DNA of 64,000 bases. Source: Sedimentisphaerales bacterium. GTDB lineage: Bacteria > Planctomycetota > Phycisphaerae > Sedimentisphaerales > SM23-30. The stretch is from assembly GCA_963666285.1 (NCBI GenBank), contig OY762711.1; one strand, given 5' to 3'. Position 1 is the first letter of the stretch. Every line of letters starts with the position of its first letter. The notes under the pieces are model-generated. The model had not been told where the DNA came from. It made no database searches and saw only the letters and a program-made list of their open reading frames with translations. The translations under genes and the position numbers were made by a program. This document shows positions 1 through 64,000 of this stretch, piece by piece.

Positions 1-1508
1 GCAGCTTTTAACTGTTGAACAGGATCAAGAAAAGGGTCGGCTTCCTCTACCTGTTCCTGCTCGATTCTCGGATACACAAAATATGCCTGCCGGCCCTGCT
101 GCACCAGCCTGCGTATGCCGCGATAGGCCTCCTGCAGTTTTTCATCCCGCACCCATCTGGTTGTAACCGGTTTTCGTCCGGGTGGCAGTTTATCTATTAC
201 CGAAACATCCAGATCGCCAAAAACTGTCATAGCTAAAGTGCGAGGTATCGGCGTAGCAGTCATAACCAGATAATGAGGGGCTATGCCTTTTGATCGAAAT
301 GTTTCACGCTGCCGAACACCAAATTTATGCTGCTCATCTACCACCACCAAACCCAACTCGTTAAAAGCAACATCTTTCTGGAGCAAAGCCTGGGTACCTA
401 CTACAATGTCTATTTTACCGGAACTGATCTCAGCCAGAAACTCTTTTCTTTCGTTACCTGTTATCCCGCCTTTCAACAATGCTATATTAACCTGACTTTG
501 GCTAAGGTGTTTTATCAGCTCATTATAATGCTGTTCAGCCAGTATTTCAGTCGGCGCCATTATAGCTGCCTGCTTACGATTGGCAATCGTCAACAATGCT
601 GCGTAAAGTGCAACTACCGTTTTACCAGAGCCAACATCTCCCTGGAGCAAACGATTCATCGGTTCACCGCGAGACATATCAGAAACAATATCAGATACAA
701 CCTTATCCTGGGCTTCAGTAAAGTCAAACGGGAAAAGCCTGCGTATCCTTTTATCAATTTCTTCTGTATTCGGCAGCGGCCATGCCGGAAGTGTATGACG
801 ATTTTTCGATTTTCGCAAAGCAACCGCCAGCTGCATCTGCAGCAGCTCATCGTAAGCCAGGGAACGTCTGGCCTGTTTACTGCAATCCTCATCTTCTGGA
901 AAATGTATCCATTGGTAAGCTTCTTTACGAGACGGCAATTTTCGCTGAGCCAGGTATTCCTCAGGATAATATTCTTCGACCAGTTCAATAAGATCATCAA
1001 ATGAACTGCGAATAATTCGCAGTATATCAGCACTGCTCAACTCCGCGGTTGCCGGATATCTGCTGCGAACAATGCCATCAGCGGCAAGATACTCATCAAC
1101 ATCATCAACTTTTTGCCACAATGGATTAACCAGCTGAAGTTTTTTCTTATATTCCGCTATTTTTCCCCATGCTGCGATTATATCACCTGGAAAAATCTTT
1201 TCTCGAATATACCCGGCATTAAACCAGGTAAGTTTAAAGTGACCATCAGCATCTTCTATCTCCATGTCCAACCTGGGAGGACGGCTTCTCCGATTAAATT
1301 GCAGATTCAGTACCTCACCAACAACTGTAACACTGGCATCTTTATATAACTCGCCCGTTCGCATAATCGGCGGCTGAAAATCATAACCTCTGGGGAAATG
1401 ATCCAGTAAATCAGCAACTGTACTTATACCGAGCTTCATAAAATATTCCGCCCGGTGAGGACCTACCCCCTTGAGATATTGTATAGCTGTATCTTTCGTT
1501 AATGACAT
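1..1508 (-). CDS. recG: ATP-dependent DNA helicase RecG (5' part; runs off the window start)
   Basis: Not in the ORF track. Manual minus-strand translation from ATG at 1508 gives MSLTKDTAIQYLKGVGPHRAEYFMKLGISTVADLLDHFPRGY, and later QGDVGSGKT, DEQHKFGV and MTATPIPRTL. Confidence 0.95.
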   Translation of the reverse strand, partial: MSLTKDTAIQYLKGVGPHRAEYFMKLGISTVADLLDHFPRGYDFQPPIMRTGELYKDASVTVVGEVLNLQFNRRSRPPRLDMEIEDADGHFKLTWFNAGYIREKIFPGDIIAAWGKIAEYKKKLQLVNPLWQKVDDVDEYLAADGIVRSRYPATAELSSADILRIIRSSFDDLIELVEEYYPEEYLAQRKLPSRKEAYQWIHFPEDEDCSKQARRSLAYDELLQMQLAVALRKSKNRHTLPAWPLPNTEEIDKRIRRLFPFDFTEAQDKVVSDIVSDMSRGEPMNRLLQGDVGSGKTVVALYAALLTIANRKQAAIMAPTEILAEQHYNELIKHLSQSQVNIALLKGGITGNERKEFLAEISSGKIDIVVGTQALLQKDVAFNELGLVVVDEQHKFGVRQRETFRSKGIAPHYLVMTATPIPRTLAMTVFGDLDVSVIDKLPPGRKPVTTRWVRDEKLQEAYRGIRRLVQQGRQAYFVYPRIEQEQVEEADPFLDPVQQLKA

Positions 1509-1579
1509 ATGATTCTATAATGAAAAAAGCCTGCAAAAAATACAGGCTATTCTAAACTAGTTCTATCTAATCCATACTG

Positions 1580-2116
1580 CTATTGACCATTCTGAATATC
1601 ATCTTCTGTATTTTCTGAAGAAGCGGCATTTTCAGACAGGTCTTTTTTTTCATTTTTGCCTGTAAGATTTAGAATCTCATCTAAAACTCCATCGACATCA
1701 TCGTAAACAGAATCTTTGAGCTTAAGAGTTTTGGTTTCTCCATTTGCCTCAAAATCAATAAGTAGCTTACCGCTGGATTTCAATTTACTTTTATCAATTT
1801 TAGTCAGACTGTCAAGCGGTATTACAGTTCCATCTTCAAAAGAAAGACCATTTTCGTCAACAGTCAGCTTCCTGCGTGATAAAGCAAACGCTGCATACCC
1901 AAACCATATCGCACCAGCAACACAGCTAATTGGCCCCCATGTCTTATTAATCTGTAAGGTGATATTTGGTGTACCGTCCTCTCGAGTATTCTCTTTGATA
2001 AATTCTTCTTTATAGTAGCCGTCATATAACAGCCATAAGGTACACGCCAGGCATACTACTATATAAATATAATTCATTTTCATTGCATACCCGCTTGGTC
2101 CGGTTGTCAAAGCCAT
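1580..2116 (-). CDS. hypothetical membrane protein (2 TM segments, soluble C-terminus)
   Basis: 178-aa ORF with two hydrophobic segments; GGAG RBS upstream; co-oriented with neighbours. Confidence 0.7.
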   Translation of the reverse strand: MALTTGPSGYAMKMNYIYIVVCLACTLWLLYDGYYKEEFIKENTREDGTPNITLQINKTWGPISCVAGAIWFGYAAFALSRRKLTVDENGLSFEDGTVIPLDSLTKIDKSKLKSSGKLLIDFEANGETKTLKLKDSVYDDVDGVLDEILNLTGKNEKKDLSENAASSENTEDDIQNGQ

Positions 2117-2167
2117 AATAATTTCTCCTAAACTGAATCTTAAAATATCCCAGAAATAATATCCTGT

Positions 2168-2710
2168 TTACGGTTGAGGTTGTTCGGTCGACCCAGGTTC
2201 TTGTTTCTTTTCCTGTTCCATAGCCTTTAACGCTTCTGTCAGCGTTGCAAGTTTATCGTTTGCTTCTTTAAGAAGTTTTTCTTTACTTTCAATTGTGTTC
2301 TTAAGTTCTTCAACCTGCTTTTCAAGCTGCTTTATCATATTCTTATTTTCAACATTCTTATGCAGTTCCTGCCTTACAGCTTCATTTGCTGTCTCAAGCT
2401 GCTCTTTTATTTTATCGTATGCTTTTTTTAATTCCGGTAACTGCTGGTCAACAATCTTTTGAAGATCGGCCATTGCCGTTTTCTGGCTGGCTAACTGTGT
2501 TTCAGCTTTCTTAATTTTTTGGCTTAATTCAGCTTTTTGCACCGCAGCTTCATTAGCAGTATCAACCACTTTCTGACTCAAAACATCATTTTCTATTCTT
2601 AACTCCTGTCTCTCAACATTACAGTCGATCAACTTCTGATTGGAACAACCGGCTACCAGGATCATACTTAATAATATTATCGCTAACTTTTTCATAAATA
2701 CCTTCTCCAT
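2168..2710 (-). CDS. coiled-coil lipoprotein
   Basis: MKKLAIILLSMILVAGC lipobox (true start probably the second Met) followed by long heptad-rich sequence. Confidence 0.75.
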   Translation of the reverse strand: MEKVFMKKLAIILLSMILVAGCSNQKLIDCNVERQELRIENDVLSQKVVDTANEAAVQKAELSQKIKKAETQLASQKTAMADLQKIVDQQLPELKKAYDKIKEQLETANEAVRQELHKNVENKNMIKQLEKQVEELKNTIESKEKLLKEANDKLATLTEALKAMEQEKKQEPGSTEQPQP

Positions 2711-2739
2711 TCGAAATAATTATCAATGCCCAGTTTTAA

Positions 2740-4377
2740 TTAAGGTTGATAACCCTGGGCTATCGGCATTCTTCTACCGGTACCAAAAGCTCTACTGGTA
2801 ACTTTCAGACCAGGCGCTGCCTGCTTACGCTTATATTCATTTCGGTCAACAAGACTGATAACCTTTTCAACTATTTCTTTATTATAACCATGCTTTACAA
2901 TCTCATTCACCGACAACTCTTTTTCAACATAATGATGAAGTATTGTATCAAGGTCAACATATTCCGGTAAGCTGTCCTGGTCAGTCTGGTCCGGCCTAAG
3001 CTCTGCACTTGGTGGCTTTGTGATTGTTGACTCGGGTATTAATTCTTTTTCACGATTAATATAATTTGCAAGTTCGTAAACCATCATTTTAGGAACATCG
3101 CTTATTACCGCAAGCCCACCGCACATATCTCCATACATTGTACAATATCCAACTGCCAGTTCGCTTTTATTGCCCGTAGTAATTAAAAGATGGCCAAACT
3201 TATTACTTAATGCCATAAGGATATTACCACGAATCCTCGCCTGGATATTTTCCTCAGCTATACCACTTGAGGTGCCGACAAAAGCGACATTCATGGTCTC
3301 TTCCATGGCCTTATGAGCTGGTTCAATGGGAATAACCTGAAAATCAATACCAAGATTTCCTGCCAACTGTTCAGCGTCTTTCAAACTATGGTCACTGGAA
3401 AATCTGCTCGGAAGAGCGACACCAAATACTCTTGATTTACCCAGAGCTTCAACCGCCAAAGCAGCTGTAACGGCAGAATCGATTCCGCCTGATAAACCCA
3501 GCACCACTGACTCAAACCGACATTTATTTACATAGTCTCGCAAGCCTAACACAAGAGCTTCGTGAACTGATTCTATTCCTTCCGGAACTTTTTCAACTCT
3601 CGCATTCAAAGTATTATCTGTATCAATAATAAGTATATCTTCTTCAAAACTGAGGGCCTGGGAAATCAATTGCCCGTTTTTATCAAAAACACAACTCGCC
3701 CCGTCAAAAATCAGCTCATCATTACCGCCAACCTGGTTAACGTAAAACAATGGCAAACCATATTTCTGACATTGACTACCAAACAATTTCCGCCGAAACT
3801 GATGCTTGCCGTTTACATAAGGTGAAGACGACATATTAATTATCATATCTGCGCCGGCTTTGGCCAGATCCGAAAAAGGATCACAATTATATAAATGCTT
3901 ATCACTATACTCAGAAGTGCGCCATATATCTTCACATATTGTCAGGCCAAGCTTTTGGCCGCCAAACTCTAGTATCTGGCATTCCCGTCCGGCATGGAAA
4001 TATCTGGCTTCGTCAAAAACATCATATGTAGGCAATAATCGCTTAAAATAGGTCTGACACAATTTGCCACCCATTAGAAGACCTGCTGAGTTATGAAGCT
4101 CCTTACCTGTTTCGCCGGTATGTATACTGACATAACCGACCAATACAGCAATATCATGACAGTGGGAAGCAATATTTTCTACTGCCGACAAATTATCCTG
4201 AATAAACTTCGGCTTATGAAGAAGATCCCTAGGCGGGTATCCGGTAATTGTGAGCTCGCTGAATATTGCAAGATCAACTCCCAACTGACGAGCCTGGTTT
4301 ATACGGTCTATTATCTTAAGACTGTTTCCCTTGATATCACCTATGATCGGGTTAATTTGTATTAGCGCAACTTTCAT
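2740..4377 (-). CDS. nadE: glutamine-dependent NAD+ synthetase
   Basis: N-terminal nitrilase domain (ELTITGYPP, ICEDIW) plus SGGIDS, NIQARIRG, TGNKSE and PPSAELRPDQ motifs. Confidence 0.97.
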   Translation of the reverse strand: MKVALIQINPIIGDIKGNSLKIIDRINQARQLGVDLAIFSELTITGYPPRDLLHKPKFIQDNLSAVENIASHCHDIAVLVGYVSIHTGETGKELHNSAGLLMGGKLCQTYFKRLLPTYDVFDEARYFHAGRECQILEFGGQKLGLTICEDIWRTSEYSDKHLYNCDPFSDLAKAGADMIINMSSSPYVNGKHQFRRKLFGSQCQKYGLPLFYVNQVGGNDELIFDGASCVFDKNGQLISQALSFEEDILIIDTDNTLNARVEKVPEGIESVHEALVLGLRDYVNKCRFESVVLGLSGGIDSAVTAALAVEALGKSRVFGVALPSRFSSDHSLKDAEQLAGNLGIDFQVIPIEPAHKAMEETMNVAFVGTSSGIAEENIQARIRGNILMALSNKFGHLLITTGNKSELAVGYCTMYGDMCGGLAVISDVPKMMVYELANYINREKELIPESTITKPPSAELRPDQTDQDSLPEYVDLDTILHHYVEKELSVNEIVKHGYNKEIVEKVISLVDRNEYKRKQAAPGLKVTSRAFGTGRRMPIAQGYQP

Positions 4378-4383
4378 TTTTTT

Positions 4384-5325
4384 TTATTCTAGCAGTTCCG
4401 ATTCCACTTTTGCTAAAAGATCTTGAACATGGTCAGCAGATTCACGCAGCAGTGCAAATTCATGATCATCAAGTTGAAGCTCGATAACCTTTTCGACACC
4501 ACCTGCACCAAGTACGGCAGGTAAACCAACAAATAATTCACCAAGATTGTTATACGCCGAACCTGCCCATACACAACAGGGAAGAACACGTTTCTGGTCA
4601 AGAATAATAGCTTCAGCCATTTCAGCAGCAGCAACTCCGGGGGCATAATAAGCTGAACCGGTTTTCAGCAGGTTTACGATTTCTATACCTGCTTTTCGCG
4701 TTCGCTCGACAATGGCTTCTATCCTGCAGCTATCAAGCAACTCTGTTATCGGGATCCCGCCAACTGTAGTATATCTTGGCAATGGTACCATGTCATCTCC
4801 ATGACCACCCAACAACATGGCCTGAATGTCTTTAACTGAAACATTTAACTCTTCAGAAATAAAGCTGCGATAGCGAGCTGTATCTAAAACTCCGGCCATA
4901 CCCATAACTTTATTTGTTGGCAAACCAGAAGCTTTCCAGGCTGCCCAGGTCATCGCATCCAATGGGTTACTTACTACAATAATATAAGCATTGGGACTAT
5001 GTTCAATTGCAGCCTTAGTAACATTATATACAATTTCTGAATTCCTTATCAGGAGGTCATCGCGGCTCATTCCAGGTTTCCGAGCCAGGCCGGATGTAAT
5101 TACTATTACATCACTTCCAGATGTGTCTGAATAGTCATTTGTTCCTTTCAGCGTCAGATCCCGATGAATTACCGGAGTCGCCTCATGCATGTCCAAGGCT
5201 TTTCCTTCTGCCAGGCCATCAACAATATCCAGTAAGATAACATCTGCTATCTCGCGTTCGGCCAGACGCCAGGCACAAGCTGCTCCAACATTCCCGGCAC
5301 CAATTACTGTTATTTTTTTTCTCAT
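4384..5325 (-). CDS. mdh: malate dehydrogenase (LDH-like)
   Basis: GAGNVG, RKPGMSRDDL, GVLDTAR, GGHGD and GSAYYAP motifs. Confidence 0.95.
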   Translation of the reverse strand: MRKKITVIGAGNVGAACAWRLAEREIADVILLDIVDGLAEGKALDMHEATPVIHRDLTLKGTNDYSDTSGSDVIVITSGLARKPGMSRDDLLIRNSEIVYNVTKAAIEHSPNAYIIVVSNPLDAMTWAAWKASGLPTNKVMGMAGVLDTARYRSFISEELNVSVKDIQAMLLGGHGDDMVPLPRYTTVGGIPITELLDSCRIEAIVERTRKAGIEIVNLLKTGSAYYAPGVAAAEMAEAIILDQKRVLPCCVWAGSAYNNLGELFVGLPAVLGAGGVEKVIELQLDDHEFALLRESADHVQDLLAKVESELLE

Positions 5326-5377
5326 ATCAGGCTTTAATTAGTCCAAAATTAGCATTGTCATCAATTGCTCAATCTAT

Positions 5378-6001
5378 TTAAAATGTCCATCCAAGACCTA
5401 TCGAAAATTCTGTTCTTTCCTGGTCATCATAATCACTGTTGCCCAGAAAATGCCAGCGGTAATCAATTCTCAGATCCGGCAGTTCTTCGCCTAAATCAAA
5501 TTTTGCACCTATACCAAGATTATAGCCAAACATGAAGTCATCATCAATAAACTCAGAATCACTCATATAATAAGCAATATCAGGACCGGCACATAGAAAT
5601 GGACGGAATGTTGACCCGGCAAAATCATCTCCGGCAGGATAATACATCAAATCAAAGTCTGCCAGTAATATCGAAGCATCGCCGCTAGAGCTACTATCAA
5701 AAGTTTTTGCTTCCTCATCTGCAAAGACACCTGCTAGCGATACTTCCCAGCCCCAGTTTTCTACTTCTTTTCCTAATCTAACACCCATAATAAGGCTGTC
5801 ATCGTTACTTATTTTTAATTCATCATCGTCTGCATTCGTAGTTTTAGCTACCATGTCGCCGCCAAGTTCACCGGCAAAAACAGTTAACTGCAGGTCATTT
5901 TCCCAAACACTATCCCATCCTGATGGTCGATCAAAACCCTCTGCCAATACAGTTCCTGAAAAATATATTACTACTGCCAAGATCACCATTAATTTTTTCA
6001 T
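5378..6001 (-). CDS. outer-membrane beta-barrel protein
   Basis: Signal peptide, alternating beta strands, C-terminal aromatic motif IGLGWTF. Confidence 0.8.
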   Translation of the reverse strand: MKKLMVILAVVIYFSGTVLAEGFDRPSGWDSVWENDLQLTVFAGELGGDMVAKTTNADDDELKISNDDSLIMGVRLGKEVENWGWEVSLAGVFADEEAKTFDSSSSGDASILLADFDLMYYPAGDDFAGSTFRPFLCAGPDIAYYMSDSEFIDDDFMFGYNLGIGAKFDLGEELPDLRIDYRWHFLGNSDYDDQERTEFSIGLGWTF

Positions 6002-6139
6002 TTAATAATCTCCTTATCATGTATCTGGTCCCTGATGGGATATATTTCAAAATATACTCTTTAAATTAGTTTGAGAAGCAAAACCAATAAACATATTAAT
6101 ACTCGCTAATCAATTTAATTACAACTATTTAATTGATTA

Positions 6140-6991
6140 TCACTGCTTCTTTCTCCTATCCATAAAAAATGTAACTTTTTCATATATCTCTGGAGCAAAT
6201 AACGCTTTGACCCGCTTTTTGGCCTCGCGGATATCTGTCCTACGACTTAGGTGCGTCAAAACAATATGTTCATTGTCATAACTTTTTAACAATTCTGCTA
6301 AATGTTCAACATGGTAATGCCGACCGGCATAAGCCCTGTCAACATGATCCGGATCTATAAATGTGCACTCTACCAGAAGAATTTTACTTTTCTTAACATA
6401 ATCAAGCTCTTCAAAGCTGCCGGCCATGGTATCACCAAGATATGTGACCAATGGTACGTCCAGAATGTAAGTGACTTCTGTTCCTGATTTCCTTAATTTT
6501 GCTATTTCTGGTCCCTCTAAAGACTTATATTCATCTTTTAGCTTATGCCGACGGTCAATTATAGTAAAACCTACAGATTCGCGACAATGATTTGTCTCAA
6601 AAACTTTTGCAATCAACCCTCTCCTAATTTCATATTCATGACCAGACTCTACAACACAAATGTCTGCGGGCGGCTTTTGGCCGTCAATTCTACCCCAGAT
6701 CTCCAGCAATTGTTCAACTTCTGATTCTAATCTTTCTGTGAGATAAATTTTACCCGGTACCATTTCCCGGAAATTCCTTTGCGAAAAATAATAGCTTAAA
6801 CCCGCAGCATGGTCCATATGGCCATGACTCAAAAACAGGTTATCCATAAGCAAAGCATGTTCAGGGCACCTGCCAATATCAAAACACAAATTCATTTCAG
6901 GTATTGATATTACTGTTTCCTCACCTGCTACGCTATAGCCGGTCATATTTATTCCGCTCAATGAAAAGTTCACATGTTTATTTGGAGGCAT
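6140..6991 (-). CDS. MBL-fold metallo-hydrolase, RNase Z-like
   Basis: SHGHMDH motif, GYSVAGEET, LVECTF, LTHLSRR. Confidence 0.8.
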   Translation of the reverse strand: MPPNKHVNFSLSGINMTGYSVAGEETVISIPEMNLCFDIGRCPEHALLMDNLFLSHGHMDHAAGLSYYFSQRNFREMVPGKIYLTERLESEVEQLLEIWGRIDGQKPPADICVVESGHEYEIRRGLIAKVFETNHCRESVGFTIIDRRHKLKDEYKSLEGPEIAKLRKSGTEVTYILDVPLVTYLGDTMAGSFEELDYVKKSKILLVECTFIDPDHVDRAYAGRHYHVEHLAELLKSYDNEHIVLTHLSRRTDIREAKKRVKALFAPEIYEKVTFFMDRRKKQ

Positions 6992-7032
6992 TAATTAAAT
7001 CTCAAATCACCTGGATAATGTCGTTTTTATCA

Positions 7033-7721
7033 CTTTCCACAAAAATATTACTGCCAGGTGAAACAGTGGTTTTGGTGGGCCCAGCATTCCTGTTTGGAAA
7101 TGCCTTTAACTTATCTAAAGCTACTTATTTTAAAAATATATGCCTATCGAGCAAGAAAATAACAATAAAAAGAAATAACCAAAGTTATTAACTGAAAATC
7201 ATGTTGCCTTGGCAAGGTTATAGGACGCTAACGGTGGTTTTTAAGCTTATCTGTTTGGTATTTATACAGGTTTTCCACATCAAATAAGTAAATTACAGTT
7301 GCCCTGTTAATAAAACACGAATTATAAATCAAATTAAAAAATTATAATTTTCATATTCACAAATTTTTGCAAACATTGCATATTTACCATATGTACATAT
7401 TTTACAGACACTTATGAAGAATGACTTTATTTGCCAAAATATGCAAGCCACTTAACCCAAACTTAACAGAATATTACTAACTACTGCGTACCGTAGTTTA
7501 TTAAAAAGTTATCCACAAATAATCCACAAAGGATGTTAGCAAAACACACATTTTCAACAATAAAGAAAAAAATCATAAAATATATCAGTAAATTATAAAA
7601 TACAGAAATTTAAAACTCAGACACTTGCATACCCAAACACCTCAAACAACCCACATTAACACCATATATACAATTATGTCAGCTTATTATACACTTTAAT
7701 AATTCAAATAATTGTGGAAAA
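7033..7721. promoter_or_regulatory. DnaA-box cluster in an 840-bp intergenic region
   Basis: TTATCCACA 7509-7517, TAATCCACA 7520-7528, TTTTCCACA 7271-7279, TGTGGAAAA 7713-7721, CTTTCCACA 7033-7041, TTTTCAACA 7551-7559. Confidence 0.6.
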
Positions 7722-7762
7722 GTAATTCAGTTTTTTTCAAATACGATTAATATTTGTGATAT

Positions 7763-7801
7763 AAAAAAAGCTGCTTTTGAAGTATATCTCAAAAACAGCT
7801 T
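7763..7801 (-). terminator. intrinsic terminator downstream of the TPR lipoprotein gene
   Basis: Imperfect stem AAGCTGCTTTTGA...TCAAAAACAGCTT with an A-run (U-run on the minus strand). Confidence 0.55.
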
Positions 7802-7831
7802 GCTTATTTTTAATTGTAGTATAAATTTTTA

Positions 7832-8572
7832 TTAATTTTCTCTCAAACTTTGTAACTCTTTATCCAAAGGAGAAGTTTGCGGAACTTGCTTTCGCTGGAT
7901 GTTAATTTTAACACCCAACTCTCCAAGCCTCTTAGCAACACCTTCATATGTTTGATCTTCCTGTGCTGCCATCATCAGATATTGACGTTCTTTTTCGAGG
8001 TCACCTTTATCTCTATAATAATCAGCAAGAATCACTAATGGCTCAACATCTTTCTTCAAATAAGTACTTCCCGATCCCGGTCTGCTTTTTTGAAAAGCAT
8101 ACTCCAACGCATATGCTGCAAAAATTTCTTCGCCTTCTGCCAGATAATTTTTGCCTATCCGTATATATTCTCGCACCGGGGCATTAAGCCTTTTGAAATA
8201 ATTTTCTGCAGCAATGATAGCTTCATCCATTTTTCCGGATTTAACCAGTGCATTGATATAACCTTTTTGGGCTAACTCCATATTGGGATCATATTTAACA
8301 GCTAACTCATACTCCCATAAGGCTTTAGACATATTATTCTTTTTCTCATAGCAGACTGCAAGCCAATAATGAGTTGAGGAATGTTCAAAATAAGTATCAA
8401 GGCTTTTCTCTAAAAGTTCGATTGCCTGATCATATTTCGCATATTTAATGTATACTTTTGCTTTCTGGTTGTAATCTGTCGCTTCAGCGGCATTAAACAT
8501 TCCGCAACCGGAAATAAATAAAACTGCTATAAGCAACAATAAAGTACAAACTTTTTTCATAGTTTGCTCCAA
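7832..8572 (-). CDS. TPR-repeat lipoprotein
   Basis: Lipobox ISGC after MKKVCTLLL (likely start about 8560); TPR-like helices (HYWLAVCYEK, ALWEYELAVKYDP). Confidence 0.8.
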   Translation of the reverse strand: MEQTMKKVCTLLLLIAVLFISGCGMFNAAEATDYNQKAKVYIKYAKYDQAIELLEKSLDTYFEHSSTHYWLAVCYEKKNNMSKALWEYELAVKYDPNMELAQKGYINALVKSGKMDEAIIAAENYFKRLNAPVREYIRIGKNYLAEGEEIFAAYALEYAFQKSRPGSGSTYLKKDVEPLVILADYYRDKGDLEKERQYLMMAAQEDQTYEGVAKRLGELGVKINIQRKQVPQTSPLDKELQSLREN

Positions 8573-8692
8573 CGTAATGGGTTATGTTTCTTCTAAAATT
8601 ATCCTGTTAATTAATAGTAATATCAATACCGGTTATATTCAAGGAAAAAAGCCGGTAGTGATTAGTGCAGCACAACTTATACACTATTGATA

Positions 8693-8932
8693 TCAAGTTG
8701 AAAATGGACATCCGCCACCGGCACATCCGCCTCCTGGGTTCATTCCACAGGAACCATCCGGTAACTGACAATTCGAACCACTGTTGTTACTCTGGGCTGA
8801 AAATGAGCTTACCTGTCGAGCGGCACTACCGCCACACTTTGGACATTTAACTTTTGTCTTACTATTGATACTTAAAGTGAACTCTTCGAACTTATTGCCG
8901 CATTTTTCACAGCTATATTCGTATATTGGCAT
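8693..8932 (-). CDS. FmdB-family zinc-ribbon protein
   Basis: MPIYEYSCEKCG...CPKCGG with a Cys/Gly-rich tail. Confidence 0.9.
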   Translation of the reverse strand: MPIYEYSCEKCGNKFEEFTLSINSKTKVKCPKCGGSAARQVSSFSAQSNNSGSNCQLPDGSCGMNPGGGCAGGGCPFST

Positions 8933-8970
8933 TTTAACTCCACTTATATTTATAAAGATATTGTTTCAAT

Positions 8971-9004
8971 AAAAAAACTCAAACGAGGTGCCCCCGCCCG
9001 AGTT
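8971..9004 (-). terminator. intrinsic terminator after the SSS transporter
   Basis: Minus strand reads AACTCGGGCGGGG-GCA-CCTCGTTTGAGTT followed by a T run. Confidence 0.6.
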
Positions 9005-9115
9005 ATAAATATTATACATTAATTGTAATTAGATTACAAACTGTACAAATTGTATTTAATGTATTTCAATTTAGCTGCCAGGATAATGCTAAATATCGAC
9101 ACCAACAGTTACTAT

Positions 9116-10705
9116 TCAATCCCGAAAGTTTTCTTTCGCGATATAGTTTTGCAGAAGCAAACCAGATATCAAAATCACTAAAGTACCAGCAACTGGAATT
9201 AAAAATGCATGGAAATGACTTTGTAAATAATCCGGTAATTCTTTGATTAATGGAGATATCGTCATCCAGGCTATAGTCAGCAGCCCCAAAATTACAGACG
9301 TAACAGCAACAGGACTATTCACTCTACTAGATATCAGACCAAGCAAAAACAAACCAAGCATACCTCCTCCGAGTATCCCGGACATCACCCACCAGGCATC
9401 CAGTGCACTAGATATATTGATTAATAACAACGCAAGCCCGGTGCCCAAAAATCCCCACAATATAGTTGCTCCATAAAGCACTTTCATAAATTGTCTTTCT
9501 GAGATTTCCGGTCTGAAATATCTTTGATACCAATCAGTCGCCAACAATGTAGCAGATGAATTAAGACTGGTAGATATTGTACTCATTGCCGCTGCGAAAA
9601 TTGCTGCTACCAGCAACCCTTTAAGCCCCACAGGCAACATTCCGCCAATGAAATGTGGAAAGATTTTATCACCTATATCCTGCGCGGTCAGTTTAGAAAT
9701 TTTCTCATCCATCTTTAACGCATACTCAGGATCGCTGCAGTTAACACCATCCTGAATTAATTGCTGCTCGGCTACCTGGCAGCGAACATCTTCAAGATAT
9801 TCTGGACTAACCTCATAAAAAGAAAATAATCCGGTTCCTATAAAAAAGAAAATCGCCGAAACCGGAAGATATAACAAACTACCAAGCCAGATACTTTTCT
9901 TTGCCTCAAGGTCACTTTTAGATGCGATATATCTCTGCACATAACTCTGGTCAATTCCAAAATTCTGGAGGTTAATTATAACACCATATAATAATACAAC
10001 CCAAAATGTCGATTCTGTCAAAGATACTGAAAAACTGCCAAGACTAAATTTATTATTGTCAGAAGCAATATCAAAAAGTTGAGTACAACCAGCAGGCATA
10101 TTAAACAAAAGCAAAGCTGCACAAAACAATGCTCCTGCCATCAAAACAACGGCCTGGAAAGCATCTGTCCAAATTACCGCTACTATCCCGCCAATCAACG
10201 AATAAAAAGTAACCGAAACACCTGTAACAAGTAGTATAATTCGGATATCGCAATTCAGCAGCATACTCATTGGTAAAGCCATCAGGTACATAACAACAGC
10301 AATACGAGCCAACTGTGTCAATACATAAAAAATACTGGCATACATCCTGGCCCAGACACCAAATCGTTTTTCCAGATGTGCATACGCAGAAATATCACCT
10401 GTCTTACGATAATAAGGTAAGAAATATCTTACCGCGATAAACGCAGCAACCGGCAGTGACAAACTAAACACAAATGGATTCCAGTTGCCGGCATATGATT
10501 TTCCGGGAAGCCCAAGGAAACTTATACTACTGAGATATGTTGCGAAAATCGACAGCCCACACACCCAACCCGGCAATGAGCGATTAGCTGCAGTAAAGCC
10601 TTCACGCGACCTGCTCTTTCGATAAAAATAAAAGCCGATACTCATTGTACCAGCAAAATATATAACTAATACAATCCAGTCGATTTTTGATAAATGATTA
10701 TGCAT
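9116..10705 (-). CDS. sodium:solute symporter (sugar/sugar-acid)
   Basis: Polytopic membrane protein with SIFATYLSSISFLG, DQSYVQRY and AAAMSTISTSLNS motifs. Confidence 0.92.
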   Translation of the reverse strand: MHNHLSKIDWIVLVIYFAGTMSIGFYFYRKSRSREGFTAANRSLPGWVCGLSIFATYLSSISFLGLPGKSYAGNWNPFVFSLSLPVAAFIAVRYFLPYYRKTGDISAYAHLEKRFGVWARMYASIFYVLTQLARIAVVMYLMALPMSMLLNCDIRIILLVTGVSVTFYSLIGGIVAVIWTDAFQAVVLMAGALFCAALLLFNMPAGCTQLFDIASDNNKFSLGSFSVSLTESTFWVVLLYGVIINLQNFGIDQSYVQRYIASKSDLEAKKSIWLGSLLYLPVSAIFFFIGTGLFSFYEVSPEYLEDVRCQVAEQQLIQDGVNCSDPEYALKMDEKISKLTAQDIGDKIFPHFIGGMLPVGLKGLLVAAIFAAAMSTISTSLNSSATLLATDWYQRYFRPEISERQFMKVLYGATILWGFLGTGLALLLINISSALDAWWVMSGILGGGMLGLFLLGLISSRVNSPVAVTSVILGLLTIAWMTISPLIKELPDYLQSHFHAFLIPVAGTLVILISGLLLQNYIAKENFRD

Positions 10706-10719
10706 AACTTCCCCGAATT

Positions 10720-11625
10720 TTAAATATTCTTCTCATCAAATGTTTCCAAGAAGCTATTTATCATCTTCTTCTGCTCATTATCTATTACCTGACTGCGATC
10801 TGCCATTATTTCGCTGCATATATTTTTACAGCTAAGTGCATACTTAAGCCCCATTAAATAATCAGGATTATAAACATGGCTTACAATAGATTCCACTATA
10901 GCTTGTAATCGCTGCACCTCAGACTTATTATTACTCACAGCAGCATTATAAAGTTTAACATAAAGTGACGGAAACAGATTTGCACCACCGGTAATACCAC
11001 CATCGGCACCCATTGGAACAGCACCTGCCACCAAGTGTTCATAACCCATCGAAACAGCCCAATCAGGTTTTAGCTTTTTCAGCTCAAGCGCTTCTTTAAA
11101 AAAGTCCATATTAGCGGAACTGTCTTTTATTCCTATAACATTTTTAAATCTTAATAATCTATTAATTACCTCGATTTTGAAAACAATATCGTCCTGACCC
11201 GGTCTGTTATAAAAACACACCGGCAATGGACATTGCTGTAAATACCCTTCACAATATGCAAGGTTTTCTTCCTGTGAAATTGGATAATATGGTGCAGCCA
11301 GAACCATACAGTCAACCTTATTATCCGACGAAACTTTCGTTAACTCAATTGCCTCATTTAATGGAGTATTAATAATTCCTACAAATACGGTTGTACGCCC
11401 ACCGGCATAACTGCAGGATTCTTCTATTATCCTGCATTTCCACTCATAACTCAGATCCGGGCATTCACCTGTTGTTCCAAGGATAAATATCCCGTCAACA
11501 CCTCCATCTATTACTCTATCAATTACCTTGCGAAGATCATTGATATCCGGTTCATCCGGTGTTTTCATTGGCGTTACAAGTGGTACTATTATCCCATCCA
11601 GCAATGTTTGCTTTTTCTTATTCAT
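10720..11625 (-). CDS. DHDPS/N-acetylneuraminate lyase family aldolase
   Basis: LGTTGE, YNRP and GIKDSS (Schiff-base Lys) motifs. Confidence 0.88.
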   Translation of the reverse strand: MNKKKQTLLDGIIVPLVTPMKTPDEPDINDLRKVIDRVIDGGVDGIFILGTTGECPDLSYEWKCRIIEESCSYAGGRTTVFVGIINTPLNEAIELTKVSSDNKVDCMVLAAPYYPISQEENLAYCEGYLQQCPLPVCFYNRPGQDDIVFKIEVINRLLRFKNVIGIKDSSANMDFFKEALELKKLKPDWAVSMGYEHLVAGAVPMGADGGITGGANLFPSLYVKLYNAAVSNNKSEVQRLQAIVESIVSHVYNPDYLMGLKYALSCKNICSEIMADRSQVIDNEQKKMINSFLETFDEKNI

Positions 11626-11833
11626 TATTATTATCCAATATCAGGTAAATCATTACATGTATTTATTTTTCGCTAATCGTCTGAAACATCCAAATATAAT
11701 ATACAGCCCCCTTAACCGGTTCATCTGCTCATGCCTCAGCATAAACATGCTCGACCAGTAATATTAAAGAATAATAACATATATTACTCTTTAACATTCC
11801 AGACACAATTCTCACTAATTAAACTGCCATCTC

Positions 11834-13414
11834 CTACTCAACCCTTTTGATTTGCAAAGCCATGTATTGCCTGCCCGGCAATTGAATCTTTGACTTATCC
11901 TTGTCAATATAGCTGTAACGATTAAATTTTTCAACTTCAAATACCTGCTCAATCGACGTTATGTTCATATTCCAGGTGTCAATCAAATCCGCACAAAACT
12001 TCATTCCCGGCTTCAGCTTTTCCTTTGGCAACTTAAACTGCCATTCTGTTATCGGGTCTTTACCAAAATAGATCAAATAATAACTGCCATACTGACCGCC
12101 AATATTGGTCTCAAATAACTGATCGATCGGATCCAGTCCTGCTGCCGGTCCGTCATTCACTATCTCTTTCAAAAACGCAATCCGCCTGGGACTAGTTCCA
12201 TGCAGTTGTCCACCCATTGATATCCAGGTATTTGTCGGGTCATCTGTTGTCTGCAAGACCTCACCGTGCGTTACATACGCCCCGCCGACATAAGCATTCC
12301 AGAATCGATACACCATCTGTTCACCGCTTAACTGGCCCCAGCGAGATTCAATATTACCTTCGTAATTAATCTCATCATGAACAACAGGCTTTTGATACAA
12401 ATCCCGCAGCATCGGCGAGATACCCGGCCAGCGAACTGCCATATAATACTGCAAACTTACATGTGTCACCCACGGCTTATTATAATCATAGGGCCTGTCA
12501 GCATTATGAATCGATCGCAAATGCCCATACAAATCACAGCTTTCAACAACCTGGAAAAGGTGATCCCAATCATCATCTGTCAAACTCTTTATATAGCTGT
12601 TTTCATTTGCCAGACTCCACCATATATTACGAAACGCGCCAAACCTCGCAACCACATACCTGACAAAACGCTCATTTGTTACCATATCAAGTGTATCAAA
12701 ACCCCATTTACCTTTATCGTAAGGACGAAATAATATCAGGTCAGTCTCAATCCCAATATCTTGCAGCTGCTTTATACATTCTTCCATATGCCGAAAAAAT
12801 TCAGGATCAAATCTGGAAAAATCCCAGTTCTCCTTCGAATCACCTATATAAGGAAAATGCTCGAGCCGCTCCGGCCCTTTAGCATATTTATCCCTGTAAT
12901 TCGGTACCAGCAGCATACGTACCTTATTAAAAGGTGAACTCTTCAAAGTTTCCAGCGTCTGCTGTCGAACATGCTCCGGTTGAAATGCCCATTCATATAA
13001 TGTTGTACCAAAAACAAAAAATGGTGTCCCATCTTCATAACCAAAATGATACTGGTTTCGTATCCGAACCGGCCCGTGATTATCCGCAGATGGTTTAACA
13101 CAAGTAAATTCACCAACCTTATCATTCAATGCCTCTCGATTACTCTTTGTCCGGTAGGTCCATAATCCTTCTTTGCCAGGCATAAATCGTACCCGATAGA
13201 CTCCATCGCCATCGTAAAAACCTTCCTGTTCGACTTGCGTTTCGTCATTTTCGAACACAGCACTAAACCGTACCCCAATAAACGGATTCCCCCCTGTCGG
13301 TCCGTTCAATGAAAGTTCGAAATAATCCCATCTCTCAACTGTATCTGAAGCAAAACAAACACAATTCAGAATAAACAGTGCAATAAATGCCAAAACTTTT
13401 TTTATCATCAACAT
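11834..13414 (-). CDS. secreted DUF5060/DUF4038/DUF5605 glycoside hydrolase-like protein (apiosidase-like)
   Basis: Signal peptide; VERWDYFE, GFYDGDGVYRVRFMP, WSLANE, HDEINYEGN, IDTWNM. Confidence 0.75.
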   Translation of the reverse strand: MLMIKKVLAFIALFILNCVCFASDTVERWDYFELSLNGPTGGNPFIGVRFSAVFENDETQVEQEGFYDGDGVYRVRFMPGKEGLWTYRTKSNREALNDKVGEFTCVKPSADNHGPVRIRNQYHFGYEDGTPFFVFGTTLYEWAFQPEHVRQQTLETLKSSPFNKVRMLLVPNYRDKYAKGPERLEHFPYIGDSKENWDFSRFDPEFFRHMEECIKQLQDIGIETDLILFRPYDKGKWGFDTLDMVTNERFVRYVVARFGAFRNIWWSLANENSYIKSLTDDDWDHLFQVVESCDLYGHLRSIHNADRPYDYNKPWVTHVSLQYYMAVRWPGISPMLRDLYQKPVVHDEINYEGNIESRWGQLSGEQMVYRFWNAYVGGAYVTHGEVLQTTDDPTNTWISMGGQLHGTSPRRIAFLKEIVNDGPAAGLDPIDQLFETNIGGQYGSYYLIYFGKDPITEWQFKLPKEKLKPGMKFCADLIDTWNMNITSIEQVFEVEKFNRYSYIDKDKSKIQLPGRQYMALQIKRVE

Positions 13415-13436
13415 ACCTCCTATAAATAAGCGATGA

Positions 13437-14591
13437 TCATCTTGATCCTAATTTTCTTCGGTATTCAATTGGGGTCATTCCAGTTTCTTTTTTGAATATC
13501 CTGGAAACATGCTTAATATCATCAAATTCCATTCTATACCCAATCTGTTGAATCGTAAAGTTTGTATTTAATAACTGCCTGCACATCTCAGCGATTCTTT
13601 CTCTGTGGATCTCCTGGCTGATACTTCGGTTTAGCACTTTTCGAAAACGTAACTGTAATGCCCTGAGAGATAACAAAGAGTTTTTATGTACATCCGTAAC
13701 TGTAATTGCTCGCCTGGCATTATTCCTTACAAAATTCACTGCATTAGCAACCTCAATATCTTCTATCTCCAGAATATCCGTTGAAGCCCGGCACACTATT
13801 TCTGTCGGGCGGCAGCAAAGCTCTGATATATCAGACACCTCTCGTTTCGACAACATCCCATCTATGGTCTCTGCAGCATTAAAGCCAACCGTTTCGAAAT
13901 TCATCTGGATACTACTCAAAGGCGGATTTGTCAGAGTACATATCATTTCATCATTGTCAACACCAACGATTGCAACTTGATTCGGTATCTTAAACTTACA
14001 TTCTACACAGGCTTCTATTAATTCGGCTGCCCTCTCATCATTGCACGCCATTATCGCAATTGGAAACTTCAAAGTTTTGAGCCACTGAACCAGAATTTCG
14101 CCTGTCGCCTTTTCTGGTGCTACCGAAAGGCCAAAGCCTGCTGAACGTATGACCTTGGAAAATGACTCCTGACGACTTGTGTTCCAATGAAAATTCATAC
14201 CACAATATCCAAAACTCTTGAATCCCAAACCAATAAGATATTCGGCTGCCATAGAACCGGTTTTTTCATCCTGAGCTATATTAATCATACCTTCTACCCG
14301 ACTTGAAACCGGCAGAATTACCGCTGGAAATCCGCAGGAACGAATCTTTTCTACTAATATTTCATCATCAGGAAGATATCCTATTAAACCATCAGCATCA
14401 AGAGTTTCCAGCTTGTGCCATATCTCATCATTTGATGATTGACCGGCAAAAGTCAGCCTTTGAAATAACGGACTTAATCGATAAAAAGTCCATTCACCCC
14501 GAAGATTAGAATAATTTACGATTCCACGAATTAACCCCCTGTCAGCTGAACGGGAACTATCAAGCATTAATATTATTTTGCGTTTTTTCAT
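13437..14591 (-). CDS. XylR-type regulator (LacI-like sensor + AraC HTH)
   Basis: ACNDERA and GVDND...PPLSSI motifs; C-terminal FKKETGMTPIEYR. Confidence 0.9.
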   Translation of the reverse strand: MKKRKIILMLDSSRSADRGLIRGIVNYSNLRGEWTFYRLSPLFQRLTFAGQSSNDEIWHKLETLDADGLIGYLPDDEILVEKIRSCGFPAVILPVSSRVEGMINIAQDEKTGSMAAEYLIGLGFKSFGYCGMNFHWNTSRQESFSKVIRSAGFGLSVAPEKATGEILVQWLKTLKFPIAIMACNDERAAELIEACVECKFKIPNQVAIVGVDNDEMICTLTNPPLSSIQMNFETVGFNAAETIDGMLSKREVSDISELCCRPTEIVCRASTDILEIEDIEVANAVNFVRNNARRAITVTDVHKNSLLSLRALQLRFRKVLNRSISQEIHRERIAEMCRQLLNTNFTIQQIGYRMEFDDIKHVSRIFKKETGMTPIEYRRKLGSR

Positions 14592-14657
14592 TCTGTAATC
14601 TCATAAAATACCTTAATTTATATAGTATACCTTTTGATTTATATTATGCAATTACAT

Positions 14658-14694
14658 TGCGCATATTGGCGTTATTTATGCGCGTATTGGCGTT
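14658..14694. promoter_or_regulatory. candidate XylR/AraC operator: 16-bp direct repeat with 21-bp period
   Basis: TGCGCATATTGGCGTT (14658-14673) and TGCGCGTATTGGCGTT (14679-14694) in the divergent regulator/AKR gap. Confidence 0.65.
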
Positions 14695-14728
14695 CGCTTA
14701 AATATAAATTATTGTAATATATAATCTT

Positions 14729-15787
14729 ATGAAACACTCTCAACATTTTCCTCCTGGAGTTCCTATGACACATAACTCTGAATCCAGCGAAACAATTATT
14801 GACCCGTCTAAAGTACCTTGCCATTTTCTTAACAGCGGCACCGGGATTCCTGCCATCGGTCTCGGTACTTTTGGCTCTGATCATATATCTGCCCAGACAA
14901 TAGCAGAAACAGTTAATAATGCCATAGCTTTTGGCTATCGCCACATCGACTGCGCTTCGGTATACGGCAACGAAAAAGAAATAGGTAATGTACTTGGTAA
15001 TATTATTTCATCAGGTAATGTCCGACGAGAAGAGTTGTGGATCACTTCCAAAGCGTGGAACGATATGCATAATAATATAGTCGCTTCCTGCAAACAGAGT
15101 CTGAGCGATCTGCAGCTGGATTATCTTGACCTGTATTTGATTCACTGGCCGTTCCCAAATTATCATGCACCGGGTTGCGATGTTTCATCACGCAATCCAA
15201 ACTCTAAACCATACATCCATGAGAATTTCATGCATACCTGGCACCAGATGCAGCAGCTCAAAAAAGAAGGACTTGTCAAACATATCGGTACTTCAAATAT
15301 GACAATACCAAAACTTAAATTGCTTTTGAAAGATTGTGAAATAGCTCCGGCATGCAATGAAATGGAACTTCATCCCCACTTCCAGCAACAGGAACTATTT
15401 GATTACTGTATAGAAAATAATATTTTACCAATCGGATATTGTCCTATTGGTTCACCCGGCCGACCAGATAGAGACCGTACACCCGAAGATACTGTTGATA
15501 TGGAAGATCCGGCCATTAAAGCAATCGCTGAAAAACATAATATTCATCCTGCTTCCGTATGTATAAAGTGGGCAATCCAACGAGGGCAAATTCCAATACC
15601 ATTCTCTGTTAACAATTATAAATCAAATCTGATCGCTTCTGTTAGCGAACCTTTAACACGGGAAGAAATGGAACAAATTTCCAGGATTGATAAAAACTGT
15701 CGACTCATCAAAGGGCAGGTTTTTCTTTGGAAAGACAATCAGAGCTGGGAAGACCTTTGGGATCTGGACGGAAACATTAAGCAATAA
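14729..15787 (+). CDS. aldo/keto reductase
   Basis: IGLGTFG, HIDCASVYGNE, DLYLIHWP, IGTSN; start may be the second Met. Confidence 0.92.
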   Translation: MKHSQHFPPGVPMTHNSESSETIIDPSKVPCHFLNSGTGIPAIGLGTFGSDHISAQTIAETVNNAIAFGYRHIDCASVYGNEKEIGNVLGNIISSGNVRREELWITSKAWNDMHNNIVASCKQSLSDLQLDYLDLYLIHWPFPNYHAPGCDVSSRNPNSKPYIHENFMHTWHQMQQLKKEGLVKHIGTSNMTIPKLKLLLKDCEIAPACNEMELHPHFQQQELFDYCIENNILPIGYCPIGSPGRPDRDRTPEDTVDMEDPAIKAIAEKHNIHPASVCIKWAIQRGQIPIPFSVNNYKSNLIASVSEPLTREEMEQISRIDKNCRLIKGQVFLWKDNQSWEDLWDLDGNIKQ

Positions 15788-15851
15788 CACTTTGCGTTTT
15801 ATGATTGAAGACTAACGCTATTGAACTTTTGTAAAGAAATCGAGCTAAAAA

Positions 15852-16916
15852 ATGAAAATAATGACAGGCGCTATTTTACCCGGCAACAGCACCGTTGAAT
15901 TAAAGGATTTTAAAATACCAGTACCAGGCTACGGCGAAGTTTTAATAAAAATGAAGTCATCTACCATATGCGGTTCTGATATTCGGTGTATTTATCACGA
16001 ACATCTTGGCAAAGGCCCGGAAGGATATCAACCGGGAATGATTGCCGGGCATGAACCGTCCGGTCAGATTGTCCAAACTGGCCCAGGATGCCGAAAGTTT
16101 ACCAGCGGTGATCGCGTTATAATCTACCACATTTCCGGCTGTGGTCTATGCAATGACTGCCGTAGAGGTTATATGATTTCCTGCTCCAGTGATAAATATC
16201 GCCGCGCTTATGGCTGGCAGCGCGATGGAGGAATGGCAGAATATATACTCGCCGAGGAAAAAGATCTCGTCCTGCTACCAAATCAGTTAAACTATAGCGA
16301 CGGTGCCCAAGTCGCATGTGGGTTTGGAACGGCCTACGAGGGTCTGGAAAAAATTGGTATCTGTGGTAATGATGCGGTTTTAATTACCGGACTTGGGCCT
16401 GTCGGACTTGCAACTGCTATGCTGGCCAAGGCTATGGGTGCACAAAAAATTATCGGTGTAGAAGTAATCGATGAAAGAATTAAAATCGCACAAAAATTAG
16501 CTCTCTTTGACAATGTTATTAAGGCCAACCCCGATAACGTGGAAGAGATCAAAAGTTTAACCGGAAATATGGGCGTCGAAAAATCTGTCGACTGTTCTGC
16601 TAATGAAAAAGCCAGGCTTACCTGCATTCAGGCTACTCGTAAATGGGGTAGTATTGTTTTCCTAGGCGAAGGAGGTACCTGCTTATTCCAGCCTTCTCCA
16701 GATATTATACATGACCAAAAAACAATTTACGGTTCTTGGGTTACGAATATCTGGCGTATGGAAGAACTGGTCGAACGTATTGTTCGATGGGGCATCCGGC
16801 CGGAGCTACTTATTACCCATAGGTTCACCCTTGATAACGTTTCAGATGCTTATGAATTAATGGCAAGCGGCCAATGTGGGAAAGTGGCTGTTGTATTTGA
16901 TGAAGAAACTAAATAA
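15852..16916 (+). CDS. zinc-dependent alcohol/polyol dehydrogenase
   Basis: ICGSD, GHE, structural Zn Cys cluster CGLCNDC...C, GLGPVG. Confidence 0.92.
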   Translation: MKIMTGAILPGNSTVELKDFKIPVPGYGEVLIKMKSSTICGSDIRCIYHEHLGKGPEGYQPGMIAGHEPSGQIVQTGPGCRKFTSGDRVIIYHISGCGLCNDCRRGYMISCSSDKYRRAYGWQRDGGMAEYILAEEKDLVLLPNQLNYSDGAQVACGFGTAYEGLEKIGICGNDAVLITGLGPVGLATAMLAKAMGAQKIIGVEVIDERIKIAQKLALFDNVIKANPDNVEEIKSLTGNMGVEKSVDCSANEKARLTCIQATRKWGSIVFLGEGGTCLFQPSPDIIHDQKTIYGSWVTNIWRMEELVERIVRWGIRPELLITHRFTLDNVSDAYELMASGQCGKVAVVFDEETK

Positions 16917-16943
16917 CTTTTTGTTTTTTATTAAGGTATACCA

Positions 16944-18848
16944 ATGAAGCTTATATCTTCCGCTTTAATATTATCTTTATTTCTTTTAGTTTGCTTTAGT
17001 AATGCTGAAGAAAAGTTCAAACCAGCTTGGGAGTCTCTGGCTACACACAATGAAGAACCGGAATGGCTCAAGGATGCAAAACTAGGTATATATTTTCATT
17101 GGGGTATATATTCGGTTCCGGCATATTCATCCGAATGGTACCCTCGAAACATGCACCTAAACCACCCGGCTAATAAGTACCATATCAAAACATATGGTGA
17201 TCCTACGGTATTTGGATATCATGATTTTGTTCCCTTATTCAAGGTAGAAAAGTTTGACGCCGAAGAGTGGGCAAAACTGTTTAAGGATGCTGGTGCGAAA
17301 TTCGCCGGACCGGTTTGTGAGCATCATGACGGCTTTTCAATGTGGGATAGTAAATTCACTCCCTGGAATTCGATGAACAAAGGGCCAAAACGTGACATCA
17401 CCGGAGAACTGGCAAAAGCTATTCGTAAATATGATATGAAATTAATAACAACATTTCATCATGCCCGCAACAATCTTTGGAAAAAAGGCAATACCTGGAC
17501 TGGGCATTACGATGGTATAATGAAAAATTACCCATCTTTACTGGAAAATCCAGAAAATGCCATTCTATATGGTTATATGCCTAGAGATAAGTTTGTGAAA
17601 ATGTGGCTCAATAAGCTGGAAGAAGTTATCGATAACTACCAGCCTGACATTATCTGGTTTGACAGCTGGCTGGATGAGATTCCTGAAAATACCAGGCAGG
17701 AATTTTGCGCTTACTATTTAAATCAGGCAAACAAGTGGGGTGAAGATGTTGCTATTATTCGTAAACAGAACGATCTGCCGCTTAGTGTTAGTATAAACGA
17801 TCATGAAAAATCTCGCGAACCAAAAGCACTTCCTAAATTGTGGATGACCGATGATACTATCAGCACAGGCAGCTGGTGTTATACTAATAATCTTAAAATT
17901 AAGTCATTACACAAAGTTGTTCATTCGATTATTGACACCGTTTCGAAAAATGGAGTTATTCTGCTGAATATTTCTCCTATGGCTGATGGTTCTATTCCAG
18001 AAGACCAGAAAAATGTCTTGTATGGCCTGGGTAATTGGTTAAAGATCAACGGTGAAGCTATTTACAATACCAGGCCATGGAAAATAGCCGGACAAGGCCC
18101 AACAACTGAACCTGCCGGTGGATTCAGTAAGGCTAATGAATTTCTTAACCTTGAATACACTTCTGATGACATCCGGTTCACCTGCAGCAAAGATGAAAAA
18201 ACTCTTTATGCTATCTGTATGGGGTGGCCCGAAACGCCTTTACTTCTGGATACTATCAAAGTTGTTAATAAAGAAAGCTATGCAGATGTTCAGTTACTTG
18301 GCAATAATATAAAACCCGATTACACGATTGAAACTGATGGTTCATTACTGATCAATACTCCTAAACTGCATAAAAATGAACTTCCTTGGGATTCTGCATA
18401 CGTTTTCAAATTAACAGGCTTCAAATTTGATGTGAATCCTTTTGGTGTGCCTGAAGCGGTTACCTTAAAAGCAGAAGATGCTGTTTTAGATGGCCGACAG
18501 ATTGCTTGCGAAGAAGCAATTAAAGGCCGCAAAAATATTGGAGTTTGGAATGATAATTCAGATACAATCCATTGGCTGGTTCGCATAGCAAATCCTGGCA
18601 AATATCAACTACGAGGCGAATTTGCTTCTGCTGCCGGTGAAGGATCACTCAAATTACAGATTGCAGAACAATCAGTATTTTTCAATATCCCTGCAACTAA
18701 AAATTGGGCAGACGGCAAAATGGTTGAAATCGGCCGCGTAAATTTTCATAAAGCAGGTATTTATCACTTGATTCTCTCAACTGATAAATCCAAATCTCAT
18801 AAACCGGTAAATGTCTGGCAAATTCAGTTTGCTCCGGCAGACAAATAA
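16944..18848 (+). CDS. GH29 alpha-L-fucosidase with C-terminal CBM-like domain
   Basis: Signal peptide; KLGIYFHWGIYSVPA, EHHDGFSMWDS, IIWFD, VSKNG, NGEAIYNTRPW. Confidence 0.93.
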   Translation: MKLISSALILSLFLLVCFSNAEEKFKPAWESLATHNEEPEWLKDAKLGIYFHWGIYSVPAYSSEWYPRNMHLNHPANKYHIKTYGDPTVFGYHDFVPLFKVEKFDAEEWAKLFKDAGAKFAGPVCEHHDGFSMWDSKFTPWNSMNKGPKRDITGELAKAIRKYDMKLITTFHHARNNLWKKGNTWTGHYDGIMKNYPSLLENPENAILYGYMPRDKFVKMWLNKLEEVIDNYQPDIIWFDSWLDEIPENTRQEFCAYYLNQANKWGEDVAIIRKQNDLPLSVSINDHEKSREPKALPKLWMTDDTISTGSWCYTNNLKIKSLHKVVHSIIDTVSKNGVILLNISPMADGSIPEDQKNVLYGLGNWLKINGEAIYNTRPWKIAGQGPTTEPAGGFSKANEFLNLEYTSDDIRFTCSKDEKTLYAICMGWPETPLLLDTIKVVNKESYADVQLLGNNIKPDYTIETDGSLLINTPKLHKNELPWDSAYVFKLTGFKFDVNPFGVPEAVTLKAEDAVLDGRQIACEEAIKGRKNIGVWNDNSDTIHWLVRIANPGKYQLRGEFASAAGEGSLKLQIAEQSVFFNIPATKNWADGKMVEIGRVNFHKAGIYHLILSTDKSKSHKPVNVWQIQFAPADK

Positions 18849-18888
18849 ATAACCACAATATTAATTCAGTTAAGGAAAAATATAACTC

Positions 18889-21357
18889 ATGTTGAAAATT
18901 AAATTAATATCATTTTTCGTGATATCTTGTATGCTATGCTGTGCTGCTTTCGCCAACGATATGAATCTCTGGTATGATAAACCCGCCCAGGCATGGGTAG
19001 AAGCTCTGCCGATTGGTAATGGAAATCTGGGAGCAATGATATTCGGCGGCACATCCAAGGAACAGCTCCAGCTTAACGAAGAAACTATATGGTCCGGAGA
19101 GCCGGGAAATAATATCCCCAAAGGCTTCAATGAAATACTTGAAGATACTCGTAAACTAATCTTTAACGGCAAATACAAACAGGCTGAAGAACTTATAATG
19201 ACACGGTTCCCCAGACATGTCGCAGAAGACAATAACTACGGTATGCCTTACCAGACAGCAGGAGACTTATATATTGAATTTCCCGGCCATGATCATGTTG
19301 AAAATTATCGGCGCGATCTTAATATCCAAAATGCTGTAAGCTCTGTGGCCTATTCAATCAATGGCATTTCATTCAAACGCGAATATTTCGCCTCACTGAC
19401 AGATCATGTGATATACGTTCGGCTAACCGCCGATAAACCTGGGCAGATAAATTGTAACCTTTCCTTAACCTCTCCACACGATAGTAAACAATTGAATATT
19501 GAAAATGGAATTTTATCTTTAACTGCTATGTCAGGTAATAATGAAAATAAACAAGGTAAGGTAAAATTTGAAATCCAGGTCTGCTCAAAACTCGACGGAG
19601 GTCATATCTCTCATTCAAATTCACAACTAAGTATTAATAATGCTGATGCAGTTACCTTCATTCTTTCTATAGCTACTAATTTCGTTAAATATAATGACAT
19701 CTCGGCAGACCAGCATCAGCGAGTATCACAGTATATTAACGATGCCGGTAAAAAAACATTTGTGCAGGCCAGGGCTGAACATATAAAAAAATACAGACAG
19801 TATTTCGATCGCGTCTCCTTGGATCTTGGTATTTCTGATTCAATTAATAAGCCTACCGATATCAGAATAAACGAGTTCGCCTCCAGCAATGACCCGCAGC
19901 TTGTGTCTTTATATTTCCAGTTTGGTCGCTATCTGCTAATTTCATGCTCTCAACCTGGCGGCCAGCCGGCTACCCTCCAGGGTATCTGGAATCGACATAT
20001 GAATCCACCATGGGACTGTAAATACACTATTAATATAAATACCGAAATGAACTACTGGCCGGCTGAAGTAACCAACCTGTCAGAGATGCACGAGCCGCTT
20101 TTTTCCATGCTCGAAGATCTATCACACACAGGACAGGATTCTGCAAAACAAATGTATAACGCACGTGGGTGGGTCGCACATCATAACACTGACCTCTGGC
20201 GCATTACCGGACCCGTTGATGGTGCTTTTTACGGCATGTGGCCTATGGGTGGGGCCTGGCTCTCAACCCATCTTTGGCAGCATTATTTATATTCTGGCGA
20301 TAAAGACTTTTTGAAAAAGGTATATCCAATATTAAAAGGAGTGTCTTTATTTTACGTTGATGTCCTGCAGGAAGAATCAACCCATAAATGGCTGGTTGTT
20401 TGTCCAAGTATGTCACCGGAAAATCGTCATCCGGGCGGAACCTCTATTAACGCCGGCTGTACAATGGATAATCAGATCGTATTTGATACTTTCTCAAATA
20501 CCATGCAAGCTGCCAAAATACTAAATATTGATAGTGATTTTGCCAAACAACTTGAAGAAAAAATTGACAGGCTTCCTCCAATGCATATCGGCCAACATAC
20601 CCAGTTGCAGGAATGGCTGCAGGATTGGGACAAAACAAATGATCATCATCGTCATATCTCCCATCTTTATGGGCTGCATCCGAGCAATCAGGTTTCTCCT
20701 TACAGCAATCCTGAACTGTTTGAAGCGGCACGTAATACACTGGTATACCGTGGGGATATCAGTACCGGTTGGTCAATGGGATGGAAAGTTAATTTCTGGG
20801 CCAGACTCCTTGACGGCAATCGTGCCTATAAACTCATCCAAAACCAGTTAAGCCCTGCTCCCGTAAGCGAACAAGGCGGCAGCGGCGGTACATATCCAAA
20901 CTTTTTCGACGCACATCCTCCATTCCAGATAGATGGTAACTTTGGCTGCACAGCAGGCATCGCGGAGATGCTCATGCAGAGTCATGACGGTGCTATACAT
21001 CTGCTGCCTGCCTTGCCAGATGCATGGGCTGACAGTGGAACAGTTAGCGGACTGCGTGCTAGAGGTGGCTTTGAAATTAGTATGACCTGGAAAAATAGAC
21101 TGGTAAATCAATTAACAATAACATCACTCCTGGGCGGCAACTGCCGTTTACGTCTACCCAATTCAATATCAGGTAATGCTTCTTTATCGAAAATATCACT
21201 GGATATGCCGAATCCAAATCCTTTCTTTAACACTGCCAATATCAAACAGCCTGTTATAAGTGAAAAAGCTTCTCTTAATGGTATTACATTGCCTGAAACA
21301 TTTGTTTATGATTTCCAAACCGAAAAAGGAAAAACTTATACTTTTATGAATAAATGA
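18889..21357 (+). CDS. GH95 alpha-1,2-L-fucosidase / alpha-L-galactosidase
   Basis: [45 protein letters not shown]. Confidence 0.95.
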
Positions 21358-21424
21358 TATAATTCTGCCATATTATAAAAATATCGTTCGAATAAATAAT
21401 CTCTATATTCCAGAAATTATTTAC

Positions 21425-21464
21425 AAAAAAACAAGCCGGGGCTTTTGGCCTCGGCTTATTTTTT
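21425..21464. terminator. bidirectional terminator between the GH95 gene and hsp20
   Basis: AAGCCGGGGC-TTTT-GGCCTCGGCTT flanked by A- and T-runs. Confidence 0.7.
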
Positions 21465-21522
21465 GGACTAAGGAAGTCTGCAATTCAAGACTTCTTATTT
21501 TCAGAAATAGGAATCTATATAA

Positions 21523-21963
21523 TTATTTAATTGTAATTGTCTGTGGTTTCTTCTCCGGCGGCACGTCCATTTTGATCTTTAGTACACCATCTGTATATTC
21601 GGCATGAATTTTATCCTGCTGAATATTATGAGGCAGTTTTACTGAACGTGAGAAGCTCTGATGGCGTCTTTCCCTGACATAATAGCTGCCGTCCTTCTTT
21701 TCATTTGTATCTTCCTTGTGTTCGGCTGAAATGTTTAAAACACCATCTTCAATTGTCAAATTGATTTCATCCTTGTTGAAACCCGGCAGATCACAATCAA
21801 CATGAATCGCATCTTTGTCTTCATATAAATCCATGCTGCCAATCATGTTTGTCCATTGAGTCTGGCCGCTCCAGAATCCATTCAAAAATTCATCAAAATC
21901 TTCAAACAGGTCTCTTTTTCTTGTTAATGCTGAATTATTATTTTTTCTCATTACAGGTAACAT
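21523..21963 (-). CDS. Hsp20/alpha-crystallin small heat-shock protein
   Basis: DLPGF, ERRHQSFSRSVKLP, AEYTDGVLKI, I-x-I tail; GGAGG RBS before ATG at 21963. Confidence 0.93.
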   Translation of the reverse strand: MLPVMRKNNNSALTRKRDLFEDFDEFLNGFWSGQTQWTNMIGSMDLYEDKDAIHVDCDLPGFNKDEINLTIEDGVLNISAEHKEDTNEKKDGSYYVRERRHQSFSRSVKLPHNIQQDKIHAEYTDGVLKIKMDVPPEKKPQTITIK

Positions 21964-22106
21964 AGTTGCACCTCCGTTTAGTTTCCAAAGTGTGTTCATT
22001 TTTACTCCATACTATACTTTTTACATTTTGTTTTTTTGTTTTGGCTGATCGTCACCAGCCAGTCCAAAGGCCTTTGAAAACTTTTTATTACTCGTTAATA
22101 CTACAT

Positions 22107-22122
22107 TGCAAGTGCTGTGCCA
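22107..22122 (-). promoter_or_regulatory. sigma54 (-24/-12) promoter of hsp20
   Basis: Minus strand TGGCAC-AGCAC-TTGCA, an exact match to TGGCAC-N5-TTGC. Confidence 0.8.
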
Positions 22123-22192
22123 AACTCCAACAGCACACATAACTGACTGTAAAAACAAGCCTTACACAAAATACCGCCTTAATAATAATTTA

Positions 22193-22243
22193 TGCCATTT
22201 TGGCAGAAGTCTTTATTGGGACTTTTTTTCTGCCAAATTGACA
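22193..22243. promoter_or_regulatory. paired enhancer-like palindromes upstream of the sigma54 promoter
   Basis: TGCCATTTTGGCA (22193-22205) and TGCCAAATTGACA (22231-22243). Confidence 0.6.
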
Positions 22244-22351
22244 CTTTAATAACTGGCATACGTATGTGACGATTAAACTATATTCTTGAAATTTTTCCTC
22301 TGGACAGTTATTATGCAAGATTAGTTATAACAATGGTTTATACGAGGTTTA

Positions 22352-23566
22352 ATGCATAATATATATAACATTTTTACTGTCTGCATTATTGCCTTCCAGG
22401 CAATAATGATTTATCAAAGTATTCGATCCGCTAGATTTATACTGCGAAAAAGCAAAGAAAATGCCAAGAAAGATAACTTCAAAGCAACTATCATTTGCCC
22501 ATGCAGAGGTATTGACACCACCTTCGAACGCAATATGAATACTCTCTTCAGGCAAAAACATAACAATTACAAAATTATTTTTGTTGTCGAAGATACTTCC
22601 GACCCGGCATACTCTAAACTAAATGAAATTATTCAACTTAATAAAGATCAGGGTTGCAATGTTCCTGCTGAAATCATTATCGCCGGCCTGGCAGAAACTA
22701 ACTCACAAAAAGTACACAACCTGCTTGCCGCGATAGCTAATATTAATAATGATTGTGAAGCTTTTGTCTTTGTTGACTCCGATGCTTTTCTGCCGGAACA
22801 CTTTCTCCGTTTAATCTTAAAGCCGCTTAAAAAAGAAAAAAACATTGTTTCAACCGGATATCGCTGGTTCGTCCCGGAAGACGATAAGCTGAGCAGCCAT
22901 ACACTCAGTGCAGTAAATGCGTTCTTCGCCGGAGCTCTTGGCCAGCATAAATGGAACTGTGCCTGGGGCGGAGCGATGGCAATATTAAAAAAAGATTTCT
23001 ATGACTGTAAAATCGACGAGATATGGCAGGGAGCTCTCTCTGATGATTACTCGCTAACGTGGGCAGTAAAACATTATACCAACCGAAGAATATATTTTAT
23101 GCCGCAGTGTCTACTGCCCAGCTTTGAAAAGACAACATGGACCAATCTGTTCTCGTTCGCTAAACGCCAGCTCGTAATTACTCGCTGCTGTATGAATTAT
23201 CTTTGGTGGATGGTACTTATAGCTTTCAGCCTATACCTCATCTCTTTCTGGGGGGGCTTAGCCGCTGTTATCTTCATGGTATTTAATGGAAACGAACATT
23301 GGTTATCTGCAGCTATTCTTCCAGCAGCAATCTACATTTCCGGTGTAGCCAAGGCTATCGCAAGGCAAACAATGGCAAGCAAGTTGTATCCGGAACTAAA
23401 AAAACGATTTGCTAAAGCAGCCGTACTGGATATCTTTTTCCAACCATTCATCAACAGTTATACTTTTGCCGCTATTATTGCCGCAGGGTTTACCAGAAGC
23501 GTTATCTGGCGCAAAAAGAAATATACCATCATATCGATAGACAAAACAAAGATTGAACTGTATTGA
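22352..23566 (+). CDS. GT2/GT21 glycosyltransferase, ceramide-glucosyltransferase/HpnI-like
   Basis: ICPCRG, KVHNL, FVDSD, WGGAMA, SDDYSL motifs; C-terminal TMs ending in WRKKKY. Confidence 0.8.
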   Translation: MHNIYNIFTVCIIAFQAIMIYQSIRSARFILRKSKENAKKDNFKATIICPCRGIDTTFERNMNTLFRQKHNNYKIIFVVEDTSDPAYSKLNEIIQLNKDQGCNVPAEIIIAGLAETNSQKVHNLLAAIANINNDCEAFVFVDSDAFLPEHFLRLILKPLKKEKNIVSTGYRWFVPEDDKLSSHTLSAVNAFFAGALGQHKWNCAWGGAMAILKKDFYDCKIDEIWQGALSDDYSLTWAVKHYTNRRIYFMPQCLLPSFEKTTWTNLFSFAKRQLVITRCCMNYLWWMVLIAFSLYLISFWGGLAAVIFMVFNGNEHWLSAAILPAAIYISGVAKAIARQTMASKLYPELKKRFAKAAVLDIFFQPFINSYTFAAIIAAGFTRSVIWRKKKYTIISIDKTKIELY

Positions 23567-23594
23567 ATTCTCAAATAAGCAGCTCTAAGCTCAA

Positions 23595-24437
23595 TTAGAA
23601 CAATTGCTGCTTTAATTCATTCTGGACCTGTTTAACTCGTTCTGTTCCCAGTTTAACATAATTTTCTGATATATCAAATGTCAAAAAACGGCGTCCCAGT
23701 CTACATGCAGTCGCAGCTGTTGTTCCGCTGCCGCTAAACGGATCTATCACCATACTGTTCGGATTGCTGGCAACTTTTATAATTCGCTCCAGTAATTTTT
23801 CAGGCATCTGACAGCCATGAAAACCGCGACGCTCCTTAAACGTACCGCATACCCGGGAAAAATGCCAGGTATCCTCATCAGCAGCAAAACCAGCATCATC
23901 AATTTCCTGCGGTCGGAGAATCCAGGTATCATCCGGCACTCTCCCTCGGCTGTCTGCCCGCTTATCATTATAGGTTGTCTGACGGGCCGAAGGTACCCGG
24001 ACTTCCATATCGTTGAAGATAAAATCCTTCTCACTTCTGGTATAGTACAATATATGTGTATGAGAACGAGAAAACTTTTTCTTGGTATTCTGGCCAAAGG
24101 TATAGTACCAGATTATCCAGTTGCGAAAATGCATGCCAAGCTCGCGAAGAATTACTTTAAGCTCTGCTGCATATTCATCTCCTATCGCTATCCACATCGA
24201 TCCCTGCTCGGTTAAAACATCTCGACACGCCGCCATCCAGTCTCGCGACCAATCAAGATAGACATCATACTCCAGCTTGTCATGATATTTATCATACTCA
24301 TAACCTATATTAAAAGGCGGATCGGCAAATACCAGGTCAGCAAACGGCTCGTTGTCATGTGCCAGAAGCTGCTTTTTCAGCTCGCTTACACAATCTCCTA
24401 ATATTATTTTATTTTCCAGTGTTTTTGATCTGCTCAT
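23595..24437 (-). CDS. orphan site-specific DNA methyltransferase (N4/N6, beta class)
   Basis: DPPFN catalytic motif precedes the DPFSGSGT SAM motif; no endonuclease next to it. Confidence 0.9.
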   Translation of the reverse strand: MSRSKTLENKIILGDCVSELKKQLLAHDNEPFADLVFADPPFNIGYEYDKYHDKLEYDVYLDWSRDWMAACRDVLTEQGSMWIAIGDEYAAELKVILRELGMHFRNWIIWYYTFGQNTKKKFSRSHTHILYYTRSEKDFIFNDMEVRVPSARQTTYNDKRADSRGRVPDDTWILRPQEIDDAGFAADEDTWHFSRVCGTFKERRGFHGCQMPEKLLERIIKVASNPNSMVIDPFSGSGTTAATACRLGRRFLTFDISENYVKLGTERVKQVQNELKQQLF

Positions 24438-24673
24438 AGTGCTATATAGTATAAGGATTTATGATAAGTTGACAACTTTTAAACTCACACGAATCACTCA
24501 ACTTTCAGCAAATGTGAAGCTTTTTCCCAAATCATTAAAAAACAGGTGCTTATATGCTATTTGACTATAAATCGCTGTTCTGATATAATTTTGGATTCTT
24601 TCCATTTTATGCTGAAATGTTCAGCTGTAATAATAGAAAAACAGAAACCAAATTAAACCATACGGAAAATAAA

Positions 24674-26683
24674 ATGAAAATTTCCCTGAACTGGCTAAAA
24701 GATTATGTTGATTATAACGGCACCATCCCTGAGCTGGAAGATATTTTTATGAAGGCCGGACTGCCGGTTGAAGAAGTTGAACAGGTGGGTGACGATTGGA
24801 TGCTTGATGTCGAAGTTACCAGTAACCGCAATGACTGCCTCGGCCATATCGGGTTGGCACGTGAAGTGGCTGCCGCTACCGGCGCTGCGCTCAAAATGCC
24901 GGAAGTGTCTTTCGCTGAAAGCAACCGAAACGTTAATGATATTGCATCTGTTGAAAACCTGGCTTTTAACGACTGTAAACGTTATACCGCAAGACTAATC
25001 GAAAATGTCAAGATCGCTCCAAGTCCAGACTGGATGCAGAAAAGACTTGAAACTGTAGGTGTGCGATCTATTAATAATGCCGTCGATATCACAAATTATG
25101 TTATGCTGGAGATCGGCCAGCCGCTTCATGCGTTTGATTTCAAAAAAGTCGGAGGGCGTACTATTATCATCCGTCATTCCAACGATGAAGAAATGCAAAT
25201 GATCGACCATAGCACTCATAAATTTGACAAACAGTCATTATTTATTTGTGATGGCAATAGCCCGGTTGCCCTTGCCGGTATTATGGGCGGCTGTGAAAGT
25301 GAAGTAAGCGATCAGACCACAGACATACTACTGGAAAGCGCCTGGTTTAATCCTCTTTCTGTCCGCCGTACTGCCAGAAAATACTCACTTGGCAGTGACT
25401 CATCATATAGATTTGAACGTAACGTTGACATATGGATGACTGAATGGTCCTCTCGCCGGGCGATTGCTCTTATGCAGCAGTTGTGCGGTGGCGAAGTAGC
25501 CTCTGGCATTATCGACTGCTGGGAAAAAGACGGACAAGACTCTGCTACTGTTACTATGCGTATAAGTAGATTAAATATGCTTACCGGCATTGAATTTGAA
25601 CCGCAGCGGCCTATTGAAATCCTGTCACAACTCGGCTATTCCCCGGAATTCGATAATCATGACACCGTTACATGCCATATTCCAAGCTGGAGACTTAATG
25701 ATGTAACCCGTGAAGCCGACCTTATTGAGGAAGTTATTCGTGTTCATGGTTTCGATAATATCCCAACCGATGAAAAGATACATATTAAAGTCAAAAATCC
25801 TGATGCATACCAGCAGATTCGCCAACAGGTATTCTCTGCCTTAAATGGTGTTGGTTTTTATGAAGCTGTTAATGTTAGCTTCATTGATGATGCTCAATGG
25901 AAACTGTTTAATCCTGGCGGTGAGCCGATTGCCGTGCAAAACAATACACGTCGTGCAAACAACACTTTGCGTCCAAGTTTGCTGCCATCACTCTTGACTG
26001 TTTGTAAAACTAATCAGGACGCAGGCAACGACCGGTGTAATATTTTTGAACTTGCCAAGGTTTTCAAATCGCAAAAAGGTACCAAGCAGGAATCAACAAA
26101 ACTTGCTATCTTAACAATAGATGATTTCCGAAAGCTGCGAGGCGCTATCGAACATGCTGTCAAAGCTATTGATAAAAGAGCTCAACTTGTATGTAGCCCT
26201 GCCAAAATCGGCTGGGCCCGTGATGATGCTGCTGCCGAACTTCTTGTCGGCAATAAAATCATCGGTTATGCCGGACTGGCAAACGATAAAATAAAAGGCG
26301 CTTTCAGTCTGGAACACACTCCTTCAATGGCTGAATTAGATTTCGATGCAATTATGGAATTAGCAGGAAAAGTTCCAACTTGCCTGCCGATTTTCAGATT
26401 CCCGGCAATTATCAGAGATCTTTCCCTGGTGCTTGACGAAGCAGTTACCTGGGCCGAGATTGAATCTACTGTCCGTTCCGCTAAAATCGAAGAAATGCGG
26501 GCTGTTAAGTTTATCGATATTTATCGCGGCAAAGGTGTTGAAAAAGGGAAAAAATCCCTGACACTTTCTATTACCTTCCGCAAGGCAGATGGAACCCTTA
26601 CTCATGATGAAGCCGAAAAGTTCCAGGACAATATTCTGTCTCTACTAAAAAATAAATTCAACGCTGAGTTGAGAACTTTATAA
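24674..26683 (+). CDS. pheT: phenylalanine-tRNA ligase beta subunit (short form)
   Basis: MKISLNWL start at 24674; VDITNYVMLEIGQPLHAFD, DLIEEVIRVHG, C-terminal FDX-ACB (RDLSLV, DIYRG, KKSLT). Confidence 0.95.
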   Translation: MKISLNWLKDYVDYNGTIPELEDIFMKAGLPVEEVEQVGDDWMLDVEVTSNRNDCLGHIGLAREVAAATGAALKMPEVSFAESNRNVNDIASVENLAFNDCKRYTARLIENVKIAPSPDWMQKRLETVGVRSINNAVDITNYVMLEIGQPLHAFDFKKVGGRTIIIRHSNDEEMQMIDHSTHKFDKQSLFICDGNSPVALAGIMGGCESEVSDQTTDILLESAWFNPLSVRRTARKYSLGSDSSYRFERNVDIWMTEWSSRRAIALMQQLCGGEVASGIIDCWEKDGQDSATVTMRISRLNMLTGIEFEPQRPIEILSQLGYSPEFDNHDTVTCHIPSWRLNDVTREADLIEEVIRVHGFDNIPTDEKIHIKVKNPDAYQQIRQQVFSALNGVGFYEAVNVSFIDDAQWKLFNPGGEPIAVQNNTRRANNTLRPSLLPSLLTVCKTNQDAGNDRCNIFELAKVFKSQKGTKQESTKLAILTIDDFRKLRGAIEHAVKAIDKRAQLVCSPAKIGWARDDAAAELLVGNKIIGYAGLANDKIKGAFSLEHTPSMAELDFDAIMELAGKVPTCLPIFRFPAIIRDLSLVLDEAVTWAEIESTVRSAKIEEMRAVKFIDIYRGKGVEKGKKSLTLSITFRKADGTLTHDEAEKFQDNILSLLKNKFNAELRTL

Positions 26684-26704
26684 TCTCGTCTGTATGATAT
26701 TTAT

Positions 26705-26738
26705 AAACCGGCCCTATTCCCCCTGGGTCGGTTTTTTT
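26705..26738 (+). terminator. pheT terminator
   Basis: AAACCGGCCC...GGGTCGGTTT followed by a T run. Confidence 0.7.
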
Positions 26739-26872
26739 GTGTGCATTATAAAAGCCCGTAGGACATTATATCCAGCGGGCTTCTAATAATGAATCTCCTT
26801 TTGAATTCCTTAAGCGGTATTCAAGGCATACAAGACTATATAAAATCTGCTCCTTATTATGATAAGAGCAAA

Positions 26873-28168
26873 TTAATTAAATTCGCCAAAATCTTCATTG
26901 AAAGGTATAGCTTCTTCTGCTTTGGCTGATGCAGGTACATATGTAAAATTGGCAGGCTCTTTTGATTTGAAACTTTCATTTGCTATATCATGAAAAGCCT
27001 GATCTCCTGCTTTCAGTTGATTTTTATTATTACCTTTATCTTGCTGTGTCTTTATTCCAAAGTTGGAGTTGCTGACATCCTGACCAACCAGCATATTCAG
27101 CTCATTTGCTACCGCCTTTAGTCCGGTTGCCTGTTCTGCCAAACTTCGGTTTGCGTTTGCGCTTTCATCAGCGTTTGCCGCCGATGTCTGTGTAACCTGG
27201 TCGATCTGTGCCAAACCGGTATTAATCTGCTCAATCCCTTTTGCCTGCTCTGCACTTGCTGTTGATATCTCATCTACAAGTCCCGCAACCTTGCTAATGG
27301 TATCGTTTATTGTTTCCAGGCTCTTACCTACTTCTTCTGTTATTGAAACTCCATTGTTAGCATTCTTTACTGACTCTTCGATCATAGCGGATGTGTTTTT
27401 TGCAGCTTCCGCTGATCTCATAGCCAGGTTCCTAACCTCTTCTGCTACCACAGCAAAACCTTTACCTGCTTCTCCCGCTCGAGCAGCTTCTACAGCGGCA
27501 TTTAACGCCAACAGATTTGTCTGAAATGCTATCTCATCAATAACTTTAATTATTTTACTGGTCTCTTCCGACGAATGCTGGATATCGTTTATAGCTTCAC
27601 GCATACGAGCCATCGATTCTGCTCCTTCACTGGCTGCCCTGTTTGCTTCCGCTGCAAGCCTGTTTGCTTCTGCTGCATTATCCGCATTCATTTTAGTCAT
27701 TGAAGACATCTCCTCCATGCTGGATGAAGTTTCCTCAAGACCGGCAGCCTGTTCAATAGCACCACGCGCCATATTCTGAGATGATATGGCAGTATGATTT
27801 GCTTCAGTTACAACAGTTGATGAACCCGTTGTTAGTTTCGACGCAATTGTTCTCAATGAATTATTAATTGATCGTACTATTACTATTGTTGAGGCGATAC
27901 CTAATACCGTAAGGACAATTGTTATTCCGGGTATAACTGATTTTGCATTATTATATGCTTTCTGATATTCATCAAAAGACTGGTTCATGATTTCAGAAGG
28001 CGGCTGTGACTGAACCTCTGTTAAACTTGCTGATTGAAAATTGATGTCAGTTACAGTTGAATTGATATTATCCAAAGATATATATGAAGTAATACCTAAT
28101 GCTAACGCCAATATGATCTGAATTGAAAAACCGATAGTTACTTTTTTACCGATCGTAACTTTATTCAT
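26873..28168 (-). CDS. methyl-accepting chemotaxis protein
   Basis: Two TMs; [34 protein letters not shown] signalling hairpin. Confidence 0.95.
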
Positions 28169-28218
28169 CTTTACCTCTCTCTTATGTGAAATTGATTACA
28201 ACAACTTATGTAAGTATA

Positions 28219-28245
28219 TTGTCGGCAAAAATAAACCTTACTTAA
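28219..28245 (-). promoter_or_regulatory. candidate sigma28 promoter for the MCP
   Basis: Minus strand TTAA-N15-GCCGACAA versus consensus TAAA-N15-GCCGATAA. Confidence 0.45.
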
Positions 28246-28386
28246 TTTAATCTAACATAATTTGGTCTATTTTTTCCTGCAATCAATTGTAAACACAAGA
28301 GATAAGATATTATTATATTTCTAACCAAGATAAATATTTATTCACTTATTCAGGTTATTGGACTAAGGTAAAAAAATAATTGCTCG

Positions 28387-29367
28387 TTACAGTTTTTCCA
28401 CAATATCTGCTGTATGATACGAAATGATCAGTCCGGCACCGGCACGCTTAAAACCCAGCAGGATTTCTCTAACAATCGCCTCTTCTTCCAGCCAGCCATT
28501 TGCAGCTGCCGCCTTGACCATAGCATACTCGCCTGAAACATTATATACCGCTATAGGAATATTAAACGTGCTTTTGATTTGAGCAATCACATCCATATAA
28601 GCCAAACCGGGTTTGACCATAACAATGTCAGCTCCTTCTTCAATATCAAGCTCGACTTCACGCAATGCTTCTTCAACATTTGCCGTGTCCATCTGATGAC
28701 TACGCCTATCTCCAAAACTGGGACTGCCTTGAGCCGCATCACGAAATGGACCGTAAAATGATGAGGCATATTTTGCTGAATATGACATGATTGGTACCCC
28801 GCCATGGCCGGAACTATCCAATGCCGAACGGATCGAAGCGACCTGCCCGTCTATCATACCAGAGGGTGCTACCATATCTGCACCGGCATCAGCATGAGTC
28901 TTAACCTGAACCGCCAGATTTTCACAGGTCAAAGAATGCTCAAGGATCATTTTATCACCCCTGGCAACCATAACTCCACAATGGCCATGATCGGTATATT
29001 CACAAAAACAAACATCTGTTATTATATACATCTCCGGAACTGCTTTTTTTAGCGCCTCAACTGCTCGCTGGATTATACCTGTCGAACTCATAGCATCACT
29101 TCCGATCGCATCTTTTTGTTCCGGTATACCAAACAAGATAATAGATTTTACCCCTTTATTATATATATCCTTTACATAATCACAGGCCTTGTCTATCGAA
29201 AATTGATACTGACCGGGCATTGATGATATCTCTTTACAAAGATTGTCACCATAATGGACAAACACTGGTTGGATTAAATCATATGCATTTAATGAGTTTT
29301 CACTCATCATGGATCGAATTGTTGCGCATGAACGAAGTCTGCTAAGCCTGGTTTGAGGGTGTCGCAT
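28387..29367 (-). CDS. hemB: porphobilinogen synthase
   Basis: DVCFCEYTDHGHCG, SAKYASSFYGPFRDA, VMVKP, YNVSGEY; start reassigned to MRHPQTRL so it does not overlap the upstream gene. Confidence 0.95.
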   Translation of the reverse strand: MRHPQTRLSRLRSCATIRSMMSENSLNAYDLIQPVFVHYGDNLCKEISSMPGQYQFSIDKACDYVKDIYNKGVKSIILFGIPEQKDAIGSDAMSSTGIIQRAVEALKKAVPEMYIITDVCFCEYTDHGHCGVMVARGDKMILEHSLTCENLAVQVKTHADAGADMVAPSGMIDGQVASIRSALDSSGHGGVPIMSYSAKYASSFYGPFRDAAQGSPSFGDRRSHQMDTANVEEALREVELDIEEGADIVMVKPGLAYMDVIAQIKSTFNIPIAVYNVSGEYAMVKAAAANGWLEEEAIVREILLGFKRAGAGLIISYHTADIVEKL

Positions 29368-29381
29368 TTTTGCTCTCTTTT

Positions 29382-29939
29382 TTATTTTATCAGCTTCTGG
29401 ATTGACTTGAACTGAGGATGTTTGCTGCCGACTGTCATCTCCAGTATTACTGTTTCTGTTGTTGTTACTATTGCCCCGGATTCCGCCATCCGGCTCAATG
29501 CATATTTGCAATCGAAATTATTTCGGGAACTTACTGCGTCTGCCAGGACAAAGACATCTCTACCCAACTCCAATAAATCAAGGACTGTCTGCAAAACACA
29601 CACATGAGCTTCGATACCCGCAACTATTATCTGGCTGCGTCCCTGTTTTAGTATTTCCTCTTTACATTTTTCTTCTGCCATACAACTAAATGTTGTTTTA
29701 TCTGGATAAAGCTGGTTCTTATCTAATTCCTTTTGAAGTTCGGAAACGGTTCTGCCAAGGCCTTTGGGATATTGCTCAGATACTGTTATCGGCACTTCCA
29801 ATAATTGTGCCGCCTTTACCATGGTGACACATTGTCTGATAACTCGTTTACTTCTCTTTATCGGCGAGACAAAAGCTTCCTGTACATCTATAATGAGCAG
29901 CATAGCCCTTTGCGGGTTAAGCTTCAGTAAATTCTGCAT
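29382..29939 (-). CDS. isochorismatase-family hydrolase
   Basis: IIDVQE, EQYPKGLG, KTTFSC, GIEAHVCVLQT. Confidence 0.92.
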   Translation of the reverse strand: MQNLLKLNPQRAMLLIIDVQEAFVSPIKRSKRVIRQCVTMVKAAQLLEVPITVSEQYPKGLGRTVSELQKELDKNQLYPDKTTFSCMAEEKCKEEILKQGRSQIIVAGIEAHVCVLQTVLDLLELGRDVFVLADAVSSRNNFDCKYALSRMAESGAIVTTTETVILEMTVGSKHPQFKSIQKLIK

Positions 29940-30433
29940 AGCTTTTTCCTTTCATAGATAATAGCATATTATATGATAAAAATATTGTACCGCCCAGGTT
30001 ATCTTTTAGTCAAGCATTATAGACTACATATTTTTAGCCTTTAACTGAAGAAGGGAAAAAGCTCTTTTTTCCACTAAACACGTAAGGTCACTTATAATTT
30101 GCACTCCGATTGTTTCAGTGATATAATACAATCGAACAGGACAACTGGAGCTCACCCCAAAACCAACCCATATAAGATTTGTAGAATTTTTCTTAGCCGA
30201 ACAAAAATTTATCATAAATCTAAACAAAATAAACATTTAGATTGTTATTGTCTAAGCAGTATGATGAGTGGGGCCAAGCTTGAAAAACGCCTTAATAAGA
30301 CAGAATTTGTAATTGAAATTTTAATATTTTTTTGCTTTTTCACTTATAAAACATATTATGGTCTTAACAGATAATATTGAACATTAAATATGCACCACCT
30401 TTTCAAAGGTGTTTGAAAGCAACAACAGATATC

Positions 30434-31507
30434 ATGGAACATAAAAATAGAGATTTTATTGTGGGTGCTTTTGCCCTTATCGCAGTCGCCTGCTTTGGCT
30501 GGCTGGTTTTCATGTTTGGCGACCTGCCGGGATTCGTCAGCAAAATGGATGCCGATATTATTACTATATATTTCCCGGAAGTGCCCGGCATACAGGAAAG
30601 CTCTGCCGTCTTATTCAAAGGGTATCCGGTTGGTAAAGTTATTGATATCTCCCCACCTGTGGTAATGGAAAACAAAACCAATCCTGACCAAAAAATGTTC
30701 TCAAAAGTCGATGTTACAATTTCTAAAGAAATATTTATCCCTGAAAATATTAAACCAAAAATATTCCAGCGAGGGTTGGGGTCCAGCTATATTGAGCTTA
30801 CCCTGCCAAACGAACCGTCTGTTAATGGCTTAAAAAACGGCGATATCTTTAGCGGAGAACTCTCCCAGGGATCTGAGTTCATTTCGGAAGCTACCCAGAT
30901 TAAATTAGATAGTCTTATCGGTTCTCTTTCAAATTTGACCCAGAGCTTGCAAAGCCAGCTTACAACTACAACCCCTGAGATTGTTGATAACATTGACAAC
31001 GACGCCAACGCAAACCTTACCACTGCAATTATGAGGCTTGATACAACTCTTAAAAGCATAAATGATATTGTCGGCAATCAGCAGAATCAGCGTAATATTA
31101 TTAATATATTAGAAGATTTAGCCGAGGCCAGCTCCGAAGCCAAACTGCTGGTTAATTCTTCCAATGAATATATGAAACAAACCAGCGAAAACATTAATAA
31201 CCTCGTAGATTCAGCCGGCAAAACCGTCAATAATATTGATACCCGTACCAGGCTGTTGACTGATACTTTCAATGAAACCGCTCTAAAAGCTCAGACGGTT
31301 GAAGATGAATTGGTATTAACTATTAAATCATTAAGAATGGTCATTGAGCAGGCAACCGATGGCGAAGGCTCTATTGACAGCCTGCTCAACGATCCGAGTT
31401 TATATGAATCGTTAACCGATACTGCCAGGAAACTTACTATCACTTTAGAAGAGATGCGATCACTTCTGGAAATATGGCAGGAAAACGGCGTAAAAATGAA
31501 ACTCTAA
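30434..31507 (+). CDS. MlaD/MCE family protein
   Basis: N-terminal TM, MCE motif (GIQESSAVLFKGYPVGKV, GLGSSYIEL), helical tail with GSIDSLLNDPSLYE. Confidence 0.85.
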   Translation: MEHKNRDFIVGAFALIAVACFGWLVFMFGDLPGFVSKMDADIITIYFPEVPGIQESSAVLFKGYPVGKVIDISPPVVMENKTNPDQKMFSKVDVTISKEIFIPENIKPKIFQRGLGSSYIELTLPNEPSVNGLKNGDIFSGELSQGSEFISEATQIKLDSLIGSLSNLTQSLQSQLTTTTPEIVDNIDNDANANLTTAIMRLDTTLKSINDIVGNQQNQRNIINILEDLAEASSEAKLLVNSSNEYMKQTSENINNLVDSAGKTVNNIDTRTRLLTDTFNETALKAQTVEDELVLTIKSLRMVIEQATDGEGSIDSLLNDPSLYESLTDTARKLTITLEEMRSLLEIWQENGVKMKL

Positions 31508-31979
31508 TACAAGCGATTGAAACTAAGCTATAGATTTTAAATAATTTGAGCCAAATGGATCAACTGCAAGTCAGGTCCTATAAGTTTCCTTGGTACACCA
31601 TAAAAGAGTAGATTTCTTATAAGTTTAATTTTCTTTCCTTATTTGATCAATGTTTTAACCTCGGTTTACTTATCAGACCTTAACTAGCCTATTTCTTTTG
31701 TTTATGTATTTACCTGTTTAGCTAGCCCTGTCTTTAACATATCCCTTACATGCCAACCAATGGTTTTGCAGCCGCAATACCAACACACAGCTGGTTTCAA
31801 AACGCAGTACTAAAAATATTTTTAAATTTAACTAATAAAGTAGCATTTACAATAGTACGATTAGTAAAAAGAGAATTATTATATTAATAAATATATTACT
31901 ATATTAACTTTTTCTCGACCAATAGAGGTATGGTAATATCTGGCTGCGTTATGCCAAGGTTAAATTAAAGGTATTTATT

Positions 31980-33368
31980 ATGACTTCTCAGACAGAACAA
32001 AATAATACTCAAACAACAAACGCTGAAACTGATAGCGAAAAATTCTTTCCTATCCCACTCAAGCATGTATCGGCACGTCAGTTAGAGAAAATCCCTATTT
32101 ACCTTTTAACTGAAAATGAATACTGCCTTTATAGTACCGATGGGCTGGGATTTAATAATGAAGACAGGCAGAGGCTGCTGGATTCTCATATTAAATATAT
32201 ATTTATCTCTGTACAGGATCACGAGCAATATTTTCAGGCAATGTCTGATGCAATGCTTGATGTTGCAAACGATACGACAATCCAGTATGAAGATAAAATT
32301 GACATGCTGCACGGAACTTCACTGGGACTGGTCAATAAACTTAGCAATGAACCACTTGATAAAATAAGTGTTGACCAGACTCTAATGCAAAGTAATTCCA
32401 GTGCTCAAATGATTATGAATGGTGTTGAATATAAGGACCTGTTTGATATGTGCAGCCAGGACCCGGAAGATGTAAAAAACCTTGTCGCAATGAGTGCTAC
32501 TATGCAGGGTTTTGCCCATAAGCTGGGGCTGACTGATAAAAATGCCTTGAGCATTATGGGAACAGGTGCAATGCTGCATGATATTGGAAAAGTATTTCTC
32601 CCTAAACATAACAGAACTATTGAACAAATACGTTCGCATGTTAAATTGGGCGTACAGCATCTTGACACTATCCCCGGTATTCCAATGGAAATTAGGAATA
32701 TTGTAGCTGAACATCACGAAAGAATTGATGGGTCTGGATACCCGTATGGGCTAAAAGGCGATGATATCTCACTCATGGGACAAATCGCCGGCCTTGTACA
32801 TACTTTTCACACATTAATAAATCAAAGTGATTATAAAAGTGAAAGGGAAAGAATTGCAGACGCATTAAATATTCTCGAAGAAAAACTATATAAGCAATTT
32901 GACAACAACATGCTCAAAAGCTTTGTTGCTTTTGTGTCTAATACTTTACTGGAAGCTGCTGAAGATAAGACAAAACTGTCGATGTTCAATGTGTCTGAAC
33001 TTGATATAGGACATCGGAGAAATAACCCCAACGGTCGCAGGCATGAGCGAATGTATTTTCGCAGCAAAGGATCTATGGAAATTCTTTTCCTGAAAAATGA
33101 AAAGTGGACAGTAAAATCAAGTCACGATATTATCATGCATAATATCTCCCAGTCAGGTATGGGGTTCATGACTTACCATAGATTACAGGAAAACGAAATT
33201 GTCCTGGCTAAACTATATGTTACGAACCAAAATGAACCTGTCTGCCTGGTTGGTAAAGTTGCCAGAATTCACGAAGTTACAAAGGACCTGTTTATAATTG
33301 GTGCTGTTTTCTTCGAAGCAAATTCCCAGGATGCAACTAAAAGGCTTTTCGAAAAGTTCAATAAGTAA
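31980..33368 (+). CDS. degenerate HD-GYP domain + C-terminal PilZ domain protein
   Basis: LHDIGK and HHERIDGSGYPYGL; C-terminal RRHER...NISQSG (RxxxR / NxSxxG). Confidence 0.8.
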   Translation: MTSQTEQNNTQTTNAETDSEKFFPIPLKHVSARQLEKIPIYLLTENEYCLYSTDGLGFNNEDRQRLLDSHIKYIFISVQDHEQYFQAMSDAMLDVANDTTIQYEDKIDMLHGTSLGLVNKLSNEPLDKISVDQTLMQSNSSAQMIMNGVEYKDLFDMCSQDPEDVKNLVAMSATMQGFAHKLGLTDKNALSIMGTGAMLHDIGKVFLPKHNRTIEQIRSHVKLGVQHLDTIPGIPMEIRNIVAEHHERIDGSGYPYGLKGDDISLMGQIAGLVHTFHTLINQSDYKSERERIADALNILEEKLYKQFDNNMLKSFVAFVSNTLLEAAEDKTKLSMFNVSELDIGHRRNNPNGRRHERMYFRSKGSMEILFLKNEKWTVKSSHDIIMHNISQSGMGFMTYHRLQENEIVLAKLYVTNQNEPVCLVGKVARIHEVTKDLFIIGAVFFEANSQDATKRLFEKFNK

Positions 33369-33548
33369 CAAAACCAACTGATATTCTATCCGCCCCTTAG
33401 AGACGGATCTTTTCAAATTCACAGATTATTAGACCTAATCCTAATGGCTTCACTGGTCCCCGCGGCAAAGAGTCCCTCTCACCTTCGGCATTATAGGACC
33501 TCTTTTGGAAACCCAGGAGAAATTTTCTTTTCTTTTTTTTCATTCTAA

Positions 33549-33576
33549 TAAATTACATACACTGAACAGCCGATTA
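33549..33576 (+). promoter_or_regulatory. candidate sigma28 promoter for the HDOD gene
   Basis: TAAA-N16-GCCGATTA. Confidence 0.45.
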
Positions 33577-33634
33577 AAAAACTGGTTGTTACATTATGAA
33601 TGATTGAGAAGAATTTTTATTAGGTTTATTTGAT

Positions 33635-34642
33635 ATGACCACAACTGAAATAAAAAATTACAGGCTGGAACTAAAAAAGCTTATTAAGAAAGGTAAAATT
33701 CCCACTCTTCCGGCTGTTGCTCAGAAATTGCTCATGCTATGCAAGGATGATACCGCTGATTTTTCTGAGTATGCTTCTGTAATTGAATCTGATCAGGGGA
33801 TGGCAACCCGTATTCTTCATGTCGCCAATTCCGCTTACTATGGTCTGCGACAAAAAGCAACAACTGTTGAACGGGCTGTATCGGCCCTTGGCCTAAAGTA
33901 CGTGCGGTCTATTGCGCTTGGCTATAACCTGCTTAATACTCTCAGCCGCTTTGAAACTAAAGGATTTAACCAGCAAAATTTCTGGAATCAGTGTCTGCTG
34001 AGAGCCGTGGTCGGTAGACAACTTGGCGCCAGGTATTGCCCAAGCCTAAAAGAAGAAGCTTTTTTGATTGGACTAATTCAAGACTCCGGTGTTCTATTAT
34101 TGCTGCAGGCAATTGGTGAACATTATGCCGCTCTTTGGAAAGACTCTTCACTCTCTCATTTTGCTATATATAATATGGAAAAGCAACTGTTTCAATTGAA
34201 CCATATTGAAGCGACTGGCTTTCTTGCCAGGGCCTGGGGGTTGCCTTCGATGCTGATCGGGCCGATCTCTATGCACCATACCAAACGGACTTTAAGCCCG
34301 GCTAAAACTTCTGAACTAAAACTCTACCAGATAGCATATTTCTCTGGTATGTTATCATTCAATAATCCAAGCGAAGTTTGCAAGGACGATCTGGAGTTAA
34401 GTATATATTGCAGAAAAGTATTTTCTCTCGATAGTACAGAACTCAAAACTTTCTTTGATGATGTAAGAGAAGAATATAGCAGCATCTATTCTATTTTTGA
34501 AGATATAATACAAAGCCCAATGAATATTGCAGATATACTGATCGAAACTAATAAGTTATTGAGCGGGCTAACTGAAGAAACCAGCAGGGTTGTTTTAGAT
34601 TTTGAATCCTCAAGTGATACTGACGACATGTTTGAAGTATAG
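33635..34642 (+). CDS. HDOD domain protein
   Basis: IPTLPAVA, DQGMATRILHVANSAYYG, AVSALG, GLIQDSG, WGLP. Confidence 0.9.
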   Translation: MTTTEIKNYRLELKKLIKKGKIPTLPAVAQKLLMLCKDDTADFSEYASVIESDQGMATRILHVANSAYYGLRQKATTVERAVSALGLKYVRSIALGYNLLNTLSRFETKGFNQQNFWNQCLLRAVVGRQLGARYCPSLKEEAFLIGLIQDSGVLLLLQAIGEHYAALWKDSSLSHFAIYNMEKQLFQLNHIEATGFLARAWGLPSMLIGPISMHHTKRTLSPAKTSELKLYQIAYFSGMLSFNNPSEVCKDDLELSIYCRKVFSLDSTELKTFFDDVREEYSSIYSIFEDIIQSPMNIADILIETNKLLSGLTEETSRVVLDFESSSDTDDMFEV

Positions 34643-34671
34643 GATTTTCTTATATTGCTGGCTGGAGTGTT

Positions 34672-36534
34672 TTATCTTTTGCCACGGCGGCTTCTGCCGG
34701 TTGTCCTGGCATTGGTTTTCTTCTCTTTTCTCTGCCTGTTAAATTCGGCATCGTGAAACTTTAATAGCTCCATTTGAGATTTCTTTTCCTGTCGCCCTCT
34801 GGCAATATGAATCTCATTCCCATGCTCGTCCAAACCGCTAACATACATTGCTGTTGCCATTGTAAGCGGAATCGGTGTAAAGTCCTGAACCTGCCTCAAC
34901 CGCCAGTTACGCCTTGTTAAATAGTCGTTCAACTTTTGAGCCTGCTTCATCGAACTGCCGGGGTGGGCACTTATAAAATATGGAACTATATATTGCTCTT
35001 TACCGGCCTTGGCAGATAGCTTGCTAAATAATTCTTCAAACTCTTTAAAAAGTTTGAACGGCGGCTTACCCATTTTCTTCAAGACACTCGGATCGATGTG
35101 TTCCGGGGCCAACTTCAAATGTCCGCCGGTAAAATGCTCTATTAGCAGCTCGGCATAACGTTTCTTGCGACTGCCCTGCTTACAGCAATGCAGCACCAGG
35201 TCATGTCGAACTCCGGAAGCTATAAACACATTTACTTTTCTGCCCTGCCTCTTCTGCCAGTCCCGTACTCTCTCCAAAAGCTCTACCGCTTTTGAATCGT
35301 CTGCACATAAATTCTTACAAGGCTCAGGAAAAATACAGCTGCTGCGGGAACATGGTTTTTCGAGTTTACATCTCATTCCATACATATTTGCTGACGGGCC
35401 GCCGATGTCCGAAATTGTCCCCCTAAAATCCGGGTGGGCTAACAGCTTATCGGCTTCTGCTAAAATCGATTCTATTGAACGAGAGCTTATTACTTTGCCC
35501 TGGTGATAATACAAAGAACAGAAATTACAGCCGCCAAAACAGCCGCGATGCGATGTTATCGAAAATTGAATTGATTGCAGTGCCGGAACGCCGCCTTTAT
35601 TATCGTAAATTGGATGCCAGCGTCTGGTGAAGTCTATACTGTATAACTCATCCATCTGTTTTTCTGATAATGGTACCGCTGGAGGATTCACTACAACCCT
35701 GCCCGGGTTCTGCTCCTGCACAACCGGCTTACCGGCCGGTTCCGCCTGGTCATGATAAAGCTTATGGCCCGTCATAAACAGTTCTCGGTTTTGATCCTGA
35801 TCCTTCGCTCCCGGCAGCTCTACCGCTCCTTCCGGAACCTTCCTGCCTTTCGTAACCGGCCATGCGGTGCCGGCAATATTTACCAGCTCCTCTATTTTCT
35901 CCCCTTCGGCCAGCCGCTTAGCTACCTCCAATATCTGCTGCTCGCCCATACCAAACACCAGCAGGTCTGCTTTGGCATCCACAACTATCGATCGTTTTAC
36001 CTTGTCCTCTATATAATCATAATGTACCAGACGCCTTAAAGACGCTTCCAGACCGCCCAGTATTATCGGCACAGCGTTGTAAGCCTCGCGGGCCCTTGCC
36101 GCATATACTGCCAGCGGCTTATCCGGGCGCAAACCATCTTCGCCGCCAGGGCTAAATACATCTTCCTTCCTGCGATGCCCCATTGATGAATAATTATTTA
36201 ACCGTGAGTCGACCGAACCACCTGTTATCCCCCAAAATAAACGCGGCTTGCCAAAACGTAAAAAATCCTTCTCGCTGCGCCAGTCCGGCTGTGCCAAAAC
36301 GGCTACCTTGTATCCATGTTTTTGCAGCCATCGGCCTATTAACGCTACGCCAAATGATGGATGATCGACATATGCATCGCCGGTCACTAAAACAATATCA
36401 ACTTCATCCCAGCCGAGAGCACGAATCTCGTTAGCTGTCATCGGCAGCGGCTCAATACCAGCAATACTTGCCTGTTTAGTGTTCTTAACAGGAAGCCTCT
36501 TCGAGTTTTTCTTTGTTCGATTTGCCCTATTCAA
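34672..36534 (-). CDS. YgiQ/UPF0313 radical SAM protein
   Basis: TGDAYVDHPSFG, HRGCFGGCNFC, DIGGPSANMY, PYFISAHPG, QVQDFTP; start uncertain. Confidence 0.92.
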   Translation of the reverse strand: MNRANRTKKNSKRLPVKNTKQASIAGIEPLPMTANEIRALGWDEVDIVLVTGDAYVDHPSFGVALIGRWLQKHGYKVAVLAQPDWRSEKDFLRFGKPRLFWGITGGSVDSRLNNYSSMGHRRKEDVFSPGGEDGLRPDKPLAVYAARAREAYNAVPIILGGLEASLRRLVHYDYIEDKVKRSIVVDAKADLLVFGMGEQQILEVAKRLAEGEKIEELVNIAGTAWPVTKGRKVPEGAVELPGAKDQDQNRELFMTGHKLYHDQAEPAGKPVVQEQNPGRVVVNPPAVPLSEKQMDELYSIDFTRRWHPIYDNKGGVPALQSIQFSITSHRGCFGGCNFCSLYYHQGKVISSRSIESILAEADKLLAHPDFRGTISDIGGPSANMYGMRCKLEKPCSRSSCIFPEPCKNLCADDSKAVELLERVRDWQKRQGRKVNVFIASGVRHDLVLHCCKQGSRKKRYAELLIEHFTGGHLKLAPEHIDPSVLKKMGKPPFKLFKEFEELFSKLSAKAGKEQYIVPYFISAHPGSSMKQAQKLNDYLTRRNWRLRQVQDFTPIPLTMATAMYVSGLDEHGNEIHIARGRQEKKSQMELLKFHDAEFNRQRKEKKTNARTTGRSRRGKR

Positions 36535-36537
36535 ATT

Positions 36538-36936
36538 TTAGCCTTCTATCACTTTCACCACACACTTACGGCTGCGAGGACCGTCAAATTCACAAAAATA
36601 TATACCCTGCCAGGTACCAAGCACCGGTTCGCCGTTTTCTATGATAACTGTTAATGATGGACCAAACAATGACGACTTAACATGTGCGTCAGAATTACCT
36701 TCACCATGCCGATATCCCAAACGCATCTGAGGTAAAAGTTCTTCCAGCGTCATTAAGATATCATGTATTACATCCGGATCAGCATTCTCATTAATTGTAA
36801 CTGCCGCCGTCGTATGTGGGACATGTATCACCGCCAGACCGGAGGATACCCCGCTGTCATCTATCGCCCGGCGAACCTCGGCAGTTATATCGATCATATC
36901 GCAACGCTTGTGTGTTTTTACTGATATTGTTTTCAT
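36538..36936 (-). CDS. yjbQ: YjbQ/UPF0047 protein
   Basis: PHTTAAVTINENADP, HGEGNSDAHVKSSL, LGTWQGIYFCEFDGPR. Confidence 0.92.
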   Translation of the reverse strand: MKTISVKTHKRCDMIDITAEVRRAIDDSGVSSGLAVIHVPHTTAAVTINENADPDVIHDILMTLEELLPQMRLGYRHGEGNSDAHVKSSLFGPSLTVIIENGEPVLGTWQGIYFCEFDGPRSRKCVVKVIEG

Positions 36937-37128
36937 TTCTATCAACCCTTATTTGTTAAATATTTGCACTGCCACTATTATAGTTTATACCTCCGTAAAA
37001 CAAAAGATCTACCTCCGCCACATTTTTTCTAATCATAACTTTATTACATAGCAGTTTCATGATACAATAGTGCCCCAAATTTGAGAACAACTACAGTAAT
37101 TACACACCCAGATAAGGAAAACTTATTA

Positions 37129-37623
37129 ATGTCAGAACCTACGGAACTAAAGGAAGTTACAATTTATACCGATGGCGGCTGTTCGCCCAACCCCGGACCT
37201 GGCGCATGGGGAGCCATATTAAGCTGCAAAGGCACAACCAAAAAATTGTCCGGCGGATACAAACTTACGACCAATAACCGCATGGAAATAATGGCTGTTA
37301 TTGAAGCTCTTAAAGCTCTAAAACAAAGATGTAAAGTTACCCTTTTTACCGACTCCCAATATGTCTTCAATTCTATTACCAAGGGATGGGCTGAAAACTG
37401 GCGCAAAAACGGCTGGCGTAAAGGGAAAAATAAACGTGAAAAAGCACTTAACCCGGACCTGTGGGGAACTCTGTTGGACCTCATCGAACAGCATGATATC
37501 GACTTTAACTGGGTTAAAGCTCATGTAGGCATTCCCGGCAACGAAGCTGTTGACCAGCTCGTTAACGATACCAGGGATGCCGGCAACCTGGCAGAAGACA
37601 CTGTGTACCTGCAAAACCAATAA
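37129..37623 (+). CDS. rnhA: ribonuclease HI
   Basis: IYTDGGC, TTNNRME, TDSQY, NPDLW, WVKAH; ATG at 37129. Confidence 0.95.
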   Translation: MSEPTELKEVTIYTDGGCSPNPGPGAWGAILSCKGTTKKLSGGYKLTTNNRMEIMAVIEALKALKQRCKVTLFTDSQYVFNSITKGWAENWRKNGWRKGKNKREKALNPDLWGTLLDLIEQHDIDFNWVKAHVGIPGNEAVDQLVNDTRDAGNLAEDTVYLQNQ

Positions 37624-37625
37624 AA

Positions 37626-38867
37626 ATGGAAACTTCCCTGGAAAACCAAAAATCTTCACCCGTCATGATTGCCCGCCTTGCTATCATGATGTTTTTGCAA
37701 TATATATCATACGGCGCGATCCTGCCTATAGTCACAAATTACATGAAGCATAACCTCCATTTCGGCGGCTCGCAAATTGGATACGTCTCTGCCGCTATGG
37801 CCATTAGTGCTTTAGCTTCTCCCTTTGTCGGCTCATTTCTGGTTGACCGTTTTATCTCTGCCGAAAGAATGTACGTAATCTGCCATAGTGTCGCTGCTAT
37901 CACAATGTTCTTTATCGGTAAGGCTACAACCTTTCCCGCCTTTTTCACTCTTTTTGTAATTTATTATGCCGCCTATGGGCCATCAATGCCTTTGTCAAAT
38001 GCTATCGCTTTCCATCATCTGCCAAACGAAAGAAATAAATACGGGTTTGTCCGGGTCTGGGGAACAATAGGTTGGGTTTTTGTGGCAATTGGTTTTAGTT
38101 ATCTCTGGCTTAGAGACCCGGTCACCAAGGAATACATACCGGAGCGACTGCCCGATTGCTTTACCCTGGCATCGATAACTTCTGTTTTTATGGCGGCATA
38201 TAGCCTGACCATGCCGAAACGAATGTGTGAACCGAAAAAAGACAAATCTATTATCCCGGTATCTGCCTTTAAGGTATTTGCTAACTATAAAATTGCGATT
38301 ATAGGATTTGCTTTCTTTATGATTTCAGCTGTTGGCAAGTACTATTATGTTGGTGCTTCTATTTACCTGGAAGACTGGGGGATTCAAAAGCCTGATATCA
38401 TGCCGCTTATGTCTATCGGTCAAATCCCGGAAATTTTTGCCATGGTCTTCCTCGGAGCGATAGTAAAAAAAATTGGTTTTAAGACTGTATTTCTGCTAGG
38501 GCTGGTAGCTGAACTGTGGCGCAATACCAGTCTTATTCTCGGCTCCAATATGTTTGTCCTTATTACCGGCCTGTTCTGCCACGGCCTGTCATACGGCCTG
38601 TTTATAACGCCGATATATATCTTCCTGGATAAAAAATGCGATAAAGATTCCCGTAGCGGTGCACACCAGTTATTCTCAATTCTTAACGGCGGATGTGCCG
38701 GGCTGGTCGGCAACCTGCTTGGCGGTCAATGTCTCGACTGGTTTGCCACTAATACCGGGATAGACTACCGATATTATTGGGCCGTTCCTTTTGTAATGAC
38801 CTTTGTCTGCTTCCTGCTTATTATGCTTGTATTCAAGCCGACAGCAGAAGAAAACAGTGTTGAATAG
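37626..38867 (+). CDS. MFS transporter, nucleoside:H+ symporter (NupG/XapB-like)
   Basis: 12-TM pattern; MMFLQY, VRVWGTIGW, SIGQIPE. Confidence 0.85.
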   Translation: METSLENQKSSPVMIARLAIMMFLQYISYGAILPIVTNYMKHNLHFGGSQIGYVSAAMAISALASPFVGSFLVDRFISAERMYVICHSVAAITMFFIGKATTFPAFFTLFVIYYAAYGPSMPLSNAIAFHHLPNERNKYGFVRVWGTIGWVFVAIGFSYLWLRDPVTKEYIPERLPDCFTLASITSVFMAAYSLTMPKRMCEPKKDKSIIPVSAFKVFANYKIAIIGFAFFMISAVGKYYYVGASIYLEDWGIQKPDIMPLMSIGQIPEIFAMVFLGAIVKKIGFKTVFLLGLVAELWRNTSLILGSNMFVLITGLFCHGLSYGLFITPIYIFLDKKCDKDSRSGAHQLFSILNGGCAGLVGNLLGGQCLDWFATNTGIDYRYYWAVPFVMTFVCFLLIMLVFKPTAEENSVE

Positions 38868-38874
38868 AAGATTT

Positions 38875-39270
38875 TCACTTTCCGATTGAACACAACACAA
38901 CATCGACAATTATAGCAACTGTCGAAAGTAAAAAGATCGCGTAATAATTTATATTCTCTTTGCTCTTGATAATTGATTTCAACAAATATAGTGCAGCCTG
39001 ACGCTGTTCACTTGTCATTTCCTGTTCTGACTCTAGTGTTTCGATCAGCTCAAAATCCTGCACCGCCCTGCGACGCTTTACCGAGATCTTATACCTGAAC
39101 AAAAAGAAAATCACATAACCAACAACACCAAAATACCAGACAGGACGCACCAGTTCCGGCGACAACTCACTCACTATTGTCAGCGAACGAAAAGCTATAT
39201 TGCACAAAAGCCCGAGTATGAAAAATCCATTAATCCATATCGGGCTTATTGTCTTTGGTAAATTACTCAT
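38875..39270 (-). CDS. small membrane protein of unknown function
   Basis: Three hydrophobic segments; start reassigned to MSNLPK. Confidence 0.65.
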   Translation of the reverse strand: MSNLPKTISPIWINGFFILGLLCNIAFRSLTIVSELSPELVRPVWYFGVVGYVIFFLFRYKISVKRRRAVQDFELIETLESEQEMTSEQRQAALYLLKSIIKSKENINYYAIFLLSTVAIIVDVVLCSIGK

Positions 39271-39395
39271 CTTCAAATTTAATCGTATTGATATTAAACC
39301 TGCATATAAATAGCGAACGTAGAACAATAAATTACTACACGAGTAAAGCGTACAAAGCAACTTTTAAACACTAGTTACTTTTTAGCTGCTTAAAA

Positions 39396-41933
<2,538 letters not shown>

Positions 41934-41981
41934 TTATTTAATTATACTATATTTAATTATTTATAGTTGGTTTCTAGTCCT

Positions 41982-42383
41982 CTAAAAATCAACTATCTTG
42001 TTTCCTTCTTCGTCTCTATGATACCAGCTGCCTCGCACAAGCTTGATCTGGAACGCTGGCAAATTCGGCTCTATCTCCAGGATACGGTCAACCAGCCCAC
42101 TTCGTACCAGCATATCAAGCTCGGCATAATAAACCTGGCTGTCCACCAGAACTTTCAAAACTCCTCGGTTCAGACTCTCTATACAACTATGCTCCTGCAA
42201 AGTCACAGGCAGAAGCTCCTGCCATGCATGTAAAATCTTGCCAAGCTTATTATACTTCTTCTTGACCTTACGCTTGAAAAAGTCTTCGGCTATCTTGCCA
42301 AGCTGCTTGTCCTTGCGGCGAAACTGACGAGCCTTGTCTAAGTTAATCTTCTGCCTTAACTTGTCATCTGTCCAGTATTCCAT
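41982..42383 (-). CDS. DUF721 / DciA-like protein
   Basis: Position between dnaN and gyrB; AWQELLP...GVLKVLVDS...EL pattern. Confidence 0.7.
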   Translation of the reverse strand: MEYWTDDKLRQKINLDKARQFRRKDKQLGKIAEDFFKRKVKKKYNKLGKILHAWQELLPVTLQEHSCIESLNRGVLKVLVDSQVYYAELDMLVRSGLVDRILEIEPNLPAFQIKLVRGSWYHRDEEGNKIVDF

Positions 42384-42465
42384 AATATTGTGGATTACCT
42401 GTGCAATTCTTACCCACAGCCCCAATGAAGCTACGAAGCCGGAATCCTAAACTTTATATTTTTGC

Positions 42466-43569
42466 TTAAAGTGCAACAGGCATAATCACGTATAAAAAAT
42501 CTGTTCCTATCTTTATTACACCTGGCTTGTTCGCATCCTGCATTTCTAGCGAGATCAGCTCAACCCCGGCATTCTTCAGAACATCTAAAATATAATATGG
42601 ATTAAAGCCCATCTTCAGTTCCGGACCATCATAATCTATTTCCATATTAAATTCCGCATCACCAGCTTCCGGCGTGCTGCTTGTCAGTTCAAGACGCCCC
42701 TTGGTAAACTCCAATGCCATCCCCCTGGTAGTGTCATTTGTCATCGTCGCTACCTGGCGGATACCGCTGGCGAATTCGCCAACATTAATCTCGGCTTTCT
42801 TGTCACAGCCACTCGGGATAACATCTGAATAACGTGGAAAACGACCTTGTACCAGGTTGCTGCTTAGCTTGATACGGTCAGTACTGAATATTACCTTATT
42901 ATCCTCCAGGACAACCTTAACCTTCTCCTCAGGCTTGTCCAGGACCTTTTCCAAAACCTGCATCGCTGCTACCGGCACAATAACCGACTTCTCGCTCTCT
43001 ATCGATGAGATCAGCTTACCCTCTATCTTCGCCAAACGCCGGCCATCTGTCGCCACCATCAGCAGATCTTTACCCTTAAGCTCCCACAGAATGCCATTCA
43101 GGGCATAACGACTGCTCTCCTTTGCGGCAGCAAAAGAAGTCATCTTGATCATTCGCTTCAAAACTGCTGCTTCTATTTCATTGCTCTCGTCCGATAATTC
43201 TACTTCCACTGCTGGAAACTGCTCGGCGTCATCGCCATAAATATCGAACTTGCTCTTATTCTTACCTCTTATCAAACAGATATTACCCTGCCAGCTAAGC
43301 TCCAGGTTCTCTTCACTGCATTCAAATAGGATAGAAGCTGTTCGTGCGGCAGGTATTACCATCTCACCTCCCTGCTCAACCTGGACCTGCTCAACCTTAC
43401 AGTTCAGCGTCATCTCGTTGTCTGTCGCCGAAACTGTTAAAGTCTGCTCCTCCTGGTCGGCAGTAAATAATGCACAACTTAAGATTGGTTTGGTTGATCG
43501 TGCTGGTACGATTGAACTTGCAAGCTGTACCGCTTCATGCAATGCTGCTCTGTTGCACTTCAATTTCAT
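42466..43569 (-). CDS. dnaN: DNA polymerase III beta clamp
   Basis: KPILSC, SATDNE, RYALNG, VATDGRRLA, GRFPRY, FNPYY, YVIMPV. Confidence 0.97.
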   Translation of the reverse strand: MKLKCNRAALHEAVQLASSIVPARSTKPILSCALFTADQEEQTLTVSATDNEMTLNCKVEQVQVEQGGEMVIPAARTASILFECSEENLELSWQGNICLIRGKNKSKFDIYGDDAEQFPAVEVELSDESNEIEAAVLKRMIKMTSFAAAKESSRYALNGILWELKGKDLLMVATDGRRLAKIEGKLISSIESEKSVIVPVAAMQVLEKVLDKPEEKVKVVLEDNKVIFSTDRIKLSSNLVQGRFPRYSDVIPSGCDKKAEINVGEFASGIRQVATMTNDTTRGMALEFTKGRLELTSSTPEAGDAEFNMEIDYDGPELKMGFNPYYILDVLKNAGVELISLEMQDANKPGVIKIGTDFLYVIMPVAL

Positions 43570-44028
43570 AAGATCACCTCTATCGTTTCTTATCCTGTAA
43601 TAAGTATGGCTTTCAAGCTTCCCCTATTACCTTACTTAACTTTTATAATAGCTTTTACTATTATTACGTTCTTTTCTCTTGCTTTATAATTATTATACAG
43701 GCACAAATACCTGTCCGCTCAATCAGGCAAAGGTACTACCTTTTCCTGCTGTAAACACTGATTCCAATACTAATATCAATTATTATACTGGAATTCATCT
43801 TGTTTCTATTAACTTTTAGTTTGCTGATTTTTCTTTAGGAAGTACATTCCAGCTTTCATTGAATATTCATATATTCGCAAGCATATCATTATAATATGAT
43901 TACACAATTTTCACAATAAGCCAAATTTAACTTCTGTATATATTTTTATTATACATATCTTGCAGCTCCCCACCATTACCTCCTTAACTGAATTTTACTT
44001 TCAGGCAAACCGTGAATCTGTCTGTTAC

Positions 44029-45849
44029 TTAATATAATTAATTAACTATATATATAATTTATTAATATTAGTAATATACCCTGTGAGATATGTTACTTTT
44101 TTAATCGCTATATTATAACCTGTTTTAAGCAGGAAGTTTAGCAAAAAAAAAGCATTGTGGAAAAACTGTTTGATTAGCAGTGATTAATCTTCGATATCAA
44201 TGTTAATAATTACTTCAGACCTGAAGTTTTCCACAATTTCAGCATTGCTGTTTGTATTAATCGCAGGCAAATAACAAGTTTTCCACAATAAATAACAGCC
44301 ATTAATAACACTGTTAGGCGTTATTGCTATTGACAGGGTCTTTCTATTTCTCAAGGGCCGTCCAGATGAAGAAAATTATCCCCAGGTTTTCCCCAATTTA
44401 CTGTATGGCAAAACGATGTGTATTTTTATAGGACTAAAGCGTAAGTCATCTGCTGCAAAACAGTTCGAGTCAGTCCATTTCTACATAATTATATGTAACT
44501 AGTCTTCTTATTTGGCAATTTTATTCGAATTTTCAAATAAATTGTTTAATAGCCTTATTTCTTGAAATTAATTTTTCATAATAGACATTTATACTTCTAT
44601 CCAGTCGTGATTTTTTCTATCTTTAAATCAATGTTTTGTGAATTCCTATAAAACATTATATGCAGGATACACTTTTCTAGTAGAAATACCTCACGAAAAA
44701 TTTTACTTCTAATTTCTTTCTATCAACTAATGCGTTGACATATATTTGTTAGTCCTATAACTAATATGTTAATAAGTTGTGCAAAAAGTGTACAATTTGT
44801 TAGTCTTTTTAATATAAATTATTTCAAAATAGGTACTTATGAATTGTTAATAAATACCGCAATCATGTTTATTGTCTGATTTTATGCCTCGTATTATTAA
44901 GATTATCTATATTATCTAGAAAGAAATGCAGCTTATAGGACTTTCGGCTGACTTTGTTATCATGGCTTTTCAACATGTTATGCACAATAAATGTTAATAA
45001 CTTTTGATTTATACCCATCACTGTTAAAAATTCCATTCAATTATGGTATTTTATTATCATCATCATTGCCTTCTGCGATTAGATCAAGTCAAGCATTCTA
45101 TAAAAACTTTAGCTTGGTGAATTTGATAATAATGATTTTAACGCAGCTATTTCAAATCGGTGGTTCTTTACTTTTTCATTCGGATCAACATGTTAAATAG
45201 ATATGATTTCGTATCTGATGTTATACCAAAATAGATTATATTTATTGACAATATAACCTGCTTTTATCTGATCCAATATATTGCCCGGGAGTTTGTAATT
45301 GAGAGCTGGTTGCAGAACAATTTTATCAGATTTGCATTGTCAGGCTTTATTATTTCGAGACTTCTTAAGTTGTAGTTATTGTCGAAATGGTTTGTGAGGC
45401 ATAATTTTGACATTATGATCCTCTTACCGAAGGCAGGCACACAATGTTTTACTGATACATCTATCCTTATTGCTTCTAAGAATCCGGCTTACTTCTCTAT
45501 GTTTTATAAAATATAGCAAGCCAGGTTTTGTTCATTTATGACCACAAGTGACATTTATTATGAGACTTTATGCCCAATTATAATAAATCTTCAATATGGA
45601 GATAAAGCCATCAATGCCTGTATAACATGCAATTATTTGACAAAGTAAGGTTTGGCCCGGCATAAATGTATTAGTTGGGGCCTAATGTTGCTGGAAAGGT
45701 GAACTACTTTCTATATTAAACTAATATATTTTATTCCAGAACTTGTTTAAGGTAAAGGCTTGCATATGCTATATAAAGGGCATAGATTATAAGTTTGATT
45801 CTTTTTTAAACATCTCTCCTAACTTGAATAAATGTTCATTTGTGGATAA
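44029..45849. other. probable oriC (AT-rich DUE, DnaA-trios, DnaA boxes)
   Basis: Boxes at 44156, 44227, 44279, 44376, 44387, 44778, 44978 and 45841; AT-rich tract 44029-44078; lies upstream of dnaN and next to parS/parB; gene orientation and C/G skew appear to flip here. Confidence 0.8.
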
Positions 45850-45896
45850 TTACGACATATTAAATGAATGTTTGCTTACCGCAATAAACTGGAGGA

Positions 45897-45912
45897 TGTT
45901 TCACGTGAAACA
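45897..45912. promoter_or_regulatory. parS site 1
   Basis: Perfect TGTTTCACGTGAAACA, extended to a 24-bp palindrome AGGA...TCCT. Confidence 0.95.
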
Positions 45913-46069
45913 TCCTAAGAAATGTTTATTATTGCCAAAATGGACATAAAATGTTATTATTTAGCTCCGTTTTAGGGAATAAGACTTCTTAAAACAGAGT
46001 TTTCAGCAATATATGCCTAAGGTGTCTATTGTTTGAAAGTCGCTAACCGAATACTGCTTGCTAATAAAG

Positions 46070-46085
46070 TGTTTCACGTGAAACA
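46070..46085. promoter_or_regulatory. parS site 2
   Basis: Perfect TGTTTCACGTGAAACA. Confidence 0.95.
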
Positions 46086-46252
46086 ATCCCGATAAACCAA
46101 ATAAACAACTTCAAGGGTTATTAGCGATATTGTGATGTTTAACTTTAGACCGCAATATCGACACAATCTCTTTTCAAATATGGAGATTGAAGCAAAATAT
46201 TAGCTTAATGCAGTTTTTATAATAAAATAAGAAATATAAAGGAGATTATTTA

Positions 46253-47179
46253 ATGGCCGAACAAAAAAAACGATTAGGCAGGGGCCTAAACTCTCTACTT
46301 TCGCCTACCAGGTATGAAACCGTTGAACCGGCACCTCCTATCCCTCAACCACAGGCTGCCCCCGCACCAAAACCATTTTCTGGCGAATTTGTGGCTAATA
46401 TTCCCCTTGAAAAGATCAAAACTAACCCACATCAGCCGCGTTTTAACTGGAATGACGACAAACTGAAAGAGTTATCAGACTCTATAAAGGCTAATGGTCT
46501 TGTACAACCTATTATTGTCCGCGAAATGGATGATTGCTACCAGTTAATCGCTGGAGAAAGAAGATTGAGAGCCTCGCAACTTGCCGGATTATCGGACATA
46601 AAAGCTATTGTCAAAGAGGCTACCGAAGAACAAATGCTTGAATGGGCTCTTATCGAAAATATCCATCGAGATGATCTATCACCTATGGAAAGAGCCAAGG
46701 CATATAACAAATACATATCGGACTTTTCTCTTACCCAGGCAGAAGCTGCCGAAAGAATCGGCGAAGATCGGTCAAATATTGCTAATTATATGAGATTGCT
46801 GACTTTGCCGTCTGATGTGCAGGATCTTATTAATGCCCAGGAATTAGGCATGGGCCATGCCCGCGCCTTGCTTTCTCTGCCCGAACCTAAATTGCAGTCG
46901 AAAGTGGCTGCTCAAATTATCAAAAAAGGTCTTTCTGTTCGTGCCGTTGAAAAACTGGTCAAAGACCTGAAAAACAATGCCCAGAATCCTGAAGATAGTA
47001 AAGAGTCGAAAATAAAAGAAAAGCATCCTAATATTATTGAACTTGAGAACGAAATGACACAGGCTCTTGGCACAAAAGTATCTATTGAAACCAAGGGCAA
47101 AAAGACTCATCAAGGAAAAATTATCATAGATTTCTATAATTTAGATGATTTTGACCGCCTCAGAGAAATATTGGTATAG
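46253..47179 (+). CDS. parB: chromosome partitioning protein ParB
   Basis: LGRGLNSLL, NPHQPR, IAGERRLRA, ENIHRDDL, MGHARALL. Confidence 0.96.
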   Translation: MAEQKKRLGRGLNSLLSPTRYETVEPAPPIPQPQAAPAPKPFSGEFVANIPLEKIKTNPHQPRFNWNDDKLKELSDSIKANGLVQPIIVREMDDCYQLIAGERRLRASQLAGLSDIKAIVKEATEEQMLEWALIENIHRDDLSPMERAKAYNKYISDFSLTQAEAAERIGEDRSNIANYMRLLTLPSDVQDLINAQELGMGHARALLSLPEPKLQSKVAAQIIKKGLSVRAVEKLVKDLKNNAQNPEDSKESKIKEKHPNIIELENEMTQALGTKVSIETKGKKTHQGKIIIDFYNLDDFDRLREILV

Positions 47180-47272
47180 CGCCTAAGTAATTTTTAATAA
47201 ATATCTTATGAGAAAACAGCAGGGCGTAAAGTTTAGATTTATCGCCCTGCCAACTATTGTGTGTAGTTTATA

Positions 47273-47687
47273 TTGGATTGTCAAAACGATAAAATTGAGA
47301 CAGATATATCTTCTGAACCGCCTGCTGGCGATGAAAATTATTATATCATTTCCGGTCGATATCAGCACAGGCTCCTCATCATTCTTATCTATATTTTGGC
47401 CGCTGTCTTTATCTATCATTTTGTAAATAATAATATGAAGGTAAATGACGGGCTGATAGTTGAGATTAATCATGCTCAAAATCAACCCGAACACTGCCAC
47501 CTGGCAGCAGCTTGCTCAGCTACCCGGCATTGGTCCTCAAAAAGCTAATGATATAGTTTTATATAGAAAGCAGATGGCAAAATCAGAAGCTGTTATTGTT
47601 TTCAAAACTCCTGACGATCTTACAAATATTACAGGCATAGGACCTAAAACCGTAGATGGTATTCGTTCGTTCCTAGTTTTTGAATAA
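47273..47687 (+). pseudogene. comEA: ComEA-like HhH DNA-binding protein, apparently frameshifted
   Basis: TM-bearing N-part (frame of 47273) and KINPNTA...LPGIGP...ITGIGPKT HhH part (frame of 47460) are in different frames; the shift is near 47470-47480. Confidence 0.6.
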
Positions 47688-47954
47688 TATTTCAAAACCA
47701 TATTTATAAATGATTGTAGTTTGCATGTCTTTTGTGGTTTTCTCTTTTAAGGTGATAGCATTGAATATAAATGCCATTGATTAATATATACATAATTGTT
47801 TATACCGTATTAACTTAATTGTTGAAATTAATCAAAACTCCCGCTATTATCGAACTTTGAGTTCTTTTGAAACGGATTTTTCATAAATTGGATATAACCT
47901 TATTCCTATATTAATACAAGTACTTCGTAAGTGCTTTATTGACAGGGGTTCGAT

Positions 47955-49496
47955 ATGCTCGCACGTATAATTAGTTCGGCAATGGTGGGAATTGAAGCGA
48001 TTACCTGCGAAGTTGAGGTGGATATTCCTGATGAGATTGGCGAAAAGGATAAAAACAGATTTGTGGTCGTGGGCCTTCCGGATGCCGCGGTTAAAGAGAG
48101 TATCGAACGCGTTAAGAGTGCTGTTAATAATTGTGGTTATACCTTTCCGATGGGCGAAGGTGTTATAAACCTCGCTCCGGCAGATATTAAAAAGGAAGGT
48201 CCATGCTATGATCTGCCTATCGCGCTGGGGATACTATGCGGCATGAAATATCTGTCATACGAAAAGCTACGCGATACTGTTGTGATAGGCGAGCTGGCTC
48301 TCGATGGCAGGGTCCGACCTGTTCGGGGGATACTTGCTGCCGCTCTTATGGCAGCGAAAATCGGCTGTAAAACAGTTATCGTGCCGGCAGAAAATGCTCG
48401 TGAAGCCGCTGTGGTCCAGGAGGTAGATGTTATTCCGGTTTCATCGCTGAGCGAAGCGGTTGGTTTTTTGAACGATCATCTTCCTTTGGAACCAACTTGC
48501 GTTGATATAGATGAGGTTTTTGCGGTTTGCAGCCAGTATGATATTGATTTTTCAGATGTAAAAGGGCAGGAATCGGTTAAGCGGGCAATTACTATCGCTG
48601 CCGCCGGTCGGCACAACATCTTAATGGTAGGCCCACCCGGAACCGGCAAGACAATGCTGGCAAAACGGATACCAACTATTATGCCTCCGTTGACCGTTGC
48701 TGAGTCGCTAGAGACCACCCGTATCCATTCGTCGGTCGGTCTGTTAGCGCCGCAGCAAGCCTTGCTTGCCCGTCGGCCGGTTCGCCATCCTCACCATTCA
48801 GCGAGCGGGCCGTCACTTGTCGGCGGAGGCGCCGTGCCTCGGCCGGGTGAGCTTTCGCTGGCCCATCATGGTTTGTTATTCCTAGATGAGTTTCCAGAAT
48901 TTTCACGTAACGTTCTGGAAAATATTAGACAACCGCTTGAAGATAAACAAGTTACAATCAGTCGAGCTGCTGGCACGCTAACCTTTCCGGCTAATTTTAT
49001 GCTGGTCGCAGCTATGAATCCGTGCCCTTGTGGGTATGCTACCGACCCCAAGCGGCAGTGTAAATGCAGTCCGCCGCAGGTTGACCGTTACCTGGCGAAG
49101 ATAAGCGGGCCGCTTGTTGACAGGATCGATATACATATCGATGTTCCTGCGGTACCGTTCAATGCACTGCAAAGTGACAGGACGGGTACCGGTTCGTCGC
49201 ATATGCGTGAGCAGGTAATGAACGCTTGTGATGCACAACGTCGCCGTTTCGGTGATGTGCCGAACGCATATAACTCGGGTATGACCAGCAGGCAGATCCG
49301 TCAATTTTGCCGACTTGACGAATCCGGTCAGGCCGTAATTAAGAACGCTGTTTATGAGATGGGTTTGTCGGCCAGGGCCCATGATAATATCTTGAAGATA
49401 TCGCGTACGATTGCAGACATGGAAAATTCCGATGCGATTTGTGCCGAACATTTGCAGGAGGCGATCCAATACAGGAGATTAGATCGTCAGTATTAA
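47955..49496 (+). CDS. comM: YifB/ComM Mg-chelatase-like AAA+ ATPase
   Basis: VGLPDAAVKES, GPPGTGKT, LAHHGLLFLDE, AAMNPCPCG, RIDIH, LSARAHD. Confidence 0.95.
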   Translation: MLARIISSAMVGIEAITCEVEVDIPDEIGEKDKNRFVVVGLPDAAVKESIERVKSAVNNCGYTFPMGEGVINLAPADIKKEGPCYDLPIALGILCGMKYLSYEKLRDTVVIGELALDGRVRPVRGILAAALMAAKIGCKTVIVPAENAREAAVVQEVDVIPVSSLSEAVGFLNDHLPLEPTCVDIDEVFAVCSQYDIDFSDVKGQESVKRAITIAAAGRHNILMVGPPGTGKTMLAKRIPTIMPPLTVAESLETTRIHSSVGLLAPQQALLARRPVRHPHHSASGPSLVGGGAVPRPGELSLAHHGLLFLDEFPEFSRNVLENIRQPLEDKQVTISRAAGTLTFPANFMLVAAMNPCPCGYATDPKRQCKCSPPQVDRYLAKISGPLVDRIDIHIDVPAVPFNALQSDRTGTGSSHMREQVMNACDAQRRRFGDVPNAYNSGMTSRQIRQFCRLDESGQAVIKNAVYEMGLSARAHDNILKISRTIADMENSDAICAEHLQEAIQYRRLDRQY

Positions 49497-50293
49497 AGTG
49501 TTCTGAATTAGAGTGTTCTAATAAATGAGTTATTGGCGTTCAACAGTTGTTTCGATATTCAATTTTTAAAGATCATATTTATTTTTGAGACGAAGTTTTC
49601 GTCGTTGTTAAGTTTTGTAGAAAGCTGATTTTTGTTGGTTCTTATTTTTTGTTAGCTCTCTACAATAGGATGGTATGTCGAAAGTGCGCTGATTTTTTGG
49701 GCGGGATGGTTGGCCCGAAAAATTGTAAGGTGTTGGGAGTAAGCGGGATAAAATTTTTGGGAATTATAGATTTTCATGATTTGGTGGTTGTAAAAACGCG
49801 GTGATTTTTTCGAGAAAATCAGGGGCCAGGGATCTGGTTTCAGATGTCAGGGAAGGTTGCTCGCTACCGCTCGCGGCTGATTGATGGGTGGCGGGAGGTG
49901 TGCGGAAAGGTAGCGGGGCAGCGCGGCGGGTGAACGGCGGCGAAAAGAGAAACGGATTTGAGCGGAGGCGTATTGCGGGCTGCGGACAGTATACGGCGGA
50001 ACGTTGAACAGGTACGGAAGCCCAAACACGGTCATGGCGTGGGAACGCGAATGTAGGTAATAAGTAAGAGGTAAGAGGTAAAAGTTGAGGTGTCTTGATG
50101 TACGTTGACATCAGGAATAATTCGCTGACGCAAGCTATTTTAAATCGCCTTCGGCGAAGAAAGAGCTAAACCACGAATAAGCTATGGTAACCGGAGCCTC
50201 CCGGTTAATTCAGGATCGAGTATAATATAATACGACGTCCTATTTTAAACGTGCTCGAAGCACAAACAATAAACCTTATTGGAGGCCCCAGTT

Positions 50294-51337
50294 ATGATTA
50301 AGTATATCGGATTAGATATGGATAGCAAGAAAACAGTTTCAATGGTATATGAAAATGGTACAGAGAAGTACGCGACATTACCTCCTGACATTGGCAGTTT
50401 GCAAGATTTTTTGATAAAGCATAAGTCTAAGAAGAATAAGGTATTTGTGGCGTTTGAGGTTAGCGGTTTGGCCGGTTGGATATATGATCAGATAGTTGAC
50501 CTGGTGGATGAAGTGAAGGTAGTGAATCCCACCAAAGCTACCTGGATATATCGTACCAATAAGAAAAACGATCGAATAGATGCGCGTAAGATGGCGATTT
50601 TGTACAGTATTGATGAATTGCCAAGTGTTTATATGCCAGATAAGGCGGTAAGGCAATGGCGTCAGATGATATTGCATCGCCAGAAGACGGTACGTAAAGT
50701 TGGCCAGACCAAGAATCAGATAAGAGCGTTGATAAAGAGCAATGGCTATTTAGTGCCAGAGCATAAAGGCACCTGGTGGAGCAAGAAGAATCGAGTCTGG
50801 ATGGAGAGCTTAACAAAGTCAAAAGAAGATGTACTGTGGAGTCTTCAGTTGGAAGATTTACTTGAACAGTTAAAATTACTGGAGAATCAAAGAGATAAGA
50901 TAACAGCCAGACTGGATGAGAAGATAAAAGATAATCCGGGTGCGGAATTATTGATGAGTATTCCCGGGGTTGGTCCAAGGACAGCTGAGGCCATGCTTGC
51001 TTATACAGATGATATAGACAGGTTTAGTAACTATAAGCAATACAGTGCCTACTTTGGCTTAACGCCAAAGCTGGATGAGAGCGGTTCGACTCGCAGATTG
51101 GGACATATCAGCAAGCATGGTCCGCAGGTAGTGCGATGGGCATTATGTGAGTCAAGCTGGCGTGTTGTGAGGTTTTGCCCGGCGATAAGGCAGTTTTATG
51201 AGCGGGTAATGGCTGGTCAGGACGGCAGGAAAAAGATAGCGATAGTTGCGGTAGCACGTAAGTTGACATCGATAATGAGAGCGATGTTGAAGACAGGCGA
51301 GATGTTTAACGCAGAAATGATAAATCAGGCTGCATAG
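50294..51337 (+). CDS. IS110 DEDD recombinase/transposase
   Basis: GLDMD, AFE, KNDRIDA (DEDD), SIPGVG, GLTPKLDESG (catalytic Ser), AVARKL; GGAGG RBS before ATG at 50294. Confidence 0.95.
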   Translation: MIKYIGLDMDSKKTVSMVYENGTEKYATLPPDIGSLQDFLIKHKSKKNKVFVAFEVSGLAGWIYDQIVDLVDEVKVVNPTKATWIYRTNKKNDRIDARKMAILYSIDELPSVYMPDKAVRQWRQMILHRQKTVRKVGQTKNQIRALIKSNGYLVPEHKGTWWSKKNRVWMESLTKSKEDVLWSLQLEDLLEQLKLLENQRDKITARLDEKIKDNPGAELLMSIPGVGPRTAEAMLAYTDDIDRFSNYKQYSAYFGLTPKLDESGSTRRLGHISKHGPQVVRWALCESSWRVVRFCPAIRQFYERVMAGQDGRKKIAIVAVARKLTSIMRAMLKTGEMFNAEMINQAA

Positions 51338-51353
51338 AAGACAATATAATAAA

Positions 51354-51530
51354 GGCTGAGCGACTATGCCGTAAGATCCCGGTGAATGTCAATTGAAGTT
51401 TAAGTTTACTTAAAACCTCGTCACGAAGAATGGGAGTTACGGTCTGTATAAAGTTTAATGTGCCGCCGAATAAGGTGAGTACGAATAGGAGGTTAGGTCG
51501 TTGAATGCCTGCCAAAAGCAGCTCAGTTAA
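51354..51530 (+). ncRNA. candidate bridge/seek RNA of the IS1111-type element
   Basis: Two stem-internal-loop-hairpin modules whose loops carry CACGAA (matches target flank) and ATAGGA (matches donor end). Confidence 0.65.
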
Positions 51531-52586
51531 TAAAATATGAGGCCTCTGCCTCAGCTCAAAAGCTAACAGGGTTAGCCCCTGTAACTTCTTACGCCATCGG
51601 CATCAGCCCATGTTTGGGTGAGAGCTGACGCCGAGGCGACGAAGCTACAGGGGCAAAAACCCAGGAAATTTGATAAAAATGTAAAAAAGAAGAAAAACAA
51701 CTTGAAATGCTCCGGTTCATAGGATGGACACGAATTCACACCAATAATATATAAGGTGACTCGCTACCGCTCGTGTTATTTTCATGCTCAGCCGAGGACG
51801 GCTAAGCTACTATGTCCTTAACGATGCTGGTTTGGTTGGAGATTGGAAGGATATTATGCAGAGTGGTTTTGATAGGATTTATCTCTCGCAAAGGGCGCAA
51901 AGATCGCAAAGTGTTATTGTGGAATATAACACTGACGGTCACGGACAGGCACAGACAAACACGGCAGGCAGGAAACAGCGAAATAGCGACCAGCTATCAG
52001 CTATCAGCTACCAGCAAAAAGCATATTAACTTCGTGCTTCGCACTCTGGCACATCATTGGACAAGTCCAATGATGTGGAGGTGTCGCTACGCGACCTGTT
52101 TTAAATAATGTGTCGAGCTCCGCCTGAGGCGGATTTTATTCTGCTCGGCGTTGGCAGGGGTGAAGGATGGGTTAAAAAATGGAATTGAATTGAAGGGTGC
52201 GGTGATATAAGAACAGGTGCATGGAGAGTTGCGGAGGTAGTGCGGCGGGCGGGGGATTTTTCGTGAATTGATGTAAGTTGTTATTTTTGGTTTGTGGGCA
52301 GACCAGACAGGTGCCGTGAAACGGCATCAAAGTGTAAAGGGTAAAATAAAAAGTGTAAAGGATGTGTCCTGATGTACGTTGACATCAGGAATAATTCGCT
52401 ATTGCTCACAACTTGTTTTAAAGCTGACGCATAGGTAAAGTTCAATCAAAATTGCGGCACCTGAAGGATGAAAAGAGTTAGAAGCGAGGAGAGAGTAGGG
52501 AGGGGAGAAATTAAAAATTAAAAATTCAGAATTAAGAGAGCGCCAAGCTAAGCTGGTGCAGTCAAGCCGGTCAATCCGGTAAGGGT

Positions 52587-52796
52587 AGTCGCCAGACCAG
52601 GAAATACTGCAAGCTGAATGAGCAGGGCAAAGCCATGATAAAACAAGCAGTCTATGAACTAGGCATAAGTGCCCGGGCACATGATAAGATTCTGAAAATA
52701 TCACGGACGATCGCCGACCTTGAAGATTCTGATAATATCCAGGCTCATCACATTGCGGAAGCTATTCAATATAGACGGCTGGATAGGGAGTTTTAG
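52587..52796 (+). pseudogene. diverged copy of the comM C-terminus
   Basis: SRQTRKYC...GISARAHDKILKISRTIADL...EAIQYRRLDREF*; 48/69 aa identical to the ComM tail by hand alignment. Confidence 0.9.
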
Positions 52797-53012
52797 CAAA
52801 TTTATAACTTTACAAATAGTATTGCTTTAGGTTAAATTGTATCTGATACCGGAAACAGAAATAAAGCATTAGAAATGTATGCCTGTGCAAATAAAATAAT
52901 GCCGACATTGAATAGGGTGATATGTCTATTTACAGTTTCGCGTGATGAGATTAAGAAGTTCAAACCTGATTTACGATAATCATATTTGAAAATATAGAAA
53001 GGGATTAAGATT

Positions 53013-53873
53013 ATGAAACGTACTCTAACAATTTTATTATCGACCGGTCTAGTATTATTTGCCTTTGCGGAAAAAGCTAATGCTGTATATAACTCTGAAA
53101 CAGGTCGCTTTATGCAGCAAGACCCGTTGGGGACAGTGCCAGAGGGATATGGAAATAAATTTAATTTTGTTGAGCAGAATACAGATGGGGTAAATAGTTA
53201 TGTATATGTTAGAAATAATCCAACAGTATATGTCGATAGTACTGGGCTAGTTTGTGGAGTTACGATATATCGACAAAAATTTGACGGAAAGTATATCGCT
53301 AAAGGGGGAGTTGCAGGAGATATTGATAATGATGGTACAAGTGATGGGGATCCGACTAAAGGACGTGAATGGATAGAGTGGAATGGCGGCTCTTTTGGGT
53401 GGTATCCTGTGGAAGACGGGGATGCAAGGGGTTTATATAGTGGCCAAGAAGGGTATTTACAAAACCCTGATGAAAAAGAAGGTAAGATATGGACAATACT
53501 CCAGCCAACAGCTTGGGATCACTCGCCAAACAAAAGTATTGGTCATGGCCCAAAGGCTGGAATCTCGTGTGAATGCATTGATAAATGTGAAGATATTAAT
53601 GAATGTATAAGTTCGTTATTGAACAAGAATATTCATGGTACTTGGGGAGGTGGAGGCCTTAATGCTGTTTTAATGGCAGAGGGTGGTATATGTGGGCAGC
53701 CCGGACCAGCATATGAAAATTCAGAAACTGAATTCAAGATAAATCGTGGACATTGCAGAGATTTTGTTAATTATGTACTTGAGACATGCTGCTTGAAAAA
53801 AACTAGTTTTTGGAAGGAGTATGTAAATGGAAAACCCGAGTGGCAAAATGTTGGATATCCAAGACAAAAATAA
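53013..53873 (+). CDS. secreted mini-RHS protein: signal peptide + RHS-associated core motif + Cys-rich C-terminal toxin-like domain
   Basis: MKRTL...ANA signal, then YNSETGRFMQQDPLG...DGVNSYVYVRNNPTVYVDSTGL. Confidence 0.8.
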   Translation: MKRTLTILLSTGLVLFAFAEKANAVYNSETGRFMQQDPLGTVPEGYGNKFNFVEQNTDGVNSYVYVRNNPTVYVDSTGLVCGVTIYRQKFDGKYIAKGGVAGDIDNDGTSDGDPTKGREWIEWNGGSFGWYPVEDGDARGLYSGQEGYLQNPDEKEGKIWTILQPTAWDHSPNKSIGHGPKAGISCECIDKCEDINECISSLLNKNIHGTWGGGGLNAVLMAEGGICGQPGPAYENSETEFKINRGHCRDFVNYVLETCCLKKTSFWKEYVNGKPEWQNVGYPRQK

Positions 53874-53948
53874 GAATGACGTTCCTGTTAATATAGTGAT
53901 TAACGGTCTTCCAATTACATCACCACAATATTAATTAGTAAGTTGCAA

Positions 53949-54431
53949 ATGCGTTTTAAGGTATATTCTATAATATTTATTGTTTTTTTAGTTGGCGTTG
54001 CGATATTTTTCCATAGAGAAGATCCGCATCATTTAGACCAAAGGTTTGCTTGTAAGATAAATGTCGATGACATTAAAAATGTTATTATTTATGATACAGA
54101 GGCTATTAGTTCTTTAAGTAAAGCAACGAATTATAGATATAGCCAGAGTTTGTTTAAAGAATGGGTGGGAAACCTTTATCTTAATAATGAGGGATTCCTA
54201 AATAAACCGTTTTGGATGGGCGGCAGTATTCTGGAATTAAATTTTTCTGATGGTACCCAAAGATATTTTTTGAAAAGCTGCTATGGGGCATGGATAATTG
54301 ATTTGGAAAGTCGAGAGATATTTACAACAAAATTTGAAACGGAAGAACAGAAGAAGATATTTTTTGATAATTATCTAAAAGAAGAGCAAGATATTAACAA
54401 ATATTTTATCAGTAAAAGAAAAAGGGAATAG
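53949..54431 (+). CDS. membrane-anchored protein, candidate cognate immunity protein
   Basis: N-terminal hydrophobic anchor; AT-rich; directly follows the RHS-like gene. Confidence 0.55.
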   Translation: MRFKVYSIIFIVFLVGVAIFFHREDPHHLDQRFACKINVDDIKNVIIYDTEAISSLSKATNYRYSQSLFKEWVGNLYLNNEGFLNKPFWMGGSILELNFSDGTQRYFLKSCYGAWIIDLESREIFTTKFETEEQKKIFFDNYLKEEQDINKYFISKRKRE

Positions 54432-54459
54432 TTCTTCTTATAAATGAGCAATGTTACCA

Positions 54460-54492
54460 ATTCTCAAAATATCACGGACGATCGCCGACCTT
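54460..54492 (+). repeat. second comM-tail fragment
   Basis: 32/33 nt identical to 52689-52721 (encodes ILKISRTIADL). Confidence 0.85.
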
Positions 54493-54567
54493 TAATGATA
54501 ATTATTCAGCGCATTGTAAAGGTGGAAAGTTATAAGCTAATTTAATAGAAGTTAAAAAAGGTTCAAA

Positions 54568-55230
54568 ATGAAATATTTATGTTCAATAATGATATGTCTT
54601 TTTGTATCTAGTTGTTGTGATTCACCAGAAAGTCGATGTAAAAATTTGATTAAGGAGGTCGTATATGCTGTCACGGCTGATGGAAGAACAATTGAAGAAC
54701 CCTTTATAGTAGTATTTGGAAATCCTGGTCATTCTATTGAGGCTAATGTTTTATATTTACTTCGACATGATGGTTCGTTTATCTGGTCTAATGATCAAAG
54801 TGGAGGGGGGGAACCGTATTACCAAAGTCATATACCAAAGGCAAAATTTGCTGAATTAAAAAAAGAGCTAAAATTTCCTGAAAATGTAAATTGGCAATTT
54901 AAATTTATCCCGACTTATTTTATGCCCCCAGACTATGGTTTTGGAATTATGAATATAGTGGATGACTCAGTTATTTTCAGTGTTTTACTTACATATAAAT
55001 CGCATTATATGGGTAATGATGTCTTTTGGTGGTTTGATGATAAAGAAAGCCTCTTAAAGTTTGCAAAAAATAGTGAAACACAATTACTGGAAGAACGAGC
55101 AAAAGTTGCTACTGATCTTTTTACTTACATTAGTGAAATTGTTGGGAAATATAAACCTGAAACTGGTATAGAAGTTAATTTATCTTTTGAATTGCGACCT
55201 GTTGAATATGAAGTTCAAGATTGTAAATAA
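54568..55230 (+). CDS. lipoprotein, candidate orphan immunity protein
   Basis: MKYLCSIMICLFVSSCC lipobox; AT-rich; no recognised family. Confidence 0.55.
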   Translation: MKYLCSIMICLFVSSCCDSPESRCKNLIKEVVYAVTADGRTIEEPFIVVFGNPGHSIEANVLYLLRHDGSFIWSNDQSGGGEPYYQSHIPKAKFAELKKELKFPENVNWQFKFIPTYFMPPDYGFGIMNIVDDSVIFSVLLTYKSHYMGNDVFWWFDDKESLLKFAKNSETQLLEERAKVATDLFTYISEIVGKYKPETGIEVNLSFELRPVEYEVQDCK

Positions 55231-55292
55231 CCTTATATTTGTGAAAAGGCGAATTTATAACATTGTGATGGTGAATTTTGCTAATATTGCTA

Positions 55293-55523
55293 TCAAATCT
55301 TTCCTTGGCTAACTCTTTCCTTTTCCCAATTTAACACAGAGTCTTCAGTGACTTCAATTATCTCGGCTAAGTTTTTTGCAGTAAGGTTTCTATCAAGTCT
55401 CATTTGGCGTATCTTTTCGCCGAGAGTTGTCGGGTTTTCTGGGTAATCTGGTATTTTTATAGACATTGGAAGTTCGTTATGATATTCATAATTATGTGGA
55501 AAATCGTGAGATAAAAATTTCAA
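55293..55523 (-). CDS. XRE-family HTH protein (short, possibly truncated element remnant)
   Basis: YPENPTTLGEKIRQMRLDRNLTAKNLAEIIEVTEDSVLNWEK; likely start at 55466. Confidence 0.7.
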   Translation of the reverse strand: MKFLSHDFPHNYEYHNELPMSIKIPDYPENPTTLGEKIRQMRLDRNLTAKNLAEIIEVTEDSVLNWEKERVSQGKI

Positions 55524-55549
55524 ATAGTTGTAGTTCTGTGCCGCCCGGG

Positions 55550-55586
55550 GTGCCCTTGCGGGTATGCTACCGACCCTAAACGGCAG
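55550..55586 (+). repeat. att-like copy of comM internal sequence (CPCGYATDPKRQ)
   Basis: 34/37 nt identical to 49022-49058; all three differences are synonymous. Confidence 0.85.
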
Positions 55587-55589
55587 GAG

Positions 55590-57440
55590 CTAAATAAAAG
55601 GGGTCGTCCTTTTATTTCTGTCCTGTCCTACATTTATTCTACGAGGATCAATTACCATCGATATTCTATTTTTAGCCGAAAAGTGAAGGTGTCCTGATGT
55701 ACGTTGACATCAGGAATAATTCGCTGTCGCGAGCTATTTTAAATCGCCTGCGGCGAAGAAAGAGCTAAACCACGAATGGACGCGAATAAACACTAATAAT
55801 ATATAATGTGACTCGCTACCGCTCGTGTTTTATTAATATAGGTACTTGGGAAGGAAATCTCGATGTGCCGGTAAAGCTGATTAATTGTTGCAGGTGGGGT
55901 GGGAAAATGCTTTACTACTGAAATATCTGAAGAGACGGAAAAAGGAAATAGGACATATGCGACGCATGCGACATATAGGACGGATAGGACAAATAAAGTC
56001 TGAGATCTCAGAAAAGATGGTGTTGCTGTTGTTCGACTTACAGCGCTCGCTCAGGACAGGTGTGTGACCAAGTTTAAATCGGCTGGCGCCGAATATGCCG
56101 AGCCAGTGCTCGGCGTTCCCAGGAATTATGAGTCGCTGCGCGAGGGCTGGTTTATTGTCAGGCAGGGATGCCTGACCTACTATGTCGTTAACGATGCTGG
56201 TTTGGTAGGAGATTGGAAGATATTAAGCAGAGTGATTTTGATAGTATTTGTCTATCGTAGAGGCTGCAAAGAATAAAGAGGATACTCGCTTCAGGCTTCG
56301 CTAAAGCTATGGCTCGATAAGAACGCTTTTATTTTATTTTTTTTAGAACCACGAAACACACAAAAAATCACGAAAAAAATATGAGATGGATAGGACGGAT
56401 TGAATTATGAAAAACTTTGTTTTACCATGAAGATAGTTAAGGGCATGAAGAAGAGTTTTTTGTGCCGTACATTACTGGGCTGCAAATTAAAAGGTAAAGG
56501 AAGAGTAATTTTGCGGAACGGCAAGTTAAGAACTAAGAATTTTGAGTGAAGAATTGAGGATTCGGCTTCGCCGAGATTGTTTAAAATCGCCTTCGGCGAA
56601 GAAAGAGCTAAACCACGAATGGACGCGAATAAACACTAATAATATATAAGGTGACTCGCTACCGCTCGTGTTTTATTAATATAGGTATTAGGGGCAGGGA
56701 ATGAAGCGGCTATGCCGAGGCTAATTAATCAGCGTGGGTAGTTTATCAAACAAGTTTGATAAAATCTACCCACCCTACTGTCATATGTAAGATATTTTGA
56801 GAAGGAAATATGGTGTTGCTTTTGTTCGACTTGCTGTGTTCGCTCAGGACAGTCGCGTGACCAAGTTTAAATCGGCTGGCGCCGAATATGCCGAGCTGGT
56901 GCTCGGCGTTCCCAGGAATTAGGAGTCGCTGCGCGAGGGCTGGTTTATTGTCAGGCAGGGATGCCTGATCTACTATGTCCTTAACGATGTTGGGTTGGTT
57001 GGAGATTGGAAGGATATTAAGCAGAGTGGTTTTGATAGGATTTGTTTCTCGCAAGGCTCGCAAAGATCGCAAAGTGTTATTGTGGAATATAACATTGACG
57101 GTCACGGACAGGCACAGACAAACACGGCAGACAGAACGACCAAAGGTCGTTAGAGATTAGAGCAGGTGAGCAGTAGAACAGGAATGTAGCCAACAGCGGC
57201 GAGCAGCCAGCTGTCAGGAAATACGTGCTTCGCACTCTGGCACTTTTCGACCGTAGCCGAAAAGTGAAGGTGTCGCTTATGCGACCTGTTTTAAATAATG
57301 TGCCGAGCTCCGCCTGCTGCGGATTTTATTCTGCTCAGCGTTGGCAGAGGTGAAGGTGTCGAAAAGAACGAAAAAAAATTGTCCGCTGAATCCTGCTGAT
57401 GGGCGCAGATAAAGAAAAATGGGGCGGACACTTTTTAGAG
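55590..57440. repeat. REP-like palindrome/short-tandem mosaic 2
   Basis: Internal direct repeats (about 55738-55846/56580-56689 and 56017-56270/56810-57070); GTAG REPs at 56156, 56732 and 56949; blocks shared with mosaic 1. Confidence 0.85.
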
Positions 57441-57655
57441 TTCTCCAAACTGCGAAATCAGGATTAAACCTATCACAACCAATTTGTACAAACATGCTGG
57501 CTGGCTAATGCTGCGCTGAAATAATTCTTGCCGATAATTTCCACCGTCATTACAATGTGTTTTTACAAATACAGAAAAAGATTTCTTTTGGAGCAATACT
57601 TGTGCCGAACAGGATTGTGTCTGCAACTTTAATTTCACTTTAGAAATATATATAT

Positions 57656-58819
57656 ATGACCAACCGAACTAATATTTTTACCCGTCAGCCGATATATTAT
57701 TTATATCTGCATCGGGTGTTGAACGAGTTTGCTGATAGTTTGATCAAGGTGTTTGTGCCTGTCGTTATTTATGACAGGACATCGTCAATAACTGCGGTTA
57801 TCTGGTTTGTGCTGGGCTATTATATACTCCAGTCGTTTCTGAATCTGACCTTGCGAAAGGTGTTGGTGCGTCGTCCGTTGCCGGTAATAGTTTTGCGTCT
57901 GCTGCCGGTACTGATCTTGCAGTTTTTGCTGATAAGTGATTTTTCCCGGCTCGATATTAATTTGTATATTGCCGCACTTGCGATAGCGACAGCTTTTTCG
58001 AATTGTTTATATTGGCTGCCGCTGAACTCGCTGTTTACAATGCTGGCGGGCGAAAAGACCGGAGTCAAAACCGGCCGCTTTACTGCAGCCTCTCGAATTG
58101 GTAATATGCTGGCGCCGATTTTGTCAGGTTTTCTGATCGGTAGTTTTGGGATATTCTCATCTGTGGTGCTGGCGATAGTATGTTATTTTCTGTCGATAGT
58201 TGTCCTTGTGCTATTGTCCTCGCATGTCAAAAGCTTTGTTAGCGAGCAAGAGGTCCGGAGAGAATCCAGGCTGGAACCAATAAAGCCAACCTTTGCACTT
58301 TTTGTTATGCTGTACTTTATGGTAGGGATATTCGATACAGCCGAGATGTTCTGGTCGTTATATATATACTCAGTTTCGGCCCGGTTTGTTATTGTTGGGC
58401 TGGCCACCGGTCTTATCAAACTGGGTGTGATACTGGCGAACCTTATAACAGGAACTCTAACCGATGCCGGTAGATGGTATATACCAGCGGTGGCGGCATT
58501 GATAATTTTTGGTGTTTTATGGCTGGCAAGGGTTTCTGTTACTGATATATACTGGATGTGCCTGATTTCGATAGCGACTGGATTCGTTAAGCCGTTTTTC
58601 CTGGTGCCCGCTTTTTCAAAATTTATTTGTTTTGTCAGGCGATCGGGGCAGGTTGATGATATGCTCATGTCGCGCGAGCTAAGCCTGAAGGCCGGCGGAG
58701 CATCAGCGATTGTGCTGAGCTTGCTTTTACCTGTTTCAGTCATCAAGGCACCGTTTGTTATTGCCGGGGCAGCGTCGATGGGGGTGGTAGTTTTGTTGAG
58801 GAAGATAGTTAAGAGCTAA
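57656..58819 (+). CDS. MFS-like transporter
   Basis: 387 aa with about 12 hydrophobic segments. Confidence 0.75.
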   Translation: MTNRTNIFTRQPIYYLYLHRVLNEFADSLIKVFVPVVIYDRTSSITAVIWFVLGYYILQSFLNLTLRKVLVRRPLPVIVLRLLPVLILQFLLISDFSRLDINLYIAALAIATAFSNCLYWLPLNSLFTMLAGEKTGVKTGRFTAASRIGNMLAPILSGFLIGSFGIFSSVVLAIVCYFLSIVVLVLLSSHVKSFVSEQEVRRESRLEPIKPTFALFVMLYFMVGIFDTAEMFWSLYIYSVSARFVIVGLATGLIKLGVILANLITGTLTDAGRWYIPAVAALIIFGVLWLARVSVTDIYWMCLISIATGFVKPFFLVPAFSKFICFVRRSGQVDDMLMSRELSLKAGGASAIVLSLLLPVSVIKAPFVIAGAASMGVVVLLRKIVKS

Positions 58820-59089
58820 TAGTTGTGGTGGGCTGGATAAATTCACAAAATAATGAATTCTGTTAATAGAGTTATGTTAAAACAAGTAAAAAAGACGTTC
58901 AAAGTATATCTTAAACTGAACAATATTGTCCAATAGTCAACAGCACTTGACGAAATTTGATATATAACTTACAATCAATGCCGAATTAATGTATAGGAGG
59001 ATGATATAGCGGGCGTTTCAGTTTCAGATCCGAATATCAATCCTGAAAATCCATAAGCTTTCCCTTTATCGAATTGAAAGGATACAGCC

Positions 59090-61453
59090 ATGCGTTTGAA
59101 TAAGTTATTAGCAGTCTCCCTGTTATCGTATCTGATTTTAATGGCAACGAGTTCAATTTATGCCGGAGATATCACCAGTTTTGACAGTTCGTGGCTGTTT
59201 TGCCAGGATGATGAGCTGACGGGTGCTGAGGTTGTCGGTTTTGATGACAGTGGCTGGCGAGAGGTTGACCTGCCGCATGACTGGAGTATCGAGGGGCCGA
59301 TCGACCGCGACAGCCCGACTGGCCGGGGCGGCGGTTTTATGCCGTGCGGGATAGCGTGGTATCGCAAATCGTTCGCGGTTCCGGCGTCTGATAAAGGCAA
59401 GCGTATATTTATCGATTTTGACGGGATCATGTCCAACAGTGAAGTCTGGGTTAATGGCAGGCCGCTGGGAACTCGTCCGTTTGGTTATGTTTCGATGAGA
59501 TACGAGCTGACCGATAAGCTGAACTACGGCGGAGCAAATATAATCGCGGTAAAAACCGATACCTACGATCAGCCGGCCAGCCGGTGGTATACCGGTGCGG
59601 GTATCTATCGTCATACATACCTGGTGAAAACCGCCCCGGTTCATTTTGAGCATTGGGGAGTATTTATTATGACGCCGAAAGTGACGGAAGCAAAAGCCGA
59701 GATCAAAATAGATAATAAAATTGTTAACCAGGGAGATACTGATCAGGATTTTCAAGTTGTAACGAATATATACAAAAAGGATGATATGACCAAGCCGGTA
59801 TTTGCGTTGTCGTCATCGGCTAAGGCCGCGGCCGGTAAGACGGTTGATATAACACAAGGCTGCCAGCTGTTGGGGCCGGCTTTATGGAGCGTTAAAAATC
59901 CGAACCTTTATATAGCAGAGAGTACGATAGTAAAAGAAGGTAAAGTAATTGATGTTGTAAAGAATATTTTTGGTATCCGCTCGTTTGAGTTTAAGGCAGA
60001 GACGGGATTTTGGCTGAACGGCGAGAATATAAAGATCAAGGGAGTATGTCTGCATCATGACGGCGGTGCGGTAGGTGCGGCGGTGCCGAAAGAATATTTG
60101 CGATATCGATTTGAGAAGCTGAAGGAGATCGGATGTAATGCGATTCGTACCGCCCATAATCCAATGTCGACAGAGTTTCTGGATTTATGTGATGAGATGG
60201 GTTTTGTGGTGATGGATGAGGTATTTGATACCTGGCGTGCGAGAAAAAATCATGCCGACTATGGCTATCAGCATTATTTCGATAAATGGTGGTATGCTGA
60301 TAATCGTGATACCGTTATGCGCGACCGGAACCATCCGAGCATTATCCTGTACAGTGCCGGAAATGAGATTCGCGACAACCTCGACAGTAAGAAAGGGTTC
60401 GATACTTTCAAGTCGATATACAATAATTTCAAGGAATACGACCCGACCCGACCGGTAACGCAGGGTGTTTTCAGGCCGAACCACAGCAACCTGTACGACA
60501 ATGGCTATGTAGAGATGATGGATGTGGTGGGTCAGAACTATCGAGAGAACGAGCTGGTAGCGGCGCATCTGTCCAGGCCGTCGCGTAAAGTGATCGGGAC
60601 AGAGAACGGTCATTCGCGAGAAGCGTGGCTGGTGCTGCGTGACAATCCGTATATGGCCGGTCAGTTTTTGTGGACTGGTATCGATTACCTGGGCGAGGCA
60701 GACTGGCCGAATGTCGGCTGGTCAAATGCATGTGTGAATCGCATCGGTACAATCCGTCCGCTGGGCTATCAGCGACAGAGCTGGTGGAGCGACGAGCCGG
60801 TTGTGCATATCGCGCGCCGGGAAGCGGCATCAGGCGGCGCAAGTGGGAATATAGGCGGCGGCGAGATAGTTTCGCATTGGACGCCGCGCGATTATGATAC
60901 TTACGACCAGGCAACAGTCGAGATATATAGTAACTGCGAGCTGGTCGAGCTGTTTCTGAATGATAAGTCGCTGGGCGAGAAGGTTGTGCCGGCGGATGCG
61001 TCGCCGATCAAGTGGGAGCTGGGCTTTAAGCCGGGAACGCTGAAGGCGGTCGGAAAAATTAATGGCAGAGAGGCAGCGGTATACGAGACGACCAGTTCGG
61101 CTTACCCGGTAGCGATAAAGATCGAGCCGAATAAGACAGTGATAGCAAATGAGTTTGACGATGCGGCTGTTGTGCTGGTATCGTTTGTGGATGAAAAGGG
61201 GATAAAATGTCCGTGGGCGGAAAAGCTAATAAAGTTTGAGATTTCCGGGCCGGGTAAGATTATTGCGGTCGATAACGGCGACCCGCAGTTTCATGATTCC
61301 TACCAGGCGTCTAAGTGTCGAACATTCCACGGGGAGTGTATGGTAGTTGTAGCGGCAACTGCTGATAGCGGCGATATAATGTTGAAGGCAACCTGTCGCG
61401 GGATCGAGTCGAGCAGTGTAACGTTGCAGTCGGAACCGGCGGCCCTTCGATGA
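59090..61453 (+). CDS. GH2 beta-galactosidase-like glycoside hydrolase
   Basis: Signal peptide; LPHDWSIE, SRWYTGAGIYR, GVCLHHD, RTAHNP, RDRNHPSIILYSAGNE, GQFLWTGIDYLGE. Confidence 0.95.
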   Translation: MRLNKLLAVSLLSYLILMATSSIYAGDITSFDSSWLFCQDDELTGAEVVGFDDSGWREVDLPHDWSIEGPIDRDSPTGRGGGFMPCGIAWYRKSFAVPASDKGKRIFIDFDGIMSNSEVWVNGRPLGTRPFGYVSMRYELTDKLNYGGANIIAVKTDTYDQPASRWYTGAGIYRHTYLVKTAPVHFEHWGVFIMTPKVTEAKAEIKIDNKIVNQGDTDQDFQVVTNIYKKDDMTKPVFALSSSAKAAAGKTVDITQGCQLLGPALWSVKNPNLYIAESTIVKEGKVIDVVKNIFGIRSFEFKAETGFWLNGENIKIKGVCLHHDGGAVGAAVPKEYLRYRFEKLKEIGCNAIRTAHNPMSTEFLDLCDEMGFVVMDEVFDTWRARKNHADYGYQHYFDKWWYADNRDTVMRDRNHPSIILYSAGNEIRDNLDSKKGFDTFKSIYNNFKEYDPTRPVTQGVFRPNHSNLYDNGYVEMMDVVGQNYRENELVAAHLSRPSRKVIGTENGHSREAWLVLRDNPYMAGQFLWTGIDYLGEADWPNVGWSNACVNRIGTIRPLGYQRQSWWSDEPVVHIARREAASGGASGNIGGGEIVSHWTPRDYDTYDQATVEIYSNCELVELFLNDKSLGEKVVPADASPIKWELGFKPGTLKAVGKINGREAAVYETTSSAYPVAIKIEPNKTVIANEFDDAAVVLVSFVDEKGIKCPWAEKLIKFEISGPGKIIAVDNGDPQFHDSYQASKCRTFHGECMVVVAATADSGDIMLKATCRGIESSSVTLQSEPAALR

Positions 61454-62269
61454 GCTCAGGGCGGGCGGCAGGCTAATTTAAATTTGAGCTTGATAGATTA
61501 TCTAAAAACATGTTAAAATAATATGTAGATCCTGTATCGGTCAGTTTTATTATTTTAAACATGTAAATAGATGGAATATATGAACATACTAATTATTAAT
61601 TCTAAATGTGAAAGAGCAAATGAACATTCAGTTCAGTTTGAATGTCCAAGTTGTAATAATGTATCTGAATCTGTGGCGACAGCGTTAAATTATAAATATT
61701 TTCTATTTAATTTAATTCCGTTTCTCTGGCATACTGATAACAGGCTGCAATGCGGCTCATGTCAGAAAGTATTTGAACTGGATTTTGAACCGGCAAAAGC
61801 GGAAATGTTCAAGCCTAAGGAATTAAAAGATTATGTGAATTTGCCACCTACAAAATTAGAGGTGGTATTTACAATTCTGGCAGTATTTTCCTGTCTTTTC
61901 CCTGTCTGGGGATTGTTAATTTCAGTTCCGGCTTTTTTTATTAACCGTAGGAAAAAAGGAAAATATAAAACGGTAACAACAACCTGTTTGTACATATCAA
62001 TTGGTTTAGCATGCTTTGTTGCAGCGATTATTATGTTTGTATTTTCTATTCCGCGCGAAAACTAAATCACATGTTATGCACAAATATTATACAAATTGTG
62101 GAATAAGATTCAGAGAAGTTGCGTTGAAAGCGGGAGCGGCGGAGTAATAATTTGCTCAAGCTGACCGAATGTCAGCTTGAGAGGTATTGGATATTAGTGT
62201 TCAGGTATTAGGGAAGGAAAGCCGCGGTCCTTCGATAAACTCAGGGCAGGCGGCAGACAAATTTAAATT
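61444..62269 (+). repeat. 41-bp direct repeat pair flanking the zinc-ribbon gene
   Basis: 61444-61484 versus 62229-62269, 36/41 identical (CCTTCGATxAxCTCAGGGC...). Confidence 0.8.
61571..62065 (+). CDS. zinc-ribbon membrane protein
   Basis: CPSC...FLFNLIPF...CGSC, then two TMs. Confidence 0.75.
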   Translation: MEYMNILIINSKCERANEHSVQFECPSCNNVSESVATALNYKYFLFNLIPFLWHTDNRLQCGSCQKVFELDFEPAKAEMFKPKELKDYVNLPPTKLEVVFTILAVFSCLFPVWGLLISVPAFFINRRKKGKYKTVTTTCLYISIGLACFVAAIIMFVFSIPREN

Positions 62270-63120
62270 ATTAATGTAACAGACTGTGCTATATTTTGTT
62301 ACAGCAAAGCAAAGTGTAGAATTGGTCAGTTTGAGTAATTTAAATATGTAACAAATTATCTGTTTCTACGTCTATATATTGAAAGTGAAAAATAATAATT
62401 AACCGAAGGTTTGTTTGAGAAGTATTAGTTTTTAGATATTGGACGTGATTGTTTAGGAAAGGATAATATGTTTCACACAATAACAGCACAAATGCAGGCT
62501 CGCATGAAATTTCTTGAAGATATAGATGCAACAGACAGGCAAGACGGCACCGAGCGGCTTAAGCGATTGCGGCAGATCCCGCCGGTGACGGGTAAGTTTA
62601 TTGCATTACAGGCGGTGAACTGTCCTAAAGGGAAGATGGTTGAGATAGGCACAAGTGCAGGTTATTCGACGATGTGGCTGTCGCTGGCGGCGAAAGAGCG
62701 GGGTGATGTGATAACAGCATTTGAGATCCTGCCGGAAAAAGTTGTCCTGGCAAAAGAGACATTCCGAGTGGCGGAGATAGAGCAGTATGTAAACCTGGTT
62801 GAAGGAGACGCAGTTGAATTTTTAGAAGATATGGATGAGATAGCTTTCTGTTTTTTGGATGCCGAAAAGGAAGTTTATGAGGAGTGCTATGAGCTTATCA
62901 AAGATAAGATAGTACCGGGCGGTTTGATCGTTGCTGATAATGCAATTAACCATTACGATACAATTAAGCCAATGATCGATAAAGCACTGGCAAACACTGA
63001 TTTTGATTCATTGGTGGTGCCGATCGGGAAAGGTGAGCTGGTTTGCAGGAGGATATAGCGGTGCACCAAAACTTTTTGGGCATATATAGATTAACTCAAG
63101 CTGACGTTTATTCAGTTTGA
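62155..63120. repeat. hairpin repeat pair flanking the O-methyltransferase gene
   Basis: CTCAAGCTGAC-CGAAT-GTCAGCTTGAG (62155-62181) and a degenerate copy at 63095-63120. Confidence 0.65.
62468..63058 (+). CDS. class I SAM-dependent O-methyltransferase
   Basis: [24 protein letters not shown]. Confidence 0.92.
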
Positions 63121-63124
63121 ATGA

Positions 63125-63940
63125 TTATTCTGTTTTTTGGGAGTATACTCTTACGTACTCAACAGCCATAGTTTTCGGCAGTTGTTCATTATGGACATTC
63201 CCGGCCCATTTTGCCGCTTCAATAGTAATTTTAAGATAAGCAGGTGTTTGCATAACTCCCCCGGCAGAAGTTCTCCAGGTTTCTTCATCATCAATATAGA
63301 AGACATACTCCTTTTCATTCCACAGTAGAGCATACTTATGATATCCAGTATAAAGCCTGTCGGCATTTTCCATTGTATGTGCCTGGCTTTTGTGTTCTTT
63401 GCCATAGCCATCCCAATGCAGAGCATGATTGACATGATTCTTGTCGGAAAAGATAGATTCGTAAATGTCTATTTCTGTACCGTCTCTTCCGTCATTGCCA
63501 ACATTATTGCCATTGGCCGGCATCATCCAGAACGCCGTCCAGCCGCCATGAATGACAGGTACTTTACATTTGATTTCGAAATAGCCAAATTTCTTTTCGA
63601 AAAGCCCTTTTGTCCTGACGGCACCACAAAATATTTTGTTGTTGTCTTTACGTATACGCAGGATAAGCTTACCTTTACCATCAACAAAAGCGTCTTCATT
63701 GTTCCACTTACAGAACCCATCGCAGCGATCCCATTCCGGGCAATGTTTCCATTTTGTTTCGTCTAACTTATCGCCGTCGAATTCATCCTGCCATGCCAGC
63801 TGCCATTTAGCGGCATCTAAATTGCGGGGGAAGTCGCAATTATTGGGGTCGTTGATATTGTCTGCCCGGCAAAAAGAAAGCAAAGAAGCCAGCATTGAGT
63901 AAATGAATATTACAGATATTCTTTTCATTTTGTATTCCAT
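63125..63940 (-). CDS. GH16 glycoside hydrolase
   Basis: WQDEFDG, GWTAFWM, EIDIYE catalytic motif, VEYVRVY. Confidence 0.93.
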   Translation of the reverse strand: MEYKMKRISVIFIYSMLASLLSFCRADNINDPNNCDFPRNLDAAKWQLAWQDEFDGDKLDETKWKHCPEWDRCDGFCKWNNEDAFVDGKGKLILRIRKDNNKIFCGAVRTKGLFEKKFGYFEIKCKVPVIHGGWTAFWMMPANGNNVGNDGRDGTEIDIYESIFSDKNHVNHALHWDGYGKEHKSQAHTMENADRLYTGYHKYALLWNEKEYVFYIDDEETWRTSAGGVMQTPAYLKITIEAAKWAGNVHNEQLPKTMAVEYVRVYSQKTE

Positions 63941-64000
63941 ATTATTTATTGTTAGTGAGATTGGCTGTTGATTTTTCGGTTTGAGGTTTATACCACAAAC

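What the first reader, a model, noticed from the sequence alone, without database searches (positions are those of the whole stretch)
51354..51530. Candidate bridge/seek RNA with target and donor guides in identical register
Seen (hand-folded): outer stem GCTGAGC/GCTCAGT. Module 1 is closed by CCGTAA..TCCC/GGGA..TTACGG with inner hairpin TTTAAG/CTTAAA; its loop strands carry TGTCAAT (51387; reverse complement of target ATGGACA with 1 mismatch) and GT-CACGAA-G (51422; equals target left flank plus core A). Module 2 has inner hairpin GTGCCGCC/GGTGAGTAC; its loop strands carry AGTTTA (51452; pairs with donor TAAGCT with one G:U) and GA-ATAGGA-G (51485; equals donor end ATAGG plus core A). Both 3' guides end at the core A and are followed by G. 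Known: IS110/IS1111 recombinases are RNA-guided. Inference: a programmable recombinase with an AT core aimed at a repeat family.
Basis: partly seen in the sequence, partly recalled or inferred. Interest (0 to 1): 0.82.

Follow-up and report, generated by a model that had tools for sequence, protein, structure and literature searches.

The report
IS1111-type bridge RNA with handshake guides
The non-coding tail of this jumping gene very probably encodes a folded guide RNA that spells out both its landing site and its own ends; this kind of system has been known since 2024, so it is a clear new example rather than a new mechanism.

Summary
Real, and a known kind. Window 50177-51723 is a 1,547-bp IS1111-group element with four genomic copies, a DEDD/Ser recombinase, sub-terminal repeats with 7/3-bp extensions and a junction promoter, inserted in a repeat family. 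The flagged tail folds into a target loop and a donor loop, and the fold covaries across 46 relatives. Across 69 RNA clusters both target guides covary with the insertion sites in one register only (p about 0.0003). Only the 3' guides share a register; the 5' donor guide sits one base off. Only the A is shared at every junction: 10 of 78 loci differ at the second 'core' base. Read on the opposite DNA strand the layout matches IS621: the G after the A corresponds to G80/G165, and the next two bases are handshake guides. The donor-loop handshake base equals target base +2 in 56 of 59 clusters, including all five where that guide base is not U. Expression and activity are not shown. This scan has noted IS1111 guide RNAs in other genomes before (22 notes fit the search words).

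The parts
50177..51723 (+). IS1111-group insertion sequence, 1,547 bp, one of four copies in the genome
   Evidence: Four copies at 99-100% identity and empty alleles of the repeat define the ends
50171..50176 (+). Left target flank CCACGA (positions -6..-1)
   Evidence: Same in 3 of 4 copies; the fourth has CCACTG
51724..51731 (+). Right target flank ATGGACAC (positions 0..+7); the AT belongs to the target
   Evidence: Empty alleles; position +1 varies independently at the two junctions in relatives
50177..50183 (+). 7-bp left terminal extension; 50178-50183 (TAAGCT) is the -10 box of the junction promoter
   Evidence: 7/3 rule from PMC11187229 section 4
50184..50197 (+). Left sub-terminal inverted repeat (9-bp perfect part at 50189-50197)
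50294..51337 (+). IS110-family recombinase, 347 aa; D8, E55, D93, D96 and S263
   Evidence: PF01548 + PF02371, NF033542 217 bits vs cut-off 140; residues invariant in 12 of 12 aligned and in register with IS621
51355..51527 (+). Predicted bridge (long seek) RNA, closed by outer stem 51355-51361/51521-51527
   Evidence: family fold
51387..51393 (+). [quoted passage not shown]
   Evidence: Covariation at +2..+7, p = 0.0003 each, n = 59
51422..51428 (+). 3' target guide (RTG equivalent): -5..-1, A at 0 (51427), G opposite +1 (51428, G80 equivalent, unpaired with the T/A core base)
   Evidence: Covariation at -1..-4 p = 0.0003, -5 p = 0.016, n = 55; IS621 numbering
51429..51430 (+). Target-loop handshake guide AA; equals left end +2,+3
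   Evidence: 56 and 55 of 56 agree, but both sides are nearly invariant and +2 is part of my parsing anchor
51452..51457 (+). 5' donor guide (LDG equivalent): reads left end +6..+1, one base offset from the target loop
   Evidence: Paired fractions 0.86-1.0 at +2..+6 in this register; total p = 0.0007, single columns weak
51485..51491 (+). 3' donor guide (RDG equivalent): right-end ATAGG, A at 0 (51490), G opposite +1 (51491, G165 equivalent)
   Evidence: Invariant in the close clade; equals the right end in 11 of 16 distant loci across three end variants
51492..51493 (+). Donor-loop handshake guide GU; the G equals target +2
   Evidence: 56 of 59 clusters, null 0.80, p = 0.0003; second base shows no covariation; five changes on the tree
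51543..51665 (+). Long accessory hairpin between the RNA and the right end; role not resolved
51702..51707 (+). -35 box TTGAAA, 17 bp from the -10 box once the ends are joined
   Evidence: TTG at 17 or 18 bp spacing in 52 of 53 clusters
51709..51723 (+). Right sub-terminal inverted repeat (51709-51720) and 3-bp terminal extension (51721-51723)

Best explanation
The region encodes the two-loop guide RNA of an IS1111-group element, and it works like the IS621 bridge RNA with the DNA turned round. Shown by sequence comparison: element ends, target, fold, pairing of both target guides, and one handshake base. Inferred from known family members: the element circularises, the joined ends form a sigma-70-type promoter, and one transcript carries the recombinase and the RNA. 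The target loop opens the repeat site and the donor loop opens the circle junction. S263 cuts between positions -1 and 0 on the strand paired with the 3' guides, and bases 0..+3 swap loops. For this element the handshake bases make no Watson-Crick pair before the swap and three after, which favours insertion over excision. The G opposite +1 is kept although the DNA no longer pairs with it, probably because the protein reads it, as it reads G80/G165 in IS621.
For: Target guides covary with sites in one register only (total 6.78 vs 5.02 +/- 0.19, n = 59; 4.56 vs 3.45 +/- 0.12, n = 55; similar at 80% clustering). In 23 of 26 close pairs with different guides, each guide fits its own site better than the partner's (2 worse, 1 tie). 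Two copies in G138 at 91% DNA identity carry different guides and sit in matching sites. Fold: 94% of cells paired, 25 of 40 pairs with two-sided changes, 0 of 500 shuffles as high, slid controls 35-45%. Donor-loop base +2 equals target +2 in 56 of 59, never pairs with its own donor (0 of 56), and changed five times on the tree (at least three forced), with a matching target in all five rows where the target is known. In distant relatives it matches in 8 of 16, with all four bases represented. Position +1 differs between junctions in 10 of 78 loci, as expected if positions 8-9 travel with the exchanged strand (PMC11208158).
Against: No expression, circle or activity data. This copy's 5' target guide mismatches +2 in 4 of 4 insertions and does not pair beyond +6; the fourth site has two left-flank mismatches. 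The single-sequence fold hides the donor handshake bases. Donor guides barely vary in the close clade, so their covariation is weak. The second handshake base of the donor loop does not covary (16 of 59, null 0.32). Three clusters with U at the handshake base have a non-T target base, and 8 of 16 distant loci do not match. The conserved A-G-A after the 3' guides was part of my parsing anchor, so its invariance (68 of 68) is partly by construction. Permutation tests treat related elements as independent.
Confidence: 0.88

Rival explanations
1. Seek-only model: only the target loop (about 80 nt, processed from the long RNA) guides; the ends are recognised by the protein at the sub-terminal repeats, and the second loop is a vestige or scaffold.
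For: Short seekRNAs with only target matches dominate and were sufficient for ISEc11 (PMC11187229 sections 8, 14). Target-loop-only RNA was 90% of bound RNA for CazIS110-1. Donor-guide covariation is weak in the close clade.
Against: The donor loop is the most conserved part (helices 98% paired). Its 3' guide tracks the right end across ATAGG, ATAGA and ATGGA variants (11 of 16). Its +2 base tracks the target, which needs contact between donor loop and target. CazIS110-1 excision and integration required the full RNA.
Confidence: 0.08
2. The family has the guide RNA, but this lineage's RNA is degraded (extra U, +2 mismatch, shifted outer stem) and the copies spread earlier or with help from another element.
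For: Mismatch at +2 where 53 of 59 clusters pair; long branch of 0.58 on the tree; outer stem aligns poorly to the family. Two other IS110 families occur in the genome.
Against: Four copies at 99% or more with identical protein and guides; all four sites fit these guides; no site with a perfect 5' match exists in the genome (0, against 5 empty sites with G at +2). Three other relatives show the same extra U. The other two families have their own ends and insertion points.
Confidence: 0.03
3. The folds are terminators or processing signals and the short matches are chance.
For: Each 5' match alone is common in shuffles; terminator-like hairpins occur in the right end on the - strand.
Against: Register-specific covariation with sites in unrelated genomes and the swap test; all four matches together in 1 of 20,000 shuffles.
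Confidence: 0.01

Closest known systems
IS1111-family seekRNA elements ISEc11, ISKpn4, ISPa11, ISPst6 (Siddiquee et al. 2024, PMC11187229; read: abstract, sections 4, 6, 8, 9, 14)
   Same: Long non-coding region downstream of the gene, sub-terminal repeats with 7 and 3 bp extensions, junction promoter, top-strand match 5' of bottom-strand match, RNA of about 170 nt like the long seekRNA, repeat-family target as for ISPa11.
   Different: The sections read describe target matches only and leave the long RNA's role open; here a donor loop and a handshake base are resolved by covariation. No RNA was sequenced here.
IS621 bridge RNA (Durrant et al. 2024, PMC11208160, passages and part of section 43; Hiraizumi et al. 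2024, PMC11208158, passages and section 8; PMC13626964, passages)
   Same: Two loops, four guides, D-E-D-D plus Ser; on the opposite DNA strand the order LTG, RTG, LDG, RDG, the A-G end of RTG/RDG and the handshake dinucleotides fall in the same places; more handshake pairs after exchange than before.
   Different: RNA in the right end inside a three-way junction; core reads AT rather than CT, with the RTG/RDG G unpaired; longer right guides (5+1) and shorter left guides; a one-base offset in the left donor guide instead of the two-base bulge in RDG; protein only distantly related (E = 5e-17).
[quoted passage not shown]
   Same: Bridge RNA predicted in the right end of 93% of IS1111 elements, with target and donor matches.
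   Different: The text says many IS1111 donor nucleotides lie in a multi-loop; here the donor guides lie in a simple internal loop. Registers drawn in the figures could not be compared.

Membership tests
IS110 family | DEDD RuvC domain plus Transposase_20 domain with catalytic Ser | tested here: met
IS1111 group | Sub-terminal inverted repeats, usually 11-13 bp, near perfect | tested here: met
   12 matching bases with a 2-base insertion on the left; 9 bp perfect
IS1111 group | Terminal extensions of 7 bp left and 3 bp right | tested here: met
   50177-50183 and 51721-51723
IS1111 group | Long non-coding region downstream of a 330-350 aa gene | tested here: met
   386 bp right, 117 bp left, 347 aa
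IS1111 group | Promoter formed at the circle junction | tested here: met
   Motif only: -35/-10 at 17 bp; TTG at 17-18 bp in 52 of 53 clusters; activity not tested
IS1111 group | Circular intermediate | tested here: inconclusive
   No such joint listed in contigs of three DNA runs; contigs drop rare forms
IS1111 group | Transposase falls in the IS1111 clade of ISfinder references | not tested
   No reference set in the tree; C-terminal motif GLTP...SG fits the IS1111 pattern quoted
seekRNA (IS1111 type) | Top-strand target match 5' of bottom-strand match, overlapping at the insertion point | tested here: met
seekRNA / bridge RNA | RNA is expressed and co-purifies with the recombinase | not testable with these tools
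   Needs a pull-down and small-RNA sequencing
bridge RNA (IS621 type) | Second loop pairing with both strands of the donor junction | tested here: met
   3' guide tracks the right end in 11 of 16 distant loci; 5' guide pairs at +2..+6 with weak covariation
bridge RNA (IS621 type) | Handshake guides pairing with the non-cognate DNA after exchange | tested here: met
   First donor-loop base covaries (56 of 59, p = 0.0003); second does not; target-loop pair agrees but is invariant
bridge RNA (IS621 type) | Identical two-base core on target and donor, paired by all four guides | tested here: not met
   Only one base is always shared; +1 differs in 10 of 78 loci and the 3' guides pair +1 in 3 of 56-59. 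This bars filing it as an IS621-group member, not the likeness of mechanism
bridge RNA (IS621 type) | Reprogrammable by changing guides | not testable with these tools
   Natural guide/target changes only

The most novel reading that the evidence does not exclude
IS1111-group right-end RNAs use the full IS621 strand-exchange logic on the opposite DNA strand, handshake guides included, so the reported 'reversed order' of seekRNA matches is a change of reading strand and the long seekRNA is the functional bridge. This clade has also moved from a CT to an AT core by changing only its left guides, keeping a protein-read G mismatched in both right guides, which leaves one obligatory shared base and would widen target range.
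Probability: 0.6. Interest if true: 0.55.

Novelty: new member of a known kind. Interest (0 to 1): 0.38.

Why it matters
RNA-guided recombinases are being developed as genome-editing tools, and the mechanistic work I could read rests on IS621-group enzymes. The seekRNA paper states that the IS1111 mechanism cannot be assumed to be the same and leaves the long RNA's role open. This clade supplies about 100 natural guide/target pairs, a base-level map including a handshake position, and specific mutations to test, so that question becomes directly testable. The window copy itself is an ordinary, slightly imperfect member.

Tried and rejected
Rfam: 3 matches in 49400-53100, all far below gathering scores. 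Genome-contig scan with the single protein: 1 weak locus of 127 stretches. Viral contigs: 0 of 11 stretches. Sequencing runs: no RNA holder listed; 3 holders, one study; this says nothing on expression. Contigs of those runs show an empty-site joint 50176-51724 in 2 of 3 runs (one sample), which may come from paralogous empty repeats, and no circle joint; not used as evidence. Plasmid search: best hits about 31% identity, all rows with a name read IS110 family transposase. Other registers: shifts of one base gave no comparable signal for the target guides; one gave p = 0.027 in total. My first anchor for the 5' target guide was one base off for the family and was redone. The idea that the handshake G overrides the mismatched 5' guide at +2 cannot be tested here, because the genome has no site with T at +2. 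A bulged-base reading of the 5' donor guide versus a simple offset could not be decided. A possible extra helix crossing the outer stem is only 77% paired and is not claimed. The careful tree did not finish; the quick tree was used. The sigma-70 scan did not list a promoter directly upstream of the RNA on the + strand.

Full report
1. Observation. The + strand of 51354-51530 folds better than shuffles (z = -2.62; 2 of 200 as good) and the - strand does not (z = -0.85). The four guide matches together occur in 1 of 20,000 dinucleotide shuffles, but each 5' match alone is common, so the single sequence is suggestive and the case rests on relatives.

2. The element. The upstream gene (50294-51337, 347 aa) hits PF01548, PF02371 and NF033542 above cut-off. 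D8, E55, D93, D96 and S263 are invariant in 12 of 12 aligned relatives and in register with IS621. The genome holds four copies with identical protein; the window copy differs from the other three at 10 silent sites, and one copy has one further change that turns a G-C into G-U in the target-loop stem. Empty alleles of the surrounding repeat give the ends: 50177-51723. The ends carry sub-terminal repeats with 7 and 3 bp extensions, the IS1111 rule in PMC11187229 section 4. Joining the ends puts TTGAAA 17 bp from TAAGCT; TTG lies at 17 or 18 bp in 52 of 53 clusters with both ends. Five exact empty targets remain in the genome.

3. Relatives and rows dropped. Loci came (130 loci; one search kept the best 80 of 197). 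Of 129 with a tblastn hit, 19 were set aside at under 45% identity, 7 lacked the target-loop anchor and 2 the donor-loop anchor, leaving 101, or 69 clusters at 90% RNA identity. Hand edits: left ends re-parsed for L038, L045, L101; left end of L043, right flanks of L047 and L080 and left flank of L104 dropped as duplicated or inverted element ends; the last right end used for L081 and L104; the four own copies set one base over because of an extra U before the stem. L043, L045 and L047 show the same extra U and were left uncorrected. The anchors fix A-G-A after the 3' target guide and the G after the 3' donor guide, so those invariances are partly by construction; the donor-loop +2 base is not in an anchor.

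4. Fold. For 46 sequences under 85% identity, RNAalifold gives an outer stem enclosing two hairpins, each with a large internal loop. The named structure has 94% of cells paired and 25 of 40 pairs with two-sided changes; 0 of 500 shuffles reach this, and slid controls give 35-45% (the structure came from this alignment, which favours it). The window copy's own minimum-energy fold mispairs the end of the donor loop.

5. Guides. Position 0 is the shared A. [quoted passage not shown] The 3' target guide matches the left flank at -1..-4 (p = 0.0003) and -5 (p = 0.016, n = 55). Both hold at 80% clustering (n = 28), except -5. Among 26 disjoint close pairs with different guides, own sites fit better in 23, worse in 2, tie in 1. 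The 3' donor guide equals the last five bases of the right end; it is invariant in the clade and follows three end variants in 11 of 16 distant loci scored (24 rows examined, 8 not parsed). The 5' donor guide pairs with left-end +2..+6 only when shifted one base relative to the target loop; covariation is weak because the end hardly varies. So the register is identical on the 3' side only. This copy's 5' target guide mismatches +2 in all four insertions.

6. Core and handshake. Position +1 differs between the two junctions in 10 of 78 loci, so only A0 is always shared. Turning the DNA round makes the 5' guides LTG/LDG and the 3' guides RTG/RDG of IS621. A0 becomes T9 and +1 becomes position 8; the G after the A becomes G80/G165, which in IS621 pairs with C8 and hydrogen-bonds to the protein (PMC11208158 section 8); the next two bases become the handshake guides. 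Distant relatives mostly have G at +1 and pair it. In this clade +1 is T in 56 of 60 targets and 52 of 55 left ends while the RNA keeps G. The first donor-loop handshake base equals target +2 in 56 of 59 clusters (null 0.80, p = 0.0003): U/T 51, G/G 3, C/C 2, misses 3. It never pairs with its own donor (0 of 56). On a quick tree the non-U state needs five changes, at least three forced by strong branches. In distant loci it matches in 8 of 16; three of the misses are one element family and three are mis-anchored rows. A third IS110 family in this genome shows the same pattern by eye. The second base does not covary (16 of 59). Handshake pairs are more numerous after exchange than before in 49 of 49 clusters, partly by construction; for this element 0 before and 3 after.

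7. Mechanism. Shown: ends, target, fold, target-guide pairing, 3' donor-guide tracking, one handshake base. Inferred from IS621, ISEc11 and CazIS110-1: circle, junction transcript, tetramer, serine-linked strand exchange, bias to insertion. Whether excision is cut-out or copy-out is open; the CazIS110-1 preprint argues for copy-out (abstract and section 5). Confidence 0.88; rivals are a seek-only RNA (0.08), a decayed lineage (0.03) and chance (0.01).

8. Known systems and novelty. It meets the IS1111-group features tested and works like an IS621 bridge RNA, but lacks the strict two-base core, so it is not an IS621-group member. Right-end bridge RNAs with donor matches were already predicted for 93% of IS1111 elements (PMC11208160 passages). 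Searches for 'handshake' + 'IS1111' (4 papers) and 'IS1111' + 'HSG' + 'bRNA' (3 papers) returned the two IS621 structure papers, one review (PMC13604230, passages) and one preprint seen only as a listing. In the passages read I found no handshake analysis of IS1111 elements, but PMC13626964 calls the pattern highly conserved among IS110 elements, and the IS622 preprint does not mention IS1111 in its main text. Figures, supplements and most subscription papers were not seen and may already cover this. Earlier notes of this scan list IS1111 guide RNAs in other genomes; none overlaps this sequence.

9. Verdict. A real guide RNA, new member of a known kind. Interest 0.38; the handshake and single-shared-base reading for the IS1111 group, probability about 0.6, would merit 0.55.

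Noticed in passing
G000 C1 3248297-3250720: A copy of a second IS110 family interrupts a spacer of a 14-repeat CRISPR array next to a 1,290-aa ORF that looks like Cas12a (label recalled from its start and the repeat, not scanned); the spacer carries the same repeat motif these elements target.
   Followed up: partly
G000 C1, e.g. 714620, 3804332 and the window: Three distantly related IS110-family elements (4, 9 and 3 copies; 34% and 23% identity to the window's) all insert in the same ACCACGAA repeat module (123 matches in C1), at different points and, for one family, in the opposite orientation; each has its own matching guides by eye.
   Followed up: partly
window 51543-51665; L139:1501-1614; L132:1501-1633: Long hairpin between the guide RNA and the right end. 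A 74% relative on contig C4 lies about 230 bp upstream of an ORF that looks like another IS110 transposase; a 72% relative in G312 has no such gene nearby. Many relatives carry a different, shorter hairpin at this place. No Rfam match.
   Followed up: partly
alignment A2, columns 14-18 with 202-206: A possible extra helix crossing the outer stem in the family (77% paired, 3 of 5 pairs with two-sided changes): pseudoknot or alternative fold.
   Followed up: partly
window 49550-52500: The element sits in a mosaic of non-coding repeat modules present dozens of times in the chromosome, behind a Mg-chelatase-like gene (47955-49496); a short stretch at about 52600-52795 resembles the 3' end of that gene (by eye).
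   Followed up: no
L003 and L023 (G138): Two 91%-identical elements in one genome carry different target guides and sit in matching different sites: natural reprogramming.
   Followed up: yes
L015, L025 (G145); L081, L104: Duplicated left ends or repeated right ends next to the element, suggesting insertion into its own ends or tandem remnants.
   Followed up: no
window 50596-51283: The window copy differs from the other three copies at 10 silent sites, and contigs of the public runs mostly show the other alleles.
   Followed up: no
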